In this document: one piece after another, positions 1 through 64,000 of the stretch | How positions within the stretch are numbered: position 1 is the first letter of the stretch | Layout: every line of letters begins with the position of its first letter | NCBI GenBank assembly: GCA_048938855.1 | Contig: JBHLLT010000004.1 | Span: 32,001 to 96,000, forward strand | Direction: 5' to 3' | Source: Promethearchaeota archaeon | GTDB lineage: Archaea > Asgardarchaeota > Lokiarchaeia > Sigyniarchaeales > SOKP01 | Length of the DNA: 64,000 nt | Notes under the pieces: model-generated | What the model saw: the letters and a program-made list of their open reading frames with translations, nothing else | What the model was told of the DNA's origin: nothing | The model's database searches: none | Program-made: the position numbers and the translations under genes

Positions 1-149
1 TGGACATCAAATTCGATATAATCTGCTTTTAATTCTATAGCTTTTTCAAAAGCCTTTAGGGTGTTTGGAGGTGCAACATTACTTGCTCCTCTATGTGCAA
101 TAATTAAAATTCGATTTTCATTGTGCTCAAAAATGATAAAGTTCACCAA
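1..149 (-). CDS. Glycerophosphodiester phosphodiesterase (GDPD family), N-terminal part; runs off the window edge
   Basis: Manual translation from TTG149/GTG146 gives ...[37 protein letters not shown], matching the GDPD AHRG..P(E)NT..AF..A....D.IE.DV signature. Not in the ORF track because it is truncated. Confidence 0.85.
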
Positions 150-541
150 ATAAATTGAAGTTTAATCTATTCTAATTCTGATATTCTATTAAATAATTCT
201 AAATCTATTAAAAATAATTAGTCAAGAGTATTAATTTATTCAATTTTTCTAATAATGCCCTTTTGATCAAATACTTAATTATCTATTTTATCAAAAATTT
301 TATGGAACGCTTTGGTAAACTCTTTTATCTGACCATTGATCTTCTAGCTTTGTTAAAATTTTATTAACAGTAAAACTAGATGTTTATATATCCGTAATAC
401 TGTAACAATTATTTGAGTTATACGTTAAATTTATAAAGCTATAATATTTTTAATACTGATAGGTTGTAAGATTAGTGTTAGAAATAACACTATATACCGA
501 TAAATATAAATATTTGAAATAAAAGCACTGAGGGGAGTATC

Positions 542-796
542 ATTCGGTTCTGTAGCGAATGTGGAAATATGCTCGTTCCAAAGGACGGTAAGCTTTACTG
601 TAAAGCATGTGAAAAAGAGTTTGATTTGGATAAGTCAAAGAAAGAAGATTATACAATAGTAAAAACAATTAAACATGATGAAAAAGAGACTGCTCCTATT
701 GTAGTTAAAGATGGCTTCCGAGGAGAGAGAATATCTGGCGAGGATCGTAAAGCATATGAAGATCTGTTCGAGATAAGCGAAGGCGATGGCTACTGA
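542..796 (+). CDS. RpoM/TFS/RPB9-like N-terminal zinc-ribbon protein lacking the C-terminal catalytic ribbon; probable ATT start
   Basis: The in-frame extension of the 569 ORF reads (ATT)RFCSECGNMLVPKDGKLYCKAC, a complete CxxC..CxxC ribbon. SD-like GAGGGGAG at 530-537; upstream in-frame stop at 515. Confidence 0.75.
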   Translation: MRFCSECGNMLVPKDGKLYCKACEKEFDLDKSKKEDYTIVKTIKHDEKETAPIVVKDGFRGERISGEDRKAYEDLFEISEGDGY

Positions 797-970
797 GTTT
801 AATTATTTTTACGGTATATAATTAGATTACTTATTCTTCCTTGTTTTTGTCTGTATAATTATGTGAAATTAGTGATTAATTATACTTTTAAATTATTTTA
901 AGAGTAATTAAATTATAATTTGAAAAAAAATATCAACACATAATATACAAATTTAGAAATGTAGATTGAT

Positions 971-1366
971 ATGTCTGAAGAAAAGAAGGTCCGATTACAT
1001 GGTTTCGCGGGAATTGTGTCTAAGCAGGTTGAACCTTTAAACGAAAACGAAAAATTTAAACATATGTTCAAAGATTCTGAAGAGAAAGTTCTTCTAAATG
1101 CTAAAGATGGCAAGTGGGCAGCATTACTGATAATCGATAAAGGTGAAATCTATGTAGAAGGGGTTAAAAATCAACCGAAGGAAAATATAAAGAAGAAAAA
1201 TGTAGGTTGGAACGGATTATTACAAACTACCACGCCAATGTTTATGGAACTCCTAGGCAGTGAGAAAGTATCTATGGGTAAAGTCATTGGAAAAATACTA
1301 ACCGGGAAAATAAAGATTAGGGGAATTAAACATGTTTTAGTATTACTTAAATTATTTGAGCTATAA
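971..1366 (+). CDS. SCP2 (sterol carrier)-like lipid-binding protein
   Basis: 131 aa; C-terminal ...KILTGKIKIRG...L..L..LF pattern typical of the SCP2 fold. Confidence 0.55.
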   Translation: MSEEKKVRLHGFAGIVSKQVEPLNENEKFKHMFKDSEEKVLLNAKDGKWAALLIIDKGEIYVEGVKNQPKENIKKKNVGWNGLLQTTTPMFMELLGSEKVSMGKVIGKILTGKIKIRGIKHVLVLLKLFEL

Positions 1367-1792
1367 ATTAAGCTCGAAAGTGTTTGCTAAAAATTTCATT
1401 CTCTCTTTTAATTTTTCCTTATTTTTTTCATCTTTTAATGAATTAAGTATTACATCTTTATCATTATCAGTTATTCGATCCTGAAATAATTCAAGATACT
1501 CTCTTAAAAATATAATCTTCTTACTAGGGTAATTTTGAATTTTTTCATAGTATCCTTCAATGATATGATCAACAGAAAGTTCCTCTTCTTTTTCTTTAGA
1601 GGTAATTTGTCCTTCACGTCCTAAAAACTCTTGGATTACTGAATTTTTACTTATAATATCTCTAGTAATTTCTTTTAACATTTCATTTCTAGGTAATATT
1701 TTAAGGTTCGAAAGATATTGCTCTATCTCGGAATTTTTATTTTCAACTTCATTAATAATCTCAAGAATTTTATCTTTATTTCCACTTTCCAT
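1361..1792 (-). CDS. Hypothetical helical protein
   Basis: 143-aa charged ORF, convergent with its neighbour (6-nt overlap); no recognisable motif. Confidence 0.6.
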   Translation of the reverse strand: MESGNKDKILEIINEVENKNSEIEQYLSNLKILPRNEMLKEITRDIISKNSVIQEFLGREGQITSKEKEEELSVDHIIEGYYEKIQNYPSKKIIFLREYLELFQDRITDNDKDVILNSLKDEKNKEKLKERMKFLANTFELNL

Positions 1793-1903
1793 GTAATATT
1801 AAAGGTTAAATTGAATTATAAAATTTTATTAGAATAACTTACTTTTAGAATTGATATTAGGATTGATTTAGGTTTAAATTTAACTGAAAATAAAAATAAA
1901 TAA

Positions 1904-2632
1904 ATGAATGTAAATAATAAAGAGAAACTAAGAAAATTCCAAGATCTTATAGGATACGACTTTAAAGAAGAAGAGTTGTTAGTTCAAGCTTTAACTACAC
2001 CACAATTAGGAAATTTAATAGGAAAACCTAGTTATGATTTTTTAGAAACCTTAGGAGATGCCGTAATTAAATTAATATTTATTTTAAAATTGTATAAAAT
2101 GGATATAAAAAAGTCTGGTGAAATTACAAAAATTAAAGCAAAATTAGAAAGTGATAAAACTCTTAAACACGTTGCAAAACAGATAAAATTAGAAGATTAT
2201 ATTTTTAAAACAGAAAAACAAAAAATAAAGAATACTCGAATTTTTGCAGATATATTTGAAGCCTTATGTGGTGCTATATTTCTTGATTCAAATCAAGATT
2301 TAAATATAGTTGAAAAAAAGTTAATAGATCCTTTTTATGGGGATATTAATAAAATCATTCAGAATAGTATTATTTCTAGCAAAAATCAATTACTAGAATA
2401 TCTACAAGAAAAATTTAAAACAAATATAACTATTGCACTAGAATACGAAAAGTATGGGGTAGAGCATGATTTATTATGGATGGCTAAAAATCCACGAATC
2501 TTAGATAAAGAAAAAAAAGAATTATTAAAAATTCCAATAAAATTACAATCGAGTACGTTTAAAACAAAAAAAGAAGCGGAAAAGAGTTTATTCAAAAGCA
2601 TATTAGATTACTTAAAAAAAAGAGAAATTTAA
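1904..2632 (+). CDS. rnc: Ribonuclease III with degenerate C-terminal dsRBD
   Basis: QALT..., YDFLETLGDAVI (RNase III signature ERLEFLGD), ADIFEALCGAIFLD; the C-terminal KNQLLEYLQ...KTKKEAE resembles a dsRBD. Confidence 0.85.
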   Translation: MNVNNKEKLRKFQDLIGYDFKEEELLVQALTTPQLGNLIGKPSYDFLETLGDAVIKLIFILKLYKMDIKKSGEITKIKAKLESDKTLKHVAKQIKLEDYIFKTEKQKIKNTRIFADIFEALCGAIFLDSNQDLNIVEKKLIDPFYGDINKIIQNSIISSKNQLLEYLQEKFKTNITIALEYEKYGVEHDLLWMAKNPRILDKEKKELLKIPIKLQSSTFKTKKEAEKSLFKSILDYLKKREI

Positions 2633-2694
2633 GACGTTTCGCGAAAACATAATTCTTATATATTACATTCTTAATATAATATTACAGAATTAAG

Positions 2695-2943
2695 GTGGAA
2701 TTAATGAATCCAATGGAAAAAAAGAAATTTGCAGGTTATATTTTTATTTTGATCTCAATTGGTTTTTGCGCAGGTTCTTTAGCCTTATCATTTTTGACAA
2801 ATCGTATGTTAAGTTCTCAAATAATAGGCCCTTCTAATATACCAGATAAGATTTCTAGGTCAATACTTTTTGTTGGTTTGATAATCGCCCTAATTAATCT
2901 ATGTATCGGTCTTTTTTTCATATTAAAGTATCGCAATGCCTAA
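2695..2943 (+). CDS. Small two-TM membrane protein
   Basis: Two hydrophobic segments in about 80 aa. Confidence 0.55.
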   Translation: MELMNPMEKKKFAGYIFILISIGFCAGSLALSFLTNRMLSSQIIGPSNIPDKISRSILFVGLIIALINLCIGLFFILKYRNA

Positions 2944-3171
2944 ACATTATTTAAAATTTTAAATTTTTGGTTGTTTAGTAAAAAAGAAAGAGAAGTTCTA
3001 CTTAATTAGAAGCCGAATTTTTAAAAGAATTTTAAAATTTTCATATCTGTATAAGATTAGTTATCTCAAAAAGTTTATTTGAGCAATATTATATTATAAA
3101 GTTAAAAATTGAATTAGTTAGAAAAAACAGATTTTACAGTATTCGAAAAAATAAAAAAAAGAGAAGCCAAA

Positions 3172-4350
3172 ATGTCTAAATCACCAGTTTTAGAAAAGAC
3201 ACCACTAATGGAGCAATTTGAAGAAGAAACTGGAAAGTTGGCAATTTGGAAAGGCGAACTTTCTAAAAATTTTAAGAAATGGAAAAAACAGAAAAAAGCA
3301 GAAGAAGTTAAGCAAATGAAAGAAGAACTCCTCACACAATCTCGTATTGAAAAGAAAAAAATCAAAAAGGATGTTAAGGAAGATAAAGTAACTGGTAAAG
3401 ATTATGATCATTTAATTATAGTTGAAAATCTACACAAGACATATCTTTTAGGAACAACAGCTGTTGCAGCGCTTCGGGGTGTTGATTTAACAATAGATAA
3501 TGGAGATTTCGTTGACATAATGGGTCCATCTGGCTCTGGAAAAACAACACTGCTAAACTTGATTGGGGGTTTGGATACTCCAACTCGGGGAAAAATTTAC
3601 TTAGAGGGTCGTAATATTTCAATGCTTTCAGATAATGATTTAGCTGAGATACGACGCGAGAGAATTGGCTTTGTATTTCAATTTTATAATTTACTTCCAC
3701 AAATGACTGCTATGGAAAATGTTATGGTACCTTTACATTTTTCAGGAAAGTTAAGCCGCCGAGGTAAAAGGAAAAAAGCAATGGATCTCTTAAGATTAGT
3801 TGGATTAGATGAAAGAGCTCATCATACACCTTCAGAATTAAGTGGAGGTGAACAACAAAGAGTCGCGATAGCGAGAGCTTTTGCTAATGATCCAGCTATT
3901 TGTGTTCTTGATGAACCAACCGGTGATTTAGATTCTAAAACAGGAGTTATGGTGTTAAATCTTCTAAGAGATTTAAATAAACGTGGTGCTACGTTTGTTG
4001 CAGTGAGTCATGATGCCGCAGTATCAGAATTTGCTACTCGGGTCTTTCATATGAGAGATGGAAAACTTACTCATGAAGGAAAAATTGGTGGCCTAAAGGA
4101 AACTGAAATCATGCAGCTTAAGCGAAGACAAGAGACAGAAATTAATAAAGAAAAATGTAAAAGTAAAATTTTCCAATATCTTTATTCCAACCAAGGGAAA
4201 ATAGAAATTCCAATAAGCGAGATTAAAAGTAGTATTCCAAATTCTATAGTAAAGAATTTACCAGAACACTTTAATGACATACTACAAGAATTAATTGAAG
4301 AAAATAATTTCTTTGGTAGAATTGAAGGAGATATATTAATTTTGACGTAG
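3172..4350 (+). CDS. ABC transporter ATP-binding subunit (LolD/MacB/FtsE family) with N- and C-terminal extensions
   Basis: Walker A GPSGSGKT, Q-loop GFVFQFYNL, signature LSGGEQQRV, Walker B VLDEPTGDLD, H-loop VSHD. Confidence 0.95.
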   Translation: MSKSPVLEKTPLMEQFEEETGKLAIWKGELSKNFKKWKKQKKAEEVKQMKEELLTQSRIEKKKIKKDVKEDKVTGKDYDHLIIVENLHKTYLLGTTAVAALRGVDLTIDNGDFVDIMGPSGSGKTTLLNLIGGLDTPTRGKIYLEGRNISMLSDNDLAEIRRERIGFVFQFYNLLPQMTAMENVMVPLHFSGKLSRRGKRKKAMDLLRLVGLDERAHHTPSELSGGEQQRVAIARAFANDPAICVLDEPTGDLDSKTGVMVLNLLRDLNKRGATFVAVSHDAAVSEFATRVFHMRDGKLTHEGKIGGLKETEIMQLKRRQETEINKEKCKSKIFQYLYSNQGKIEIPISEIKSSIPNSIVKNLPEHFNDILQELIEENNFFGRIEGDILILT

Positions 4351-4395
4351 AACATTCTGAAGAATTAAATTAAAATCTAAACTATTTTACACCAC

Positions 4396-7347
4396 ATGAC
4401 ACACATTAAGCTAGTTTTCAAATATGCGTTCCAAGATCTAAAAAAACAAAAGATTAGAACGTTATTAGCTATTATAGGAATGCTTATATCCATAGGATTA
4501 CTTACAGTAGTCTTATTTTTATCAGATTCTATTGCAGTAGGTTACGTTGATTACTTATCTATAGATTCTGGAAATCAGGATGCTGTTATCTCCGTAAGAC
4601 ATTATAATGGGGAACCTAGTAATAGATCTTCTTATTTCGATTTCAATCCTATAATTAATACTATTCAAAATACATCCAATATTGTGGAGAATTTTATACC
4701 AAGAATGGAGATAAGAGGTTATGTTAAAAACCTTGTAACAGAAGAACTAGAATGGGCATCAATTTCTGGAATTAATTTTTCTTTAGAAAACAGAATTAAC
4801 TTTGGATCATTTCTAAATCCAAATAATGGGGAGTTATTAGATCTAGAGGAATTACCATTAGATCATTGTGCTATATATTATGGATTTAATGATCTTATTA
4901 AATATTCTGAAAATGATACTATTGAAATTAGTATGAGATTAACTCATGGAAATATTACTTTATATCAAACAAGAAATCTTACAATATCTAAAATTTTTGA
5001 TTATAACTTAAAATGGCCTGACAGCTATCGTAGTAGAAACCTGATTGTAGTTGATATCGATACATTGTATCAATATTTTGGATTAGCAGAATTTCATGGA
5101 AAATGTGATGATTTGATCTTGACTTTTAAGGCTAGTAGTGAACTTTATGACATTAGAAATTTTGAAAGTTCGAAGATTCTAGTTAAGAATATCGTGACAG
5201 ATATACAAATAGCAATAGGGATAAATCAGTACAATATTGATTTACCAAAATTACGTATTTTGGGTTATGCTGAATTACTAAGTGTTTTTATTGTAATAGT
5301 CTTTGTTTTCGTATCAATTGTAGCAATGATGATTTCTGGTGTGTTGATAAATGGAATATTGAAGACTTCTGTAGAAGAACGAATAAGAGAGTTCGGAATA
5401 TTTCGCACTTTGGGTGCGAATAAAAGGTATAATCTTGCTATTGTATTAATGCAAGGGTTTTTATTATGTAATTTTGGGGCTATTTCCGGTATTTTATCAG
5501 CATTTCTACTTTCCTATTATGCAATAATTCCATTTGCAAACATTGTTGTCGCAAGAAGCATGCTCGGTTTTGGTACAATACCTTTTTCTTTTTCATGGAC
5601 CTCTGTAATTATATCATATATAATGGGTATTGGTGTTGGGATGATTGTAAGCATTGCTCCGGCTTATAAAGTGATGCGTCTTCAATTAATTGAGTCCATT
5701 CACCCTTATCGCCATGAAGATACCCTATATCACCTTCAGAAAAAAGCATCAATTAATTATAAAATAATACTTATTGGATTAATTTTAGCTTTTAATGGTG
5801 GTTTTGTTTTTATAGTGATTCCCCAAATTATGGTTGCAAGTGATATGACTCTATTTGCCGGCACCTTAATAACAATTTTACTAATTTTCAATATAGGCTT
5901 AACATTAGCAGGATTGGGATTAATACCAATTATCATCAGACTTGTAATAGAACTATTTAGACCAATAGCAAGAAAGATTCACAATGTGATTAAAATTTTT
6001 GTTTTTCGATACCAGCGTAGAAATTCAAGCACTATCATCATTTTTGCTCTATCTTTTTCCTTTGTAATTTTCACTTCTTCTTTAATTAATACATTATCCG
6101 CGCAATCTACTGCTATGACAAAATTATCATATGGATCAGACCTCCTTATTGAAACCACCGGATGGGAAGAACCTGAAGATTCAGGAGGTGGTGGATTTTT
6201 TGGTTCTACTGTTTCTAATGATAATCTAAGAACAGCAGATTCTTCTATAAACCCTAATAGAATACTTACAGTCGATTTTGAAGAAGAATTAATGGCTATT
6301 GATGGTATTGAGAAAGTTAGCTCAGTCTTAGCAAAACCTTATCAACTAACTCAAATTTACGCAGAAGAAAATAAAGAGTTTAATGCTCAAATTGGTGATT
6401 ATGCTGGTTTATCAACCCAAGATATTACATTAATAGGTATTGATGAGGAATATCCTTTTACTGTGAGAAGTGAATTTATCGAGATGGCTTCAGGGAGTAT
6501 AGAAAATTCATTTAATGAACTTTTTAATGATAATGTAACCTACACTTGTATTATCTCTGAATCAATTGCATTGGACATGAATTTACGAAATGGAGATAAA
6601 GTTCGAATTGTTATTCAGCGAGGAGATGAAAGAGAAGTCTATCCTTTTCTAATTGTGGGTACTGCTAAAAGCATGTCAGGATTTTCTCAAGAATTTTCTG
6701 CTTCACTTATAATGGGTGGAAGAGGGGGTGTCTTAATCTCTCAACAAACATATATTGAAATTTTAGATATTCCTCCTATTCCTTATCTTGACAGAATTTT
6801 TGTAAAACTACGAGAGGATAAATTATCAGTATCTCATGAAATTGAGGATATGATTGACGAAAATTATCAAACTCAATATAATTATGATATAACTGATCTT
6901 GCTAGAAGCGTAGCACAGCAAGAATCGGCTTTTTTTGTATTAGATATACTGTTTACTTTAATAGCTTTAACTACTGTATTTATTTGTATTTTTGGATTAT
7001 TATCTTCATCTTATTCAACTATTATTGAGAGAAAAAAAGAAATTGGCATTGTTAGGACATTAGGTCTAAAGGGAAGAGAAATAAATAGACTGTTTATACT
7101 GGAATCCTTAATTATTATGATTAGTAGTGGAACCATTGGCATCGTTGTAGGGTGGCTTACGAGTTGGTTGGTCACAAGTCAATTAATGGGTACACTCATG
7201 GGGATGCCAAATGTGCTTTATGTACCATGGACTAACATAACTTTGATATATAGCTTATCAATCATTATGATATTTTTTGGAATGAAAGTATTGTTAAGAA
7301 AAGCAAGAAAGCAGAAAATAGTTGAGATTTATAGAGAGACGGTTTAA
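4396..7347 (+). CDS. FtsX/MacB-like ABC permease (two FtsX repeats)
   Basis: SVEERIREFGIFRTLGA and IIERKKEIGIVRTLG motifs; two large extracellular loops; about 10 TM segments. Confidence 0.92.
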   Translation: MTHIKLVFKYAFQDLKKQKIRTLLAIIGMLISIGLLTVVLFLSDSIAVGYVDYLSIDSGNQDAVISVRHYNGEPSNRSSYFDFNPIINTIQNTSNIVENFIPRMEIRGYVKNLVTEELEWASISGINFSLENRINFGSFLNPNNGELLDLEELPLDHCAIYYGFNDLIKYSENDTIEISMRLTHGNITLYQTRNLTISKIFDYNLKWPDSYRSRNLIVVDIDTLYQYFGLAEFHGKCDDLILTFKASSELYDIRNFESSKILVKNIVTDIQIAIGINQYNIDLPKLRILGYAELLSVFIVIVFVFVSIVAMMISGVLINGILKTSVEERIREFGIFRTLGANKRYNLAIVLMQGFLLCNFGAISGILSAFLLSYYAIIPFANIVVARSMLGFGTIPFSFSWTSVIISYIMGIGVGMIVSIAPAYKVMRLQLIESIHPYRHEDTLYHLQKKASINYKIILIGLILAFNGGFVFIVIPQIMVASDMTLFAGTLITILLIFNIGLTLAGLGLIPIIIRLVIELFRPIARKIHNVIKIFVFRYQRRNSSTIIIFALSFSFVIFTSSLINTLSAQSTAMTKLSYGSDLLIETTGWEEPEDSGGGGFFGSTVSNDNLRTADSSINPNRILTVDFEEELMAIDGIEKVSSVLAKPYQLTQIYAEENKEFNAQIGDYAGLSTQDITLIGIDEEYPFTVRSEFIEMASGSIENSFNELFNDNVTYTCIISESIALDMNLRNGDKVRIVIQRGDEREVYPFLIVGTAKSMSGFSQEFSASLIMGGRGGVLISQQTYIEILDIPPIPYLDRIFVKLREDKLSVSHEIEDMIDENYQTQYNYDITDLARSVAQQESAFFVLDILFTLIALTTVFICIFGLLSSSYSTIIERKKEIGIVRTLGLKGREINRLFILESLIIMISSGTIGIVVGWLTSWLVTSQLMGTLMGMPNVLYVPWTNITLIYSLSIIMIFFGMKVLLRKARKQKIVEIYRETV

Positions 7348-7362
7348 AGGAGGTAAATAAAT

Positions 7363-10300
7363 TTGAGAAAAAATAAGTTGATAATACTATCCATTATGCT
7401 TTCATTGATTTTTCTTACACCCATAAATTTTAGTTTAGAAAATAATATTATAAAGCTAAATAATGAAGAAGTAAATGCATTAGACCTAGAAGATGATAAT
7501 TTGAACCAATCTGATGTTGCTGGTTCAGATCTATATGCTGAGAAGATTAATGCTTTTATTGCTGGTAATAAATCCATAATAAAACAATCTCTCTTTACAA
7601 ATGACACAAATATTCTTTCCCAATTTGATTCACGTGATCCAGCTTTTTATAAATGTAACGTAATAATAAGTGTTTCGAATGGAATCAATCCCGAGATATT
7701 TCCAAATATATTAACCGAGAGCAATATTCCTTCTCAGTACCATGTGGGATTTAATGATTTTGTTGGATTTCTTTTTTATAATAAAGATTTGAATGTTCAA
7801 GATGCTGAAATGAGAGCAGAGAGAGCATTAGAAATAATTAAACAGAAATTCCAAATTGACCTAATAATGGTTAACGCATCAGAACCTAACTTCTTTCCTT
7901 TTGTTGGCTCTTGTCCAAATTGGGATTGTTTTTTTGAGGAACTTATACATAATTTTCCCATGGACGGGTATTGGAGCGCTTTAGATATAAACCGCTTGAC
8001 CAGCCAAAGTTACACACAAAATCACCATCTTTCTTCAACTTTTATGTTGCTTAATTCGTTAAACTTCTTTGAAGGGGATTTTGATATATCAACAGATCAG
8101 ATAAACTTCAATATAGAATCACTGGATTTATCTTTCTTAGAGAATTTAGAATTGCAGAACCTTGTTGACCAATTAGATACTGTATTAAAGAATTATGGAG
8201 ATATATTTAATGCTACAATTTCGGAAGAAGAATTAGAACAATTTATTGAAATTTTTAGTACATTTACTCTTTCAAACAATTCACATTATACTAGTATTTC
8301 AATTCAGTATGAAGGATTGGAGGAGGGAATACAAAAAGTTGGGAAAAATCAATTTAAATTCAATTTATGGGATGCATTAGGGTATAAAGGGGATCCATTA
8401 TCTCCAAGTGAAAAAATCTACATTGCATTGATAGGTGCTTTCATGAGTGGAATCGAAATTAATATATTAGGAACAGAAATCGTTGATATGACTCCAAATA
8501 ATTTTAAGTTTAGTGATTACCTTTTAGAACAAATAGGTTTACTTTTTCATCTTGCTGGAATTGATTTTAATACTCAAGATCTTAAAGATTATTCATTTGA
8601 TTTATTTTGGGTTGATATAGAGGGTATTAAGCGTTCGTATGTTATTCCAGTTAATCTTCAAAATCCTACGGATATAATTAATTTTTTGCAGCAAGTTGGA
8701 TTTCAAGGATTTTCTTCAATTCCAACGGGAATTCTTAATCCAATTAATGATTTATCAATAACATATAAGATTTCGAATTCTGAACCAAATATTTTGCTTA
8801 AAAAGGAATTAATTGGAGGAAATGCATCTTTTGGAGCATTTCAAAACTTTTCATATTACATTTCAGCAGAAAATGTTGGAAATGTAACTGCATGGGGTGT
8901 ACCTACTCAAATTCCATTTGAACTTAATGACTTTTTCCTTCTTATTACATTAGGAAATCAACCACTTGCAGATGAATTTCAAGATGCTATATGGGAAGTA
9001 GTCCGTATTGAATACCCTAATCAATATGATTCTTTAGAAGATTTTTTTAACTTTGATGAAGATCCAAGAATTTTTTACTTTGATTCATTTGGAACTGGAA
9101 CTTTTGATACTTTTTATCCAGATCTACTTAATTTTACTAATTTATCACCTTATAACAGAGATATGGATCATGTAATAGATATTATTATTACAGGATATCC
9201 TCAGTTGATTACAGCTTTAACAGTTTTAGGGATGACCCCCAGTGATCTTAAAGATTATTTTACCAATAGTTATAGTGTATGGAATGAGGAGAATTGGGAG
9301 CTTGCTCCAGGAGAGATTTTATCATATAAAATTAATAATTTTTCAATTTCAAATCTGGATACGTTTACTCCCTTTTATCTTAATAACTTTACAATTCATA
9401 CAACACCAACAACTCCTGAAATTATTTCAGGTATACCTCTTGAGGGAACTTCTCCAGAAGCAGCTTTATCAAAAGACGAGGAGAGTTGGATACTTGGCTC
9501 TGTAGAAAGTTTCTCGGAAGAAAAGGTTGAGATTAATTTTATTTTTAAAAATGACACGAATATTGATTTTACTAATAATAAACTGGAACGAGTGTCTTTC
9601 AAAGTAGATATCAATAGTTCCATAAACCTAGACGCTTCTAATTTTGAAGTTTTTGATTTTAATGTCGAAGAATTCAAAGATATGACTCCTTATTTAGATA
9701 ACAATATAAATAATAGTTGGACATTCTCAATAATTAATCAAAATAAGAATCTAGATTGGCTATTTTATCCATTAGATCAACAAAACTATACCGTACTTTT
9801 TAAAATAATATGTTCCAATTCTGGAGTTTTTAATATTTCAATCAATGATTTAGATATTGAATTTTCTGTAAGGGATATTAATTTTAATAATGATCCGGGA
9901 TCTAGAGTTATATATAGCTCTTCATTAGGTTATATCCAATTTGAAAGAACCTCGAATTCAGTACCTTTATGTACTTATGATGGAACATCAATCGTTGTAG
10001 ATGCTTATCTAAGTAATTATAGTTCCACTCCTGGTGAACTAAATACATACTTCATAAATTTCAAGAATATCGGCTCGCAATCGGCTAAAAATATAACTAT
10101 TTCTATGTTGATTCCTGGAATTATTAATTCTATCAATAATTTCACTCTCATAAATAATAATTTATCATATCATTTGGCAGAACTCGCTCCTTCTGAAGAA
10201 AGGACTATTAACTATTCCTTTTTTGTTCCTAATTCAATATCTTTTAGTAAAATTTCTATCATTTATCATAATCCAAAAAATATCGAAGGGAGTAATACAT

Positions 10301-11337
10301 CTAAAATTGTTAGTTTTGTTAACCAAGTCTTTATCTCAGCGCCAATAAATTATAAAGATAGTGTTCCGTTTGTTAGAACTATTGAAATTGACTATAATAA
10401 TTTCAATACCAATCCTCCTTCTATAGGAGAAATTTTCAATTTTACTATTTATATTAAAAATCTTGGTCCTAATAATTTAAAAATACCAGATCTTAACATT
10501 TCATTAAATGATCAATTTGGAGATTTAAAGAGGGTAGATCAATTTATACCTCATTTTGAAGATATCTCAGTTAATGAATCAATTTCCTTTAATATTACTT
10601 TAAAAAAGATTGGTTGGAAAGGTTATTTCTATCCTCCAATTAATTTTATTGAGAGTTCAGAAAGTAGAACTATACAGATATCAACATCCTCATTTACAGT
10701 GTTAGGAGAAATAAATTTTACAATCATTAAATCTGTAAATAAAGACCAAATTGAAATAGGAGATCGCATTATAGTAAGTATAGAAATAGAAAATACAGGG
10801 TCAATTTGTATTGAAGATATAAAAATCAATGATAGGATTAGCTACTCGCAAGTAGATTTCTCGCTAATAGAAGGAAATTTACTTAATGTGATAAATTCTT
10901 TGGATCCAGGTGAAAAAATAACTGTTAATTATACCATTAAAGGCAAAAGACAAAATGTTGTAAGTTTAAATCCAGCAAGTATTGAGTTTTACTACTTGCA
11001 TAAAAAGACTGTGTTTTCAAATATAGTTATAATAAAAATTATAACTCCAAAATCAAGACAGTTTCTTTATATTTCTTTGCCAATTTTAATTGGTCTTGCA
11101 TCCTTGAGTATTTACTTCTGGCAAATTAAAAAATATAAGAAAAAGAAAATCGCTTATGAGAGATCTGAGAAAAGTATTTTTGAACTCAGCTCAAGAGAAT
11201 CGATTCTCAAGATAAATCAGACTTTAAGAGAAAGATTAAACATTATATTAAAAGCATCTAGAGAACAATCTCCTGATGTGGAGAAGAATGAAGAGCTTAA
11301 GAGATTGACAAATGATAATAAAAAGAGGGAGATATAA
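7363..11337 (+). CDS. Large secreted, C-terminally membrane-anchored glycoprotein with Ig-like (DUF11/CARDB/BatD-like) repeats
   Basis: TTG start after AGGAGGT; signal peptide; repeated 'I.I.N.G...' beta-sandwich motifs (e.g. KSVNKDQIEIGDRIIVSIEIENTG); many N-x-S/T sequons; TM segment followed by a basic cytoplasmic tail. Confidence 0.75.
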   Translation: MRKNKLIILSIMLSLIFLTPINFSLENNIIKLNNEEVNALDLEDDNLNQSDVAGSDLYAEKINAFIAGNKSIIKQSLFTNDTNILSQFDSRDPAFYKCNVIISVSNGINPEIFPNILTESNIPSQYHVGFNDFVGFLFYNKDLNVQDAEMRAERALEIIKQKFQIDLIMVNASEPNFFPFVGSCPNWDCFFEELIHNFPMDGYWSALDINRLTSQSYTQNHHLSSTFMLLNSLNFFEGDFDISTDQINFNIESLDLSFLENLELQNLVDQLDTVLKNYGDIFNATISEEELEQFIEIFSTFTLSNNSHYTSISIQYEGLEEGIQKVGKNQFKFNLWDALGYKGDPLSPSEKIYIALIGAFMSGIEINILGTEIVDMTPNNFKFSDYLLEQIGLLFHLAGIDFNTQDLKDYSFDLFWVDIEGIKRSYVIPVNLQNPTDIINFLQQVGFQGFSSIPTGILNPINDLSITYKISNSEPNILLKKELIGGNASFGAFQNFSYYISAENVGNVTAWGVPTQIPFELNDFFLLITLGNQPLADEFQDAIWEVVRIEYPNQYDSLEDFFNFDEDPRIFYFDSFGTGTFDTFYPDLLNFTNLSPYNRDMDHVIDIIITGYPQLITALTVLGMTPSDLKDYFTNSYSVWNEENWELAPGEILSYKINNFSISNLDTFTPFYLNNFTIHTTPTTPEIISGIPLEGTSPEAALSKDEESWILGSVESFSEEKVEINFIFKNDTNIDFTNNKLERVSFKVDINSSINLDASNFEVFDFNVEEFKDMTPYLDNNINNSWTFSIINQNKNLDWLFYPLDQQNYTVLFKIICSNSGVFNISINDLDIEFSVRDINFNNDPGSRVIYSSSLGYIQFERTSNSVPLCTYDGTSIVVDAYLSNYSSTPGELNTYFINFKNIGSQSAKNITISMLIPGIINSINNFTLINNNLSYHLAELAPSEERTINYSFFVPNSISFSKISIIYHNPKNIEGSNTSKIVSFVNQVFISAPINYKDSVPFVRTIEIDYNNFNTNPPSIGEIFNFTIYIKNLGPNNLKIPDLNISLNDQFGDLKRVDQFIPHFEDISVNESISFNITLKKIGWKGYFYPPINFIESSESRTIQISTSSFTVLGEINFTIIKSVNKDQIEIGDRIIVSIEIENTGSICIEDIKINDRISYSQVDFSLIEGNLLNVINSLDPGEKITVNYTIKGKRQNVVSLNPASIEFYYLHKKTVFSNIVIIKIITPKSRQFLYISLPILIGLASLSIYFWQIKKYKKKKIAYERSEKSIFELSSRESILKINQTLRERLNIILKASREQSPDVEKNEELKRLTNDNKKREI

Positions 11338-14300
11338 ATGAATAAGAAACAAAGACAATCTATTATTTTATTAATTGTTTTAATAATTTCCTATACTAGC
11401 GTTCTTCATAAATTTTCAAATTCAGATAAAATAGTTAATGAAGGATCACAATCTCCTCAGAAGGAACCTACTCCTTTAAGATCTGGTATTTATAATAAAA
11501 ATGTTATAGTTTCTTTTAAGAAACAATCATACAATAGTTCAGTTACATCTCGTTTTGAATATTATGGAGGAATTATTAAAGAAGAATGGAATAACAAATT
11601 TTCTACGATTTCAGGTTTTGCAGGAATTATGCCCTTGGAAGCAAACAAAACATCTTTTCAAAATAAGTTTCCAGATGCTACTGTCGAAAATGATGAAATT
11701 TTAGAAGCTCAAATGAATTATGCTTCAATTCAGTCTGAAGCAGTTAATTCAACTTGGTATTTAAATGGATTTAAAGGTAATACCAATTCTTCTGTAGCAG
11801 TATTAGATACAGGAATCAATCCTAATCATAATTTCTTTCCAAATGGCTACAGTTCATCAGATCTTAGTGGAAATATTGTAGGATGGCAAAATTTTGTAGA
11901 TTCACAACCTATTTCAGATGATAATGGTCATGGCACTTTAATATCTTCAATTATCTCTGGAACTGGTACAGATTCATATAATTCGATAAATCCTTCAATA
12001 ATCAAAATTAAAGGGAATTATTCTCACACTGAATTATTTGATGAATATTCAGCTCCAAGAAATTATACTTTAAAATTATTCACTTTTAATGCTTCAAAAG
12101 TAGGTTCAAATATTTTAATAAATTCATCATGGAAACTGGAAGAACAAGGAATAGATAAGTTTTGGTTTGAATTATATTATAATAATTCATTAGTACAATA
12201 CTCGTATAATGAAATACAAGATATTTATTACATAATTAACCATGCACTCAATCTAGATAATTTAGGTATTTATGATTTATATTTAAAATATCACAAACTA
12301 TTACAAGCCAAACCTGTCTTTTCTTTTAACATAGAAGTATCTATTTTCCCAGAATTTCCTATTATAAATAGAAACCATTTCACAGGTTTGGCAAATGGGA
12401 CAAAAATAGTAGCATATAAAATTTTAAACCAGTCTGGTAAGGGTTATACCTCAGATTTAATAACAGCACTAGCTAGTGTAATAGAAAATCGAGAAATTGA
12501 TCATATAATAAGTGTATGCCTTAGTATAGGAACATTAGGAATAGACATTAAAACAATAAATACTGTGATAGATGATGTGGTGGATAGTGGAATACTTGTT
12601 GTAATTGCTGCTGGAAATTATGGTGTTAAAACCTCAGAATCTTTGAATAAATTAGGACAAAATAAAAAAGCTATAGTAGTCGGGGCCATTAATGATAAGG
12701 ATCAAGTTACATCTTATAGCAGTATGGGAAAAGATATTGAAAACATTATTAAGCCGGATATTGTTGCTCCTGGGGGTAGCAAAATATCAGGTCATCGTTC
12801 AATTATTGGTGCTAGTGATGAGATTGATAAAGCTACTCCTTCTTATGGAACTTCAATTGCTTCAGCGATAATTTCCGCAGCAGTGAATATCTTAATTGAA
12901 GCAAGATGGACAGATTGGAATCAATGGAATAATCTTGATTTAACAACATGGGTGAAATACATTAAGGCGATTTTATTAATGACAGCTTCAGAAACAAATC
13001 TTGATAGAGAAAATGACCCTTTTACATCCGCTAATGAAAGTGATTATTCTCCATCAATATCTACAGCTCCAATGACAGGTGGTTTAAAAGACATACATGA
13101 AGGTTATGGAAGATTGAATATTCAGGCTGCTATCGATGCGTTAGTTAAAACTATTGAAGTAAATAGTATAACTAGCGGCCATTTGATAAGTTCACAAGAT
13201 AATCCACTTGGTACACATGTTTTTGCACGTCAAATTGATTTAAATGAAGATACTCAATATTCATTTACATTATCAACAGATAGTTCTGATGCTGATTTTG
13301 ACCTGTTTTTATTTTCAAATGAATCTAATCAATATGGTGAACCAATTCTTCTCCAATCATCTAAAAAATGGTATGGTGATTTTGATAATTTCTATTTTAC
13401 TCCTAAAAATAACCAGACTACCTGTATTGTAATTGTAAAAGCAATTGACGGAAGTAGCGATTTTAATTTAAACATATCAACTGTTAAAAACGTTTTTAAA
13501 CCAGAATTAAAAATTGCAGAAATAAATTATAATGGAGGTTCTAAAAACACAACTGTGATGAGTCTTCAGGAATTTATTGGAGGTGACCCAAAGAAGAACT
13601 ATACTATTGACAGTTATAGGTTCTATATTGAATACTTCGATAATGATACATCGAATGTTCCGCCTCAAGAGATATATGTTTCAATTGTAGAATTATCCAA
13701 AAATTATACTTTAACCCAACTTTATCCGCCAGATAATATATACACCGATGGAGCGATATTTGTTAGCAACTATATTCAATTTCCGAGATCTGGAATATTT
13801 AACTACTTGTTTTTTGCTAGTGACGGAAATTTTAAAATAAGATATCCAGAGTCAAAATTACTTAATATTACAATTGAATTTCCAACAGATAGTATTCAGT
13901 TTCCAAATTTTCATAGTTTCAATGATGGAATGGGTAACTGGACTCATACCGGTACTGGTTGGGAGATTATGTCACAGAGCAATGTAAAAGATAATAGATC
14001 ACGATTATATCAAGACACTTGGGATTCTATGTATTTCGGAACTTATCATAATAGCCCAAATAATTATACATACCAACCTATTAGATTAACTGAAGATCCT
14101 TATCCAAATGGCACATTATATAGCCCATTATATAACTTAACAGTTATTGATCAAAATTTTAGTCAACCTTTTGTTAAATTTGGATTTAGAGCAAGTATCA
14201 ATTCAGGCGATTATGTTTATTTACAAATTAATCTAAATTGGACAGGTTGGATAACTCTTAGAACATATACAAATATAGAACAGGAATGGTTTATGGAAAG

Positions 14301-16164
14301 TATTAATTTAACTCAATATATAGGCAATTTTATTCAGTTTCGATTTGAAACATCTATAGATGATGCATTTGATTCGATTAATTATAAAGGATTTATTTTA
14401 GATTATTTTGCGATTGTAAATTATACAAATGAGAATGCTCCCATAATAAATTTCAATTTAAATAGAGATCTTTCCTCAACCCAAGATTCGCGATACCAAA
14501 AATATAGGTTTTCTCTTGAATATTTTGATTTAGACAATAATTATCCTGAATTTGTTTTTCTTGAGATGGATGGTACTAATTACTCCATGTACAACATTTA
14601 TGGTGATTGGAATGCTAGCTCAACTGGTATAGAAGATATGGGAATTTATTTTAGCAGATCAATGTTATTAGAAGAAATTTCCAATCAATCATTTAGATTT
14701 CATGCTTCAGATGGAAAATTTTCAATTAAGAGCTCTTGGTATAACAGAAATAATTCGTTATTTACGTTTATCAATCCAATTCCTTTACAATTTAATTTAT
14801 ATAAGGATGGAAAATTTATTGGTTTTGAATTTTCGAATACAGACTTAGATGATTATTATGTTTCGGGAACTCCTACCCCTAAACAAAATACTGCTTGGTT
14901 TAAAGCAGATAATACTTGGCATCCTATAACTCGGATTAGTCAAAATTATATATATGGGGGAAGAGGTCAGAGTTTTGGAGGCTTTGAGCAAGGTTACGGG
15001 AGGAATTGGGATAGCAATTTGATAACTCACCTTTTGCATTTAAGAAGTGAATATAAGGTATATCTTGAATTTGATTATGAAATATCTTTACAAAATGAAT
15101 TTTATCAAGCCGAAGATCAGCTAGATAAATGTATAATTTCAATATCTACAGATTTTGGCGATACATGGATTGTTTTAAGAGAATTTACATATGATGACGA
15201 AGATCTCTCTGGAAGCAAAAAATTTGATATTTCTCAATATTCTGGAGAAGATATAATTGTAATGTTCACTCTACATTCAAATAATAATGTAATTGGATTG
15301 GGATATGGTTGGTTAATTGCTAATATATATATAGGTTATGATAAATCATCAGACTTTGTGCCTCCCGAAATTTCAATATTAAATCCTGAACCGGATATAA
15401 ATGTTAATTCAAAAATTTCAATTAGAGCAAATATTATTGATAATACTGAATTGGATGAGTCAAAATTTTATATACTTCTAAATAATAAGAGTGTTGATAG
15501 AACTAAACTTTTTTATGATAGTAATACAAGTATCTTAGAATTTAATTGGAATACAGTAAAATACAATGATGGACAGTATGAGATTAGGATTGTAGCTTAT
15601 GATAAAGAAGGGAATAAAGGAGAGTCATATATAAATGTAATAGTAAATAATGGAAGATGGTGGCTTTTATGGGGACCTTATATTATTCTGATAGGTGCGA
15701 TAACTATCGTAGCGATATTGCTTTTTGTTATCGCGGAGAAGAAAGGTAAGATTTGGGTTCAAAACATTAGAAATTTACGAGTTGAAAAGGTTAGACTTAA
15801 AGATATTGATAAAGATCAAGTCATTAAGCGAATAGAATTAATTGAACCTGAAGAAGAACTTCAACGACCTTTAACATTATTCTGCAAATCATGTAGATCT
15901 TGGTTTATTTCACATAAATTTGATATTATGTGTCCTGTTTGTGAACATGATCAAATTTTTGTTGCATATAACTGCCTAAATTGCGGAAAATGGTCACTGA
16001 AAGATGAACCTGGAGAAAATTATTATTGCAAAAATAAAAAGTGCGAAGGTGTTAGATTAGTCAGAAAGGAAAAAGATGAAATTGAAGGAATTTTGGCCAA
16101 GGAAGGTAAATTTCCAAGAGATTTTGAGAGTAAAAAAAAGAAATTTAGTATATTAGATCTGTAA
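11338..16164 (+). CDS. Membrane-anchored S8 subtilisin-like serine protease with propeptide, accessory beta domains and cytoplasmic double Zn ribbon
   Basis: Triad motifs VAVLDTG, DDNGHGT and YGTSIAS; oxyanion VIAAGN; KPDIVAPG; GYGRLN; C-terminal TM followed by CKSC/CPVC/CLNC/CKNKKC. Confidence 0.9.
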   Translation: MNKKQRQSIILLIVLIISYTSVLHKFSNSDKIVNEGSQSPQKEPTPLRSGIYNKNVIVSFKKQSYNSSVTSRFEYYGGIIKEEWNNKFSTISGFAGIMPLEANKTSFQNKFPDATVENDEILEAQMNYASIQSEAVNSTWYLNGFKGNTNSSVAVLDTGINPNHNFFPNGYSSSDLSGNIVGWQNFVDSQPISDDNGHGTLISSIISGTGTDSYNSINPSIIKIKGNYSHTELFDEYSAPRNYTLKLFTFNASKVGSNILINSSWKLEEQGIDKFWFELYYNNSLVQYSYNEIQDIYYIINHALNLDNLGIYDLYLKYHKLLQAKPVFSFNIEVSIFPEFPIINRNHFTGLANGTKIVAYKILNQSGKGYTSDLITALASVIENREIDHIISVCLSIGTLGIDIKTINTVIDDVVDSGILVVIAAGNYGVKTSESLNKLGQNKKAIVVGAINDKDQVTSYSSMGKDIENIIKPDIVAPGGSKISGHRSIIGASDEIDKATPSYGTSIASAIISAAVNILIEARWTDWNQWNNLDLTTWVKYIKAILLMTASETNLDRENDPFTSANESDYSPSISTAPMTGGLKDIHEGYGRLNIQAAIDALVKTIEVNSITSGHLISSQDNPLGTHVFARQIDLNEDTQYSFTLSTDSSDADFDLFLFSNESNQYGEPILLQSSKKWYGDFDNFYFTPKNNQTTCIVIVKAIDGSSDFNLNISTVKNVFKPELKIAEINYNGGSKNTTVMSLQEFIGGDPKKNYTIDSYRFYIEYFDNDTSNVPPQEIYVSIVELSKNYTLTQLYPPDNIYTDGAIFVSNYIQFPRSGIFNYLFFASDGNFKIRYPESKLLNITIEFPTDSIQFPNFHSFNDGMGNWTHTGTGWEIMSQSNVKDNRSRLYQDTWDSMYFGTYHNSPNNYTYQPIRLTEDPYPNGTLYSPLYNLTVIDQNFSQPFVKFGFRASINSGDYVYLQINLNWTGWITLRTYTNIEQEWFMESINLTQYIGNFIQFRFETSIDDAFDSINYKGFILDYFAIVNYTNENAPIINFNLNRDLSSTQDSRYQKYRFSLEYFDLDNNYPEFVFLEMDGTNYSMYNIYGDWNASSTGIEDMGIYFSRSMLLEEISNQSFRFHASDGKFSIKSSWYNRNNSLFTFINPIPLQFNLYKDGKFIGFEFSNTDLDDYYVSGTPTPKQNTAWFKADNTWHPITRISQNYIYGGRGQSFGGFEQGYGRNWDSNLITHLLHLRSEYKVYLEFDYEISLQNEFYQAEDQLDKCIISISTDFGDTWIVLREFTYDDEDLSGSKKFDISQYSGEDIIVMFTLHSNNNVIGLGYGWLIANIYIGYDKSSDFVPPEISILNPEPDINVNSKISIRANIIDNTELDESKFYILLNNKSVDRTKLFYDSNTSILEFNWNTVKYNDGQYEIRIVAYDKEGNKGESYINVIVNNGRWWLLWGPYIILIGAITIVAILLFVIAEKKGKIWVQNIRNLRVEKVRLKDIDKDQVIKRIELIEPEEELQRPLTLFCKSCRSWFISHKFDIMCPVCEHDQIFVAYNCLNCGKWSLKDEPGENYYCKNKKCEGVRLVRKEKDEIEGILAKEGKFPRDFESKKKKFSILDL

Positions 16165-16187
16165 AAAATATAAAAAAGTAGAAAAAG

Positions 16188-19172
16188 ATGGACTTAAGAA
16201 ATTTCTTATATAAACTGAAAAAAAGGTTTAATCTGCAAATTCTCAAACATTCTTTACTCGATCTTAAACGAGATAAAGCAAAGGCGATCTTTGGAGTATG
16301 TGGAATTGCAATTTCATTATTTTTATTAACAACTATTGGAATGCTAAATGATACTGTGAACTATAATTATCTATTATACGTAACATCATCGACTGGAAAA
16401 TCAGATATTATGATCTCAAGAACAATACAAACAGATTTGACGTATGATCCTTTTTTTGATGAAAATGTTATTGATAATGAATTACAGGATATTGAAGGTG
16501 TCCAAGAATTATTCCCGCGTATTTTAATGTTAGTAGAGACAACTTCAGAAAATATTAATACTAGTGGGTCGCTTCAAATGTATGGTCTTGACTTTATTAA
16601 AGAAGCTACTAATGGAAATATGGGAGACTTGATAATTGTAAATGATGAAGGAGAAGAAACTAATGAAATTTATAATGATGAACCAGATAATAATGAATGC
16701 GTCATATTATGGAATGTTGCTCAGATACTTAATGTAAGTAGAGGAGATAGTATATCTTTAAAATACCAATCTTACGAATTAAATTTAACTGTCGCTGAAA
16801 TATGTATCCAAGACCTAAAATTCACACAATTTGAAACTTCTCTAATTCTTGTTAACATACAGCAAGCTCAAAACTTTTTGCGCCGGAATGGTTTAATAAA
16901 TTTAGTAGTAGGTACGATCAACAATCCTCGAAGTGTTTATGATGCTAGTAATTTAGATTTAACAACTAGAAGGCTCCGAAATATCGGTTCTAACATACAA
17001 GAAAGATTAGATCTCAATGAATTTACTGTAAGTTTACCAAAATTGGAGCAATTAGAAGGAGGCCAATTCCTTTTGATGACTGTAACAATAATGTTTTGGT
17101 TTATAACAATTCTTTCTACTCTTATAACGAGTATTTTGATTAATAGCATTTTATCTACTTCAGTAGAAGAAAGAATTAGAGAATTTGGAGTAGTTCGCGT
17201 TGTCGGGAGTAAAAAAGCATATGCCATTAAAATGGTTTTATTTGAAGGATTAATGTTAGGTTTAATTGGATCGATTCTAGGAATGATTCTTGGATTTACT
17301 TTGATGAAACCAATTGCTCAAATTATATTCCCTATATATCATTTTCAATTTGAGTTTGCTGAAGTTGAATGGGTCATTCAACCCGATACACTTTTAATGG
17401 CATTTTCAATTGGAACTTTTGTATCATTGGCTGTAGCCTTAATACCTGCTTTAAAAACGGCAAAAATGGATATTATTAAATCAATAACTCCCTTTCAAAC
17501 GAAAGAAGAAGGTTGGGTAATAAAAAAGGAGGGGAGTATGAATGTTAAAAGTTTTCTTACGGGAATCGCGATAGCTACCATTGGAATGATAGTTTTTGTC
17601 CTTATGCCAAATATTTTTGTTACAGGTGATTTTATGTTAACATCAGCATTATTTATTGGTCTACTAGCAGCAATTGTTATCGGATTGGTTTTTGCCTCAA
17701 TAGGAATAATCCCTTTAATACAAAAAATCTTTTTAGGTATAATTTCACCGGCTATTAGAAAATATAGTAGCATCATAAATATTTCACTAAAGCGCTATCG
17801 AAGGCGAAATACAAGTACAGTAATTATGTTTGCAATCAGTTTTTCTTTTATTTTCTTTATTACTAGTGTTACAAAAATGGAGTCTAGTAATATGGATCTA
17901 AATTTAAGATTTCAATATGGATCTGATTTAGTTCTAGTAAATGAAAATTTCCATACTCCAGAAACTGCTTTGACACTTGAAATGGTTGAAGAATTAGAAG
18001 CATTGCCAGGAGTAGATAAGCTTGCTATATCACTTCATAATACATTTGATCTGCAAGCTACTTTGGCTACTTTATTTGATGTAAGTGAAGGTCAAGTAGG
18101 TTTTAGTAGTGAGTCCCAAGAACAACTGATGACTATTTTTCAATATATTGGACAGGAAGATAATACAAAAATAAAAACAACTGCTGGAGATATGATGGAT
18201 TTTGATGTTGTGGAAGCGGGATTTATTGGAATAAATGAAGATTTTGTTGATTTAATAGATAAGAACCTATTAATCTGGAGTAGTAGTGGTAGTAATACAG
18301 AATATTCCTTTAATGAATTATTCGCTCATAACAATACTTGTATAATAGCTAAATCTATAGCAGATTATATAGGCGTTAAAGAAGTTGGTGAATTTGTTAG
18401 AATAACTTTTTATAGGCCAGAGGATTATGACAATGGACCCTTAGCTCCTGGGAACGTGACTCTTTTTCGAGTTGTAGGAATTTCAGGTGGAATTCCCGGT
18501 TTCTTTAACTTTCGAAGTAATGAAATGTCTGCTAATGGCGGGGGTGTTATGGTATCTTTAGATAATTACATGCGTCTGATGAAAGTTGAAAATCCAGGAG
18601 AAGCTAATATGGTTATTGATAAAATATTTTTAAATCTTGTAGATGAATCCCAGGAAAACATCAAAGACACAAAAGATGAGATTAACAATATGTATAAGGA
18701 TAAAGATATAATTATTGATGATGCTATAACAAAAATCAATTTCTTTAAATCAATGACAGAAAGACAGTCTTTTCTTATGGAATTAATTTTAACCTTTACT
18801 ATAATAATTAGCATTTTTGGTCTTGTAAGCAGTATGTATGCCGTCGTATTAGAGAGGAAATTTGAAATTGGAATACTCCGATCAATGGGGATGAAAACAA
18901 GAAATGTCCGTAATATGTTTCTAATTGAAAGTATGATAATATTACTTTCTGCGGGAGTTATGGGAACGATAATAGGTACTTATACCGGATATCTACTTCA
19001 ATCTAACATGAGTTTAATGACAGAAATGCCCATAGTATTCTCAATTCCTATGGATACATTATTTAGGGTGTTTATCTTATCAATTTCTTTTGCATTCCTT
19101 GGAACATATATAATCTTAGTAAAATACTTCTATAAGAAAAGTATAATGGATATATTCCGGCAAACATTTTAA
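16188..19172 (+). CDS. Second FtsX/MacB-like ABC permease, paralog of 4396-7347
   Basis: SVEERIREFGVVRVVGS and VLERKFEIGILRSMG; same architecture and similar C-terminus (IFRQTF vs IYRETV). Confidence 0.92.
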   Translation: MDLRNFLYKLKKRFNLQILKHSLLDLKRDKAKAIFGVCGIAISLFLLTTIGMLNDTVNYNYLLYVTSSTGKSDIMISRTIQTDLTYDPFFDENVIDNELQDIEGVQELFPRILMLVETTSENINTSGSLQMYGLDFIKEATNGNMGDLIIVNDEGEETNEIYNDEPDNNECVILWNVAQILNVSRGDSISLKYQSYELNLTVAEICIQDLKFTQFETSLILVNIQQAQNFLRRNGLINLVVGTINNPRSVYDASNLDLTTRRLRNIGSNIQERLDLNEFTVSLPKLEQLEGGQFLLMTVTIMFWFITILSTLITSILINSILSTSVEERIREFGVVRVVGSKKAYAIKMVLFEGLMLGLIGSILGMILGFTLMKPIAQIIFPIYHFQFEFAEVEWVIQPDTLLMAFSIGTFVSLAVALIPALKTAKMDIIKSITPFQTKEEGWVIKKEGSMNVKSFLTGIAIATIGMIVFVLMPNIFVTGDFMLTSALFIGLLAAIVIGLVFASIGIIPLIQKIFLGIISPAIRKYSSIINISLKRYRRRNTSTVIMFAISFSFIFFITSVTKMESSNMDLNLRFQYGSDLVLVNENFHTPETALTLEMVEELEALPGVDKLAISLHNTFDLQATLATLFDVSEGQVGFSSESQEQLMTIFQYIGQEDNTKIKTTAGDMMDFDVVEAGFIGINEDFVDLIDKNLLIWSSSGSNTEYSFNELFAHNNTCIIAKSIADYIGVKEVGEFVRITFYRPEDYDNGPLAPGNVTLFRVVGISGGIPGFFNFRSNEMSANGGGVMVSLDNYMRLMKVENPGEANMVIDKIFLNLVDESQENIKDTKDEINNMYKDKDIIIDDAITKINFFKSMTERQSFLMELILTFTIIISIFGLVSSMYAVVLERKFEIGILRSMGMKTRNVRNMFLIESMIILLSAGVMGTIIGTYTGYLLQSNMSLMTEMPIVFSIPMDTLFRVFILSISFAFLGTYIILVKYFYKKSIMDIFRQTF

Positions 19173-19203
19173 AACCCTTTTTTTTCCTGTTAAGGAAGTT
19201 TCA

Positions 19204-19791
19204 TTATGAATTTTCTTTTAAAAAATTTATAAACTTACTCCATGCTTGCCCTCTATGAGAGATTAAATTCTTCTCCTCCATAGTTAATTCAGCAAAGGTC
19301 TTATTGGGTATCTTATTAGGAAGAAAAATTGGATCAAATCCGAAACCTCCTGAACCTCTTGCAGTATTTGATACTTTTCCATAAACTTTGCCTTCAAAAA
19401 TCAATTTTTTATCTAGAGGTTTAAAATAGAGTGCGATAATCGAAGTAAAATGAGCTTGTGAATCATTAAAATTATTTATTAATTTTAATATTCCTTTATT
19501 CCCAAGAGTCTTCATAACATAAGATGAATACACTCCTGGAAATCCATTCAGAGGAATATCAACAAAAAAGCCAGCATCTTCTATGAAATACGACCCATTC
19601 AAATGTCCTTCTATACTCTGTAATTTATGTAACGCCACTTCTTCAATGCTTTTCGCTTGTATTTCAATTGTTTTGATATTTTTATGTTTTAAAGTATAGT
19701 TTAAATATTCGCTTTTAAAGAGTGTGGAGATTTCACTATATTTGTGAATATTTCCAGTTACAAAATAGATAATTTTCTGATTCATGTTCAT
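19204..19791 (-). CDS. rdgB: XTP/dITP diphosphatase (Ham1/RdgB)
   Basis: VTGNIHK, EDAG, GFPGVYS, GFGFDPIF, KNLISHRG motifs. Confidence 0.95.
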   Translation of the reverse strand: MNMNQKIIYFVTGNIHKYSEISTLFKSEYLNYTLKHKNIKTIEIQAKSIEEVALHKLQSIEGHLNGSYFIEDAGFFVDIPLNGFPGVYSSYVMKTLGNKGILKLINNFNDSQAHFTSIIALYFKPLDKKLIFEGKVYGKVSNTARGSGGFGFDPIFLPNKIPNKTFAELTMEEKNLISHRGQAWSKFINFLKENS

Positions 19792-19949
19792 ATTAAGTAT
19801 AAGGTCTTAAAGTTTATTTAGATATTCGAGTGCAATGAAGATTGAATCGTTTAATGTTATGAACATTACAAAAGTTTATTTTGTATATTTCTTTATTAAT
19901 TTTATATTATATCCTATAAGAAACGCAACCTATAAGGAAGAACGCAAAA

Positions 19950-20408
19950 ATGGCTCGGATGCATTCAAGAAAACGTGGAAAATCAGGCAGTAGACGCCCG
20001 GCTAGATTAGAAAAACCTACATGGGTTGAACCCTCTCCTGAAGAAGTTGAAAGTGAAGTTGTTAAATTAGCGAGAAGAGGACAATCAAGTTCAATGATAG
20101 GAACTTTAATGAGAGATTCACGGGGTGTACCATTAGTTAAATTAGTTACTGGTAAAAAAATTACTCAAATTCTTGAAGAAAATGAAATTCAATCTCCTTT
20201 ACCGGAAGATCTCGCAAATTTAGTTAGAAAAGCACTGAATGTTAGAAAACACCTCGAAACAAACCATAAAGATTTACAAACGAAAAAAGGGCTGAACAGA
20301 ACAGAATCTAAAATATATCGACTAATTAAATATTACAAAAAAAAGAAGAAACTTCCACAAGATTTCAAATATGATCCCGAAAAGATAAGAACTTTAGTAG
20401 CACGATAA
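19950..20408 (+). CDS. rps15: 30S ribosomal protein uS15 (S15P/S13e)
   Basis: MARMHSRKRGKSGS...PEDL..L..KA...RKHL..N.KD...ESKI.RL..YY. Confidence 0.97.
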   Translation: MARMHSRKRGKSGSRRPARLEKPTWVEPSPEEVESEVVKLARRGQSSSMIGTLMRDSRGVPLVKLVTGKKITQILEENEIQSPLPEDLANLVRKALNVRKHLETNHKDLQTKKGLNRTESKIYRLIKYYKKKKKLPQDFKYDPEKIRTLVAR

Positions 20409-20425
20409 ATGGAGGTTTTAAATCA

Positions 20426-21220
20426 ATGAGTTCAAAAGCAAAGAAAAAAAAACCAAAAGTAAAGAAAGTATCATTCAAGGATAAAAATTGGTACTCTATT
20501 GAAGCCAGTAAAAGCTTTAACTTTAAAAATATCGGAGAAGTTCTTGGTGTGGAAGACACTTTAAGAGGAAGAACAATAGAGGCATTGTTATTTGACTTTA
20601 CTGGTAAATATTCTGATATTAGCTTGAAGCTTAAATTTAGAATCACAGAAGTGAATAGTGAAGCAAGAAAGTGTAAAAGTATTTTTATTGGACATCAATA
20701 TACTAATGATTTTATAAGATCATTGATAGGGAGAGGAAGTACCAGAATACAATCAATTATCAACTTGACTACTAAAGATGGATATATTTTTCGTCTAACT
20801 ATGATATGTACTACTATTAAAAGGGCAAGAAGTAGTCAACAAATCTTAATTAGGAAAATAATTAGAGAAATATTAAGGGAGTTCGCCAAAAGTCTAAATC
20901 ATGAAAAATTTGTAGCAGGTATTATATATGGTGAATTTCAAAATCAAATTCAAAGGGTAGCTAAGACAATATATCCATTATCTAACGCCGTTATTATTAA
21001 GAGTAAGCTTGTATCCATACCCGAAGGAGGTAAAGATATAGAAGTTCCAGATGATCAATTTGAGATTGTAGAAGTTGATATTAAGAGATCAAGAAAGTCT
21101 GAAATCAAAAGATCAGAAAGAATAAATGTTAAAAAACTAGCACAATCTAAACCCAAACCTCCAACGGTCAAAGAAGAAGAGAATTCTCTACTAGATGAGG
21201 AAGAATCAGAGGAGGAATGA
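20426..21220 (+). CDS. rps3ae: 30S ribosomal protein eS1 (S3Ae)
   Basis: K.WY.I.A..F, GR.IE, TTKDGY..R, KTIYPL motifs; follows rps15 as in other archaea; acidic C-terminal extension. Confidence 0.93.
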   Translation: MSSKAKKKKPKVKKVSFKDKNWYSIEASKSFNFKNIGEVLGVEDTLRGRTIEALLFDFTGKYSDISLKLKFRITEVNSEARKCKSIFIGHQYTNDFIRSLIGRGSTRIQSIINLTTKDGYIFRLTMICTTIKRARSSQQILIRKIIREILREFAKSLNHEKFVAGIIYGEFQNQIQRVAKTIYPLSNAVIIKSKLVSIPEGGKDIEVPDDQFEIVEVDIKRSRKSEIKRSERINVKKLAQSKPKPPTVKEEENSLLDEEESEEE

Positions 21221-21327
21221 ATACTTCTAATAATAGAGAATTTTAATTTGTCTAAAACCAACTCTTTTAACTGCTAGTTATTTTTAATAATTGGTATGAC
21301 TTTTTTTAAATTAATTAAATATTGTAA

Positions 21328-23052
21328 ATGATTATTATGTCTTCCCAAGAAGGAAATCGGAATAATCCATATACTTTTGATGATTTTTTATTTGTTAGAA
21401 ACCATTTTAATTACTATAAAGATGATGGCTTTTTACAAGCTCTTGTTAAGAAATATGCCCCTCACGAAGAATATGAAAAAATCGATAGAGATCTCCGAGC
21501 ACTATCTGATTATGTTTCATTTAGATTCCGAGATCTTGCTGATAAAGCAACTGAACTTGAAAACAGGATAAAAGTCACCAAAGTAAAGCATTTTGATGCC
21601 CATAATCATAGAATAGATCGTATTGAAAGATGTTTAGAAACAGAAATCTTAGAGAGAGAAGTATTTAGTCTTGGTCTGTATGATCCTGCCCGGAACTCTG
21701 CTTGGAGTAGATTTGTTAAAATGTTTTTACTCTATGAGAATGGAGAATCAGGTGTAATGTGTCCTGTTGCATGCACTCATGGAGCGGTTGAAATTATGCA
21801 AAAATATGAAGATACATTGAGCCCTGAAGGAAAAGGAATCTTAAAATCTATAAGAGATGGCGAAAATGGAGAATATAAAATTGGAGCTCAATTTGTAAGT
21901 GAGATTCAAGGAGGAAGTGATGTTCCAGCAAATTTAGTTGAAGCAGTATTTGAAAAAGAAGAAGGTATAGATGGAATGTCAAATGTATGGAGGTTGTATG
22001 GTCAAAAATTTTTTTGCTCAGCTACGCAAGCAGATTATGCCGTTGTGACAGCAAAACCAAAAAATAGACCATCTTCTACTAGAGTTGCTGCATTTGTAGT
22101 GCCTTCGTGGCTACCAAGGAATAAGGAAAAAGAAATTAGAAATTCTTATACTATTGATAGATTAAAACAAAAACTTGGAACTGCGGAATTACCTACAGCA
22201 GAGATTACATATAATGGAGCTGTTGCATATCCTATAGGTCCTCTAGAGAAAGGATTAGCAGATATCGTAGGAATTGTTCTATCATTATCTAGACTCCATG
22301 TAGCTTTTGGAATGGCAGCAAGTGCTTTAAGAGTTGCTAGGGAAGCAATTTTATATTCACAATTTAGAAATGCTTTTAATATACCAATATCTTCATTTCC
22401 AATGATGATAAATCAAATTAATGAAGTAGATCTATTTGCTAAAAGATCATCTGCAGCTGCGTTCAAGATATATTCTGAATATATCCACTTTAATGAAGAA
22501 CTTATTAGTGGAATAAGAGATTTGGAAATGATTGGAGATATTGAAGAACGTAAACGTCGATTTAGATTACGAGAATTAATAATGCTTCAAAAGATTGTTG
22601 TAGCTGATGAAGCTCCAGCTATGATACGAAAAGCTATTTCATTTTATGGAGGACATGGTATAATGGAAGACTTTTTATCATTTCCACGTCTCCACAGAGA
22701 TTCTATGATTATGGAGTTATGGGAGGGACCTAGAAATGTACTACTTACTCAAATTCATCGAGATTTTTCGAGAGTAAAAGATTGGTATCCTGCTGATGAA
22801 TTTTGTAGAGATTTATTAGATGGAGCAAATTCAGATATTATTGATGAGTATTCAGTAGAATTTAATAGGATAATGTCTCATGATAATCTTCTAAGGAATG
22901 ATGAAAAAACCTTAGCAGTCTGTAAAGATTGGGAATATTTTTCTACTAAACTATTTAATGCTTATCAAGATCAGGCATTAAAGGAACTTGATTATACTGG
23001 TAAACCTTTGAAATTTTCCAAAATACTTCGTGAATTTAGGAAAAGAGAATAA
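21328..23052 (+). CDS. Acyl-CoA dehydrogenase (AidB-like)
   Basis: SEIQGGSDV, LYGQKFFCS, RLKQKLGT..LPTAE, GGHG..E, WEGPRN. Confidence 0.9.
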   Translation: MIIMSSQEGNRNNPYTFDDFLFVRNHFNYYKDDGFLQALVKKYAPHEEYEKIDRDLRALSDYVSFRFRDLADKATELENRIKVTKVKHFDAHNHRIDRIERCLETEILEREVFSLGLYDPARNSAWSRFVKMFLLYENGESGVMCPVACTHGAVEIMQKYEDTLSPEGKGILKSIRDGENGEYKIGAQFVSEIQGGSDVPANLVEAVFEKEEGIDGMSNVWRLYGQKFFCSATQADYAVVTAKPKNRPSSTRVAAFVVPSWLPRNKEKEIRNSYTIDRLKQKLGTAELPTAEITYNGAVAYPIGPLEKGLADIVGIVLSLSRLHVAFGMAASALRVAREAILYSQFRNAFNIPISSFPMMINQINEVDLFAKRSSAAAFKIYSEYIHFNEELISGIRDLEMIGDIEERKRRFRLRELIMLQKIVVADEAPAMIRKAISFYGGHGIMEDFLSFPRLHRDSMIMELWEGPRNVLLTQIHRDFSRVKDWYPADEFCRDLLDGANSDIIDEYSVEFNRIMSHDNLLRNDEKTLAVCKDWEYFSTKLFNAYQDQALKELDYTGKPLKFSKILREFRKRE

Positions 23053-23108
23053 CCGAAATTTCAAGAAGAAATAGCAATTCAAAAATAATGACCACAAATA
23101 AAACAAAT

Positions 23109-24401
23109 TTAAAAGCGATTTATTTCTTTTTTTAAATTTCCAGCAGAATCTTGATAAAAAAGCGAATTTGGGGGTACATCCTCATTTATTAGCGTATGTG
23201 CGCCGATAACAGAATTTTCACCTATTTTTTTTCCACACATAATACTAGCATTTATACCTGTCTGAGAATTAGGACCAATTATTGCACCGAGTTTTCTTCT
23301 GCCAGAATCAACGAATTTTTCTTTAATTTTCATTTTTATAGTTTGATTATCGAATCTTAAATTTGATATTTTAGTACCTGCTCCGAGATTTACATTTTCG
23401 CATACAATAGAATCTCCTATATAATTATAATGTGGAATAGAAGAATTAGATAAAATGATAGAATTTTTTATTTCTGACATCCCTATATGACAATTATCTT
23501 CAACCGAAGTATATGGACGTAAAAATGCATTTGGCCCTATTAAATTCTTTTCTCCTATATAACATGGTCCTTGAATATAAGTACCGGATTTAACAGTAGT
23601 GTCTTTACCTATATAGACATTACCATGAATATTAACGTTTTCTTCGATCTCTCCAAATTTTTGAGTTTTGATACCATCTAAGAGAAACTTATTTGCCTCA
23701 AATAGTTGCCATGGTAATCCAATATCACTCCAAAAATAATTATGAATATTAGCACCAATAATCTTTGCACCAAACTCCTTAATTAGTATTTGCATAGAAT
23801 CAGTAAATTCATATTCATTTCTAATAGATTTTTGGGTTTTTTCAATAGCTTTAAAAATCAATGGTTTGAATAAGTATATTCCAGCATTTGCTAAATTCCC
23901 AGCATTTTGGTTTGGTAAAGGTTTTTCAATTATTTCTTCCACGAGTTCTTTAGAATTTATTTTGATAATTCCATAATCTTGTGGATTTTCTACTTCTATT
24001 AAAGTGATTAATCCCTCATATTCTTGTTCTTTGTATTTTTGTATTATAATCTTAAAGATTTCTGGATCAACAAATAAATCTCCATACATCATTAAAAAAT
24101 CTTCATCTTTAATAAAATCTCTTGCATATCCTGCTGCGTGAGCGGTTCCTAAATATTCCTCCTGAGAGATATAATCTATTTTCACATCTAGTTGGCTTAA
24201 CGCTTTCTGAAAATGGTTTTTAATTAATTCCTGTTTATATCCTACAATAAGTAGAAATTGATCAATACCTGCATTCTTAAGCCCTATGATTGTATGTTCT
24301 AAGAGTGGTTTACCTAATAATGGTATCATAGGTTTAGGTTTTAATGAGGTTATGGGTCTTAATCTCTTCCCTTCTCCGGCAGCTAATATTACGGCTTTCA
24401 T
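23109..24401 (-). CDS. glmU: Bifunctional sugar-1-phosphate nucleotidyltransferase/acetyltransferase (archaeal GlmU)
   Basis: ILAAGEGKRLRP..PKP; hexapeptide LbH repeats; H.NYIGDS; SGRRKLGA. Confidence 0.88.
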   Translation of the reverse strand: MKAVILAAGEGKRLRPITSLKPKPMIPLLGKPLLEHTIIGLKNAGIDQFLLIVGYKQELIKNHFQKALSQLDVKIDYISQEEYLGTAHAAGYARDFIKDEDFLMMYGDLFVDPEIFKIIIQKYKEQEYEGLITLIEVENPQDYGIIKINSKELVEEIIEKPLPNQNAGNLANAGIYLFKPLIFKAIEKTQKSIRNEYEFTDSMQILIKEFGAKIIGANIHNYFWSDIGLPWQLFEANKFLLDGIKTQKFGEIEENVNIHGNVYIGKDTTVKSGTYIQGPCYIGEKNLIGPNAFLRPYTSVEDNCHIGMSEIKNSIILSNSSIPHYNYIGDSIVCENVNLGAGTKISNLRFDNQTIKMKIKEKFVDSGRRKLGAIIGPNSQTGINASIMCGKKIGENSVIGAHTLINEDVPPNSLFYQDSAGNLKKEINRF

Positions 24402-24426
24402 GAAACTTATTTAAGAATATATTAAT

Positions 24427-25335
24427 TTAATTAATTTGGTCAAAATCTTGTACAACTTCATCAAGATAATATTTTAAATGCTTATAAGGCCTTAAATCTC
24501 CCACAAATTCTTCCCTAAAAGCGGAATCCAAAGATAATTTAGACTTAAATTGTTTAAAAATTGTTTTTACTTTATAAAAATTTCCAGTAGCAATAAAATC
24601 TACTGAATAACCATTAATATTGCCAAACAATATTATTTTTTTATTATTATTTTCTTGAACTTTTTCAGTATCTTCAATGTGAATTTCTTTAATTCTTGTT
24701 TTAGTACGAATTTGGGTATTCATTGAGATTGTAGCTAATTTAGCAGATAAATCTGAACTATATAATTCAATATTTTCAGTAGTTTTATCTCTATTTAAAT
24801 GTGTTAAAAGATCGCTATCAAAGAGTTGAGAAACAAGTGGTAGACCTTGAGTAGATATTCCGGCATATAAGATGGCATTTTGTCCGTTATTATAAGATTT
24901 TTCATAGATAATTTCTTCCTCTAATGAATCTATATACTTATCTCTCAAATAGTCTGTAATAAGTTTTATAACATCCTTAAAAGTTGGTTCCTCAGAAGAA
25001 AATTTCAACCTATCTAAATCATTATATTGAACTTGAACCTGTTTGCCAAAATCTTCTAACATTTTAAAAGTTTGTGTTGATCCAACAGCAAAATCACCAA
25101 TACTACAGAAAAATAAATTCTGACCAGCTTTAGTAACCATGTGTTCAACTATAATTCTTTCTCTCTTTAACTTTTTATGTTGTAAACCAATTTTCCTTAA
25201 TCGCCATGTATTATTGGGATTAAGAGTCCTTAAGAGCTTTTCAACAAATAACACAATCTCAAATGCATTGTATTTTTTTTCGTCTGAACAATAAAGTATA
25301 TCATTCTCCAAAATGATGCTGAAAGAAGAGATCAT
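24427..25335 (-). CDS. Tandem longin/profilin-like domain protein
   Basis: Two beta-beta-alpha-beta units (ISSFSIILENDILY...; LYAGISTQGLPLVS...SAKLATI) resembling longin folds; pattern-based only. Confidence 0.45.
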   Translation of the reverse strand: MISSFSIILENDILYCSDEKKYNAFEIVLFVEKLLRTLNPNNTWRLRKIGLQHKKLKRERIIVEHMVTKAGQNLFFCSIGDFAVGSTQTFKMLEDFGKQVQVQYNDLDRLKFSSEEPTFKDVIKLITDYLRDKYIDSLEEEIIYEKSYNNGQNAILYAGISTQGLPLVSQLFDSDLLTHLNRDKTTENIELYSSDLSAKLATISMNTQIRTKTRIKEIHIEDTEKVQENNNKKIILFGNINGYSVDFIATGNFYKVKTIFKQFKSKLSLDSAFREEFVGDLRPYKHLKYYLDEVVQDFDQIN

Positions 25336-25535
25336 GAGGGGGGGCTTTTAAGTAGGTAGAAGATCAATTAAACATCTCTTATTATACTAAAAATTATTTG
25401 ATATATTAAGTTTTTTTGATTTATGTTTATAAAATTTGCACAAATTCTTAAAGATTATAAAGATTAAAACTATAAGTATAAATTTTATTAGAATTGAATG
25501 CATTACAAAGTTAAATAGTATTATACATTATAGAA

Positions 25536-26342
25536 ATGAATAAATTAAAACCAAAAGAGAAAGAAGGCATTAGGAAAGCCGCGGATTTACTATTTAATTC
25601 AAATTTTGCGATTGTATTAACGGGAGCAGGGATTTCAACTGAAAGCGGCATCCCGGATTTTCGAGGTCCAGACGGTATATGGAAAAAATATAAACCTGAG
25701 ATATATGGAAGTTTTCAAGCATTCTTAACTGATCCTTCAAAATTTTGGAAAATGGCAGAAAAAATTGCTCCTACTTTATTTAATGCAAAACCGAACCCAG
25801 GTCATTATGCGATAGCAGAACTTGAAAGATTAAACATAATTAAAGCCGTTGTTACCCAAAATGTTGATGAATTACACCAAAAAGCAGGAAATGTTATTGT
25901 GTATGAAGTTCATGGAAGTATAAATAGATTTACGTGCCTAGGGTGTCGTGCAAGTTATACTAAGGAACAAATAATGCGAAAACTTAAAAAAGAGAAAAAA
26001 GGAACTCCAGGATGTAATTATTGTGGAGCTCCACTTAAACCTTCAGCAGTGTTATTTGGCGAAGCGCTTCCTAATTTTGAAAAGTATATGTCAATTGATT
26101 TAGCAAAAAAGTCTGAGGTCATGTTAATAGCAGGTTCTTCTCTCTCTGTTGCACCCATATGTGATTTACCATTATACACTCTGAGTGAAGGAGGAAAATT
26201 AATTATTGTTAATGATGAGCCTACAGATTTAGATGAAAGAGCGGAAATTGTTATTAATAATAAAACTGGTATCGTTCTACCATTAATAGTGGAAGAAATT
26301 AAGAAGATTATTATCGAAAATGAATCAAATAAAAAAAATTGA
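25536..26342 (+). CDS. cobB: Sir2-family NAD-dependent protein deacylase
   Basis: GAGISTESGIPDFRG, TQNVD.LH, HGS, CxxC...CxxC, GSSL.V.P. Confidence 0.95.
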   Translation: MNKLKPKEKEGIRKAADLLFNSNFAIVLTGAGISTESGIPDFRGPDGIWKKYKPEIYGSFQAFLTDPSKFWKMAEKIAPTLFNAKPNPGHYAIAELERLNIIKAVVTQNVDELHQKAGNVIVYEVHGSINRFTCLGCRASYTKEQIMRKLKKEKKGTPGCNYCGAPLKPSAVLFGEALPNFEKYMSIDLAKKSEVMLIAGSSLSVAPICDLPLYTLSEGGKLIIVNDEPTDLDERAEIVINNKTGIVLPLIVEEIKKIIIENESNKKN

Positions 26343-26378
26343 TTTATTGTTAATAAAAAAATTATAAGTTTTTTTCAG

Positions 26379-27968
26379 ATGAATACTGAAAACGTAATTA
26401 TTAAAGACTGGCGAAAAGTTGATTTTTCTTTTGGTTTAATTTACCCTAATGTCCAAAAACTTGGAATGTCATCATACGCCATTAGACTTCTCTATGATCT
26501 TATAAATTCCTTTGAAAATATTGCTTGTGAACGTTTTTTTATACCAGAAAATATAAAATTGAAATATCCAGCGTCCATAGATTTTTCTTCTAAGAATAAT
26601 TTGCGTTCACTTGAAAATAATATATTGCCTATAGAATTTGATATTTTAGGTTTCTCAGTACATTTTGAAAACGATTTTAAAAATATATTGTGGATATTAG
26701 AAAAGGCTGAGATTCCAATAACCTCTCAAGATCGTTTAAGTATTTCAAATGAAAGTAGCAAACAATATCCAATTATAATTGGAGGGGGTCCAGTTATTAC
26801 TTCTAATCCGATTCCTTTTAGTAAATATTTTGATATTTTATTCATTGGGGATGCAGAGGAGAGTCTTAAGTCATTTTTTAATATTTTTCACCAATATAAA
26901 AAAGGAGATTTAAAATTTGAAGAATTTTTAGGAAGACTTATATTAATTGAAGGAATTTACATTCCGGCTATTAAGAATAAGATTAATAGAGCTGTTATTA
27001 AAAATCTTGATAGTTCACCTACTCCTACTTTTCAACTGATTTCTAAATCTTCTGAAAAAAAAACTGTCTTTGAGGCTAATTTTTTCATTGAAATTAATAG
27101 AGGATGTCCTTATCAATGTAAATTCTGTATAAGTTCTTTTCATAATTCACCATTCAGAAACAGGAGTTTTGAGAATATTAAGAAAACTATTGACGATGGA
27201 ATAAAAAATTCGAATTTTGATACAATTACCCTTATAGGTTCCTGTGTATCTTCACATCCTAAATTTAAGGAGATTTGTGAATATATAGTGAATAAAAGAA
27301 AAAGATTAACACTGCCTTCCATCCGGATTGAACATTTAAATGCCGATATAATTAAAGTCTTAGAAAAGGCAAATATTAAAACTATTACACTCGCTCCAGA
27401 AGCAGGTTCTGAAAGTTTGAGATTTGGTGTTGGAAAGAGAATAACAGATGAGAAAATTATTTCTGTATTAACTCAAATTAGAAATTCTCAAATTAAAAAT
27501 GTAAAATTATACTTTTTGATAGGATTACCCGGAGAAAAGGAGGAAAATATTGCTGATATTATTAATTTATTAATATCTTTTGATAATTTAGGTTTTGAAA
27601 GAGACTCTTTAAGAGTAAATATTAATCCATTTGTACCAAAACTTAATACCCCTTATGGAAAAGAAATCTATTATTATTTGACGGAAAAATCCCATGAACT
27701 ACTAAAAAAATATCAGATATTACAAAAACAATTGAAGAATGTTAGTTCAATAAAACTCAAATTTAAAAATTTTAAATCAATCATTAAAAATGCTAGACTT
27801 CAAACAATTATATCGTTAGGAGATGAACAAATTTCTGATCTACTATTATATTATTATAATTTTGGAGCTACTTTTTCTTCACTTGAAAAAGCTGAAAAAG
27901 AATTGAATTTCTCAATTAATGATTATTTATTAAAAATTAAAGAATCTTATTCTCCGTGGATAATTTAA
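26379..27968 (+). CDS. B12-binding radical SAM protein
   Basis: RGCPYQCKFC (CxxxCxxC); IGGGP...NP; APEAGSE.LR; YFLIGLPGE. Confidence 0.88.
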   Translation: MNTENVIIKDWRKVDFSFGLIYPNVQKLGMSSYAIRLLYDLINSFENIACERFFIPENIKLKYPASIDFSSKNNLRSLENNILPIEFDILGFSVHFENDFKNILWILEKAEIPITSQDRLSISNESSKQYPIIIGGGPVITSNPIPFSKYFDILFIGDAEESLKSFFNIFHQYKKGDLKFEEFLGRLILIEGIYIPAIKNKINRAVIKNLDSSPTPTFQLISKSSEKKTVFEANFFIEINRGCPYQCKFCISSFHNSPFRNRSFENIKKTIDDGIKNSNFDTITLIGSCVSSHPKFKEICEYIVNKRKRLTLPSIRIEHLNADIIKVLEKANIKTITLAPEAGSESLRFGVGKRITDEKIISVLTQIRNSQIKNVKLYFLIGLPGEKEENIADIINLLISFDNLGFERDSLRVNINPFVPKLNTPYGKEIYYYLTEKSHELLKKYQILQKQLKNVSSIKLKFKNFKSIIKNARLQTIISLGDEQISDLLLYYYNFGATFSSLEKAEKELNFSINDYLLKIKESYSPWII

Positions 27969-28000
27969 ATTTAAATTATGAATAAAAAAAGAAAAAGAAA

Positions 28001-28504
28001 TTATTCAATTTTTCTAAATACTTTCTTAGCTGCTCCACAGACAGGGCATTTATCAGGTAGGTTTCCTTCGTGAGTGTAACCACAAACTGGGCATATATAT
28101 ATATCCCCTTTCTCTAAATCTTTACCTTTTTCTATAGATTCAAGTGCTGCATTGTATAATTTGTGATGGACTTTTTCTACTTCATTAGCATAATTGAATG
28201 TTCTTTCTGCATCTTTATTTCCCTCAGTTTTCGCTGCTTCTAAAAATTCAGGATACATCTTTGTAAATTCATAATGCTCACCTTCTATTGCGGCTTGAAC
28301 ATTCTCTTTTGTAGATTTGATTCCTCCAAGAACTCTAAGATGATTATGAGCATGAACGGTCTCTGCAGCGGCGGCAGCTCTAAACACTTTTGCTATTTGA
28401 GGAAAGCCCTCTTTATCAGCTTTTTCAGCAAACGCTAGATATTTGCGGTTAGCTTGTGACTCTCCTGCAAACGCTTCTTTTAAACCTTCTTCTGTTTTTG
28501 ACAT
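28001..28504 (-). CDS. rbr: Rubrerythrin
   Basis: AFAGESQA, E..HA, GE.YE, EKVH di-iron motifs plus C-terminal CPVCG...CPVCG. Confidence 0.95.
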   Translation of the reverse strand: MSKTEEGLKEAFAGESQANRKYLAFAEKADKEGFPQIAKVFRAAAAAETVHAHNHLRVLGGIKSTKENVQAAIEGEHYEFTKMYPEFLEAAKTEGNKDAERTFNYANEVEKVHHKLYNAALESIEKGKDLEKGDIYICPVCGYTHEGNLPDKCPVCGAAKKVFRKIE

Positions 28505-28658
28505 AAATTTTCACAATATCGAAAATTATTTGATAGAATTTATTTTTAGGTATTTTTTAATTTAATTTTTATAAATCATTAATTAGATTTATAGTAAAAT
28601 ATTTCTGGATAGTTATAAAATATAAGATTGGAATAAAATATCTAAAAATTCTTTTGTT

Positions 28659-29462
28659 TTACTCTTTAGAGAGAAGATTTTTAACAGAATCTACAATACG
28701 AGTTAAGTAATGTTCCGCTACTCCAAATCTTACATGGGAGTTAAAAACTAGGATTATGAAATATTTATTCTGAACATATTCTGAAAATATAAATTTTTTA
28801 TCTTTGAATGTGTAAAAAAGTTTTAAAATAGAGTTATTGTAGATTTTAACCCTAAAATCAACCTCCTTTAGAAAATTCTTTAAATAAGCTTTGTTATAGG
28901 ATGAATATAATACTTTTCCTCTATCTGTTAAAAGAATAGCTCCATCAATAGAATCAATTAATATTAATTCTTTCATATAATTTATTATTTGTTCCTCCGT
29001 TTTTAAATTAAACTCATTACTAAAGGCATCTTCAATGGTTTCCTCAATAATTTCATTGAATACTCCATCATACACGATTTGTTTATTTATATTGATCTTT
29101 TTTTTCTGTAAATATGCAGTAAGGCGATTATCGATTTTGTTTACTGCTTCCTCTAAAAAAACTTCATTTTCAATCGTATCACATAATACATTATAATTTA
29201 AAGCACGCTTTTCGAAAATAACAAATTTTACATCTCCCATTTCTATCATCTTAAACTTCTTTCCAATCATTTCTTTTGAAAAGGACATCAAAGCTGTAAT
29301 AAATGGAGAAACTAAGTTTTTTTCTACTTGAAAATAGTCTGTAAAACTCTTACCATAAAAGCAAATACCAGATTTATTATAGATAAACAAATTGTGAATA
29401 TTTGTATTTTCATATGATCTTTTAATCATTGAAGGTAAAGATAGTCTATCTTCTATTCCCAT
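28659..29462 (-). CDS. Longin-domain protein fused to a roadblock/profilin-like domain
   Basis: N-terminal LFIYNKSGICFY...LVSPFITALMSFSKE (longin); C-terminal IDGAILLTDRGKVLYS (roadblock-like). Confidence 0.6.
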   Translation of the reverse strand: MGIEDRLSLPSMIKRSYENTNIHNLFIYNKSGICFYGKSFTDYFQVEKNLVSPFITALMSFSKEMIGKKFKMIEMGDVKFVIFEKRALNYNVLCDTIENEVFLEEAVNKIDNRLTAYLQKKKININKQIVYDGVFNEIIEETIEDAFSNEFNLKTEEQIINYMKELILIDSIDGAILLTDRGKVLYSSYNKAYLKNFLKEVDFRVKIYNNSILKLFYTFKDKKFIFSEYVQNKYFIILVFNSHVRFGVAEHYLTRIVDSVKNLLSKE

Positions 29463-29604
29463 GATATAAGATTTAAAAATAACTATAAAAAGAACAGACT
29501 TTTAGGAGCATCTACCTTTTAACATTTGTTGTTTATTTAAATAATGCTCTTTTTTCTCTATATAGTTAATAAACAAATCAATCAAACGCGTAAATATAAA
29601 AAAT

Positions 29605-29910
29605 GAAAGTGGGAGTAAGATAATCATTAAACCAAACTTTCGTTTTTTAATTAGCGCCTTTAAACCTTAATATGTAGTCAAAATCAATAGTGTTTATTTT
29701 TCCATCCAAATCAAATTCATAAAAGTGCCAGAATATGCCTTCAAAACTCCCAAAATTTTCAAGTAAGTTAAAGCTTTTTGGAATGTCGATATCTAATAGA
29801 TTACTATCATCTATGGAGTGGTTATTTGGAGAGTACCATTTATAAACAACACCTAGATTATCATGATCAGGTTTACATTTCCATTTTCCATTAAGAGAAA
29901 TTACTTTCAT
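29605..29910 (-). pseudogene. Remnant of a GH2 (beta-glucuronidase/galactosidase) gene
   Basis: ISLNGKW..., IP.SFN, GIFW, LRFKGAN*KTKVWFN: a TAA sits where GH2 has Tyr (GANY.T.VW.NG). Similarity continues a few codons past the stop and the catalytic barrel is absent. Confidence 0.75.
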
Positions 29911-30168
29911 TAAAAATTTCCTAATTTTTCGTTTAGATCAGTAATTTCCAATTCGAGATATAATATATCTTACTAAATTTATTATCAGTTTTAAAATATA
30001 CGCCAGATTTTACCTATTTTCAATAATACAAAATTTGCATTTAGAGGGTGTTTATTCATCATTTAAGATGATCTAACCTTAAAGTTTAAAAGGGAGTTTG
30101 TAGGAATAATATTTAAAATATAATTTTATTTAAAATATTTTTAAATACTTATAGGAGGAATAATAAAA

Positions 30169-30369
30169 ATGGCTAAAAAAGCAGCAGCTACAGAAGCTCT
30201 TTTTGTAAAAAGCAAAGTAAGAGAATATATTAAAAGCAAAGGATGCAACACAAGTGGAGATTTAATTGACGGTCCTGCACTTAACAATGCTATCATTAAT
30301 GTTCTCGACAAAGCTATTGGAAGAGCTAAAGCTAATAATAGGAAAACTGTACAAGAGAAGGATCTATAA
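30169..30369 (+). CDS. Short histone-fold protein (truncated-alpha3, face-to-face/bacterial-dimer-like type)
   Basis: LFVKSKVREYIK...LDKAIGRAKANNRKTVQEKDL contains the RxTxxxxD motif and ends right after it; strong SD GGAGG. Confidence 0.8.
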   Translation: MAKKAAATEALFVKSKVREYIKSKGCNTSGDLIDGPALNNAIINVLDKAIGRAKANNRKTVQEKDL

Positions 30370-30622
30370 ACTTCTCATCCTAAGAGTTATTATTTTTTTT
30401 CATACTTTATTTTATTTTTTCTGTTGTTAAATAAAAATTACAAATTTTATACTCTTTTTATGTTTAAATTACTGAAAAGAGATGTTCTAATCACGAACAC
30501 ACAACCCACAAATAGTAAATAAAGAATAAAAATTCCAACCCAAATCGCCTTATATCTTATTCTCTTTCTCGAGAAAATGGAATTTTTTATTCTTATTTCT
30601 CTTCTTACTTATCAAATATCAT

Positions 30623-31144
30623 TTATACTTCAGCAAACTCTTTATCGATAATAAAAAATCCTATTGATAATATACTTTTTAATTTCTGAAGATCATCTTT
30701 CAATTTTTTTACTCGTTCAAATGAACCAGATACAGCAATTATTTCTAAGCATTTTTCATATTCTAGATGTACGTGCATTGTAGAAATAATGATATCATGA
30801 AAATGATGCTGTATGTCATTTTTCAAGATTTCATCTGTTTGTTGGACATTTGCATAAATAGATCTTGAACTATAATCATGATTATGTTCAGCATCGTGTA
30901 TTTTTTCATGGGAGTGTGGAGTATTAAGTTCAACATGTTCATGAGTCATTATTAAAGCAATACATCCAACTACATTTTCTGATACTACAGAGATATTTTC
31001 TTCTTGGACCATAAAAAGATACATAGCTTTCCTAATAGCATCGGATCTCGAGATTCCTAATTTATTTCTGAATTCCTCAAATTTATTATATAGATTTTGA
31101 GGAAGAGAAACTGTAAATCTTTTGTATTCTTCCATTTTAAGCAA
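30623..31144 (-). CDS. nikR: Nickel-responsive regulator NikR with His-rich insertion
   Basis: RHH domain RFTVSLP...SRSDAIR; metal site HVHL...CLE. Confidence 0.88.
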   Translation of the reverse strand: MLKMEEYKRFTVSLPQNLYNKFEEFRNKLGISRSDAIRKAMYLFMVQEENISVVSENVVGCIALIMTHEHVELNTPHSHEKIHDAEHNHDYSSRSIYANVQQTDEILKNDIQHHFHDIIISTMHVHLEYEKCLEIIAVSGSFERVKKLKDDLQKLKSILSIGFFIIDKEFAEV

Positions 31145-31178
31145 CCAATAATATATAAAATTAAAGTGAAATAAAAAT

Positions 31179-31913
31179 TTATTTTCTTATGAGGATAGCA
31201 ATTGGAACGCTTGCTTCTCTCCATTTTGCAATTTTTCCACTATAGGCCATATCTAACTTTACCCTACCATGGTCCCCAATAATTATCATTAATGAATTGG
31301 TTCTAAGTTGCTTATAATTACCTAGAATCCATTTATCTGTCCTGTTAATCAGTTTTTCAATTAAATCCTCTGGGGTTCGTTGTTTTAATTGTTGCTGTTG
31401 TTTATGTAAATTTTCAAAATCTAAATAATGCATCCATGATAGGTCATGAGTGTTTATAACTTTGGCTGATTCAACCCACGTACTCATATCAGATTCTTTA
31501 GCAATAGATTTTGTTCCCCCATCATATCTTTCAATATCTTTTTGCCTACCAATTAAACAAGATGTTTTACCACCACTATTTATAGCTTTTAATAAATGGA
31601 ACCCATTTGGTTCAACTTCAAATCCACCATATATTAATTGATGAAGTACACCTAGAGTATAAGGGTTTTTAGTGCTTAAAAGTAGCATAACTTCTGAGTT
31701 TGCAATCATAAATTGAGGTTTCAAATATGTGATTTCAAAAAGTCCAAAATTATCTATTAAATTTATTGTAATGCGTTCGATTCCTTCATATAATTCTAAA
31801 ATATCTGGAATTGGTTCAGGAATGGCATGATGAGGTGGATCAATATTTAGTAATTTTAGTAATGTTGCTGGTAATTGGTTAAGGTAAACCTTAAGAGTTT
31901 GCAGTTCTGACAT
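31179..31913 (-). CDS. Alkaline-phosphatase-superfamily-like protein (degenerate)
   Basis: NLIDNFG, HYLDFE..H and IIIGDHG motifs. Confidence 0.5.
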   Translation of the reverse strand: MSELQTLKVYLNQLPATLLKLLNIDPPHHAIPEPIPDILELYEGIERITINLIDNFGLFEITYLKPQFMIANSEVMLLLSTKNPYTLGVLHQLIYGGFEVEPNGFHLLKAINSGGKTSCLIGRQKDIERYDGGTKSIAKESDMSTWVESAKVINTHDLSWMHYLDFENLHKQQQQLKQRTPEDLIEKLINRTDKWILGNYKQLRTNSLMIIIGDHGRVKLDMAYSGKIAKWREASVPIAILIRK

Positions 31914-32044
31914 TTATATGCCCTAAATTTGAAAATCGAATTTATTTTTAATAATTCTTAATATTATTAAAAAGATAATATAATTATAAAATTGTTATCA
32001 CATAAAATAATGTGTAATATACCGATTCTGAAAATATTAAAAAA

Positions 32045-33334
32045 ATGAAAATCTTATATCTTGATTTATTTTATTCCGGAATTTCGGGAGATATGTTTCT
32101 TGCAGGTCTTTTAGGGTTAGTTCCAGAACCTAATCTTATTTTAAATAAGTTAACTGACTTGAAAGAGTTTTTACCTAATGTGAAAAAATTGAAAATTGAA
32201 TTAATCAACATAGAGCGATTGGGAATTCAACTAAATCAATTAAAAATAGATATTGAAGAAACAAAGGATCATAGAACTGCTAAAACTTTAAAAGAATCAC
32301 TAAATAATTATCTTTTAAATTCTGAACTTTCAGATTCCGCCAAAAGTTATGCTACTAAAGTTTTGAATACATTAATTCAAGCTGAAGCAGATGTCCATGG
32401 AGATTTAACGGAAAGCATTCATTTACATGAACTGAGCTCAATTGATACGTTTATAGATATTATTGGAGTAGCAACAGTTCTTGATGAAATTAATGCTTTT
32501 AATGAAGGAGTAAGGATTTCCTGCAGTAAAATACCTCTAGGTGGCGGTACAGTTAGTACAAATCATGGAATATTAGCCATACCCGCCCCAGCTACATTAA
32601 AAATTTTAGAAAATTCAAATCTCATAATATTTGGAGGTCCAATAGATTCTGAACTAGTAACTCCTACAGGAGCTGCTTTGTTGGTAAACTTAGAGCCTAA
32701 GTTTCATCAATATCCCGCAGAAATGAAATTATCTAAATCTGTTTTTAGCACGGGGCAAAAAAAATTTGATAATTTCTTGAATACTTTGAGAATATTTTAT
32801 GGAGAAGCTGAAGGATCAAATTTGAATAGTACAAGAGACTATCTAAAAAAATATAGTGAGCAAATTTCTGTAATAGAAACCAATATCGATGATCTTTCAG
32901 GTGAAATTCTCGGAAATTTTATTACTGTTCTTGATAATGAAGAAATTTTAGATATTCAAATATTCCCAACTATAACAAAAAAAAATAGACCTGGCCATAT
33001 TATAAAGGTTCTTTGCCAACCACAGCACACTTTTAAGTTAATTGAGAAAATTATAAATGAGTTAGGAACGCTGGGAGTAAGATTCAATGTTATAAACAGA
33101 ATTTGCATTAACAGAAAATTTGAAAAGAGAAGGATTAAAATAAATGATACTACTTATGACATTGATTATAAGATTGCATTTATTGAATCTGATAAAGGGT
33201 TAGAGATCGTTAACATTAAACCGGAGTATGAAGATCTTAAGAATATAAGTAGAGACACTGGATTAACATTAAAAAAAATTCAATTATTAGTAAATGCTGA
33301 AATAAAAAATATCTATAATAGCTACTATAAATAA
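32045..33334 (+). CDS. larC: Nickel-pincer cofactor nickel insertase LarC
   Basis: GISGDMFL, AEA.VHG...HLHE, HG.L.IPAPAT, ELVTPTGAA, ETNIDD, KK.RPG, KPEYED. Confidence 0.93.
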   Translation: MKILYLDLFYSGISGDMFLAGLLGLVPEPNLILNKLTDLKEFLPNVKKLKIELINIERLGIQLNQLKIDIEETKDHRTAKTLKESLNNYLLNSELSDSAKSYATKVLNTLIQAEADVHGDLTESIHLHELSSIDTFIDIIGVATVLDEINAFNEGVRISCSKIPLGGGTVSTNHGILAIPAPATLKILENSNLIIFGGPIDSELVTPTGAALLVNLEPKFHQYPAEMKLSKSVFSTGQKKFDNFLNTLRIFYGEAEGSNLNSTRDYLKKYSEQISVIETNIDDLSGEILGNFITVLDNEEILDIQIFPTITKKNRPGHIIKVLCQPQHTFKLIEKIINELGTLGVRFNVINRICINRKFEKRRIKINDTTYDIDYKIAFIESDKGLEIVNIKPEYEDLKNISRDTGLTLKKIQLLVNAEIKNIYNSYYK

Positions 33335-33388
33335 TGTAATTTTATAAAATAAAAATAAGAAAAAAAAATAGTTGGAAAATGAGTTCTC

Positions 33389-33931
33389 TTAGTATTTATC
33401 AACATTAAACTTATGCAGCAAAAATTCATCGTCTAACATTTCTTTTGAAAATTCTTGTAATCTCGAAATTTCTCTCTTAATATCTTTAACCTTTCTTAAT
33501 TTACCTAATTCCTGAAAAACTTCTACGGCTTCTTGGAATGCTTCGATACTTTTATCAAAATTACCGGATACTTCAAGATCTTCAGCAAAAAATATTAATC
33601 CTTCAGCTGTTTCTAATTTTTTACCAAGTTTTTTTTGAATTTTTAGTGATTGATAATGAAATTTCATGCTTTCAGGATATTGTTTAAAAAGAGAGTAAGT
33701 TCTTCCTAACGATCTAAGAACTAATGCTTCTTCTTCCGTTAAGTTGTGCTCCCTACAATGATTTAGGATTGACTCTAAAAATTGTAAATATTCTTGTTTA
33801 TTCTTTAATTGTGAACGATCTATTCGTTCCATTGCTTTATCATAGTTTTCTAAAGTATTCTTGATGTCACCATCTTCAAATAACTTTTTAGATTTCTCAA
33901 AAAGTTCAATATGATCAATAGATGCGACCAT
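33389..33931 (-). CDS. Tetratricopeptide repeat protein
   Basis: TPR-like repeats (LGRTY...Y.ES..FH.QSL.I; GNFDKSIEAFQEA). Confidence 0.75.
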   Translation of the reverse strand: MVASIDHIELFEKSKKLFEDGDIKNTLENYDKAMERIDRSQLKNKQEYLQFLESILNHCREHNLTEEEALVLRSLGRTYSLFKQYPESMKFHYQSLKIQKKLGKKLETAEGLIFFAEDLEVSGNFDKSIEAFQEAVEVFQELGKLRKVKDIKREISRLQEFSKEMLDDEFLLHKFNVDKY

Positions 33932-34216
33932 CGGGGTCTCAACTACTTCTTCTTGGAATTTTTATAAATTTTTTTTTTTATGATTAATTCAAAAATAAGT
34001 TCAATATTAATTATATTAATAAACCTTTTTATACTTATCTATCTTGAAATTGTGAATTTTCAAGATACTGACACAGCTTATTTCTCAATTTTGAAAAGGG
34101 ATAAATCCTTGAATAATATAATCCTTCACTTTAAGTAAAAAAATTCATTAAACGTTTAGATATTTAATTAAAGATTTGTTTAATTAAAATAATAGAAAAA
34201 AAAGGAATTATTTATT

Positions 34217-34888
34217 TCAAAATTTTATTATTCCTGCGATTCCTAAAGGCAGAAAGATACAAAGTAGTCCAATACCTATGCCATAGATTATCCCTACAAA
34301 TTTTATTTTTGATTTTCTCTCTGGTAGATCATATACATAAAAAGCTCCTACAAAGAAATAAAGATATCCTATTAGAAATAGTAGAATTGGATTATACCAA
34401 TTCCACCAAGGATATGCCCAAATTAAATACCCTCCAAGATTCAAGAATATTTCTACAATTACACAAAATAGAGAAAAACCAATTGCCATAGCCCATCGAT
34501 TAGGAAGTCCTAGTATTTTCTTATTCTTATCTTCTGGTAAAAACTTAGCAAAAACAATACCAGCAATAGAAAACATAAAAGCAATTTCGATATTCCATCC
34601 AACTAAAATTATATAAGCACTTGCTCCTGGTGTAGTCCAAAAAGCTGAGTAATCGGTAATAACAAGAACTAGTCCATTCCATATTTCATTAATGAGATCC
34701 AAACCTAATACAGTTAATCCTGCATAAACAGTATTCCAATTTCCAGTTTCTCTTGCGTTTTTAATTTCTACCGCATAAATATACAGCACAATAGCTAGGA
34801 GTGGAATAATATACCACCCGAATTCCGAATTTAATATACGAAGATTGTCCAGAGCAGTTTGTGAGTCTGGTGTTACCACAATTTTCAC
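34217..34888 (-). CDS. Multi-pass membrane protein of unknown function
   Basis: Six TM segments; NEIWN, GWNIEI.FMF motifs; GTG start. Confidence 0.75.
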   Translation of the reverse strand: MKIVVTPDSQTALDNLRILNSEFGWYIIPLLAIVLYIYAVEIKNARETGNWNTVYAGLTVLGLDLINEIWNGLVLVITDYSAFWTTPGASAYIILVGWNIEIAFMFSIAGIVFAKFLPEDKNKKILGLPNRWAMAIGFSLFCVIVEIFLNLGGYLIWAYPWWNWYNPILLFLIGYLYFFVGAFYVYDLPERKSKIKFVGIIYGIGIGLLCIFLPLGIAGIIKF

Positions 34889-35031
34889 TTATTATATTGT
34901 TGAATTTATAATTAATTAAATGCAATTAAACCCGAATATTTATATAATTTTACTAAGTGAATTTAGACTAAAATGAGAAGTATACTTAGTATTTTCGCTA
35001 AACTAATACTATTTTCAATTAGATTAAAATA

Positions 35032-35811
35032 TTAATCTGCTATTTTATTCGCAATTATTGCTGCAGAAGCTCCTGCACCAAATCCATTATCGATATTCAC
35101 AACTAATAACCCAGGAGAACAGGATTGTAGCATAGTGATAAGTGCTCCTTTGCCTTTTTCACCTAAACCATAACCACTGGAAATTGGTACTCCTATTACA
35201 GGAACATCCACTAGAGCTGCAACCACCCCTGGGAGAGTTCCTTCCATTCCCGCACAAACGATAATTACATGCACTCCACTTTTTATCATGTTACTTAATG
35301 GAGAAAAAATTCGATGTATACCGGCTATCCCTACATCATAACTGGAGATGACTTTACAACCCATAGCTTTAGCAATTATCTCAGCTTCAACTGCTATCGG
35401 GATATCAGAACTTCCAGCAGTTATAATTCCAACAATTCCTCCTTTATTTTCAAAGCTATAAGTAGATTCTTTAATAACTATGATTTTTCCTAACTCATGG
35501 ATATCAACAATGTAATCTTTATTATTACCAAACTTCTCAAGAACAGAGATCTTTTGTTCATTATTATAACGAGAAATTATCGCAAATTTTTTACTTTTAA
35601 GAAATTGAAGAGAAATTTCAATTAAAAGGGGAGATGTTTTGTTTTGAGCAAAAATTACTTCTGGTGTCCCAGTTCTTGTTTTACGAAAAATATCTAATTT
35701 CGCTAAATCGCCTACTTCTTCAATTAAATTTGCCTTTAATAATTTCTCAGCATCATCTAAAGAAATTTCCTTTTCAAGTAATTTTAAAAGAATAGTCTTA
35801 ATTTCACTCAT
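35032..35811 (-). CDS. larB: Nickel-pincer cofactor carboxylase/hydrolase LarB
   Basis: RTG.PEVIF, TAGSSD.P.A.EA, DVGIAG.HR, AGMEG.LP, VP.S.GYG, VVNIDNGFGAG. Confidence 0.95.
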   Translation of the reverse strand: MSEIKTILLKLLEKEISLDDAEKLLKANLIEEVGDLAKLDIFRKTRTGTPEVIFAQNKTSPLLIEISLQFLKSKKFAIISRYNNEQKISVLEKFGNNKDYIVDIHELGKIIVIKESTYSFENKGGIVGIITAGSSDIPIAVEAEIIAKAMGCKVISSYDVGIAGIHRIFSPLSNMIKSGVHVIIVCAGMEGTLPGVVAALVDVPVIGVPISSGYGLGEKGKGALITMLQSCSPGLLVVNIDNGFGAGASAAIIANKIAD

Positions 35812-35966
35812 TAGGTATAACCTTTGCTAAATTCTGATTCTATTAAAATCAATAAATTATCATAAATTTTGTAGTTTTCTAAATTTAGAAAAAAATTATA
35901 ATTACTCACAATATTATAAATTACAACTCATTCAATTTTAAATCCTAAATTAAAGTGAGGAAACAT

Positions 35967-37193
35967 ATGAAAATTGACTATACATCTTTTAAAGATGTTA
36001 AATTAAAAGGTAAAAAGATCTTAATGCGTGTTGATATTAATTCCAACATAGATTTAGATAAAATGGAAATTAGAGATTCACCTCGAATACGTGCTCTTGT
36101 ACCAGCTCTTAATGAATATTTTAATAAGAGTGCAGTGATAATATTAGCACATCAATCTCGTCCTGGAGAGAAAGATTTTACTGATTTAGACATCCATGCT
36201 AAAGAGATCGAAAAACATCTTGGTCGTCCAGTAAAATTTGTAAAAGACATATTTGGTCCACAGGCGGTTCAAGCAATAAAAGATCTTAAACCGGGAGAAG
36301 TTCTAGTTCTTGACAACGTTCGAAAATTTGAAGGTGAAATGAAAAACTATAAGGACTTTTCTGACGCGGAAAATACTGATATGATTAAAACTTTATTTCC
36401 CTTAGTTGATTACGTAATTGTTGATGCTTTTGGAGCTGCCCATCGCGCTCATGCTTCTATCGTAGGTTGGCCAAAAATGATGGCAGGACCAATAACCGAC
36501 AAAGAATTAGATGCTTTGAAGAAAATAATGCATGAACCTGAAAAACCAATGGCTATGCTTATTGGTGGAGCAAAAGCATTAGATAAATTTAAAGCAATGA
36601 AATTTAATTTTGATAATGAAAAGTTGGATTATGCTCTTTGCTCAGGACTTACTGCTATCCTTATCTTTGAAGCTCTAGGTAAAAACATGGGAGAACCAAA
36701 CCATAAAATAATAGCTGAAGATTTAGAAGCAAATAAGAATATGATCATTGACACCTTTAATAAATATAAGGATAAAATTATCCTCCCAGAAGACTTAATT
36801 ATAGATGACAATGGTAATAGAAAGACGATTGGTATTGATGAAGCGGGAAGTTATAACACAACAACAGGAGATATAGGCCAAGCGACTGTAGATAAATTTA
36901 ATGAAATTCTAATGAAGTGCAAAACTATTGTTGCAAATGGTCCTCCAGGAATATTTGAAAAAGAAGTGTTCAGAAAATCAACAAATGAAATCATAGATAC
37001 TATGGTAGCCGCCACAAAGAAAAATAAAGCTCTTACAATAATAGGTGGCGGTGAAATGGGAGCCGCAGCTTCAATGGCAGGAAAAGTAGATGATGTGTCT
37101 TTTATATCAACAGCAGGAGGAGCCATGTTAGAAATTCTTTCTGGAAATGATTTACCTATGATTAGAGCATTACGTGAAAAAAAATATAAATAG
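35967..37193 (+). CDS. pgk: Phosphoglycerate kinase
   Basis: RVDINS, LAHQSRP, LDNVR, DAFGAAHRAHAS, IGGAK, NGPPG.FE, STAGGA. The ATG after GTGAGG is preferred over GTG35955. Confidence 0.96.
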   Translation: MKIDYTSFKDVKLKGKKILMRVDINSNIDLDKMEIRDSPRIRALVPALNEYFNKSAVIILAHQSRPGEKDFTDLDIHAKEIEKHLGRPVKFVKDIFGPQAVQAIKDLKPGEVLVLDNVRKFEGEMKNYKDFSDAENTDMIKTLFPLVDYVIVDAFGAAHRAHASIVGWPKMMAGPITDKELDALKKIMHEPEKPMAMLIGGAKALDKFKAMKFNFDNEKLDYALCSGLTAILIFEALGKNMGEPNHKIIAEDLEANKNMIIDTFNKYKDKIILPEDLIIDDNGNRKTIGIDEAGSYNTTTGDIGQATVDKFNEILMKCKTIVANGPPGIFEKEVFRKSTNEIIDTMVAATKKNKALTIIGGGEMGAAASMAGKVDDVSFISTAGGAMLEILSGNDLPMIRALREKKYK

Positions 37194-37496
37194 TAATTAT
37201 ATCTATTTTTTTATTTATTTATTGTACATTTTTTAAGTTGGTTTAGTAATAAATTATTATTTACCTCTAAAAATAGCTTTACCAGGTTTATTTTTCTTAA
37301 ACGACTCAATACCAATCTTTATATCCTCAGTTTCAAACATTTTTTAAAAATAAGGTTGATAAAACATTTTTGTAAATAAGTTGGTTAAGAAAAATATCAT
37401 TATTTTATTAAAGTCCACAAGAAAACTAATAAAATATTTATTTTTTAATATTATAAATTACATACGAGTAATTACATTATTCAAAAAAATAAATAT

Positions 37497-37570
37497 GGGC
37501 CCGTGGTCTAGCTCGGTATGACGTCCGCTTGACGTGCGGAAGGTCGTGCGTTCAAATCGCGCCGGGCCCA
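37497..37570 (+). tRNA. tRNA-Val(GAC)
   Basis: Cloverleaf with GGGCCCG/CGGGCCC-A acceptor, TCCGC-TTGACGT-GCGGA anticodon arm and GTGCG-TTCAAAT-CGCGC T arm; CCA not encoded. Confidence 0.96.
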
Positions 37571-37588
37571 TATTGACTTCTAAAAAAA

Positions 37589-38068
37589 ATGCCGATACGA
37601 ATTCGTTGGACTTCAAAGGAATATTTTGGTTCCCTCCTACTCTTATTAGGAATTAGTGGAATATCCCAATTATATTTTATTTATATAGGTCAATATTTCT
37701 TAGCCCTTGGAAATCATATAGTGGCAATATTAATTCCAATTGGAATCTGGGTAGCCTTTTTCTATGCTACACTTATTATCTTTGAAAGTTATGCCCAAGT
37801 TGAGAGAAGAGAAAAATTGAGAAGTAGATTTCGAAAAACAATTAGTAGAAGTTCAAAATTGAAGAGATTTTTAGATTTTCCCATTACAAAACCCTTGTTG
37901 ATAGTTTTTATACTCTTCAATATTTTCTTTTTTATCACCTTCTTTATCTCTGTATTATTCTTGGATCATTCTATGGCATTTCTAACGGCAGAAGTAATTA
38001 GCGCAATATTTATTCTACTTGTTGCGAATTTAATAGAGAGAAATTATGGTCGAGTAAGAAGAATATAA
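37589..38068 (+). CDS. Four-TM membrane protein
   Basis: Two pairs of hydrophobic helices separated by a basic loop. Confidence 0.7.
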   Translation: MPIRIRWTSKEYFGSLLLLLGISGISQLYFIYIGQYFLALGNHIVAILIPIGIWVAFFYATLIIFESYAQVERREKLRSRFRKTISRSSKLKRFLDFPITKPLLIVFILFNIFFFITFFISVLFLDHSMAFLTAEVISAIFILLVANLIERNYGRVRRI

Positions 38069-38217
38069 AATTAAGACAAGCTCACCATTTACTGCATTTT
38101 GAAACAAATTTATTAAGCGGTAATACAACAATTATTATAGAAAGAGAAAGTTGTAATATAACGATTATTATTAAGGTATAGATTTTATATTCAATTATTT
38201 TTATTTCTTGAAATATA

Positions 38218-39066
38218 ATGGCGAGAATTGAAATTCGGTGTCCTCTCTGCTCGAAATGGGATCATATTGAGATTTCAGATGATGCTACAAAAAATGCTTC
38301 GAAAGGACTCCTTGCAATCAATATAGCTGCTGGAATGATATGTGAACATTCATTTATCGCATATGTAGATAAAAATTTAATTGTAAGAGACTGTTTAGTT
38401 GCAGATTTTAAGATTGAGCTTCTGGAGGGAGAGGAAACTGGCAAAAGTGAAGAAATAATTACTCCCGAAACAGAAACTATAAAATTAGACTTAATTAAAT
38501 TAAATATACCTCATATTTTAATGACATATATATTTAGAACTATTTTTCTTGGAAAGAAAACTTTAATCCTCTTAGATCAAGAGTTTCTCTATAATCCTTT
38601 AATAAATTTCTTTAAATATATCACTCAGAATTCATTTAATTTTGAATTAAAAATAATGTCTGAACTAGATTATAGAAATAAGAAAAATGAATTTGAAGAT
38701 TATATTATCTTAAATAACCTTAAAGTTATCAGAGATAAGGATAAGATAATTAATCCAAAAAAATTAGAAATTGAGCAATCTATTGTCCAAAAATTCTTCA
38801 AGGAGTATGATCTAATGGCAGGTCTTATTATCTTAAGAAATGAAATAAATAAAGCCTATGAATTCTCTAATTCTATTGTAGATTTTGCTCAAAATCAAAA
38901 AGATAAACTATTAACATCAAAAATAATAATAAATTATCTCTCAGATAAACATAATGAAAAAATATCAATGCCATATTTAACATTTTTAATTGAAATTGTT
39001 CATTATTATTTTAAAGTCGATATGCCTAAAATTGGAGGCGTTTCTGATCTATTAGGATTATTATAA
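38218..39066 (+). CDS. Hypothetical protein with N-terminal Zn-binding domain (CxxC...CxH)
   Basis: RCPLC...MICEHSFIAYVDKN..VRD. Confidence 0.7.
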   Translation: MARIEIRCPLCSKWDHIEISDDATKNASKGLLAINIAAGMICEHSFIAYVDKNLIVRDCLVADFKIELLEGEETGKSEEIITPETETIKLDLIKLNIPHILMTYIFRTIFLGKKTLILLDQEFLYNPLINFFKYITQNSFNFELKIMSELDYRNKKNEFEDYIILNNLKVIRDKDKIINPKKLEIEQSIVQKFFKEYDLMAGLIILRNEINKAYEFSNSIVDFAQNQKDKLLTSKIIINYLSDKHNEKISMPYLTFLIEIVHYYFKVDMPKIGGVSDLLGLL

Positions 39067-39303
39067 TATGGATATGTGTAATAAAATCCTGTTATATTTT
39101 AAAAAAATTATAAATTTATTACATATTTAACTATAGTTGAATTCTCTATTTTTATAATTTCGTGAAACAGACCTTTCACGATAATTCATACATACCAAGG
39201 GAATTCCTAAATATTATTTTTCACTTTGGGTATTCTAAACCTAATTTAGAAATCTCAAGTGATAAAATAAAAATTTAATAATAATATTATTGAAACTTAA
39301 TTT

Positions 39304-40137
39304 ATGGAATTTAAACAACTAATATTTGAAGAGAAAGAAAAAGTAGCTTGGATTACTCTTAATAGACCGGAAGTATTAAATGCCTTAAGTATGCAACTCT
39401 CAAACGAGCTTGTAGATGCTATTGAAAAATTACGCCAATCAACAAGGGTAAAATTTCTTGTCATAAGAGGTAACGGTGATAATTTCTGTGTCGGAGATGA
39501 TATAAACGAAATGTTAAAATGGGGAAATGCAAATGATATAACCCGCCGTGTTCGCTATTATCAAAATATGGCAAATCAATTAGAAGAATTAGATAAAATT
39601 ACCATATCTGCTGTCGATGGGTTTGCTGTTGGTGGAGGACTTGAAATTACAATGGCATGTGATTTTGTAATTGCTACTGAGAGAGCAAAATGGGGTATGC
39701 CCGAAGTTGATGTCGGAATTACTCCTGGTTGGGGGGGCACTACACGTTTAGCACGATTAATAGGAAGACGGAGAGCTAAGGAAATAAATTTAATAGGCGC
39801 TTTACATCCGGCAAAAAGAGCTGTTGAGTGGAATTTATGGAATCGTGTTGTTCCCAATGATCAGCTTATATCAGAAGTTGAAAAATTACTAGAGGTTTTA
39901 AGTTCAAAGAACCAGCAAGGTATAAGACAATTAAAGTTTATAATTAATCGCGGAGTTGAGTGTGATTTATATACTGCACAAGGATTTGAAGTACTCTCAG
40001 GTGCATTAACTGGAGCCGTTAGTGGAATGTGGCAAATAAATGATGCAGACAAAGGAGCAGGAATAATCGGTTTTTCTGGAAAAAATGAACTTTGGAAAAG
40101 AAGACGTAATCTGGCAAAAAATTTTTGGACAGATTAA
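39304..40137 (+). CDS. Enoyl-CoA hydratase/isomerase
   Basis: ITLNRPEVLNAL, FCVGDD, AVGGGLEI..ACD, GMPEV.VGI.PGWGGT.RL. Confidence 0.93.
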   Translation: MEFKQLIFEEKEKVAWITLNRPEVLNALSMQLSNELVDAIEKLRQSTRVKFLVIRGNGDNFCVGDDINEMLKWGNANDITRRVRYYQNMANQLEELDKITISAVDGFAVGGGLEITMACDFVIATERAKWGMPEVDVGITPGWGGTTRLARLIGRRRAKEINLIGALHPAKRAVEWNLWNRVVPNDQLISEVEKLLEVLSSKNQQGIRQLKFIINRGVECDLYTAQGFEVLSGALTGAVSGMWQINDADKGAGIIGFSGKNELWKRRRNLAKNFWTD

Positions 40138-40299
40138 CTTGGTCACTGAATTTGGGAGTTTAGTAATTTTAACATTTTTTTTTTATAAAAAGATTAATTG
40201 AAAAAGATGTGCGTCTTTAAACCATTTTGGAAGGTTTTTTTGAAATTTTGGATCATCAAAAATAGTTATTTAAAAAAAAATATATAAAAAAAAAGGGGT

Positions 40300-41391
40300 T
40301 TAAGTACTAGAACCATCAACATTAATATTTCCTGTGCCTGTATCCAAGTTTAAGTCATAATTATATGTCGTTGGGAAATCAAGTGAATTAAATGGATTAG
40401 AACCCGGAATAAATCCTAATGTATTTACACGATTAAAGCTACCGGTCCCTGTACTTCCAAAAAAACTAGCACCCACACTAGAACTCGTATCTATATATTG
40501 CAGATTGATAGTTCCGGTTCCAGTATTTATATTTCCCGTGACATTTGCACCCATAAGACCATGTTGGTTGATACCAACAAATATTCCACCTGTCCCAGCA
40601 GATATTGCCCAATTACAATTCTGAGTATATTCTGTATGATATATTCTAAAATCTATACTTCCAGTACCTGAGGATAAACCAATATTACCACCGATGACAC
40701 TATTGCTGAGATTTGCTATTATTGATCCTGTACCAGCATCAAGTAATAAACCATTTGTAAAGTTTGTGTTTTTTCCATATAACGATATGCTACCAGTTCC
40801 AGCATCCAAATTTACTTTGTCTTGGATAGTAGTATTTTCTGAAACACTCATGTAAATACTTCCAGTACCAGAGCCAAGATCGACATCATCTAAAATCACA
40901 TTACTAGGAGTAACTAATCTAATTGATCCAGTGCCTGATCCTGCATTGATGTTATATATAACGTCATTTCTAAGAGTAACATTTATTTCAATATGAGCCA
41001 ACTTGAACCATGACGCAGGATTAAGCCAAAGATGTGGTAATTGCCTTAACCTAAATAAAATTGGTGGGAAAGTTCCATTTTGCCACCAACTTGTGGGGGG
41101 TCCGAAAAAATCAGCATATCCCATACCTGACATGAATAATCCTGACAATCTCATATCAACATCTATTCTGACGATATAAGGAGTATTTGAAGTGTTATAT
41201 CTAATATCAATTGCTCCGATACCAATATCTAAATTTAGTTCTTCTATTGATGAAGGGACCGCTTGATAGTGGAAAGTGAAAGATTCATCAATTGTACCTA
41301 AGGTTGCAAATCCAACTATGAAAAATACACCTGTACCCCCACCAATCAATAAAGCAAGAACTATAATCAATATTTTTGGAGTTTTTCTCAA
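40300..41391 (-). CDS. Signal-anchored beta-strand-repeat protein (DUF4097/adhesin-like)
   Basis: N-terminal TM; about nine GTG(S/G/T/N)I-type repeats at roughly 22-27 aa spacing. Confidence 0.75.
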   Translation of the reverse strand: MRKTPKILIIVLALLIGGGTGVFFIVGFATLGTIDESFTFHYQAVPSSIEELNLDIGIGAIDIRYNTSNTPYIVRIDVDMRLSGLFMSGMGYADFFGPPTSWWQNGTFPPILFRLRQLPHLWLNPASWFKLAHIEINVTLRNDVIYNINAGSGTGSIRLVTPSNVILDDVDLGSGTGSIYMSVSENTTIQDKVNLDAGTGSISLYGKNTNFTNGLLLDAGTGSIIANLSNSVIGGNIGLSSGTGSIDFRIYHTEYTQNCNWAISAGTGGIFVGINQHGLMGANVTGNINTGTGTINLQYIDTSSSVGASFFGSTGTGSFNRVNTLGFIPGSNPFNSLDFPTTYNYDLNLDTGTGNINVDGSST

Positions 41392-41567
41392 AAATTCTCA
41401 CATCTGTTTGTGATAAATTATAAGCAAAGATATTAAACGGTGGTATTTAAATAAATTGTAATCTAATTATAAATGAAATTTAGTTTCAAAAAGGCCAAAT
41501 GTGTGAGAAGTTTTTTAAAATATTTCAATCCAAATTGTAAATGCTATTTAAAAAAATCTAAAAAAAA

Positions 41568-41670
41568 TGCGCCCTCCGGGGATTGAACCCGGGTCGCCAG
41601 GATCACCTTAATGTTTTCTTATAAACAAAAAATTGGCAACCTGGCATACTTACCACTATACTAAGAGCGC
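41568..41670 (-). tRNA. tRNA-Gly(GCC) with a 31-nt intron in the anticodon loop
   Basis: GCGCTCT/AGGGCGC-A acceptor, CCAGG-TTGCCA..[intron]..CCTGG anticodon arm, CCGGG-TTCAATC-CCCGG T arm; 103 nt in total, 72 nt after splicing. Confidence 0.9.
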
Positions 41671-41754
41671 CTTGTTCTAATAATAATAAAAAGATTTTTT
41701 AAAATTAAAATTTAATTGTTCTATAAAAGTAAAGAGAATAAAAAAGAAAAGGTT

Positions 41755-42639
41755 TTAAACTTTTTTCCTCAGATCGATTGAAACATCCATAGTATCGATA
41801 ATTCCAATATTTCTCGCCTTTCTTAAAACAAAACTAGTTCGTTTCTGTTTAATTTTATCCAATATTATTAAAGCAGGAATTGAAGGAATTATCATTATGA
41901 ATGGAAATGGGATAAATATTATCAGCAAGATAATAAAAAGTGGAAGGTCACCACTAGTTACAGGGAAAAAGATCGTAATAAATTCCACATAAGATAATAA
42001 AACGGATACACCGGCATATCCTTTTAAGAATTGCTCATACCATCTACCTATAGATCTAATTTCAAGAGGTTTATTTGTTTCACTTAAATTCAATTTATTT
42101 GAATATAATATCCCCGAATCCATTAAAAACCAAGTTGGAGAGAAAAGTAAGTTAGTGAATGTAAATGTAAAGATTAATAAAACGACAAACGAAACCGTAT
42201 AATTATCAGGTAATAAATTTTCTAAGGATACACCAAGATTTCCAGTAATAAAACGAACAATATCTGGATTTAATAAAAGTAATGAGATATTTATTGCCAT
42301 TAATGATGCAAATAAACCTTGTGATGCAAATTTAAATTTATTATAATCTGGTTTCGTATATATTCCATACTGATATCGGTTTCTAAAGATTTTTGTATGT
42401 GCAAATAGGAATAATGGAGTAAACATGTAGCCTCCTATTAATGTACCTATTATTGATGCTAAAGGTATAAACAAAATAGAAATGAATCCAATTTCTAACC
42501 CAGCATCTGTAAAAGGAATGATTGGTGATAGATTTCTGCTAGAACCTAACATTCTTGACATTGCAATAGAGATTCCAACCCAGAATAAGCAATAGACACA
42601 AAAAATAATAATTGATTTTGTGTATTTCGATTTTTTCAT
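41755..42639 (-). CDS. Multi-pass membrane protein
   Basis: About six TM segments; WFLMDSGI and G.WY..FLKGYAG motifs. Confidence 0.75.
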   Translation of the reverse strand: MKKSKYTKSIIIFCVYCLFWVGISIAMSRMLGSSRNLSPIIPFTDAGLEIGFISILFIPLASIIGTLIGGYMFTPLFLFAHTKIFRNRYQYGIYTKPDYNKFKFASQGLFASLMAINISLLLLNPDIVRFITGNLGVSLENLLPDNYTVSFVVLLIFTFTFTNLLFSPTWFLMDSGILYSNKLNLSETNKPLEIRSIGRWYEQFLKGYAGVSVLLSYVEFITIFFPVTSGDLPLFIILLIIFIPFPFIMIIPSIPALIILDKIKQKRTSFVLRKARNIGIIDTMDVSIDLRKKV

Positions 42640-42672
42640 AATAAGCTACCATCTTTCTTCTATTTTTATTTT

Positions 42673-43695
42673 TTAAATAATTTCCGAAATAACTTGTTTA
42701 ATTGTATTAACATCTACAAAAGTTTCAAGTTCTTGTAAACTATTAGGTAATCCTTCTCTTACACCAACTTCTCTGCATTCTAGGAAACTCATTGCAGTTG
42801 CCATTTTTGATGTTTTTTCGAGAGAAAAGTTATTTAATCGAGACATTAAAATGCCTGCTAGAAAGGCGTCACCTGCTCCAGTTGAATCCTCAATTTTACC
42901 AGCAGAATAAACTCCACTATTTATAATCGTTTTACCATCAGAAATAATTGATCCATTGGGACCATCAGTTATAGAAATTAGTTTTATGCCCATATCTAAG
43001 AAATCTTTAATCATAAGTGTTTTCTTCATTTCACCTGTGAACTCTTGTGCTTCCTCTAAATTCATGGATACGACATCTGAATTGGAAATTAAAATTTTTG
43101 CCCAATTTGGTGCATTTTTAATAATTGACATACTTGGAGCAGCAAAAACTATACCTCCCTTACCTTTAGTAATCATAATTGCTTTTTCTATAGCTTTACA
43201 AGCATCATCGTTGGTTAAGGATGTCCAAGCAAAAGCTTTAATATTATCGAAATATTCACTATTTACATCTGAAGGTTTTAAGAGATTATTAGCACCCTTA
43301 TAGGCTAAAATACTCCGATCTTTCCCCCATGGAGTTTTTAATATGACTGATAATGCGGTTGTATCTTTATCTGTCTGAATTACTTGAGATAAATCTACTC
43401 CTCGTTTCTTCATATCTGTTAAACAGATTTCTGCCGAAAAATCGTTTCCCATTACCCCAATGTAAGCAGTTCTTAATCCTAACATAGAACAATTTGCCGC
43501 AATATTAGCACCTGAACCTCCTGGTACAAATTTAATACCTTTAACATTCAATTTGCGAGAATATTCGATTGCGGTATACTTTTTTATGATATCTTTATCA
43601 AATAATTCAAATCGTAAGATATCGTCAATTTCAATCATGATATCTAAGGTATTACTTCCGATTGTAATTAATTCTGGAAGAACCATAATTCTCAC
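42673..43695 (-). CDS. PfkB-family carbohydrate kinase
   Basis: GGSGANIA, G.D, N..EA, DSTGAGDAF. Confidence 0.92.
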   Translation of the reverse strand: MRIMVLPELITIGSNTLDIMIEIDDILRFELFDKDIIKKYTAIEYSRKLNVKGIKFVPGGSGANIAANCSMLGLRTAYIGVMGNDFSAEICLTDMKKRGVDLSQVIQTDKDTTALSVILKTPWGKDRSILAYKGANNLLKPSDVNSEYFDNIKAFAWTSLTNDDACKAIEKAIMITKGKGGIVFAAPSMSIIKNAPNWAKILISNSDVVSMNLEEAQEFTGEMKKTLMIKDFLDMGIKLISITDGPNGSIISDGKTIINSGVYSAGKIEDSTGAGDAFLAGILMSRLNNFSLEKTSKMATAMSFLECREVGVREGLPNSLQELETFVDVNTIKQVISEII

Positions 43696-43825
43696 TTAAT
43701 TTATTCATAAATTGATATATAGAATAAGTTTAAAATAGGCAATAGTCTTTTAATAATTTTTGCTATGAATTCGATTGTTTAAAAGAAAAAGTGCAGATTT
43801 TGATAATAATCCTGACTATTTTTTT

Positions 43826-44380
43826 TTAAAGAGTATCTTTATTACTATCAATTATTTTTCTCATTCTCTCTACCATTCGAAGTGTTAGTTCTTTAAAAGC
43901 TTTTTCAACATTTTCTCCAGTTTTAGCTGAAGTTTCAATATAGATAGACCTATGATTTTCTAAATATTCTTCTAATTCATTTTTATCAATCACTTGGCCA
44001 ATGTCAGATATCAAATCTGATTTATTCCCGATTATAACTTTAGGTATATCCTCAGTTAAAATATTATGCATTTCTGAAATCCATGTTTTCATTCCTGAAA
44101 ATGTTTGTTGTCTGGAAAGATCAAACACAACTAATGCACCAAATGCTCCTTCATAAAAACTACGATGTAAAAATTTAAACCTTTCTTGAGCTCCTATATC
44201 CCATATTTGGAGTCTAGCTATATTTGATGGTTCATATTCTAAAGTCTTGGTTAAGAAGTCTACTCCAATAGTCAGTTTATAACTTAAATCAAATTCATTA
44301 TGCACAAATCTATTTAGGAGACTTGTTTTACCTACGGCTGGTGGTCCAATTAATATTACTTTGAAAGAGTATTCTGGCAT
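43826..44380 (-). CDS. Rab-like small GTPase
   Basis: G1 GPPAVGKT, G2 TIGVDF, G3 WDIGAQE, G4 NKSD, G5 ETSAK. Confidence 0.93.
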   Translation of the reverse strand: MPEYSFKVILIGPPAVGKTSLLNRFVHNEFDLSYKLTIGVDFLTKTLEYEPSNIARLQIWDIGAQERFKFLHRSFYEGAFGALVVFDLSRQQTFSGMKTWISEMHNILTEDIPKVIIGNKSDLISDIGQVIDKNELEEYLENHRSIYIETSAKTGENVEKAFKELTLRMVERMRKIIDSNKDTL

Positions 44381-44528
44381 TTTACTGTTAATCTTTTTAG
44401 AATTAGAATAATAATGATTTATTTAATTTTTAAATTTAATCCAAAAATAAATTCTTTTTTAAATCAATATTATAATTAAAAAGAGAAAATGTCAGAAATA
44501 ATAATTTAGAACGCTTTGAATTGCTGTT

Positions 44529-45161
44529 TTATTCATCTGATTTAAGACGATTTAATTCTTTTTCTAACTCAGCTATTTTTTCATCAGACCCAGCACTAGG
44601 TAATGCCACACCCATTTCTACTTGGATTTCAGCATCGATTTCGCCTAAAACCTCCTTGACATCATTATCGGTAACTGCTGTGTCAACCATTATATCGTCA
44701 ATTCCATCAGATGTAATTTCCTCAGTGACAGCAAAATCTTCCATATCTACTCCAATTGAAGTCATTAATTCTGTGAGTTGAGGAATCGAAAGTTGGCTTT
44801 TTAATGCTCCTAAGCTTGCAGCAATTCCCTTCATAATTTCAGCTACGTCTTTTACAGCGTTAGCTTGTTCTAATTTGAATACCATTCCTTCAAGGTTAGT
44901 TCTGAAGAGATCAATAGCTCTAGATTGTTTTTTTACTTGGAGATAATTTCTCGCATGAAATTCTGAACCTTGCATATCACCTTGCTTTCTTAGATTAACA
45001 GCTTTATCTCGTGCTAGTTTTGCACTCATTTCCATTTTCTTAGTTTGTCTCATGAGACGTTTATTAAATACTTTCAATTTAACAGTAGCAGAGCGTACAT
45101 TGTCTTTCTTCTTGCCACCACTTAACCAACCAGATAGATCTTTTAGAAAACCCATATTCAT
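44529..45161 (-). CDS. vps2: ESCRT-III subunit, Vps2/24/46 class
   Basis: Basic N-terminal helical hairpin, acidic C-terminal half and MIM1-like ELEKELNRLK tail; divergent from vps4. Confidence 0.88.
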   Translation of the reverse strand: MNMGFLKDLSGWLSGGKKKDNVRSATVKLKVFNKRLMRQTKKMEMSAKLARDKAVNLRKQGDMQGSEFHARNYLQVKKQSRAIDLFRTNLEGMVFKLEQANAVKDVAEIMKGIAASLGALKSQLSIPQLTELMTSIGVDMEDFAVTEEITSDGIDDIMVDTAVTDNDVKEVLGEIDAEIQVEMGVALPSAGSDEKIAELEKELNRLKSDE

Positions 45162-45361
45162 CAAAAATTGTAAATTATTATATATAATATATAAAACTTC
45201 GGTCTTATATAATTATTTTTGGAGACCAATAATTATTTAATATCTATTGAGATTATTCTCCTTGTTTAAACAGAAAATTTGATATATACTAATAAAATTA
45301 TTATTATTAATTATTAGACTAGATTAGCTATAAATAATATAATTATTTTAATATAGTTATT

Positions 45362-46576
45362 ATGTCATCAGTAGATTCAAAGCTTTATCAGTACGCTGTA
45401 CAAACCGCGAAAGAGGCAGTTGCTTTAGACAATCAGGGCAAATATAGACAAGCCATTAATAAATATCAACGTGCAGCTGAAATATTAATGCAATTTATGC
45501 AATATAATAAAAATCCTCAAATGAGGAATTTATGTAAAAAGAATATTGAAGAATATGTGGAGCGTGCGAAAATTTTAAAATCCCACTTAGGAGGTCCTCG
45601 AAGCGCTAGATATGCAGCAAAACCTAGTGTTACTCAAGACGAAGGTGGTGCCGACTCTGACTCTGGAGCAGTATCTTCGGAAGAACAAGAACTCATTGAT
45701 TCAATTTCAGGAACTATTGTTACTGAATCTCCTAATGTAAAATGGGATGATATAGCTGGGTTGGATAATGTTAAGCAAGCATTAAGAGAAGCTATAGTGT
45801 TACCCATAGCTAAACCACAACTATTTACAGGTGCGAGAAAACCATGGTCAGGGATTTTATTGTTTGGTCCCCCTGGGTGTGGTAAAACCTTATTAGCTAA
45901 AGCAGCGGCCACTGAATGCAAAGCAACATTTTTCAGTGCATCATCGGCGGATTTGTTAAGCAAATGGTTAGGAGAAAGTGAAAAATTAATAAGCTCCTTA
46001 TTTAAGGTTGCTCGTCTAAAAGCACCAAGTTTAATATTCATGGATGAGATAGATTCAATCGCAACTAAACGTGGAGAGGGATCCGAAAGTGGCGGTGAAA
46101 GAAGAGTTAAAACACAACTTTTGAGTGAAATACAAGGATTAAAATCAACTCATGACAAACCATTACTGGTTTTAGGAGCAACAAATCGTCCTTGGGATAT
46201 TGATAATGCTATGCTAAGTAGATTTGAGAAAAGAGTGCACGTTCCTCTTCCTGATTTGAAAGCAAGAGCAGGTATTTTTAATATTCATACTGAGGGCGTA
46301 AACACTGCATTGACAGACGAAGATTTTATCGAACTAGCAGTTAGAACAGACGGATATTCTGGTAGGGATATTGCAAACATTTGTCGTGAAGTTATAATGT
46401 TACCTGTTCGTGAGTTAGATATGAGTGGTCTTCTTGAAGATTCTGACAAGGAAGTTAATGTGAGAGATATTGAATTAAAAGATTTTAAGAAAACTCTCAA
46501 AAAAGTTAAACCAATGACAAATAAAGTTTTATTAAAACAATATAACGATTGGGCAGAAGAATTCGGAGAAATATAA
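45362..46576 (+). CDS. vps4: Vps4 AAA ATPase with MIT domain
   Basis: MIT helices (AKEAVALDNQG.Y..A...Y), PNVKWDDIAGL, GPPGCGKT, SKWLGESEK, DEID, ATNRPW. Confidence 0.95.
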   Translation: MSSVDSKLYQYAVQTAKEAVALDNQGKYRQAINKYQRAAEILMQFMQYNKNPQMRNLCKKNIEEYVERAKILKSHLGGPRSARYAAKPSVTQDEGGADSDSGAVSSEEQELIDSISGTIVTESPNVKWDDIAGLDNVKQALREAIVLPIAKPQLFTGARKPWSGILLFGPPGCGKTLLAKAAATECKATFFSASSADLLSKWLGESEKLISSLFKVARLKAPSLIFMDEIDSIATKRGEGSESGGERRVKTQLLSEIQGLKSTHDKPLLVLGATNRPWDIDNAMLSRFEKRVHVPLPDLKARAGIFNIHTEGVNTALTDEDFIELAVRTDGYSGRDIANICREVIMLPVRELDMSGLLEDSDKEVNVRDIELKDFKKTLKKVKPMTNKVLLKQYNDWAEEFGEI

Positions 46577-46584
46577 AAATTTCA

Positions 46585-47487
46585 ATGGTTAATATGGAAA
46601 AACAAAGAGAAAAACCTACAGAAATCCCAAAGGAAGTCAAAGAAAAAGCTGAAAAGGAGTTAGAAGAATTAAGGAAAGAGCTTACTAGATTAAGAAAACT
46701 AAAGAAAGAAAAAGAACAATTGGAAGTTGAAGCTACTGAAAAACATATTATTAAAGAAGAAGATATTAAATCTACTGAATTGAATTACATTGAAGAAGAA
46801 TTTGATAAATTGGAAAATATTTTATCTTCTAAATTGGGTGAAATAGATGAAAAGTTATACCGCCAACATGCTGAACAAGTCGAAGCAGAATTACAAACTC
46901 TTGAAGAAGAAATTCTCGGAGAAAAAGGCTTAATACAAAAGAAATTAACTGTTTATGAAAATTTATTGAAGGCTTATCCTTGGCTTGAAGAAGAACGTAA
47001 AAAATTCATGTATTCAATGCCAGATAAAAAGCAAAATAAAACTGATTACATTTCTTGGAAAGTAGAATGGGCTAAAGTTCTATTTGATTATGCTAGATTT
47101 GCTGTTCTTCATATTATTTATATTAGAGAGGTAAGTTCAGAAAAACCATTCTTGAATTTCACTAAAAGAGAGGAGTATGTAAAAGAAATTGCAGAAGAAT
47201 TAATTAGCCAAAATCAAGCTGAATGGCTCTCAAAAGAGAAAGATAAATTGAGAGTATATTGGAAGACTCTTGAAGCTTGGTCAGACGATATATACAATTG
47301 GTGTTATGAGAATGGAAAGATTGAACCTGTAATGATTTATGAACTAAGAGAAGCAACACAAGAGGATTTTAGTTCACTTCCACTTGAGGATTTAGAAGAA
47401 ATTTTTAAAATTATGGCAAAAAATAGAAAAGCAGTTATCCTAAAACTAGAAAACGGTCAAAAGGCATTTAAAATAAAATTCGAATAG
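46585..47487 (+). CDS. vps25: ESCRT-II Vps25-like protein with long N-terminal coiled coil
   Basis: The C-terminal W...L.DY...PF.N...AEWL......VYWKT.E.W...IY.W...G......YEL...F..L matches the Vps25 tandem winged helices. Start at ATG 46585 or 46594. Confidence 0.85.
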   Translation: MVNMEKQREKPTEIPKEVKEKAEKELEELRKELTRLRKLKKEKEQLEVEATEKHIIKEEDIKSTELNYIEEEFDKLENILSSKLGEIDEKLYRQHAEQVEAELQTLEEEILGEKGLIQKKLTVYENLLKAYPWLEEERKKFMYSMPDKKQNKTDYISWKVEWAKVLFDYARFAVLHIIYIREVSSEKPFLNFTKREEYVKEIAEELISQNQAEWLSKEKDKLRVYWKTLEAWSDDIYNWCYENGKIEPVMIYELREATQEDFSSLPLEDLEEIFKIMAKNRKAVILKLENGQKAFKIKFE

Positions 47488-47501
47488 TAATTCATTCTCT
47501 T

Positions 47502-48215
47502 TTATAAAGATGGAAAATACCATTGTTTCCCAGTTAAAATATTTTCCCTATATTTAGCAATACCTGTATTTTCCAAAGATTCTAAAGCTCTTAATGCACG
47601 TTCTTGGCTCCATTCCAAACTAGCACAAACATCCTCTAACGTAAGGACACCTTTTTCTTTCGCTAATTCTACAACTTTAGACTCATCGCCAGTGTATTGA
47701 ATTGGAAAAAATCTTACCATTAATGTCCCTGTATCTAATTGAGTAATATCCTCTATCACTTTTGTCTTTTTCAAAAGCCTTAACGCTTTTTCAACGTCTT
47801 TGACTTCTACATTTCCTTTCAAAATTCCCGTATTTACTAACTCAAATACTTCGGATAATGGAATAATACCACCAGTTTCTTCCTTACTCATCAAAACTCT
47901 TTGATATGCCAACATACCTAATTTTTGATGGTCAATTTTTGAAAATTTTCTCAGTACATCATGTTCAGATATTTGTTCGGTAATAATTTTTGATGAGGGA
48001 ATATTAAATTTCTTTTGTAATTCTTTTACCTCTTCTCGTAATTCTGGAGTTAGTGCTAACAAAACACCATGTTTTTTAGCTAGATCCCGCAGTTTATCTT
48101 TGGTAAATTTATCAACAGAAGCTTTTGATTGCATTTCTTTCATTTTAAGTTCGGTTGCCTTTTTCTTCATCGCTTCCTTTAAATCAATTTCATCCTCTAT
48201 CTTTCTAATGCCTAA
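47502..48215 (-). CDS. vps22: ESCRT-II Vps22/Vps36-like protein (EAP30 family); start probably upstream of the annotated ATG 48170
   Basis: L..LAKKH, ETGGII.LSE, DVEKAL..L and W..ERA..ALE.L...G......WYFPSL match the EAP30 winged helices. The frame stays open to 48230, with an SD at 48223-48229. Confidence 0.85.
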   Translation of the reverse strand, partial: LGIRKIEDEIDLKEAMKKKATELKMKEMQSKASVDKFTKDKLRDLAKKHGVLLALTPELREEVKELQKKFNIPSSKIITEQISEHDVLRKFSKIDHQKLGMLAYQRVLMSKEETGGIIPLSEVFELVNTGILKGNVEVKDVEKALRLLKKTKVIEDITQLDTGTLMVRFFPIQYTGDESKVVELAKEKGVLTLEDVCASLEWSQERALRALESLENTGIAKYRENILTGKQWYFPSL

Positions 48216-48414
48216 GATATTGCACCCCCATTATGATATTCTTGTATAGGTTAATTTTTCCTATTTTTTTAGACTCGTACAAAATTAAATCCTTCTTTCT
48301 TCTATAATCAAAAATTTTAATGAAAATATTATATGTTTTCTATGACACTATTTTTTAATATCTTTATTGATTAATAATAATAAAACTTCTTAATTCTTTT
48401 TATTTTCATCAATA

Positions 48415-48996
48415 ATGAAAGATTTTGAAAAAATTCGCTCCATAAATCAAATTGAAACCGATATAATTAAAGATTCCAATTCAATATTATCTTCTAATTT
48501 TGTTTCCCTTTTGGAAGATTTAAGAAAGAAGTTATACGTTATTTTCAAAGGAAAAAAAGAATATAATACTTTTCCTAAAATTTATCTATTTTCTAAAGAA
48601 TTACAAGAACTCTTAAATAATCTAAAGCTCAAAGACAGAATTAGCTCAGGAGGATTGTACTTTGGTTTTATAAAAAAAGGAAAATTCTATATTAGTATAG
48701 AGGGAGCAGAGTTTTTATTCAAAAATAATTTAATAGCTACAGATTTGCAATTAAATGTAAACTGGAATGGAGAAAAGTCGATTCTATATGGAAATAATAT
48801 TTCAAAAAATATGCTTCTAAAAGAATTTTATAATTTTAAACTAGGGGATATTTTAATCATACTTAATGTGGAGCAAGAGATAATCGCAATTAGTAAAGCA
48901 GTTGTAGAAGGTAATCAAGTTCAAAATCTCAAACCAGAGGATCTTATCGCAATTAACCTTAGTGATAAGGGTATTTATCTAAGAGAAAAACAATAG
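48415..48996 (+). CDS. nip7: Nip7-like PUA-domain ribosome biogenesis protein
   Basis: SGGLYFG.I...F..SIEG, GEKSILYGNNI.K, NL.DKG.YLR. Confidence 0.8.
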   Translation: MKDFEKIRSINQIETDIIKDSNSILSSNFVSLLEDLRKKLYVIFKGKKEYNTFPKIYLFSKELQELLNNLKLKDRISSGGLYFGFIKKGKFYISIEGAEFLFKNNLIATDLQLNVNWNGEKSILYGNNISKNMLLKEFYNFKLGDILIILNVEQEIIAISKAVVEGNQVQNLKPEDLIAINLSDKGIYLREKQ

Positions 48997-49003
48997 AAAA
49001 TAT

Positions 49004-49975
49004 TTATTCTCCTTCTCTTTTAATTAAACACAAAAAAAATCCAATCGTATCATGAATATGGGGATATAATCTTTTTGATCGCTTTAAACCATCTTTTAAT
49101 AGTCTATCATATATTCTAGTAAGTCCTTTAACACCATAAGAAGGATTAATTTCCGAAATTGAGAAGTTTGATTCCTGCTCTAAGATATCATTTATAACTA
49201 ACTCATTTTCTTCGGGTGCAATAGAACATGTACTATAAAGAAGTTCACCTGATGGTTTTAGTGCATGTAACCCTGCTTTAAGTAATTTTTTTTGAATATC
49301 CGCCATTTTATTAATATCCCTTAGACTTTTACTCTTCTTTCTTTGGTGATCTTGTCTGATTAGCCCTTCTCCAGTACATGGGGCATCTAATAAAATTTTA
49401 TCTGCTTTGATTTTTAATTCATGAAGATTAATTGAATCAAAGTTTAATATAAAGGAATTTATTATTCCTAATCTACGTAAATTTACATCCAGAGCAGGAA
49501 TTCGTTTTTTGTATTTATCTATTAGGATTAATTTACCTTTATTATCCATTAATTGAGCTATATGCGTTGCTTTGCTTCCAGGAGCAGCACACATATCGAT
49601 AACTATATCACTAGATTTGGGATTTAAGACAATTGCAGGAAGCATTGAAGCTATATTTTGTAAATAATAATATCCCTGCAGAAATTCATGCGAAGATCCC
49701 AAATTATAAGGTGCTTTTAATACTTTGAAAGCATATGGAACCCAAGCAATTGGTTCTAACTCAAATCCTTTTTTTTCTAGTTTTATTTTTAAAGCTGAGG
49801 GGGATATTTTAAGTGTATTGGTTCGAATTGACGGTGTTAATGGGAGTTCATTTGCTTCTAGATAATTAATTGTCTGTTCTAAACCTAAGAATTGAATATA
49901 TCTTTCAATCATATAGGGGAGGTAACCATATTTTTCAGCAAGTTCTTTAGCATCTTGGTGTAGTTGAGAAATCAA
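49004..49975 (-). CDS. RsmB/Nop2-family RNA m5C methyltransferase
   Basis: DMCAAPGSK, LLDAPCTGEG, YSTCS..PEENE, GFF. Confidence 0.93.
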   Translation of the reverse strand: MISQLHQDAKELAEKYGYLPYMIERYIQFLGLEQTINYLEANELPLTPSIRTNTLKISPSALKIKLEKKGFELEPIAWVPYAFKVLKAPYNLGSSHEFLQGYYYLQNIASMLPAIVLNPKSSDIVIDMCAAPGSKATHIAQLMDNKGKLILIDKYKKRIPALDVNLRRLGIINSFILNFDSINLHELKIKADKILLDAPCTGEGLIRQDHQRKKSKSLRDINKMADIQKKLLKAGLHALKPSGELLYSTCSIAPEENELVINDILEQESNFSISEINPSYGVKGLTRIYDRLLKDGLKRSKRLYPHIHDTIGFFLCLIKREGE

Positions 49976-50054
49976 TCTATCATCTCAATTTCATAGTATT
50001 AATACTAATAAAAAATAATGAATTATAATTCTTATCAGACAGAAAAATAATTTC

Positions 50055-50663
50055 ATGATCGAAGTCGAAATAAAAGTTGAGATTACAAATATAGACCTAA
50101 TTTTAGAAAAATTCAAAGAATACAATGGAACCTATAAGCTTTCGCTACTTCACGAGGATATATATTATAATATGCCTAAAGGCTTAAGGAATTTTAAAGA
50201 AACTGATGAGGCTCTGAGATTAAGGAAATCTGTTGAGTTTCATAAAATTGCTAATAAAACAAAGCGAGTTATTAATCACTTTATTACCTATAAGGGTAAA
50301 AAAATGGATCTTTTTACAAAAACTCGGAAAGAGATTGATATTAAAATAGATGATACGCAAAAAATGAAGTCAATCCTGGAAGAATTGGGATTTCAAAAAA
50401 TCTTAACTGTTAAAAAACAAAGAGAGTTGTATGAATTCCAATTTAAAAAATATTATATTGAAGTTTTATTAGATTATTTACCTATTTTAAACCAGCATTT
50501 CCTAGAAGTTGAATTTTTATTAGATTCTGATGAAAATCTCGAAGAAACAAGAAAAATTCTTTTTGATTTTTTAAGTAAGCTAGGCATTAAGAAAGAAGAA
50601 TCTATAAGAAAATCATATTTAGAGTTGATTACTGAAAAACTTAATAGAGATTTAAAGAGTTAA
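50055..50663 (+). CDS. cyaB: CYTH-domain protein (class IV adenylate cyclase-like)
   Basis: EVEIK, D.YY, ALRLR, TYKG, K.R, FLEVE, SYLEL. Confidence 0.88.
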   Translation: MIEVEIKVEITNIDLILEKFKEYNGTYKLSLLHEDIYYNMPKGLRNFKETDEALRLRKSVEFHKIANKTKRVINHFITYKGKKMDLFTKTRKEIDIKIDDTQKMKSILEELGFQKILTVKKQRELYEFQFKKYYIEVLLDYLPILNQHFLEVEFLLDSDENLEETRKILFDFLSKLGIKKEESIRKSYLELITEKLNRDLKS

Positions 50664-50721
50664 AGAGTATATTCGTAAGAATATACCCAATATGGAAATG
50701 GAAATGGTGTGAACCTGATTT

Positions 50722-50910
50722 TTATTTAATTATTAATTTGTCTAGAAATGCTATTTTCTTGTCGATATCATTTTTTACTTTATGGATGTCATAATTCTCA
50801 TAAATGGTTTTTATAAGCCTTTCTTGAATAGATACTGAATTTTTGGATATTTCTTGAACTAAGTCCAAAAATTCATAATAACTTGTATCTATTCTCATTT
50901 TAGCCTCCAT
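50722..50910 (-). CDS. Small hypothetical protein
   Basis: 62-aa ORF with protein-like composition and an SD-like GATGTGAG upstream. Confidence 0.45.
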   Translation of the reverse strand: MEAKMRIDTSYYEFLDLVQEISKNSVSIQERLIKTIYENYDIHKVKNDIDKKIAFLDKLIIK

Positions 50911-51079
50911 AAGTTCTCACATCTTTCTACTAAATAATGTAAGAATTAGAAATAATAAAAATAAATTGGAGTCCAATTTCTAAAATTAAAATTCTCTATA
51001 AATTCAACAAGTAGAAAATAGAGTTAAATAAAGATGGATATAAGTTTATATCATTTTTTATTTTTTGAGAATATCTTGT

Positions 51080-51358
51080 TTACTTCTTTAAATCTTTATA
51101 TTCTCCGTCTAAGATTTGTGCGATATAACGTCTTCCTTTAATAATCCACATAATTTTATGACCTTCTCTCGCCTTTTTACCCCATTCTGATTTTTTATTA
51201 CGATTTTGTTCAATATACCGATACCCAAAAAGATCTACATATTTTACGCCACTTGAGAATTTTTTAATAGAGTATTCAATCTCATCAATCTCAACACTTT
51301 TTTTCCGATCAAATATCGCGTTATAAATCTTCAATCCATTTTCTTTTAAATCTTCCAT
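51080..51358 (-). CDS. Small conserved-looking hypothetical protein
   Basis: IEQN..KKSEW...AR.GH.I.W motif; SD GAGGTG overlaps the stop of the upstream HD gene. Confidence 0.7.
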   Translation of the reverse strand: MEDLKENGLKIYNAIFDRKKSVEIDEIEYSIKKFSSGVKYVDLFGYRYIEQNRNKKSEWGKKAREGHKIMWIIKGRRYIAQILDGEYKDLKK

Positions 51359-51372
51359 ATTTCAAATTCACC

Positions 51373-52812
51373 TCAAATTATTATAGTATGTTGTGCAAGA
51401 ATATTTTGTTTTTTTTTCTTATCTAATTTCATAATTTCTATATCTTGAAGATTAATAGTAGTTTTTGGAAACAACTCTCCGCTATTTAGTCTTCCAAATG
51501 ATTTTGTCTTATCATTTGAATATAATTTGAAATTAAATTCCATTAGGTCTTTAGCTTGTTGATTTTTAAATTGCATTAGCCAAACAAACTCATCCAAATT
51601 TAGCAGAAGATCATCTAATAATGTAACTTTTTCTAATTCAGTTGTAAAATAAGTATCACGTATTTGAATTGGAATAGGTCGTCCCCATTCTTGCAACTCA
51701 TCTATTAGCATTAAAAAGAAGGCTAAGGGTTGCTCTTCAAAGACATAATCTTTAAGTTGGGCTCTAAAATTGTGTAATGCTATCGCTCTCGCTGCTAAAA
51801 CATACCCATCAAAATCATCACTATTTTTAATTTCTTGCGGAGTTCCTATTCCTTTCAAAAGAGAAAGCGCAGAAATAACTCCATGATCTAAATCTATAGG
51901 GGTTTTGTATTGGAATTCAGGATGCCCTCCTGGCTGAGTTAAGAAAATTTGAGTATCTTGAGAAGAAATTTTCTTATTTGTGAATCCAGCACCTTTTCTT
52001 ATTAAAGTACGTGCTTCTTTTGAAAGTCCTTCCTCTAAAATCTCCAAATATTCTTCTTGTTTTCCCTTCCAAGCTAAATTAATTTCAAATGGAATGAATT
52101 CTAAATCAATTGTGGGATAACATTTTAAAAGCTGATTTACAAGTGAATAATTAACAGCTGTAGTCATTTTTCCAAGTGGATACCCAATATCATGAATTAA
52201 GCCTGTTATCCACCAAAATTTTTCCTTTAATAGTTTTTTATCTAATTCTGTTAAGTCAGAAATTATACTATGTAGAGTTCCTTGCCCAATATCTTGTTCT
52301 AATAAAAAATCTCCTAATACTGCTACACGAAGCGCATGTTCAGTATGATCTCGATAGTATTTCTTTACACTTGTACTATAAAGAAAAGCTTCAAGATCTG
52401 GTAACGCTCGTATTAAATATAATAATCCTTCTGATTCAATCCCCCTCTCTTTAGACACATCATAAAGGGCTGTTGATAAATCTTTACGCTTACCAGTGAT
52501 AAAGTCTAACTCAGGAATTGAATTTTGAATTGAACGTTTAATCTCTTGTTCAAGTTTCATTCCAAAACCTGAAAATATTTTGCCAATTCCTCTTAAATTT
52601 GACAATTCTTTTTGTACTGAAGCTAATTCTTTATCTAAATCTTTTAAGTCAAGTTCCTTAGTTTTTTTAAATTGCTCAATGACTACGGGAGGAGTGTTTT
52701 CTAAAGACTCTTCAACCGTATCAAATAGATTGCTCATCCATTGGTCAAAACTAGTGCTTTGAGAAGAGATTCGATTTAAGATCCAATCATCATTTATACG
52801 AAGATCTGGCAA
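51373..52812 (-). CDS. HD-domain phosphohydrolase
   Basis: RDHTEHALRV, GLIHDIGYP, DHGVISA, IALH, LIDELQEWGR. Confidence 0.8.
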   Translation of the reverse strand: MPDLRINDDWILNRISSQSTSFDQWMSNLFDTVEESLENTPPVVIEQFKKTKELDLKDLDKELASVQKELSNLRGIGKIFSGFGMKLEQEIKRSIQNSIPELDFITGKRKDLSTALYDVSKERGIESEGLLYLIRALPDLEAFLYSTSVKKYYRDHTEHALRVAVLGDFLLEQDIGQGTLHSIISDLTELDKKLLKEKFWWITGLIHDIGYPLGKMTTAVNYSLVNQLLKCYPTIDLEFIPFEINLAWKGKQEEYLEILEEGLSKEARTLIRKGAGFTNKKISSQDTQIFLTQPGGHPEFQYKTPIDLDHGVISALSLLKGIGTPQEIKNSDDFDGYVLAARAIALHNFRAQLKDYVFEEQPLAFFLMLIDELQEWGRPIPIQIRDTYFTTELEKVTLLDDLLLNLDEFVWLMQFKNQQAKDLMEFNFKLYSNDKTKSFGRLNSGELFPKTTINLQDIEIMKLDKKKKQNILAQHTIII

Positions 52813-53074
52813 ATTTATACATCAACACTATTTATCTATTTATTTTATTAGCATTAATTTTTTTGAGTTTTTAAATTTAAGTTTAAATCTGAATCCATTG
52901 ATATTCATGAATAGATAAGATTTTCGTATTATTACTTTATAATCAGTTTTTATCCTAAAAATTTAAATGTTCGTTAATTCATGTTAATCCAAATAAGATT
53001 TGAAGTTGATATTCCCATAAAGCCTGAATAAATTCATTTTTTTAAAATTAATTCATCTAAATGCAGGTTTTTTC

Positions 53075-54448
53075 ATGGTATTTTTCGAGATTGACCATTT
53101 AGGATTTAATTGCGGTAAAATTGAAGAAAAGTGTTCAAAATATCCTAAATTCTGTATGACTTGTATTAAGAATAAATTAAAACAACTAGGGTTTGAAATT
53201 GATTCCAATCTTGAAGTATATGAAGTAGATTCATATGAAAAACGGGTTCAGATGGAACGGGAGCTGATATGGAAGAAATTCTTAGATGTTCTAAATATAA
53301 GACATATTATAATTATGGATAATGAATCTGGTTTAACATTATTAAATTATCCCGTATCAGGAGAAGAAACAAATGCTGATTTATTGAGCGGTTTTATTCA
53401 AGCTAATATTACTTTTTCAGAATCCCATACTAGTTCTTATGAGAACTCAAATTCACCGAGCATTCATAACTTCTATGAATTTCAATATCAAAATTTCAAT
53501 ATATTATTAAGAGATGGAGAAGTGATACGACTCTGTTTAATGCTTGATCATAAAGCTTCTGAAAATATGAAAAATCAAGTTACCCAATTCATTCTCGAGT
53601 TCGAAGAAATATTTAGTAAAGAGTTATTTAATTTCAGAACTGCTGGAATGTTTTATTCAAAGAATATGATTGACTTCACAGTTGATTCGTTTGAAATTAA
53701 ATTGGTTTTTCCTATGACAATGACACATTCAATTCCTCCGAATGTTCTAAACAGTATAGAAAAAAATCAGATTCAAAATGCTATTGTTAATATTGCGAAA
53801 GAATTACTGACTACAAAACAATTCATTTTCATAAATAATTTGCTAAATAAAGTTAAAAAGATTGTTGATATAGAAGCAAATGAAATTTTATATCAAATAT
53901 ATCAATTAGTTGAAAACAATGTATTTAGTCCTACAACTTTAGAAGCAGCATTGAACAATATTGAAATGACTCAAGAAGCTCACGAGGAAAAGGTCGCTAA
54001 ATACAAACCTATATCTTCTATATTAATCACTAATTCTGATTTTGATAAATTAAAGGAACAAGCTAAAGAGATGGATGAAAATGCAGCATATATAATGATT
54101 AAAGAATTAATAAAGAAAGGAAAGGTTGCTGAAAAATCTCTTGCATATAAAGTAGCAGAGGATGAGTATAAAATGGCTTTATTTCTAGCAAAGGAATTTA
54201 ATTTTAAACAGGATATTGACAAAATCTCAAAATTTTTATTGGAATTAGATAAAGAGGTCAAGCAAATAGAACTAGATTTTAACCTAGAAGCAGCTGAGAA
54301 TACTGAAAAAAATGGTGATTTCATTAATAGCATCCAGTATTATCAAAAAGCATTGAAAATTCTTGAGAGTTTTCTAATATATAATGTTTCTGATTCTCGA
54401 ATTAAAAAGTTGAAGAAAAAAATCATAAAACTACGTGAAGAAATTTAA
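53075..54448 (+). CDS. Longin-domain protein with Cys-rich N-terminus and C-terminal TPR-like helices
   Basis: HIIIMDNESGLTLL...ADLLSGFIQANITFS (longin); C...C...CMTC at the N-terminus; GDF..SI.YYQKAL at the C-terminus. Confidence 0.65.
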   Translation: MVFFEIDHLGFNCGKIEEKCSKYPKFCMTCIKNKLKQLGFEIDSNLEVYEVDSYEKRVQMERELIWKKFLDVLNIRHIIIMDNESGLTLLNYPVSGEETNADLLSGFIQANITFSESHTSSYENSNSPSIHNFYEFQYQNFNILLRDGEVIRLCLMLDHKASENMKNQVTQFILEFEEIFSKELFNFRTAGMFYSKNMIDFTVDSFEIKLVFPMTMTHSIPPNVLNSIEKNQIQNAIVNIAKELLTTKQFIFINNLLNKVKKIVDIEANEILYQIYQLVENNVFSPTTLEAALNNIEMTQEAHEEKVAKYKPISSILITNSDFDKLKEQAKEMDENAAYIMIKELIKKGKVAEKSLAYKVAEDEYKMALFLAKEFNFKQDIDKISKFLLELDKEVKQIELDFNLEAAENTEKNGDFINSIQYYQKALKILESFLIYNVSDSRIKKLKKKIIKLREEI

Positions 54449-54456
54449 AATTCTCC

Positions 54457-55593
54457 TTAAAATACATCTAAACTTACTACATCATGGTGGCAAACTGTAA
54501 GAGAAGAATTAGAAGGAGCAATTAATTTTACATTATCTAACACTTCTACAAAGGACGCTAGAATTACAAGATTATGATTATTTCCTTTTAATTGAACTCG
54601 ATTATGAAGGAAACAATTATCTGAAATTATGCTTTTTTCACATTTATTATTCTCTGAAATATATGTTTTGTTATATATCAATGCATCCTTAATTTCCGTA
54701 TTTGCCCCAATATACACATTATCACCAATAATTACATTTGGTCCTATTCGACAGTTTTTTCTAATTACGACATCTTTTCCGATGGTAACAGGAGGATATA
54801 TTAATGCTTTTCCTTCAATATTCAAACTCTCGTCAATTAGATTTTGATGCTTTTCTTCCAGGTTTTTGATTATCTCATTCATTAATTGAATATTTCCTTC
54901 TAATAATTCTTCTGGTTTGCCAATATCTTTCCAAATGCCTGAAATTGGGTGAAAATACAATTTACCTTCTTTAGCGAGAATTGGAAATATCTCCTTTTCC
55001 ATTGAAACTTTTTTATTTGGTTTAATATATTGAAAAATTTCTGGTTCCAAAAGATACGCACCTGCATTAATAGGCATGGGTTTATTTATTCCTTCTGGAG
55101 GTTTATACTCAGATTTTTCGAGAAATTTTAAGATTTTATTAGATTTTTCTTCTGTAATAATAACTCCATATCTTGAAGGATCTTCAACAATTTTACTAGC
55201 GATTAAACCAATACACTTTTGATATTTATGAGCTTTAAGCATCTCATTAAAGTCAAAATTAAAAATGACATCTCCATTTAACATGAAAAAATTATCATCA
55301 CTTAGATGATCTTCCGCTATTTTAATCGCCCCTGCAGTTCCTAATGGGCTTTTTTCATCCGTATAAACAACCTCTATTCCTAACTTCTCTCCATTTCCTA
55401 TATGCTTTTCTACAACATCTGCCATATAACTAACTGCGAGAACAATTTTACGAACTCCTGCTAACTTTAATAAAGATATTTGATGCTCAATAACAGGTTT
55501 ATTAACAACTGGCATTAGAGATTTTGGGATTAAACAGCTCAATGGCCTAAGCCTTCGTGCAAACCCCCCACTAAGAATTATCCCTTTAGTCAT
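54457..55593 (-). CDS. NDP-sugar pyrophosphorylase (mannose-1-phosphate guanylyltransferase-like)
   Basis: ILSGGFARRLRPL...PK, PLGTAGA, LNGDV, PSRYGV, INAG.Y, W.DIG.P, LbH tail. Confidence 0.9.
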   Translation of the reverse strand: MTKGIILSGGFARRLRPLSCLIPKSLMPVVNKPVIEHQISLLKLAGVRKIVLAVSYMADVVEKHIGNGEKLGIEVVYTDEKSPLGTAGAIKIAEDHLSDDNFFMLNGDVIFNFDFNEMLKAHKYQKCIGLIASKIVEDPSRYGVIITEEKSNKILKFLEKSEYKPPEGINKPMPINAGAYLLEPEIFQYIKPNKKVSMEKEIFPILAKEGKLYFHPISGIWKDIGKPEELLEGNIQLMNEIIKNLEEKHQNLIDESLNIEGKALIYPPVTIGKDVVIRKNCRIGPNVIIGDNVYIGANTEIKDALIYNKTYISENNKCEKSIISDNCFLHNRVQLKGNNHNLVILASFVEVLDNVKLIAPSNSSLTVCHHDVVSLDVF

Positions 55594-55681
55594 TGTGAGG
55601 ATTAATTATATAATATTATTATTTTTATGGAATTAAACTAGAAATTAATATTTATTTAATCAGTATTGAAATTGATGAAAT

Positions 55682-56995
55682 TTAGCTTATTTCAATTTGT
55701 TCTGGTCTTAATCCTAATTGTTCTTGTTCTTTGATCATTTCTTGCTCAGATTCTCTTTTTATTATATTTTTCAGATCAGTAAAATACCAAGTAATTACAA
55801 TCGCTACAAATTGTAAATATATCGCAAAAATGAAAAGTAATTGAATTCCAACAAGATCTGCAATTGGTCCAGAAATTAGCATTCCGAGGGGAGTCACAGC
55901 TGCGGCAATACTTGCCACAATTGAGAATACTCTACCTTGGGTTTCTGCAGGGATTTTAGTCTGAAGAATAGTAAGAAACATTGTGTTTGCTATAGGAATC
56001 ATAGACCCCTGAATTAATGACCCTATTGCCATCATAATAAAATATCCTTTTGGTGCTATAGTTAAAATTGAGAACCCAGTAATTCCAATAAAACATGAAT
56101 ATAAAATTATTATTTCTTTGTGTTTCCAATTTTTTTTAACCATAGCTATAATCGCACCTATAACAAAACCAATTTGGAACATTGCGATTAGTAGAGAATA
56201 ATTTAACACTGTACCTGAATGATTTATTAGAACAAATAGTAGCAATTGGGTTGAAAAAGGCATATTTAAAAGATTAATAAAAGAGATAAAAATAATTAAT
56301 ATAAGAAAACTTTTTACAGACTTCAATACATTCAGACCAAATTTGAAATCTTTTATAAACGCTACTTTCTTAGGTTTCCCCGAATTTGAAATAACTGAAG
56401 GAATAGATATTGCTAATAATGGGATAAGTGCAATACCAAATGTAATTATATCAATCCAAAGAATATGTTCTATTTTAATTGCAGGATTAATTTCAACAAA
56501 AGTGAAGAAGATTCCTCCTATTATAGGCCCAATTATCTGAATACCTCCAGTAAATAAATAATTAATTGCATTCATCCGACTTAGATGTTTTTTAGGGATC
56601 ATAATTGGAATTATAGCATTTACAGTAGGAAAATGTATTGCTTGACAAATTGCTCGCACAACATTCAGAGAGATTATAAGCCAGTAATTAGCTATGTTGG
56701 TCATAAAAAATATAATCATTATGAACGTTGTGAAAGCTTGAAGTGAATCGGCTACTATTATTGTAATTTTTCTATTCCACCTATCAATATAGACGCCAAT
56801 GAGAGGTGGGATGATTACCATTGGAAGTGCTGACAAAAAAAATGCAATAGAAAGGAAGGTTGGGCTTAATGTTTCTGCACCTATCCATGTAATTATGACA
56901 AAACGAGTGACTGAGGAGCCTAACATTGAAATTAATTGCCCAATCCAAAAGAATAGATAATGGGTGAATGTTTGGGTAGAGGGCTTTGGCTCCAT
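55682..56995 (-). CDS. MFS transporter (DHA3/macrolide-efflux-like)
   Basis: W.GQ.IS.LGS, G...DRWNRK, Q..IP...QGRVF; 12 TM segments. Confidence 0.9.
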   Translation of the reverse strand: MEPKPSTQTFTHYLFFWIGQLISMLGSSVTRFVIITWIGAETLSPTFLSIAFFLSALPMVIIPPLIGVYIDRWNRKITIIVADSLQAFTTFIMIIFFMTNIANYWLIISLNVVRAICQAIHFPTVNAIIPIMIPKKHLSRMNAINYLFTGGIQIIGPIIGGIFFTFVEINPAIKIEHILWIDIITFGIALIPLLAISIPSVISNSGKPKKVAFIKDFKFGLNVLKSVKSFLILIIFISFINLLNMPFSTQLLLFVLINHSGTVLNYSLLIAMFQIGFVIGAIIAMVKKNWKHKEIIILYSCFIGITGFSILTIAPKGYFIMMAIGSLIQGSMIPIANTMFLTILQTKIPAETQGRVFSIVASIAAAVTPLGMLISGPIADLVGIQLLFIFAIYLQFVAIVITWYFTDLKNIIKRESEQEMIKEQEQLGLRPEQIEIS

Positions 56996-57106
56996 GGAAA
57001 AAAAAATTAATGATTATATCAAAAGTTTATGAATTTGAAAATTATCTAATCATGATATCATAACATATTGATTAGAATTAAAATTAGAAAAAGTAAAAAA
57101 AATAGA

Positions 57107-58873
57107 TTATTTTTTATATAAAGGGTCAGCTTCTTGTAAAGTACGTCTTTCAACCTTCCCCATGACACTTTTAGGCACTTCGTCAATTATTTCAATCATA
57201 GCGGGGCATTTCCATTTAGTCATATTCTTTTCTGTCCAGGCTATTAACTCTTCTCCAGTAATTTTACCCTCGTATCCCGGTTTCAATGAAACCCATGCTT
57301 TTGTGATTTCACCTACCTTTCCAGCAGGATCAGGTAAACCCGCAACAGCAGCTTCCGAAACAGCTTCATGGCTCATAAGCATAGTTTCAACTTCTGCTGG
57401 AAATACTGAATGCCCAGCTACCTTGATTAATTGTTTCTTCCGATCTCTTATTGATATTGTACCATCTTCGTTCATAAATCCAATATCACCAGTTAAAAGC
57501 CAAGTACGACCATCCCATTTTTTTAATGTATCACCAGTTTCTTCTGGTTGATTCAAATATCCTGCCATCACTTGAGGTCCACAAACGCATATTTCTCCAG
57601 TAAAATCTTCTCCATATTTAGAACCAGGCAAACCAGTTGCAAGAGGACCTTTTTCAAAATCTTCTGTATCAAAAATTCCCCAATCCGTCCCAGGAAATGG
57701 CATACCAATCGTCCCAACTGGGCTTTCTCCAAAAAGATTTCCAGCACTCACGACTGGACTTGCTTCTGAGAGCCCATACCCTTCTACTATTCTTCCATTA
57801 GTATTTTCTTGAAATGCTTTCTGAACAGGCGCATGTAAAGGCCCTGCACCTGAAATACAGAGTCTTAACCTACCCATTAAAGTTGGAAACTTTTCTAAAT
57901 TTGGAAAGTCTGCTATCCTTTTGAATAGTATTTCCGCACCTGCATAAAAAAGACCTTTCGGAGCATCAATATGGGTAATTTCTTTTAAGAAATCGCCTGT
58001 TTGTGGTGGTCTTGGAAAAAGCATCATCCAACCTCCTAAAGCTATAGCTACATTCATAACTGCAGTCATTGCAAAAGAATGGTACAGAGGAAGTGCCCCT
58101 ATAACACCTACTCCAGGGTCTTCACCACCTACCCATAACATACATTGAGTAGCGTTAGATACTATGTTGAAATGCGTTAAAATAGTTGCTTTAGGCACTC
58201 CAGTAGTTCCACCAGTCATAATATAAGTAGCTGTTTGTTCCATTGGATCAAATTCTACTTTTGGAAGATCAGGTTCAACATTAAGAAGATCCAAAAAGTT
58301 AATGGCACTTGGAAATCTCACTTTTCCTTTTGGTAATTTGCCAAGAAATTTTCCTAAAGATTTTTTCCATCCTGGTAATCCTGAGGCTAAATCAGCTATG
58401 TTTGTATAAATCACCATTTCAATATTAGACTTATTGATGATAGGTTCTGCTAATTCTACGTATAATGCATCCATGGTTATTAAAATCTTCGCATTGGTCA
58501 TTTTAAGTTGATGTAATACCTCTAAAGGCTTGTAGGTTGGATTTATTCCTGTCGCAATTGCTCCCAATTTTGTTGATGCATAGAAACTAATCACATATTG
58601 AAAACAATTTGGCAATAAAAAGGCAATAACATCACCTTTTTTCACTCCTAATTTGTGGAGTGAAGTAGCTAAAGCATCTATAAATTTACCTGCTTCCTCG
58701 TATGTCATAAATGTTTCTATAAACCACATCATATTATCATTAGCATATTTTTTACGTTGGCTTTCAAAAAATTCTCCTAATGAAACTTTTTCGAATTTAT
58801 AGTTCTTAGGTGTTTTTTCAGGCCACCATTTCTTAAACCATGCTTTGTTTTCGTCTACTTGATATTCAGACAT
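57107..58873 (-). CDS. Long-chain fatty acid-CoA ligase
   Basis: MTGGTTGVPK, EGYGLSE, GPQVMAGY, TGDIG, DRKKQLI, PKS.MGK. Confidence 0.93.
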   Translation of the reverse strand: MSEYQVDENKAWFKKWWPEKTPKNYKFEKVSLGEFFESQRKKYANDNMMWFIETFMTYEEAGKFIDALATSLHKLGVKKGDVIAFLLPNCFQYVISFYASTKLGAIATGINPTYKPLEVLHQLKMTNAKILITMDALYVELAEPIINKSNIEMVIYTNIADLASGLPGWKKSLGKFLGKLPKGKVRFPSAINFLDLLNVEPDLPKVEFDPMEQTATYIMTGGTTGVPKATILTHFNIVSNATQCMLWVGGEDPGVGVIGALPLYHSFAMTAVMNVAIALGGWMMLFPRPPQTGDFLKEITHIDAPKGLFYAGAEILFKRIADFPNLEKFPTLMGRLRLCISGAGPLHAPVQKAFQENTNGRIVEGYGLSEASPVVSAGNLFGESPVGTIGMPFPGTDWGIFDTEDFEKGPLATGLPGSKYGEDFTGEICVCGPQVMAGYLNQPEETGDTLKKWDGRTWLLTGDIGFMNEDGTISIRDRKKQLIKVAGHSVFPAEVETMLMSHEAVSEAAVAGLPDPAGKVGEITKAWVSLKPGYEGKITGEELIAWTEKNMTKWKCPAMIEIIDEVPKSVMGKVERRTLQEADPLYKK

Positions 58874-59115
58874 TATTTTTCACATTATAATTGTTTTTAT
58901 TGGATAATATAAAAAAATTTTACATTAGAACACTAAGTAAAATTAGCTTAAATTTATAAAGTTTTTAAAAAATAACGATGATTTCAATATATTATGTAAA
59001 TTTAATCATAATTCTAAAGAGAAACCATAATTATTAAGAATTTATAATAAAAAAGATTAAAAGATAATAATAATTCGAAATACTAAGAACTTGAATAATT
59101 TATCATAGAAGAAAT

Positions 59116-59478
59116 ATGACTTGTATCCATGGATTAGATGAAATAAATTGCCCTACTTGTCGGATTTTGAAATCATCATTGCCATTAAATGGGGTAAGTT
59201 CAAAAAAATCGATATTGCCAACTTTTAACACGTTATTATCTAGAAAAAAGATTAATCATGAAAAAGAATTAATTGATGAACTCACCCCTTTAAAGAAAAA
59301 TATGCATCCTCCCAATTTCATCACAAAACCCAGTTTCATTAATGAGATTCCTAATTTTAAAAATAAATTATTCTTAGAAAGATCTAAAGAACTCGATATT
59401 TCTAAAGAGGATAATTATGGGATCACCAAAAAAATTCCTCTCGAAAGCTCAGAATGGAAATTTGAAGAGGAAGAATAA
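59116..59478 (+). CDS. Hypothetical protein with N-terminal CxH..CxxC metal site
   Basis: MTCIHGLDEINCPTC. Confidence 0.65.
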   Translation: MTCIHGLDEINCPTCRILKSSLPLNGVSSKKSILPTFNTLLSRKKINHEKELIDELTPLKKNMHPPNFITKPSFINEIPNFKNKLFLERSKELDISKEDNYGITKKIPLESSEWKFEEEE

Positions 59479-59772
59479 ATTTTCATCCTTAAAATTTCAT
59501 AACTCATCGCTATTTTTTTAGAATTTATGCTCTTGATATAATTTTTCTATGAAGGAATAATTAAAAAGAATTTTAAGGTAAATATAGAAGAACATATTTT
59601 AGACTGCTGAAATTATTGGATTGTATGAAAAGTAGTCTTAGTCAATGACATAAACATGGAAAAATATTAGTAAATATATGAATTTCTATATAAAATATAT
59701 TTTTTTAATATCCTATCTTAAATCATAATTAAATACTAATTTTCAAAATTAAATAATTAAGAGGTGAAACTA

Positions 59773-60453
59773 ATGGCACAAATGGAAATCACTTGGCTTG
59801 GGCATGCTGCCTTTAAAGTAAAAACACATAGTGGAAGAATTATATATCTGGATCCCTATCAAATTAAAAAAGGAGAAGAAAAAGCCGATATTATTATTTC
59901 CACGCATTCTCATGGGGATCATTTTGATTCAAGTAGCATTAAAAAACTTATAAAGGAAGATACAATTGTTATCGGTCCTGAAAGTATTGCTGATAGCTTA
60001 AAGAAATTTGATGGAACTGCTTTGAAACTAGGTGAATCATTTGACTATAAAGATCTCTCAATAGAGTTAATTCCCGCTTATAATATTAAAAAACCAAACC
60101 ATCCAAAAAGGAATGAATGGGCGGGAATAATAGTGACATCCGAAGATAAAAGTGTATACCATGCAGGAGATACTGAAAGAATCCCCGAAATGAAAGATTT
60201 AGCAAATCGAAATATAACTGTTGCTATGATGCCTTGTGGTGGAACATATACCATGGATTTTGATGAAGCTACAGATTCAATTGTTGATGTGAAGCCTAAA
60301 ATTGCAATTCCAATGCATAATTTACACGTAATTAATGTGTAAAGGCAAAATTGGAGCAAAGATCTCAGCAAATTCAGGGAATTACTCAACGAAAAGGATC
60401 CAAGCATAAAGGTAGAAATATTAGAAGAAGGCGGTAAACCTTTAATAATTTAA
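59773..60453 (+). CDS. Metallo-beta-lactamase-fold hydrolase (UPF0173/UlaG-like), split by a 30-nt candidate intron; join(59773..60319,60350..60453), 216 aa
   Basis: ITWLGHA, DPY, THSHGDH, YHAGDT, GG.YTM, IPMH. After the in-frame TAA at 60340-60342 the frame resumes NWSKDLSKFRELLNEKDPSIKVEILEEGGKPLII*, which fits the expected terminal helix and strand. SD GAGGTG at 59761. Confidence 0.85.
60320..60349 (+). other. Candidate BHB (tRNA-type) intron within an mRNA
   Basis: TCCAA-TGCA-TA^A-TTTACAC-(GTAATTAAT)-GTGTAAA-GGCA-AA^A-TTGGA: exon helix, 4-nt central helix (3 of 4 paired), two 3-nt bulges and a 7-bp intron stem. Confidence 0.7.
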
Positions 60454-60460
60454 ATAATTC

Positions 60461-60472
60461 TTTTTTTTTTTT
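60461..60472 (+). terminator. Oligo-T archaeal terminator of the MBL-fold gene
   Basis: T12 run starting 8 nt after the stop at 60453. Confidence 0.55.
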
Positions 60473-60993
60473 AATCTTGTTAATTATAACCTGAAGTGCA
60501 TCGCTCCTAAATTCTGATTTTTTAGCTATATTAAAGACAAGTTTATTGGTATTATTTCGATTATGATAAATTTTCAAAATTAACCACTAAGGTTCTTAAT
60601 AATAAATTAAACAAGTCTGAATGTGAGATGATTATTAAAGATTTTGACTTTTTAATAGAAAAGTTAAAATTAATTCCTTAAAATGAAAACGTTCTTTTCA
60701 ATTTCCCTCATCTTTCTAATTCAAATGTCTAAAATCCCTCACAAACGTAAAGAGATAATCAGTAGATTTAAACATAGTATTATAATTATTTTTAAAAAAA
60801 TGTTTTTGAGCCTAAATGAATTAAAGTTGAATTTTGAAGATTTTTTATGCAATCTTGTATTAAATTGAAACTATCCTCGATTCCATTGTTTACTTTTACC
60901 GTATAAAAGAAAGATTTATATATTTGCAACAGAAATTATATCACACTTAAATAGGAATTCAAGGTGATTAAAAAAAAGTAACTATTTAAGGCA

Positions 60994-61707
60994 ATGGAAA
61001 TAGAGAGCAACAATGAAAGATATTATCTCATTATTGCTGGGATTCTGGTCTTTACTGTATTATCTATTTTTGTTGTACTTGTATTGGGATTTGGGGGCCA
61101 TCTTATGTCTAATTTGAATATCATTCCTTCAAATAATGGCGTTTTTCCTTTAGACTCAAAAGATGATTTTTCTAATAATGCCGGAACTATTGAAATCGGG
61201 TCAGTACCAGAAAAAGGCGTTTTCGGACCTTTTGACACCAAACCCGGTGAGATGAAAATCTTTGATCAATATCTTCCTGTAGATCCACTACCATTAAAAA
61301 TCACTGATGACTATCTAAATGATTATTGGGTAGTTGTGGGCACATATGGTGGTTATTCATGGATAAATGGATACATTAAGGTTATGCAAACCAAATCAGA
61401 TGAAAATCTTTGGTCTAATTTAGTAGGTTATATTAAAATAACCGCTACAGAAATTGAAGGTCCACATGGCTGGACTACTTACAATCTCACATTTTCAATT
61501 GATGGCGATCATCCTATCATTCTAGACAGTAACCATCCCCCAGTCTCTCCTCTTGGAGACTTCTGGGTCAATGGACCAGACAATCTAGATAAATGGGTAT
61601 GGTTAAAGGTTGATACCACATGGGAAGGCTGTCCATTACCCGAACAACAATTTATGGTAATACTGACACAAAAAGTAATTTTTCCGGAGTCCCCAACTCC
61701 AAAATAG
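60994..61707 (+). CDS. Signal-anchored extracellular protein of unknown function
   Basis: N-terminal TM followed by a Trp/Pro/Gly-rich, beta-rich domain. Confidence 0.7.
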   Translation: MEIESNNERYYLIIAGILVFTVLSIFVVLVLGFGGHLMSNLNIIPSNNGVFPLDSKDDFSNNAGTIEIGSVPEKGVFGPFDTKPGEMKIFDQYLPVDPLPLKITDDYLNDYWVVVGTYGGYSWINGYIKVMQTKSDENLWSNLVGYIKITATEIEGPHGWTTYNLTFSIDGDHPIILDSNHPPVSPLGDFWVNGPDNLDKWVWLKVDTTWEGCPLPEQQFMVILTQKVIFPESPTPK

Positions 61708-61758
61708 TGAATTCTATTCACTTCTTGAGTGCAATAATATTTAATATGCTTTTAAGCT

Positions 61759-61850
61759 GCTGTGATCGAATTTACTCTTTACCAACGATGAGATCGACCT
61801 TATTCAAATGATTAACCTCGATCTGTATAAGAAAAATCTCGATCCACAGT
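61759..61850. repeat. Long imperfect inverted repeat (about 90-nt hairpin)
   Basis: Nested pairs CTGTG/CACAG, ATCGA/TCGAT, ATTT/AAAT, TCTT/AAGA, TAC/GTA, AGATCGA/TCGATCT. Confidence 0.6.
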
Positions 61851-61990
61851 TTCAATATCACCTTTCTTTTTTTTTTTGTTTTAAATATTGTAAAAAAAAA
61901 CTTATGAACTAATAATTAATTCTTTGTATCGTTGTCTCATTTTTAAAAATACATAAAAATAAATAGCCTAAACTAGATTATTAAGTTGGT

Positions 61991-62497
61991 TTGAGGACAA
62001 ATATCATATCTCAGAAATATGGTTGGTATTTAGCAAGAATTAATGCGAGTATTGAAAAATTTGCGAATATAGTCGCTACTAGTTTTAAAACTATAGGAAA
62101 ATACAATCTAAAACCTGGTCAATATATAAAAATCAGAAATTTCAATAACGTACACTCTGAGATTGAATATTTGGATAAATTCATCTTATTACCTTATTTT
62201 AAAGAATTTATTGAGAATTATTTAGTATTACACGACGTCATTCAATCAATCACAAAAACAACATATCATTACGTCGATAAGGAATATTTTAATGTGGTTA
62301 CTAAATTACTAAACACCTTTTTTCAAGAACGAAATAATAAAAGGGGGGTAGTGATAAAAGAATTCCTCGAATTTGATAACCAAGAGACATCCCAAATGGA
62401 TATCGCCATGCCTGAATCATGGTTAAATGAAAATAGCGTAGATTTAGGAGATATTGTGCTCCTAAGAAATGATGTGGCTTCTCCCGTTATTTATTAG
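61991..62497 (+). CDS. Hypothetical protein
   Basis: 168-aa ORF with TTG start; no motif recognised with confidence. Confidence 0.55.
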   Translation: MRTNIISQKYGWYLARINASIEKFANIVATSFKTIGKYNLKPGQYIKIRNFNNVHSEIEYLDKFILLPYFKEFIENYLVLHDVIQSITKTTYHYVDKEYFNVVTKLLNTFFQERNNKRGVVIKEFLEFDNQETSQMDIAMPESWLNENSVDLGDIVLLRNDVASPVIY

Positions 62498-62767
62498 TTT
62501 GATCAGAGTCAGCCTCTTCCTCCAGGATCTTCCCTACAGATACCTAACTAAAAAATATTTCCAGCAACCATTGAAGATGTGACAACTACAAGGCATTATA
62601 TTATGAAAAAATTTTCACCTACCTAGTAATAGTTAGTAATTTCTTCAATTTTGACTTGATATTTAATTGTCTATTATAATAGGGCTATCTTAAGCAAATG
62701 TCAAATAATTCAAATGGTGCATTGAATTAATTATAACTTTATAAATAGTTGCAACCTATTAAAATAC

Positions 62768-64000
62768 ATGTCGAAAGTAGACGCATTTATTAAAAAAAAA
62801 GATGAAGAATACGAGGAAAAAACTCTAAGATCTAAACGATACCAATGGTACATAGTTATTTTCATGGGATTAGTAGGTTTTCTTGATAACAACCTAAATT
62901 TAATGGAAGGTCAAGTTCTACCTTTTATACTTGATGAATTAATTCCTTGGATAGCTGATGATACTGCCCAAAGATTTTTCTTTGGTATATGGCAAGGAAT
63001 TTTTGGGATAGCAACATTTTCGGTCTTCATATTATCTTGGTTTACAGATGCGTTTGGAAGAAAAAAAGGAACATTCGTATTATTGCTTTTAATGGGAATT
63101 CCAGCAATTTTGATAGTTCTCTTAACACCAACCATTTGGAGTTTTTACGTTTTATATACTATCCTTATAACCGGTACAGTAAGTAATTTATGGGAGATAC
63201 CTGTAAGTGAGGAATCACCTGCTAAGAAAAGAGCTTTATATGGAGGTATTGCAACCTTAATAAGCCTTATTCCGATTGCTGCTCTTATAGGAGATGACAT
63301 TGCAGATGCATTAGGTTGGAGATGGAGTTATGGTATATTCTTTTTTGTTATGATAGTACTATTAATTATGCTATATTTCATGAAAGAACCTAAGAGATGG
63401 GTTGATGCTAAAGAAAAAGGTAAAGGCTATCTTAAAATGAAACAAGCGTTAAAATCATTCAATAAAAAAGATTGGACATATGCCTTAATGTCATTTGTAG
63501 TTTATGGTATATGGGCAATTGGTTTAAAAATAGGAAACACATGGGCACGCGAATACTATATTGCCATTGCGTCTCCCTGGGTAGCTCAATGGAGTATGAT
63601 TATCATGATCGCAGGTTTTATGCTTTTATTAGGTGCCATAGTATCTGGTATTGTTATGGAGAGGGTATCAAGAAAAGTGACTCTGATTTTTAGTACTATC
63701 GGTTCATCATTGGGATTTATTATATTTGGACTTACTAGCCATCCTGCTTTCTTGTGGTTAGCCTACTTCTCGATGACAGTTTTATTTACCTGGATTATGG
63801 TTTATTTTACTGAGGTATTTCGAACAGAAATTAGAACTACTGGAATGGGTATAGCTTCATTAGGTACAAGAATTTCTTATGTAACTGGTCCATTAATTGC
63901 TGCAGCATTATTATTAACAAATTGGATAATGTTCTGGGTTATTCCAGGATTACTATTATTAATTCCTCTTTTGATATTAATATTAAAACCATATGAAACA
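62768..64000 (+). CDS. MFS transporter; runs off the window end
   Basis: Manual translation gives MSKVDAFIKKKDEE...SWFTDAFGRKKG (motif A)...SEESPAKKRA...LGWRW...EVFRTEIRTTG. The frame stays open to 64000; not in the ORF track. Confidence 0.9.
   Translation, partial: MSKVDAFIKKKDEEYEEKTLRSKRYQWYIVIFMGLVGFLDNNLNLMEGQVLPFILDELIPWIADDTAQRFFFGIWQGIFGIATFSVFILSWFTDAFGRKKGTFVLLLLMGIPAILIVLLTPTIWSFYVLYTILITGTVSNLWEIPVSEESPAKKRALYGGIATLISLIPIAALIGDDIADALGWRWSYGIFFFVMIVLLIMLYFMKEPKRWVDAKEKGKGYLKMKQALKSFNKKDWTYALMSFVVYGIWAIGLKIGNTWAREYYIAIASPWVAQWSMIIMIAGFMLLLGAIVSGIVMERVSRKVTLIFSTIGSSLGFIIFGLTSHPAFLWLAYFSMTVLFTWIMVYFTEVFRTEIRTTGMGIASLGTRISYVTGPLIAAALLLTNWIMFWVIPGLLLLIPLLILILKPYET

What the first reader, a model, noticed from the sequence alone, without database searches (positions are those of the whole stretch)
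60302..60359. Candidate tRNA-type (bulge-helix-bulge) intron inside an Asgard protein-coding gene
Seen: the MBL-fold ORF stops at TAA 60340-60342 just after its last metal-ligand motif (IPMH). The same frame resumes with a plausible C-terminus (NWSKDLSKFRELLNEKDPSIKVEILEEGGKPLII*, stop 60453) followed by a T12 terminator. The intervening sequence folds as a BHB motif: exon helix TCCAA(60309-13)/TTGGA(60351-55), extendable by TTGC/GCAA; central helix TGCA(60314-17)/GGCA(60344-47), with three Watson-Crick pairs plus one A.G; bulges TAA(60318-20) and AAA(60348-50); intron stem TTTACAC/GTGTAAA with a 9-nt loop. Established: the archaeal splicing endonuclease EndA cuts after the second nucleotide of each 3-nt bulge and RtcB ligates the exons; short mRNA introns of this kind are known mainly from crenarchaeal cbf5. 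Applying that rule removes exactly 30 nt (60320-60349), deletes the stop and gives CCA ATG CAT AAT TGG (P-M-H-N-W). The intron-containing tRNA-Gly in this window implies the machinery is present. Inference: this lineage splices mRNAs with the tRNA machinery, possibly as an on/off switch, conceptually parallel to eukaryotic non-spliceosomal HAC1/XBP1 splicing. I do not know of a description in Asgard archaea. Caveat: a 4-nt AATT direct repeat flanks the insert (60319-22, 60349-52), so the junction is ambiguous by alignment and a transposon footprint or duplication that inactivated the gene is a real alternative.
Basis: partly seen in the sequence, partly recalled or inferred. Interest (0 to 1): 0.93.

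Follow-up and report, generated by a model that had tools for sequence, protein, structure and literature searches.

The report
tRNA-type mini-intron in Asgard hydrolase gene
A 30-base, stop-containing insert that breaks a metal-hydrolase gene of a Loki-type Asgard archaeon has every comparative hallmark of a tiny intron cut out of the messenger RNA by the tRNA-splicing enzymes, a process that the papers I could search document for the coding part of only one other archaeal gene (cbf5).

Summary
Window 60320-60349 is a 30-nt, stop-containing insert in a single-copy MBL-fold hydrolase gene (59773-60453) of a Promethearchaeota (Loki-type Asgard) MAG.

- **Orthologues:** about 60 lack the insert and read P-M-H|N-W, exactly as the bulge-helix-bulge (BHB) cut rule predicts. 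21 distinct sequences (15 species genomes, 6 metagenome contigs) carry exactly 30 nt at the same site.
- **Structure:** the intron stem covaries (8 pairs with double changes, 0/500 shuffles). The intron's 3' core is its most conserved part.
- **Selection:** the intron differs at 0.21 per site, against 0.65 at synonymous sites. Exon 2 has no start codon, yet is as constrained as exon 1 (pN/pS 0.17 vs 0.16).
- **Rivals:** three variants break the flanking AAT repeat. This argues against ribosomal bypass and a target-site duplication.
- **Machinery:** the genome encodes a catalytic and a non-catalytic EndA paralogue, and RtcB.
- **History:** presence is patchy on the gene tree (at least 9 changes), but intron and exon divergence correlate. 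This fits an old intron lost precisely many times.

There is no RNA evidence, and the on/off-switch idea is untested. This scan already noted similar introns in other genes of this genome and in other archaea. No paper I found describes them in Asgard.

The parts
59773..60319 (+). Exon 1 of the MBL-fold metal-dependent hydrolase gene. It ends after the first base of the Asn codon that follows P-M-H.
   Evidence: Pfam PF13483 Lactamase_B_3, 96.6 bits, residues 5-182. PDB relatives 3kl7 and TM_1162 align up to the P-M-H motif.
60320..60349 (+). 30-nt bulge-helix-bulge intron. The boundaries follow the rule 'cut after the second base of each bulge'. Sliding both cuts up to one base upstream or three downstream gives the same product.
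   Evidence: Absent from about 60 orthologues. Present as exactly 30 nt at the same site in 21 distinct sequences. Single copy in the genome.
60350..60453 (+). Exon 2: the last two bases of the Asn codon, 33 further codons and TAA. It has no in-frame ATG, GTG or TTG.
   Evidence: Translation. Same length and conserved residues in all 13 intron-bearing genus members. pN/pS 0.166, against 0.162 for exon 1.
60309..60313 (+). Exon helix h, 5' strand (pairs with 60351-60355).
   Evidence: 95% of cells paired in 21 sequences, with one pair showing a double change (C-G / U-A). The same inverted repeat CCAAT...ATTGG exists in intron-less genes because of the P-M-H-N-W codons.
60351..60355 (+). Exon helix h, 3' strand.
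60314..60317 (+). Central helix H, 5' strand (exon 1; UGCA).
   Evidence: U-A, G-C and C-G are kept in 21, 21 (one G.U) and 20 of 21 sequences. The fourth position is a mismatch in 19 of 21 (A.G in 18, A.A in one) and A-U in 2.
60344..60347 (+). Central helix H, 3' strand (intron; GGCA).
   Evidence: The most conserved stretch of the intron together with bulge 2: pairwise difference 0.095, against 0.38 in the loop.
60318..60320 (+). Bulge 1 (UAA). The predicted 5' cut lies between 60319 and 60320.
   Evidence: Geometry. The cut rule is as in Yokobori 2009 (PMC2738675).
60348..60350 (+). Bulge 2 (AAA). The predicted 3' cut lies between 60349 and 60350.
60321..60343 (+). Intron hairpin h': 9-bp stem (60321-29 / 60335-43) and 5-nt loop (60330-34).
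   Evidence: 97% of cells paired. 7 of 9 pairs show changes on both sides across 21 sequences.
60340..60342 (+). In-frame TAA inside the intron. It truncates the protein if the RNA is not spliced.
   Evidence: A stop (TAA, TAG or TGA) sits at this codon in 20 of 21 variants. The 21st has two stops elsewhere in the intron.
60461..60472 (+). Run of 12 T after the stop of exon 2. This is the likely archaeal terminator, so the transcript includes exon 2.
   Evidence: Sequence read.
41568..41670 (-). tRNA-Gly(GCC) with a 31-nt intron (context: the size class of EndA substrates in the same window).
   Evidence: Rfam RF00005, 51.8 bits, 103 nt. ARAGORN in intron mode.

Best explanation
Window 60320-60349 is a 30-nt archaeal bulge-helix-bulge (BHB) intron inside the coding sequence of an MBL-fold hydrolase gene of a Loki-type Asgard archaeon.

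**Proposed mechanism (inferred):**
1. In the pre-mRNA, the codons for P-M-H and N-W-(G/S) pair with each other and with the 3' end of the insert.
2. This forms an exon helix, a 3-4 bp central helix flanked by two 3-nt bulges on opposite strands, and a 9-bp intron hairpin.
3. The heterotetrameric (alpha-beta)2 splicing endonuclease EndA cuts after the second base of each bulge.
4. RtcB joins the exons and probably circularises the intron.
5. This removes the in-frame stop and restores P-M-H-N-W plus the 33-residue C-terminus that the fold needs.
6. Unspliced RNA would give a truncated protein.

**Shown here:**
- the structure and its covariation
- the exact match of the predicted junction to intron-less orthologues
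- purifying selection on both exons and on the intron core
- the presence of the enzymes

**Inferred, not shown:** cleavage and ligation.

**History.** The intron is old. It also occurs in orthologues only 61-66% identical in exon 1, and its divergence tracks that of the gene. It has been lost precisely many times.
For: 1. **Junction.** Of the 41 genus orthologues aligned, 28 lack the insert and read CCAATGCA(T/C)|AA(T/C)TGG. Most other Promethearchaeota orthologues do the same. This is the product of the BHB cut rule.
2. **Recurrence.** 13 of 47 genus genomes with the gene carry exactly 30 nt at the same site. So do 2 more distant MAGs and 6 metagenome contigs. Every one of these genomes has only one copy of the gene.
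3. **Covariation.** 91.8% of cells are paired and 8 pairs have double-sided changes. 0 of 500 shuffles reach any of the five measures, and slid controls reach only 21-59% paired.
4. **Constraint on the intron.** The mean pairwise difference is 0.21, against 0.65 at synonymous sites of the flanking exons. The intronic strand of the central helix (0.095) and bulge 2 (0.067) are the most conserved parts, and the loop (0.38) the least.
5. **Exon 2.** pN/pS is 0.166 in intron bearers, against 0.162 for exon 1 and 0.143 for exon 2 in intron-less genes. Exon 2 has no start codon and is followed by T12.
6. **Fold.** PDB relatives extend about 35 residues beyond P-M-H.
7. **Cut register.** In DZ2S.378, mgL162 and mgL188 the flanking AAT/AATT repeat is broken. 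The BHB cuts still give H-N-W.
8. **Enzymes.** There are two EndA paralogues. One keeps the Y/H/K catalytic pattern and one lacks the His. There is one RtcB. Asgard EndA is reported as the (alpha-beta)2 type with the L1 loop, which allows relaxed BHB motifs (PMC5829648).
9. **Size.** The 30-nt length matches the tRNA introns of the same genome.
Against: - No RNA evidence was available: no spliced junction, circular intron or peptide could be looked for.
- The central helix has only three Watson-Crick pairs plus a mismatch (A.G or A.A) in 19 of 21 sequences, so the motif is near-canonical rather than strict.
- Three of the four central pairs never or hardly vary, so they give no covariation support.
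- Energy minimisation draws the core as an internal loop.
- The 5' half of the motif is coding sequence and would be conserved anyway.
- Transcription and translation are coupled in archaea. How the BHB forms ahead of ribosomes is unexplained.
Confidence: 0.85

Rival explanations
1. Programmed translational bypass (as in phage T4 gene 60 or the mitochondrial 'byp' elements). The ribosome takes off at the AAT codon 60319-21, slides over the hairpin and lands on AAT 60349-51, so the mRNA is never cut.
For: - Matching AAT codons flank the insert in 18 of 21 variants.
- A stable hairpin and an in-frame stop lie in the gap.
- The protein product would be identical.
Against: - Take-off and landing codons do not match in three independent variants: AAT/GAT in DZ2S.378, AGT/AAT in mgL162, AAA/AAT in mgL188.
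- The stop lies 7 codons after the putative take-off codon rather than next to it.
- The most conserved intron bases are the 3' GGCAAA, which bypass does not need but a BHB does.
- As far as I know, bypass elements have not been described in archaea.
Confidence: 0.04
2. Inactivating insertion: a transposon footprint, MITE or small duplication with an AATT target-site duplication. The gene is a pseudogene in the carriers.
For: A 4-nt direct repeat flanks the insert, and the insert has terminal inverted repeats. The gene is dispensable: no orthologue (E at most 1e-60) was found in 7 of 54 genus genomes, several of them incomplete.
Against: - Exon 2 is under the same purifying selection as exon 1 in carriers, while synonymous sites are near saturation.
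- All 13 carriers in the genus keep a 34-codon exon 2.
- The insert is single-copy in the genome.
- It is conserved with compensatory changes.
- The direct repeat is broken in three variants.
- No second intact copy exists in carriers.
Confidence: 0.02
3. The insert stays in the mRNA. Either the stop is read through, giving a protein with a 10-residue insertion, or the gene really ends at 60342 and the downstream 34 codons are made or conserved in some other way.
For: The insert is a multiple of three and keeps the frame.
Against: - All three stop codons (TAA, TAG, TGA) occur at the site, and one variant has two stops.
- The ten codons evolve by RNA-compensatory changes rather than as a conserved peptide.
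- Exon 2 has no start codon.
- Solved relatives need the C-terminal segment.
Confidence: 0.03
4. The hairpin is removed from the RNA, but by enzymes other than EndA/RtcB: an unknown nuclease-ligase pair, or self-cleavage.
For: The central helix is imperfect. No biochemical data exist for any Asgard EndA (the 2026 preprint read says the same for tRNA introns).
Against: The geometry (3-nt bulges, 4-position helix, cuts after the second bulge base) is exactly that of EndA substrates. Both enzymes are encoded. At 30 nt the insert is, to my knowledge, too small for any known self-splicing intron.
Confidence: 0.05

Closest known systems
BHB intron in the cbf5 (pseudouridine synthase) pre-mRNA of Desulfurococcales and Sulfolobales (Watanabe 2002; Yoshinari 2006; Yokobori 2009, PMC2738675)
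   Same: - A short intron inside a protein-coding sequence.
- A non-strict BHB motif.
- Cuts between the second and third bulge bases.
- A hetero-oligomeric EndA.
- Lineage-specific loss of the intron.
   Different: - A different phylum (Asgard/Promethearchaeota) and a different, non-informational host gene.
- A uniform 30-nt length with an in-frame stop.
- A much patchier distribution: at least 9 state changes within one genus.
- cbf5 splicing was confirmed by cDNA; this one was not.
BHB intron in the 5' UTR of Haloferax volcanii HVO_1309 mRNA (PMC7714728)
   Same: An mRNA substrate of the tRNA splicing endonuclease outside tRNA and rRNA.
   Different: It lies in the untranslated leader rather than the reading frame. 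It was shown experimentally, and by a homodimeric-type EndA.
tRNA introns of Asgard archaea (2026 preprint 10.64898/2026.10.13.758758; tRNA-Gly at window 41568-41670)
   Same: The same motif, the same size class (22-32 nt in this genome), the same presumed enzymes, and repeated gain or loss among relatives.
   Different: The host is an mRNA. [quoted passage not shown] The preprint's text never uses the word mRNA and names protein-coding genes only as neighbours used to match tRNA loci (term search).
IRE1/RtcB unconventional splicing of HAC1/XBP1 mRNA in eukaryotes
   Same: Non-spliceosomal removal of a short mRNA intron by an endonuclease that leaves ends for a tRNA-type ligase (RtcB in animals). 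This is from general knowledge.
   Different: The endonuclease is different (IRE1, which recognises two stem-loops). That splicing is stress-regulated and changes the frame. Nothing here indicates regulation, and membership is not claimed.
Translational bypass elements (T4 gene 60; mitochondrial byps)
   Same: A short stop-containing, hairpin-forming gap between mostly matching codons.
   Different: The matching-codon rule fails in 3 of 21 variants, and the stop is not adjacent to the take-off codon.

Membership tests
Archaeal BHB (EndA/RtcB-spliced) intron | [quoted passage not shown] | tested here: met
   The geometry is exact at 60314-20 / 60344-50. The helix has 3 conserved Watson-Crick pairs plus A.G (A-U in 2 of 21), so it is near-canonical or relaxed rather than strict. 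Relaxed motifs are accepted by (alpha-beta)2 EndA with the L1 loop (PMC5829648).
Archaeal BHB (EndA/RtcB-spliced) intron | Flanking helices h (exon-exon) and h' (within the intron). | tested here: met
   h has 5 bp and is 95% paired. h' has 9 bp, is 97% paired, and 7 of its 9 pairs show double changes.
Archaeal BHB (EndA/RtcB-spliced) intron | Cuts after the second base of each bulge give a junction that restores the uninterrupted gene. | tested here: met
   The predicted junction equals the sequence of about 60 intron-less orthologues. It still gives H-N-W in three variants where the flanking repeat is broken.
Archaeal BHB (EndA/RtcB-spliced) intron | Splicing endonuclease and RtcB ligase encoded by the organism. 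| tested here: met
   PF01974 is found twice (100.9 and 71.5 bits) and PF01139 once (566.9 bits) in the genome. There is one catalytic-type and one non-catalytic-type paralogue.
Archaeal BHB (EndA/RtcB-spliced) intron | Spliced RNA, circular intron or in vitro cleavage observed. | not testable with these tools
   No transcriptome data could be reached. No contig at least 95% identical to a carrier lacks the intron.
Translational bypass element | Identical take-off and landing codons. | tested here: not met
   The codons are AAT/GAT, AGT/AAT and AAA/AAT in three of 21 variants.
Translational bypass element | Stop codon directly after the take-off codon. | tested here: not met
   The stop is 7 codons downstream.
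MITE / transposon footprint | Multiple copies in the genome, and neutral decay after insertion. | tested here: not met
   Only one match with up to 3 mismatches, and only one convincing covariance-model hit. The intron is conserved three-fold better than synonymous sites.
UPF0173 / PRK00685 MBL-fold metal-dependent hydrolase (host gene) | Match to the family models above the curated cut-offs. | tested here: inconclusive
   Pfam PF13483 is well above its cut-off (96.6 vs 24 bits). The NCBIfam equivalog NF001911 is below its cut-off (103 vs 144 bits). The gene is a relative of that equivalog, not a certified member.

The most novel reading that the evidence does not exclude
Loki-type Asgard archaea routinely splice messenger RNAs with the tRNA endonuclease-ligase machinery. 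This hydrolase intron would be one of a genome-wide population of about 30-nt, stop-carrying BHB introns. My own reading of the same genome shows uppS broken inside its DGNRRW motif. Earlier, unchecked scan notes list about a dozen more genes. These introns persist for long times and are lost precisely and repeatedly, an intron turnover reminiscent of eukaryotic genes in the closest prokaryotic relatives of eukaryotes. A stronger version, that the stop-bearing intron gates expression according to splicing capacity, is possible but has no support.
Probability: 0.55. Interest if true: 0.88.

Novelty: new member of a known kind. Interest (0 to 1): 0.78.

Why it matters
**State of the literature.** Endonuclease-mediated splicing inside an archaeal coding sequence is documented in print for cbf5 only. 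A Haloferax 5' UTR case adds one more mRNA substrate. No paper in the searchable library describes this kind of splicing in Asgard archaea.

**Consequences if the intron is real:**
1. Gene callers truncate such genes and mislabel them as pseudogenes.
2. The substrate range of Asgard EndA/RtcB includes mRNAs, which bears on ideas about how protein-gene interruption and RNA ligation-based splicing were tolerated before eukaryotes.
3. This locus offers a clean natural experiment on intron retention versus precise loss. It has 21 variants with covariation, and many sister lineages with and without the intron.

The claim can be tested directly with a 70-nt transcript and two recombinant proteins.

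Tried and rejected
1. **Genome-wide de novo scan of G000.** I searched for a relaxed BHB geometry (142,173 structural hits) combined with an ORF-joining filter.
   - It gave 1,955 candidates, against 1,930-2,013 when one cut was deliberately displaced by 1-2 bases. There is therefore no detectable excess.
   - The list for lengths 27-38 is dominated by gene ends.
   - The best-looking hit, in dnaJ (C49:340919-340947), is a false positive.
   - The scan also missed the uppS insert, so it says nothing about how many mRNA introns the genome has.
2. **Covariance model of the intron.** Searched over the whole genome, it found only the intron itself and one hit at E = 0.87. The intron is not a repeated sequence family.
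3. **Homing endonuclease next to the gene.** The neighbouring ORFs have no Pfam match except an AMP-binding ligase.
4. **Recent polymorphism or cDNA-like contigs.** Among 174 classified loci, no pair at least 95% identical differs in intron state.
5. **Selection for the stop codon itself.** It cannot be separated from stem pairing. The only wobble-compatible changes of the TAA keep a stop, and a shuffled intron has an in-frame stop 65% of the time.
6. **The '1 TAA' flagged in G006.** It lies upstream of the start codon and is not an intron.
7. **An alternative BHB register** (bulges shifted by one base). It would remove 32 nt and break the frame, so it was rejected by reading the sequence.

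Full report
**What is there.** The window lies in contig C70 of a 3.95-Mb, 93-contig genome. Its close relatives are deposited as Promethearchaeota/Promethearchaeia, that is Loki-type Asgard MAGs.
- A gene starting at 59773 encodes an MBL-fold metal-dependent hydrolase. Pfam PF13483 scores 96.6 bits. The NCBIfam model PRK00685 scores 103 bits, below its equivalog cut-off.
- The frame stops at TAA 60340-42, seven codons after the P-M-H metal-ligand motif. It then continues open for 36 more codons to TAA 60451-53, which a run of 12 T follows.
- The 73-nt region folds at -17.9 kcal/mol, against -8.2 +/- 2.2 for shuffles.

**Comparative test.** I searched the 54 species-level genomes held for the same genus, then the named genome and metagenome collections.
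- The gene is found in 47 of the 54 genus genomes, and every carrier of the insert has a single copy.
- Of the 41 orthologues I aligned, 28 have no insert and read CCAATGCA(T/C)|AA(T/C)TGG, that is P-M-H-N-W. This is exactly what the BHB rule predicts for the window, with cuts after the second base of each bulge. Yokobori 2009, PMC2738675, confirms that rule.
- Thirteen genus members carry exactly 30 nt at the same site. So do two more distant MAGs (61-63% identical in exon 1) and six further metagenome variants. That makes 21 distinct sequences.
- The insert is therefore real, old and not an assembly artefact.

**Structure.**
- 91.8% of cells are paired, and 8 pairs show changes on both sides, 7 of them in the 9-bp intron stem.
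- None of 500 shuffles reaches any of the five measures. Sliding the partners by 1-3 columns drops pairing to 21-59% (13-sequence version; RNAalifold).
- The central helix keeps U-A, G-C and C-G almost without change. The fourth position is a mismatch in 19 sequences (A.G in 18, A.A in one) and A-U in two. The motif is therefore near-canonical, not strict.
- Within the intron, the loop varies most (0.38 differences per site) and the stem is intermediate.
- The intronic strand of the central helix (0.095) and bulge 2 (0.067) are the most conserved. These bases are non-coding if the insert is removed, so their conservation points to the BHB core as the selected feature.
- The relaxed geometry I used occurs at 1.2e-4 per position, strand and length in this genome.
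- The exon helix (CCAAT...ATTGG) also exists in intron-less genes, because the P-M-H-N-W codons happen to form an inverted repeat. The intron sits in the loop of a pre-existing hairpin, much as tRNA introns sit in pre-existing stems.

**Selection.** The measurements below are among the 13 genus carriers.

| Measure | Value |
|---|---|
| Exon 2 pN/pS, carriers | 0.166 |
| Exon 1 pN/pS, carriers | 0.162 |
| Exon 2 pN/pS, intron-less genes | 0.143 |
| Synonymous differences between carriers, per site | 0.63-0.65 |
| Intron differences between the 15 genome-derived carrier sequences, per site | 0.21 |

- All carriers keep a 34-codon exon 2.
- Exon 2 contains no ATG, GTG or TTG in frame.
- Solved relatives such as TM_1162 continue about 35 residues after P-M-H.
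- The downstream codons must therefore be translated in frame with exon 1, even though a stop lies between them.

**Rivals.**
- *Pseudogene or transposon footprint.* The selection data exclude it. So does single-copy status: one pattern match and one convincing covariance-model hit in the genome.
- *Read-through.* It is unlikely. TAA, TAG and TGA all occur at the stop position, one variant has two stops, and the ten codons change by RNA-compensatory substitutions.
- *Translational bypass between matching AAT codons.* This is the most serious rival. Three independent variants break the match (AAT/GAT, AGT/AAT, AAA/AAT), while the BHB cuts still yield H-N-W. The same variants break the AATT 'target-site duplication'.

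**Machinery.**
- The genome encodes two EndA paralogues. The 197-residue protein keeps the Tyr/His/Lys pattern. The 202-residue protein lacks the His. This is my reading against the known catalytic triad.
- It encodes one RtcB.
- This fits the (alpha-beta)2 type with the L1 loop reported for Asgard archaea, the type that accepts relaxed BHB motifs (PMC5829648).
- ARAGORN in intron mode calls introns in 27 of 39 tRNA predictions, many of them 22-32 nt, including the 31-nt intron of tRNA-Gly in this window. Some of its long-intron calls are doubtful.

**History.**
- On a maximum-likelihood tree of the spliced coding sequences, the carriers are scattered. The tree needs 11 state changes, well-supported branches force at least 9, and the carriers are no more clustered than shuffled labels.
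- Yet intron divergence correlates with exon divergence (Mantel r = 0.54, p = 0.01), and distant orthologues carry a recognisably related intron.
- The simplest reading is an ancient intron inherited with the gene and lost precisely many times.
- Loss could occur by slippage between the short flanking repeats around the hairpin, by recombination with a cDNA of spliced mRNA, or by allelic exchange. I could not separate these.
- No pair of sequences at least 95% identical differs in intron state, so turnover is not rapid.
- No homing-endonuclease gene lies nearby.

**Context and novelty.**
- In the searchable literature, splicing of a BHB intron inside an archaeal coding sequence is documented only for crenarchaeal cbf5. 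A Haloferax 5' UTR intron is a second mRNA substrate.
- Five searches found nothing on mRNA introns in Asgard archaea. A term search of a 2026 preprint on Asgard tRNA introns found no use of the word mRNA.
- Earlier notes of this scan report similar mini-introns in other genes of this same genome (rpl11, uppS, cdhC, a CoA-transferase, AMP phosphorylase, a zinc-ribbon gene), in another Promethearchaeota genome and in DPANN archaea.
- I treated those notes as leads. I verified only that uppS in this genome reads D-G | 30 nt with TAG | N-R-R-W.
- My own genome-wide scan was too noisy to count such introns.

**Verdict.** This is a new member, in a new phylum and a new host gene, of the known but very sparsely documented class of endonuclease-spliced mRNA introns. 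Splicing itself is inferred from comparative evidence only. The regulatory 'switch' idea has no support.

Noticed in passing
L130:1465-1512 (= G000:C16:18880-18927, + strand): The uppS (cis-prenyltransferase) gene of the same genome has its invariant DGNRRW motif split as D-G | 30-nt hairpin with an in-frame TAG | N-R-R-W. My strict BHB scan did not catch it, so its geometry may be relaxed.
   Followed up: partly
L143:828-875, L186:828-875, L188:822-869, L162:834-881 (metagenome contigs): These are variants of the same intron. One has TGA as the stop. One has two TAA at other positions. Two have a broken AATT flanking repeat. Together with TAA and TAG in the genomes, all three stop codons occur.
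   Followed up: yes
L125:1453-2046 (-) and L126:1210-1818 (+): There are two EndA paralogues. The first keeps the Tyr/His/Lys catalytic pattern and the second lacks the His. This looks like an alpha (catalytic) plus beta (structural) pair.
   Followed up: partly
window 41568-41670 (-) and the whole genome: ARAGORN in intron mode calls introns in 27 of 39 tRNA predictions of this genome, many of them 22-32 nt. A few calls with introns of 1-1.6 kb look unreliable.
   Followed up: no
L043 (G012:C48:37500-39300): Three genus members (G012, G043, G057) carry two tandem, diverged copies of the hydrolase gene (about 71% and 62% identical to the query). Neither copy showed an internal stop in the searches, and I did not inspect them further.
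   Followed up: no
window 59116-59478 (+) and 60994-61707 (+): The ORFs flanking the hydrolase gene (120 and 237 residues) have no Pfam match at all. The first starts with a CxxC-containing segment.
   Followed up: no
window 60309-60355: The exon helix CCAAT...ATTGG is an inverted repeat created by the P-M-H-N-W codons and is present in intron-less orthologues too. The intron therefore occupies the loop of a pre-existing mRNA hairpin.
   Followed up: partly
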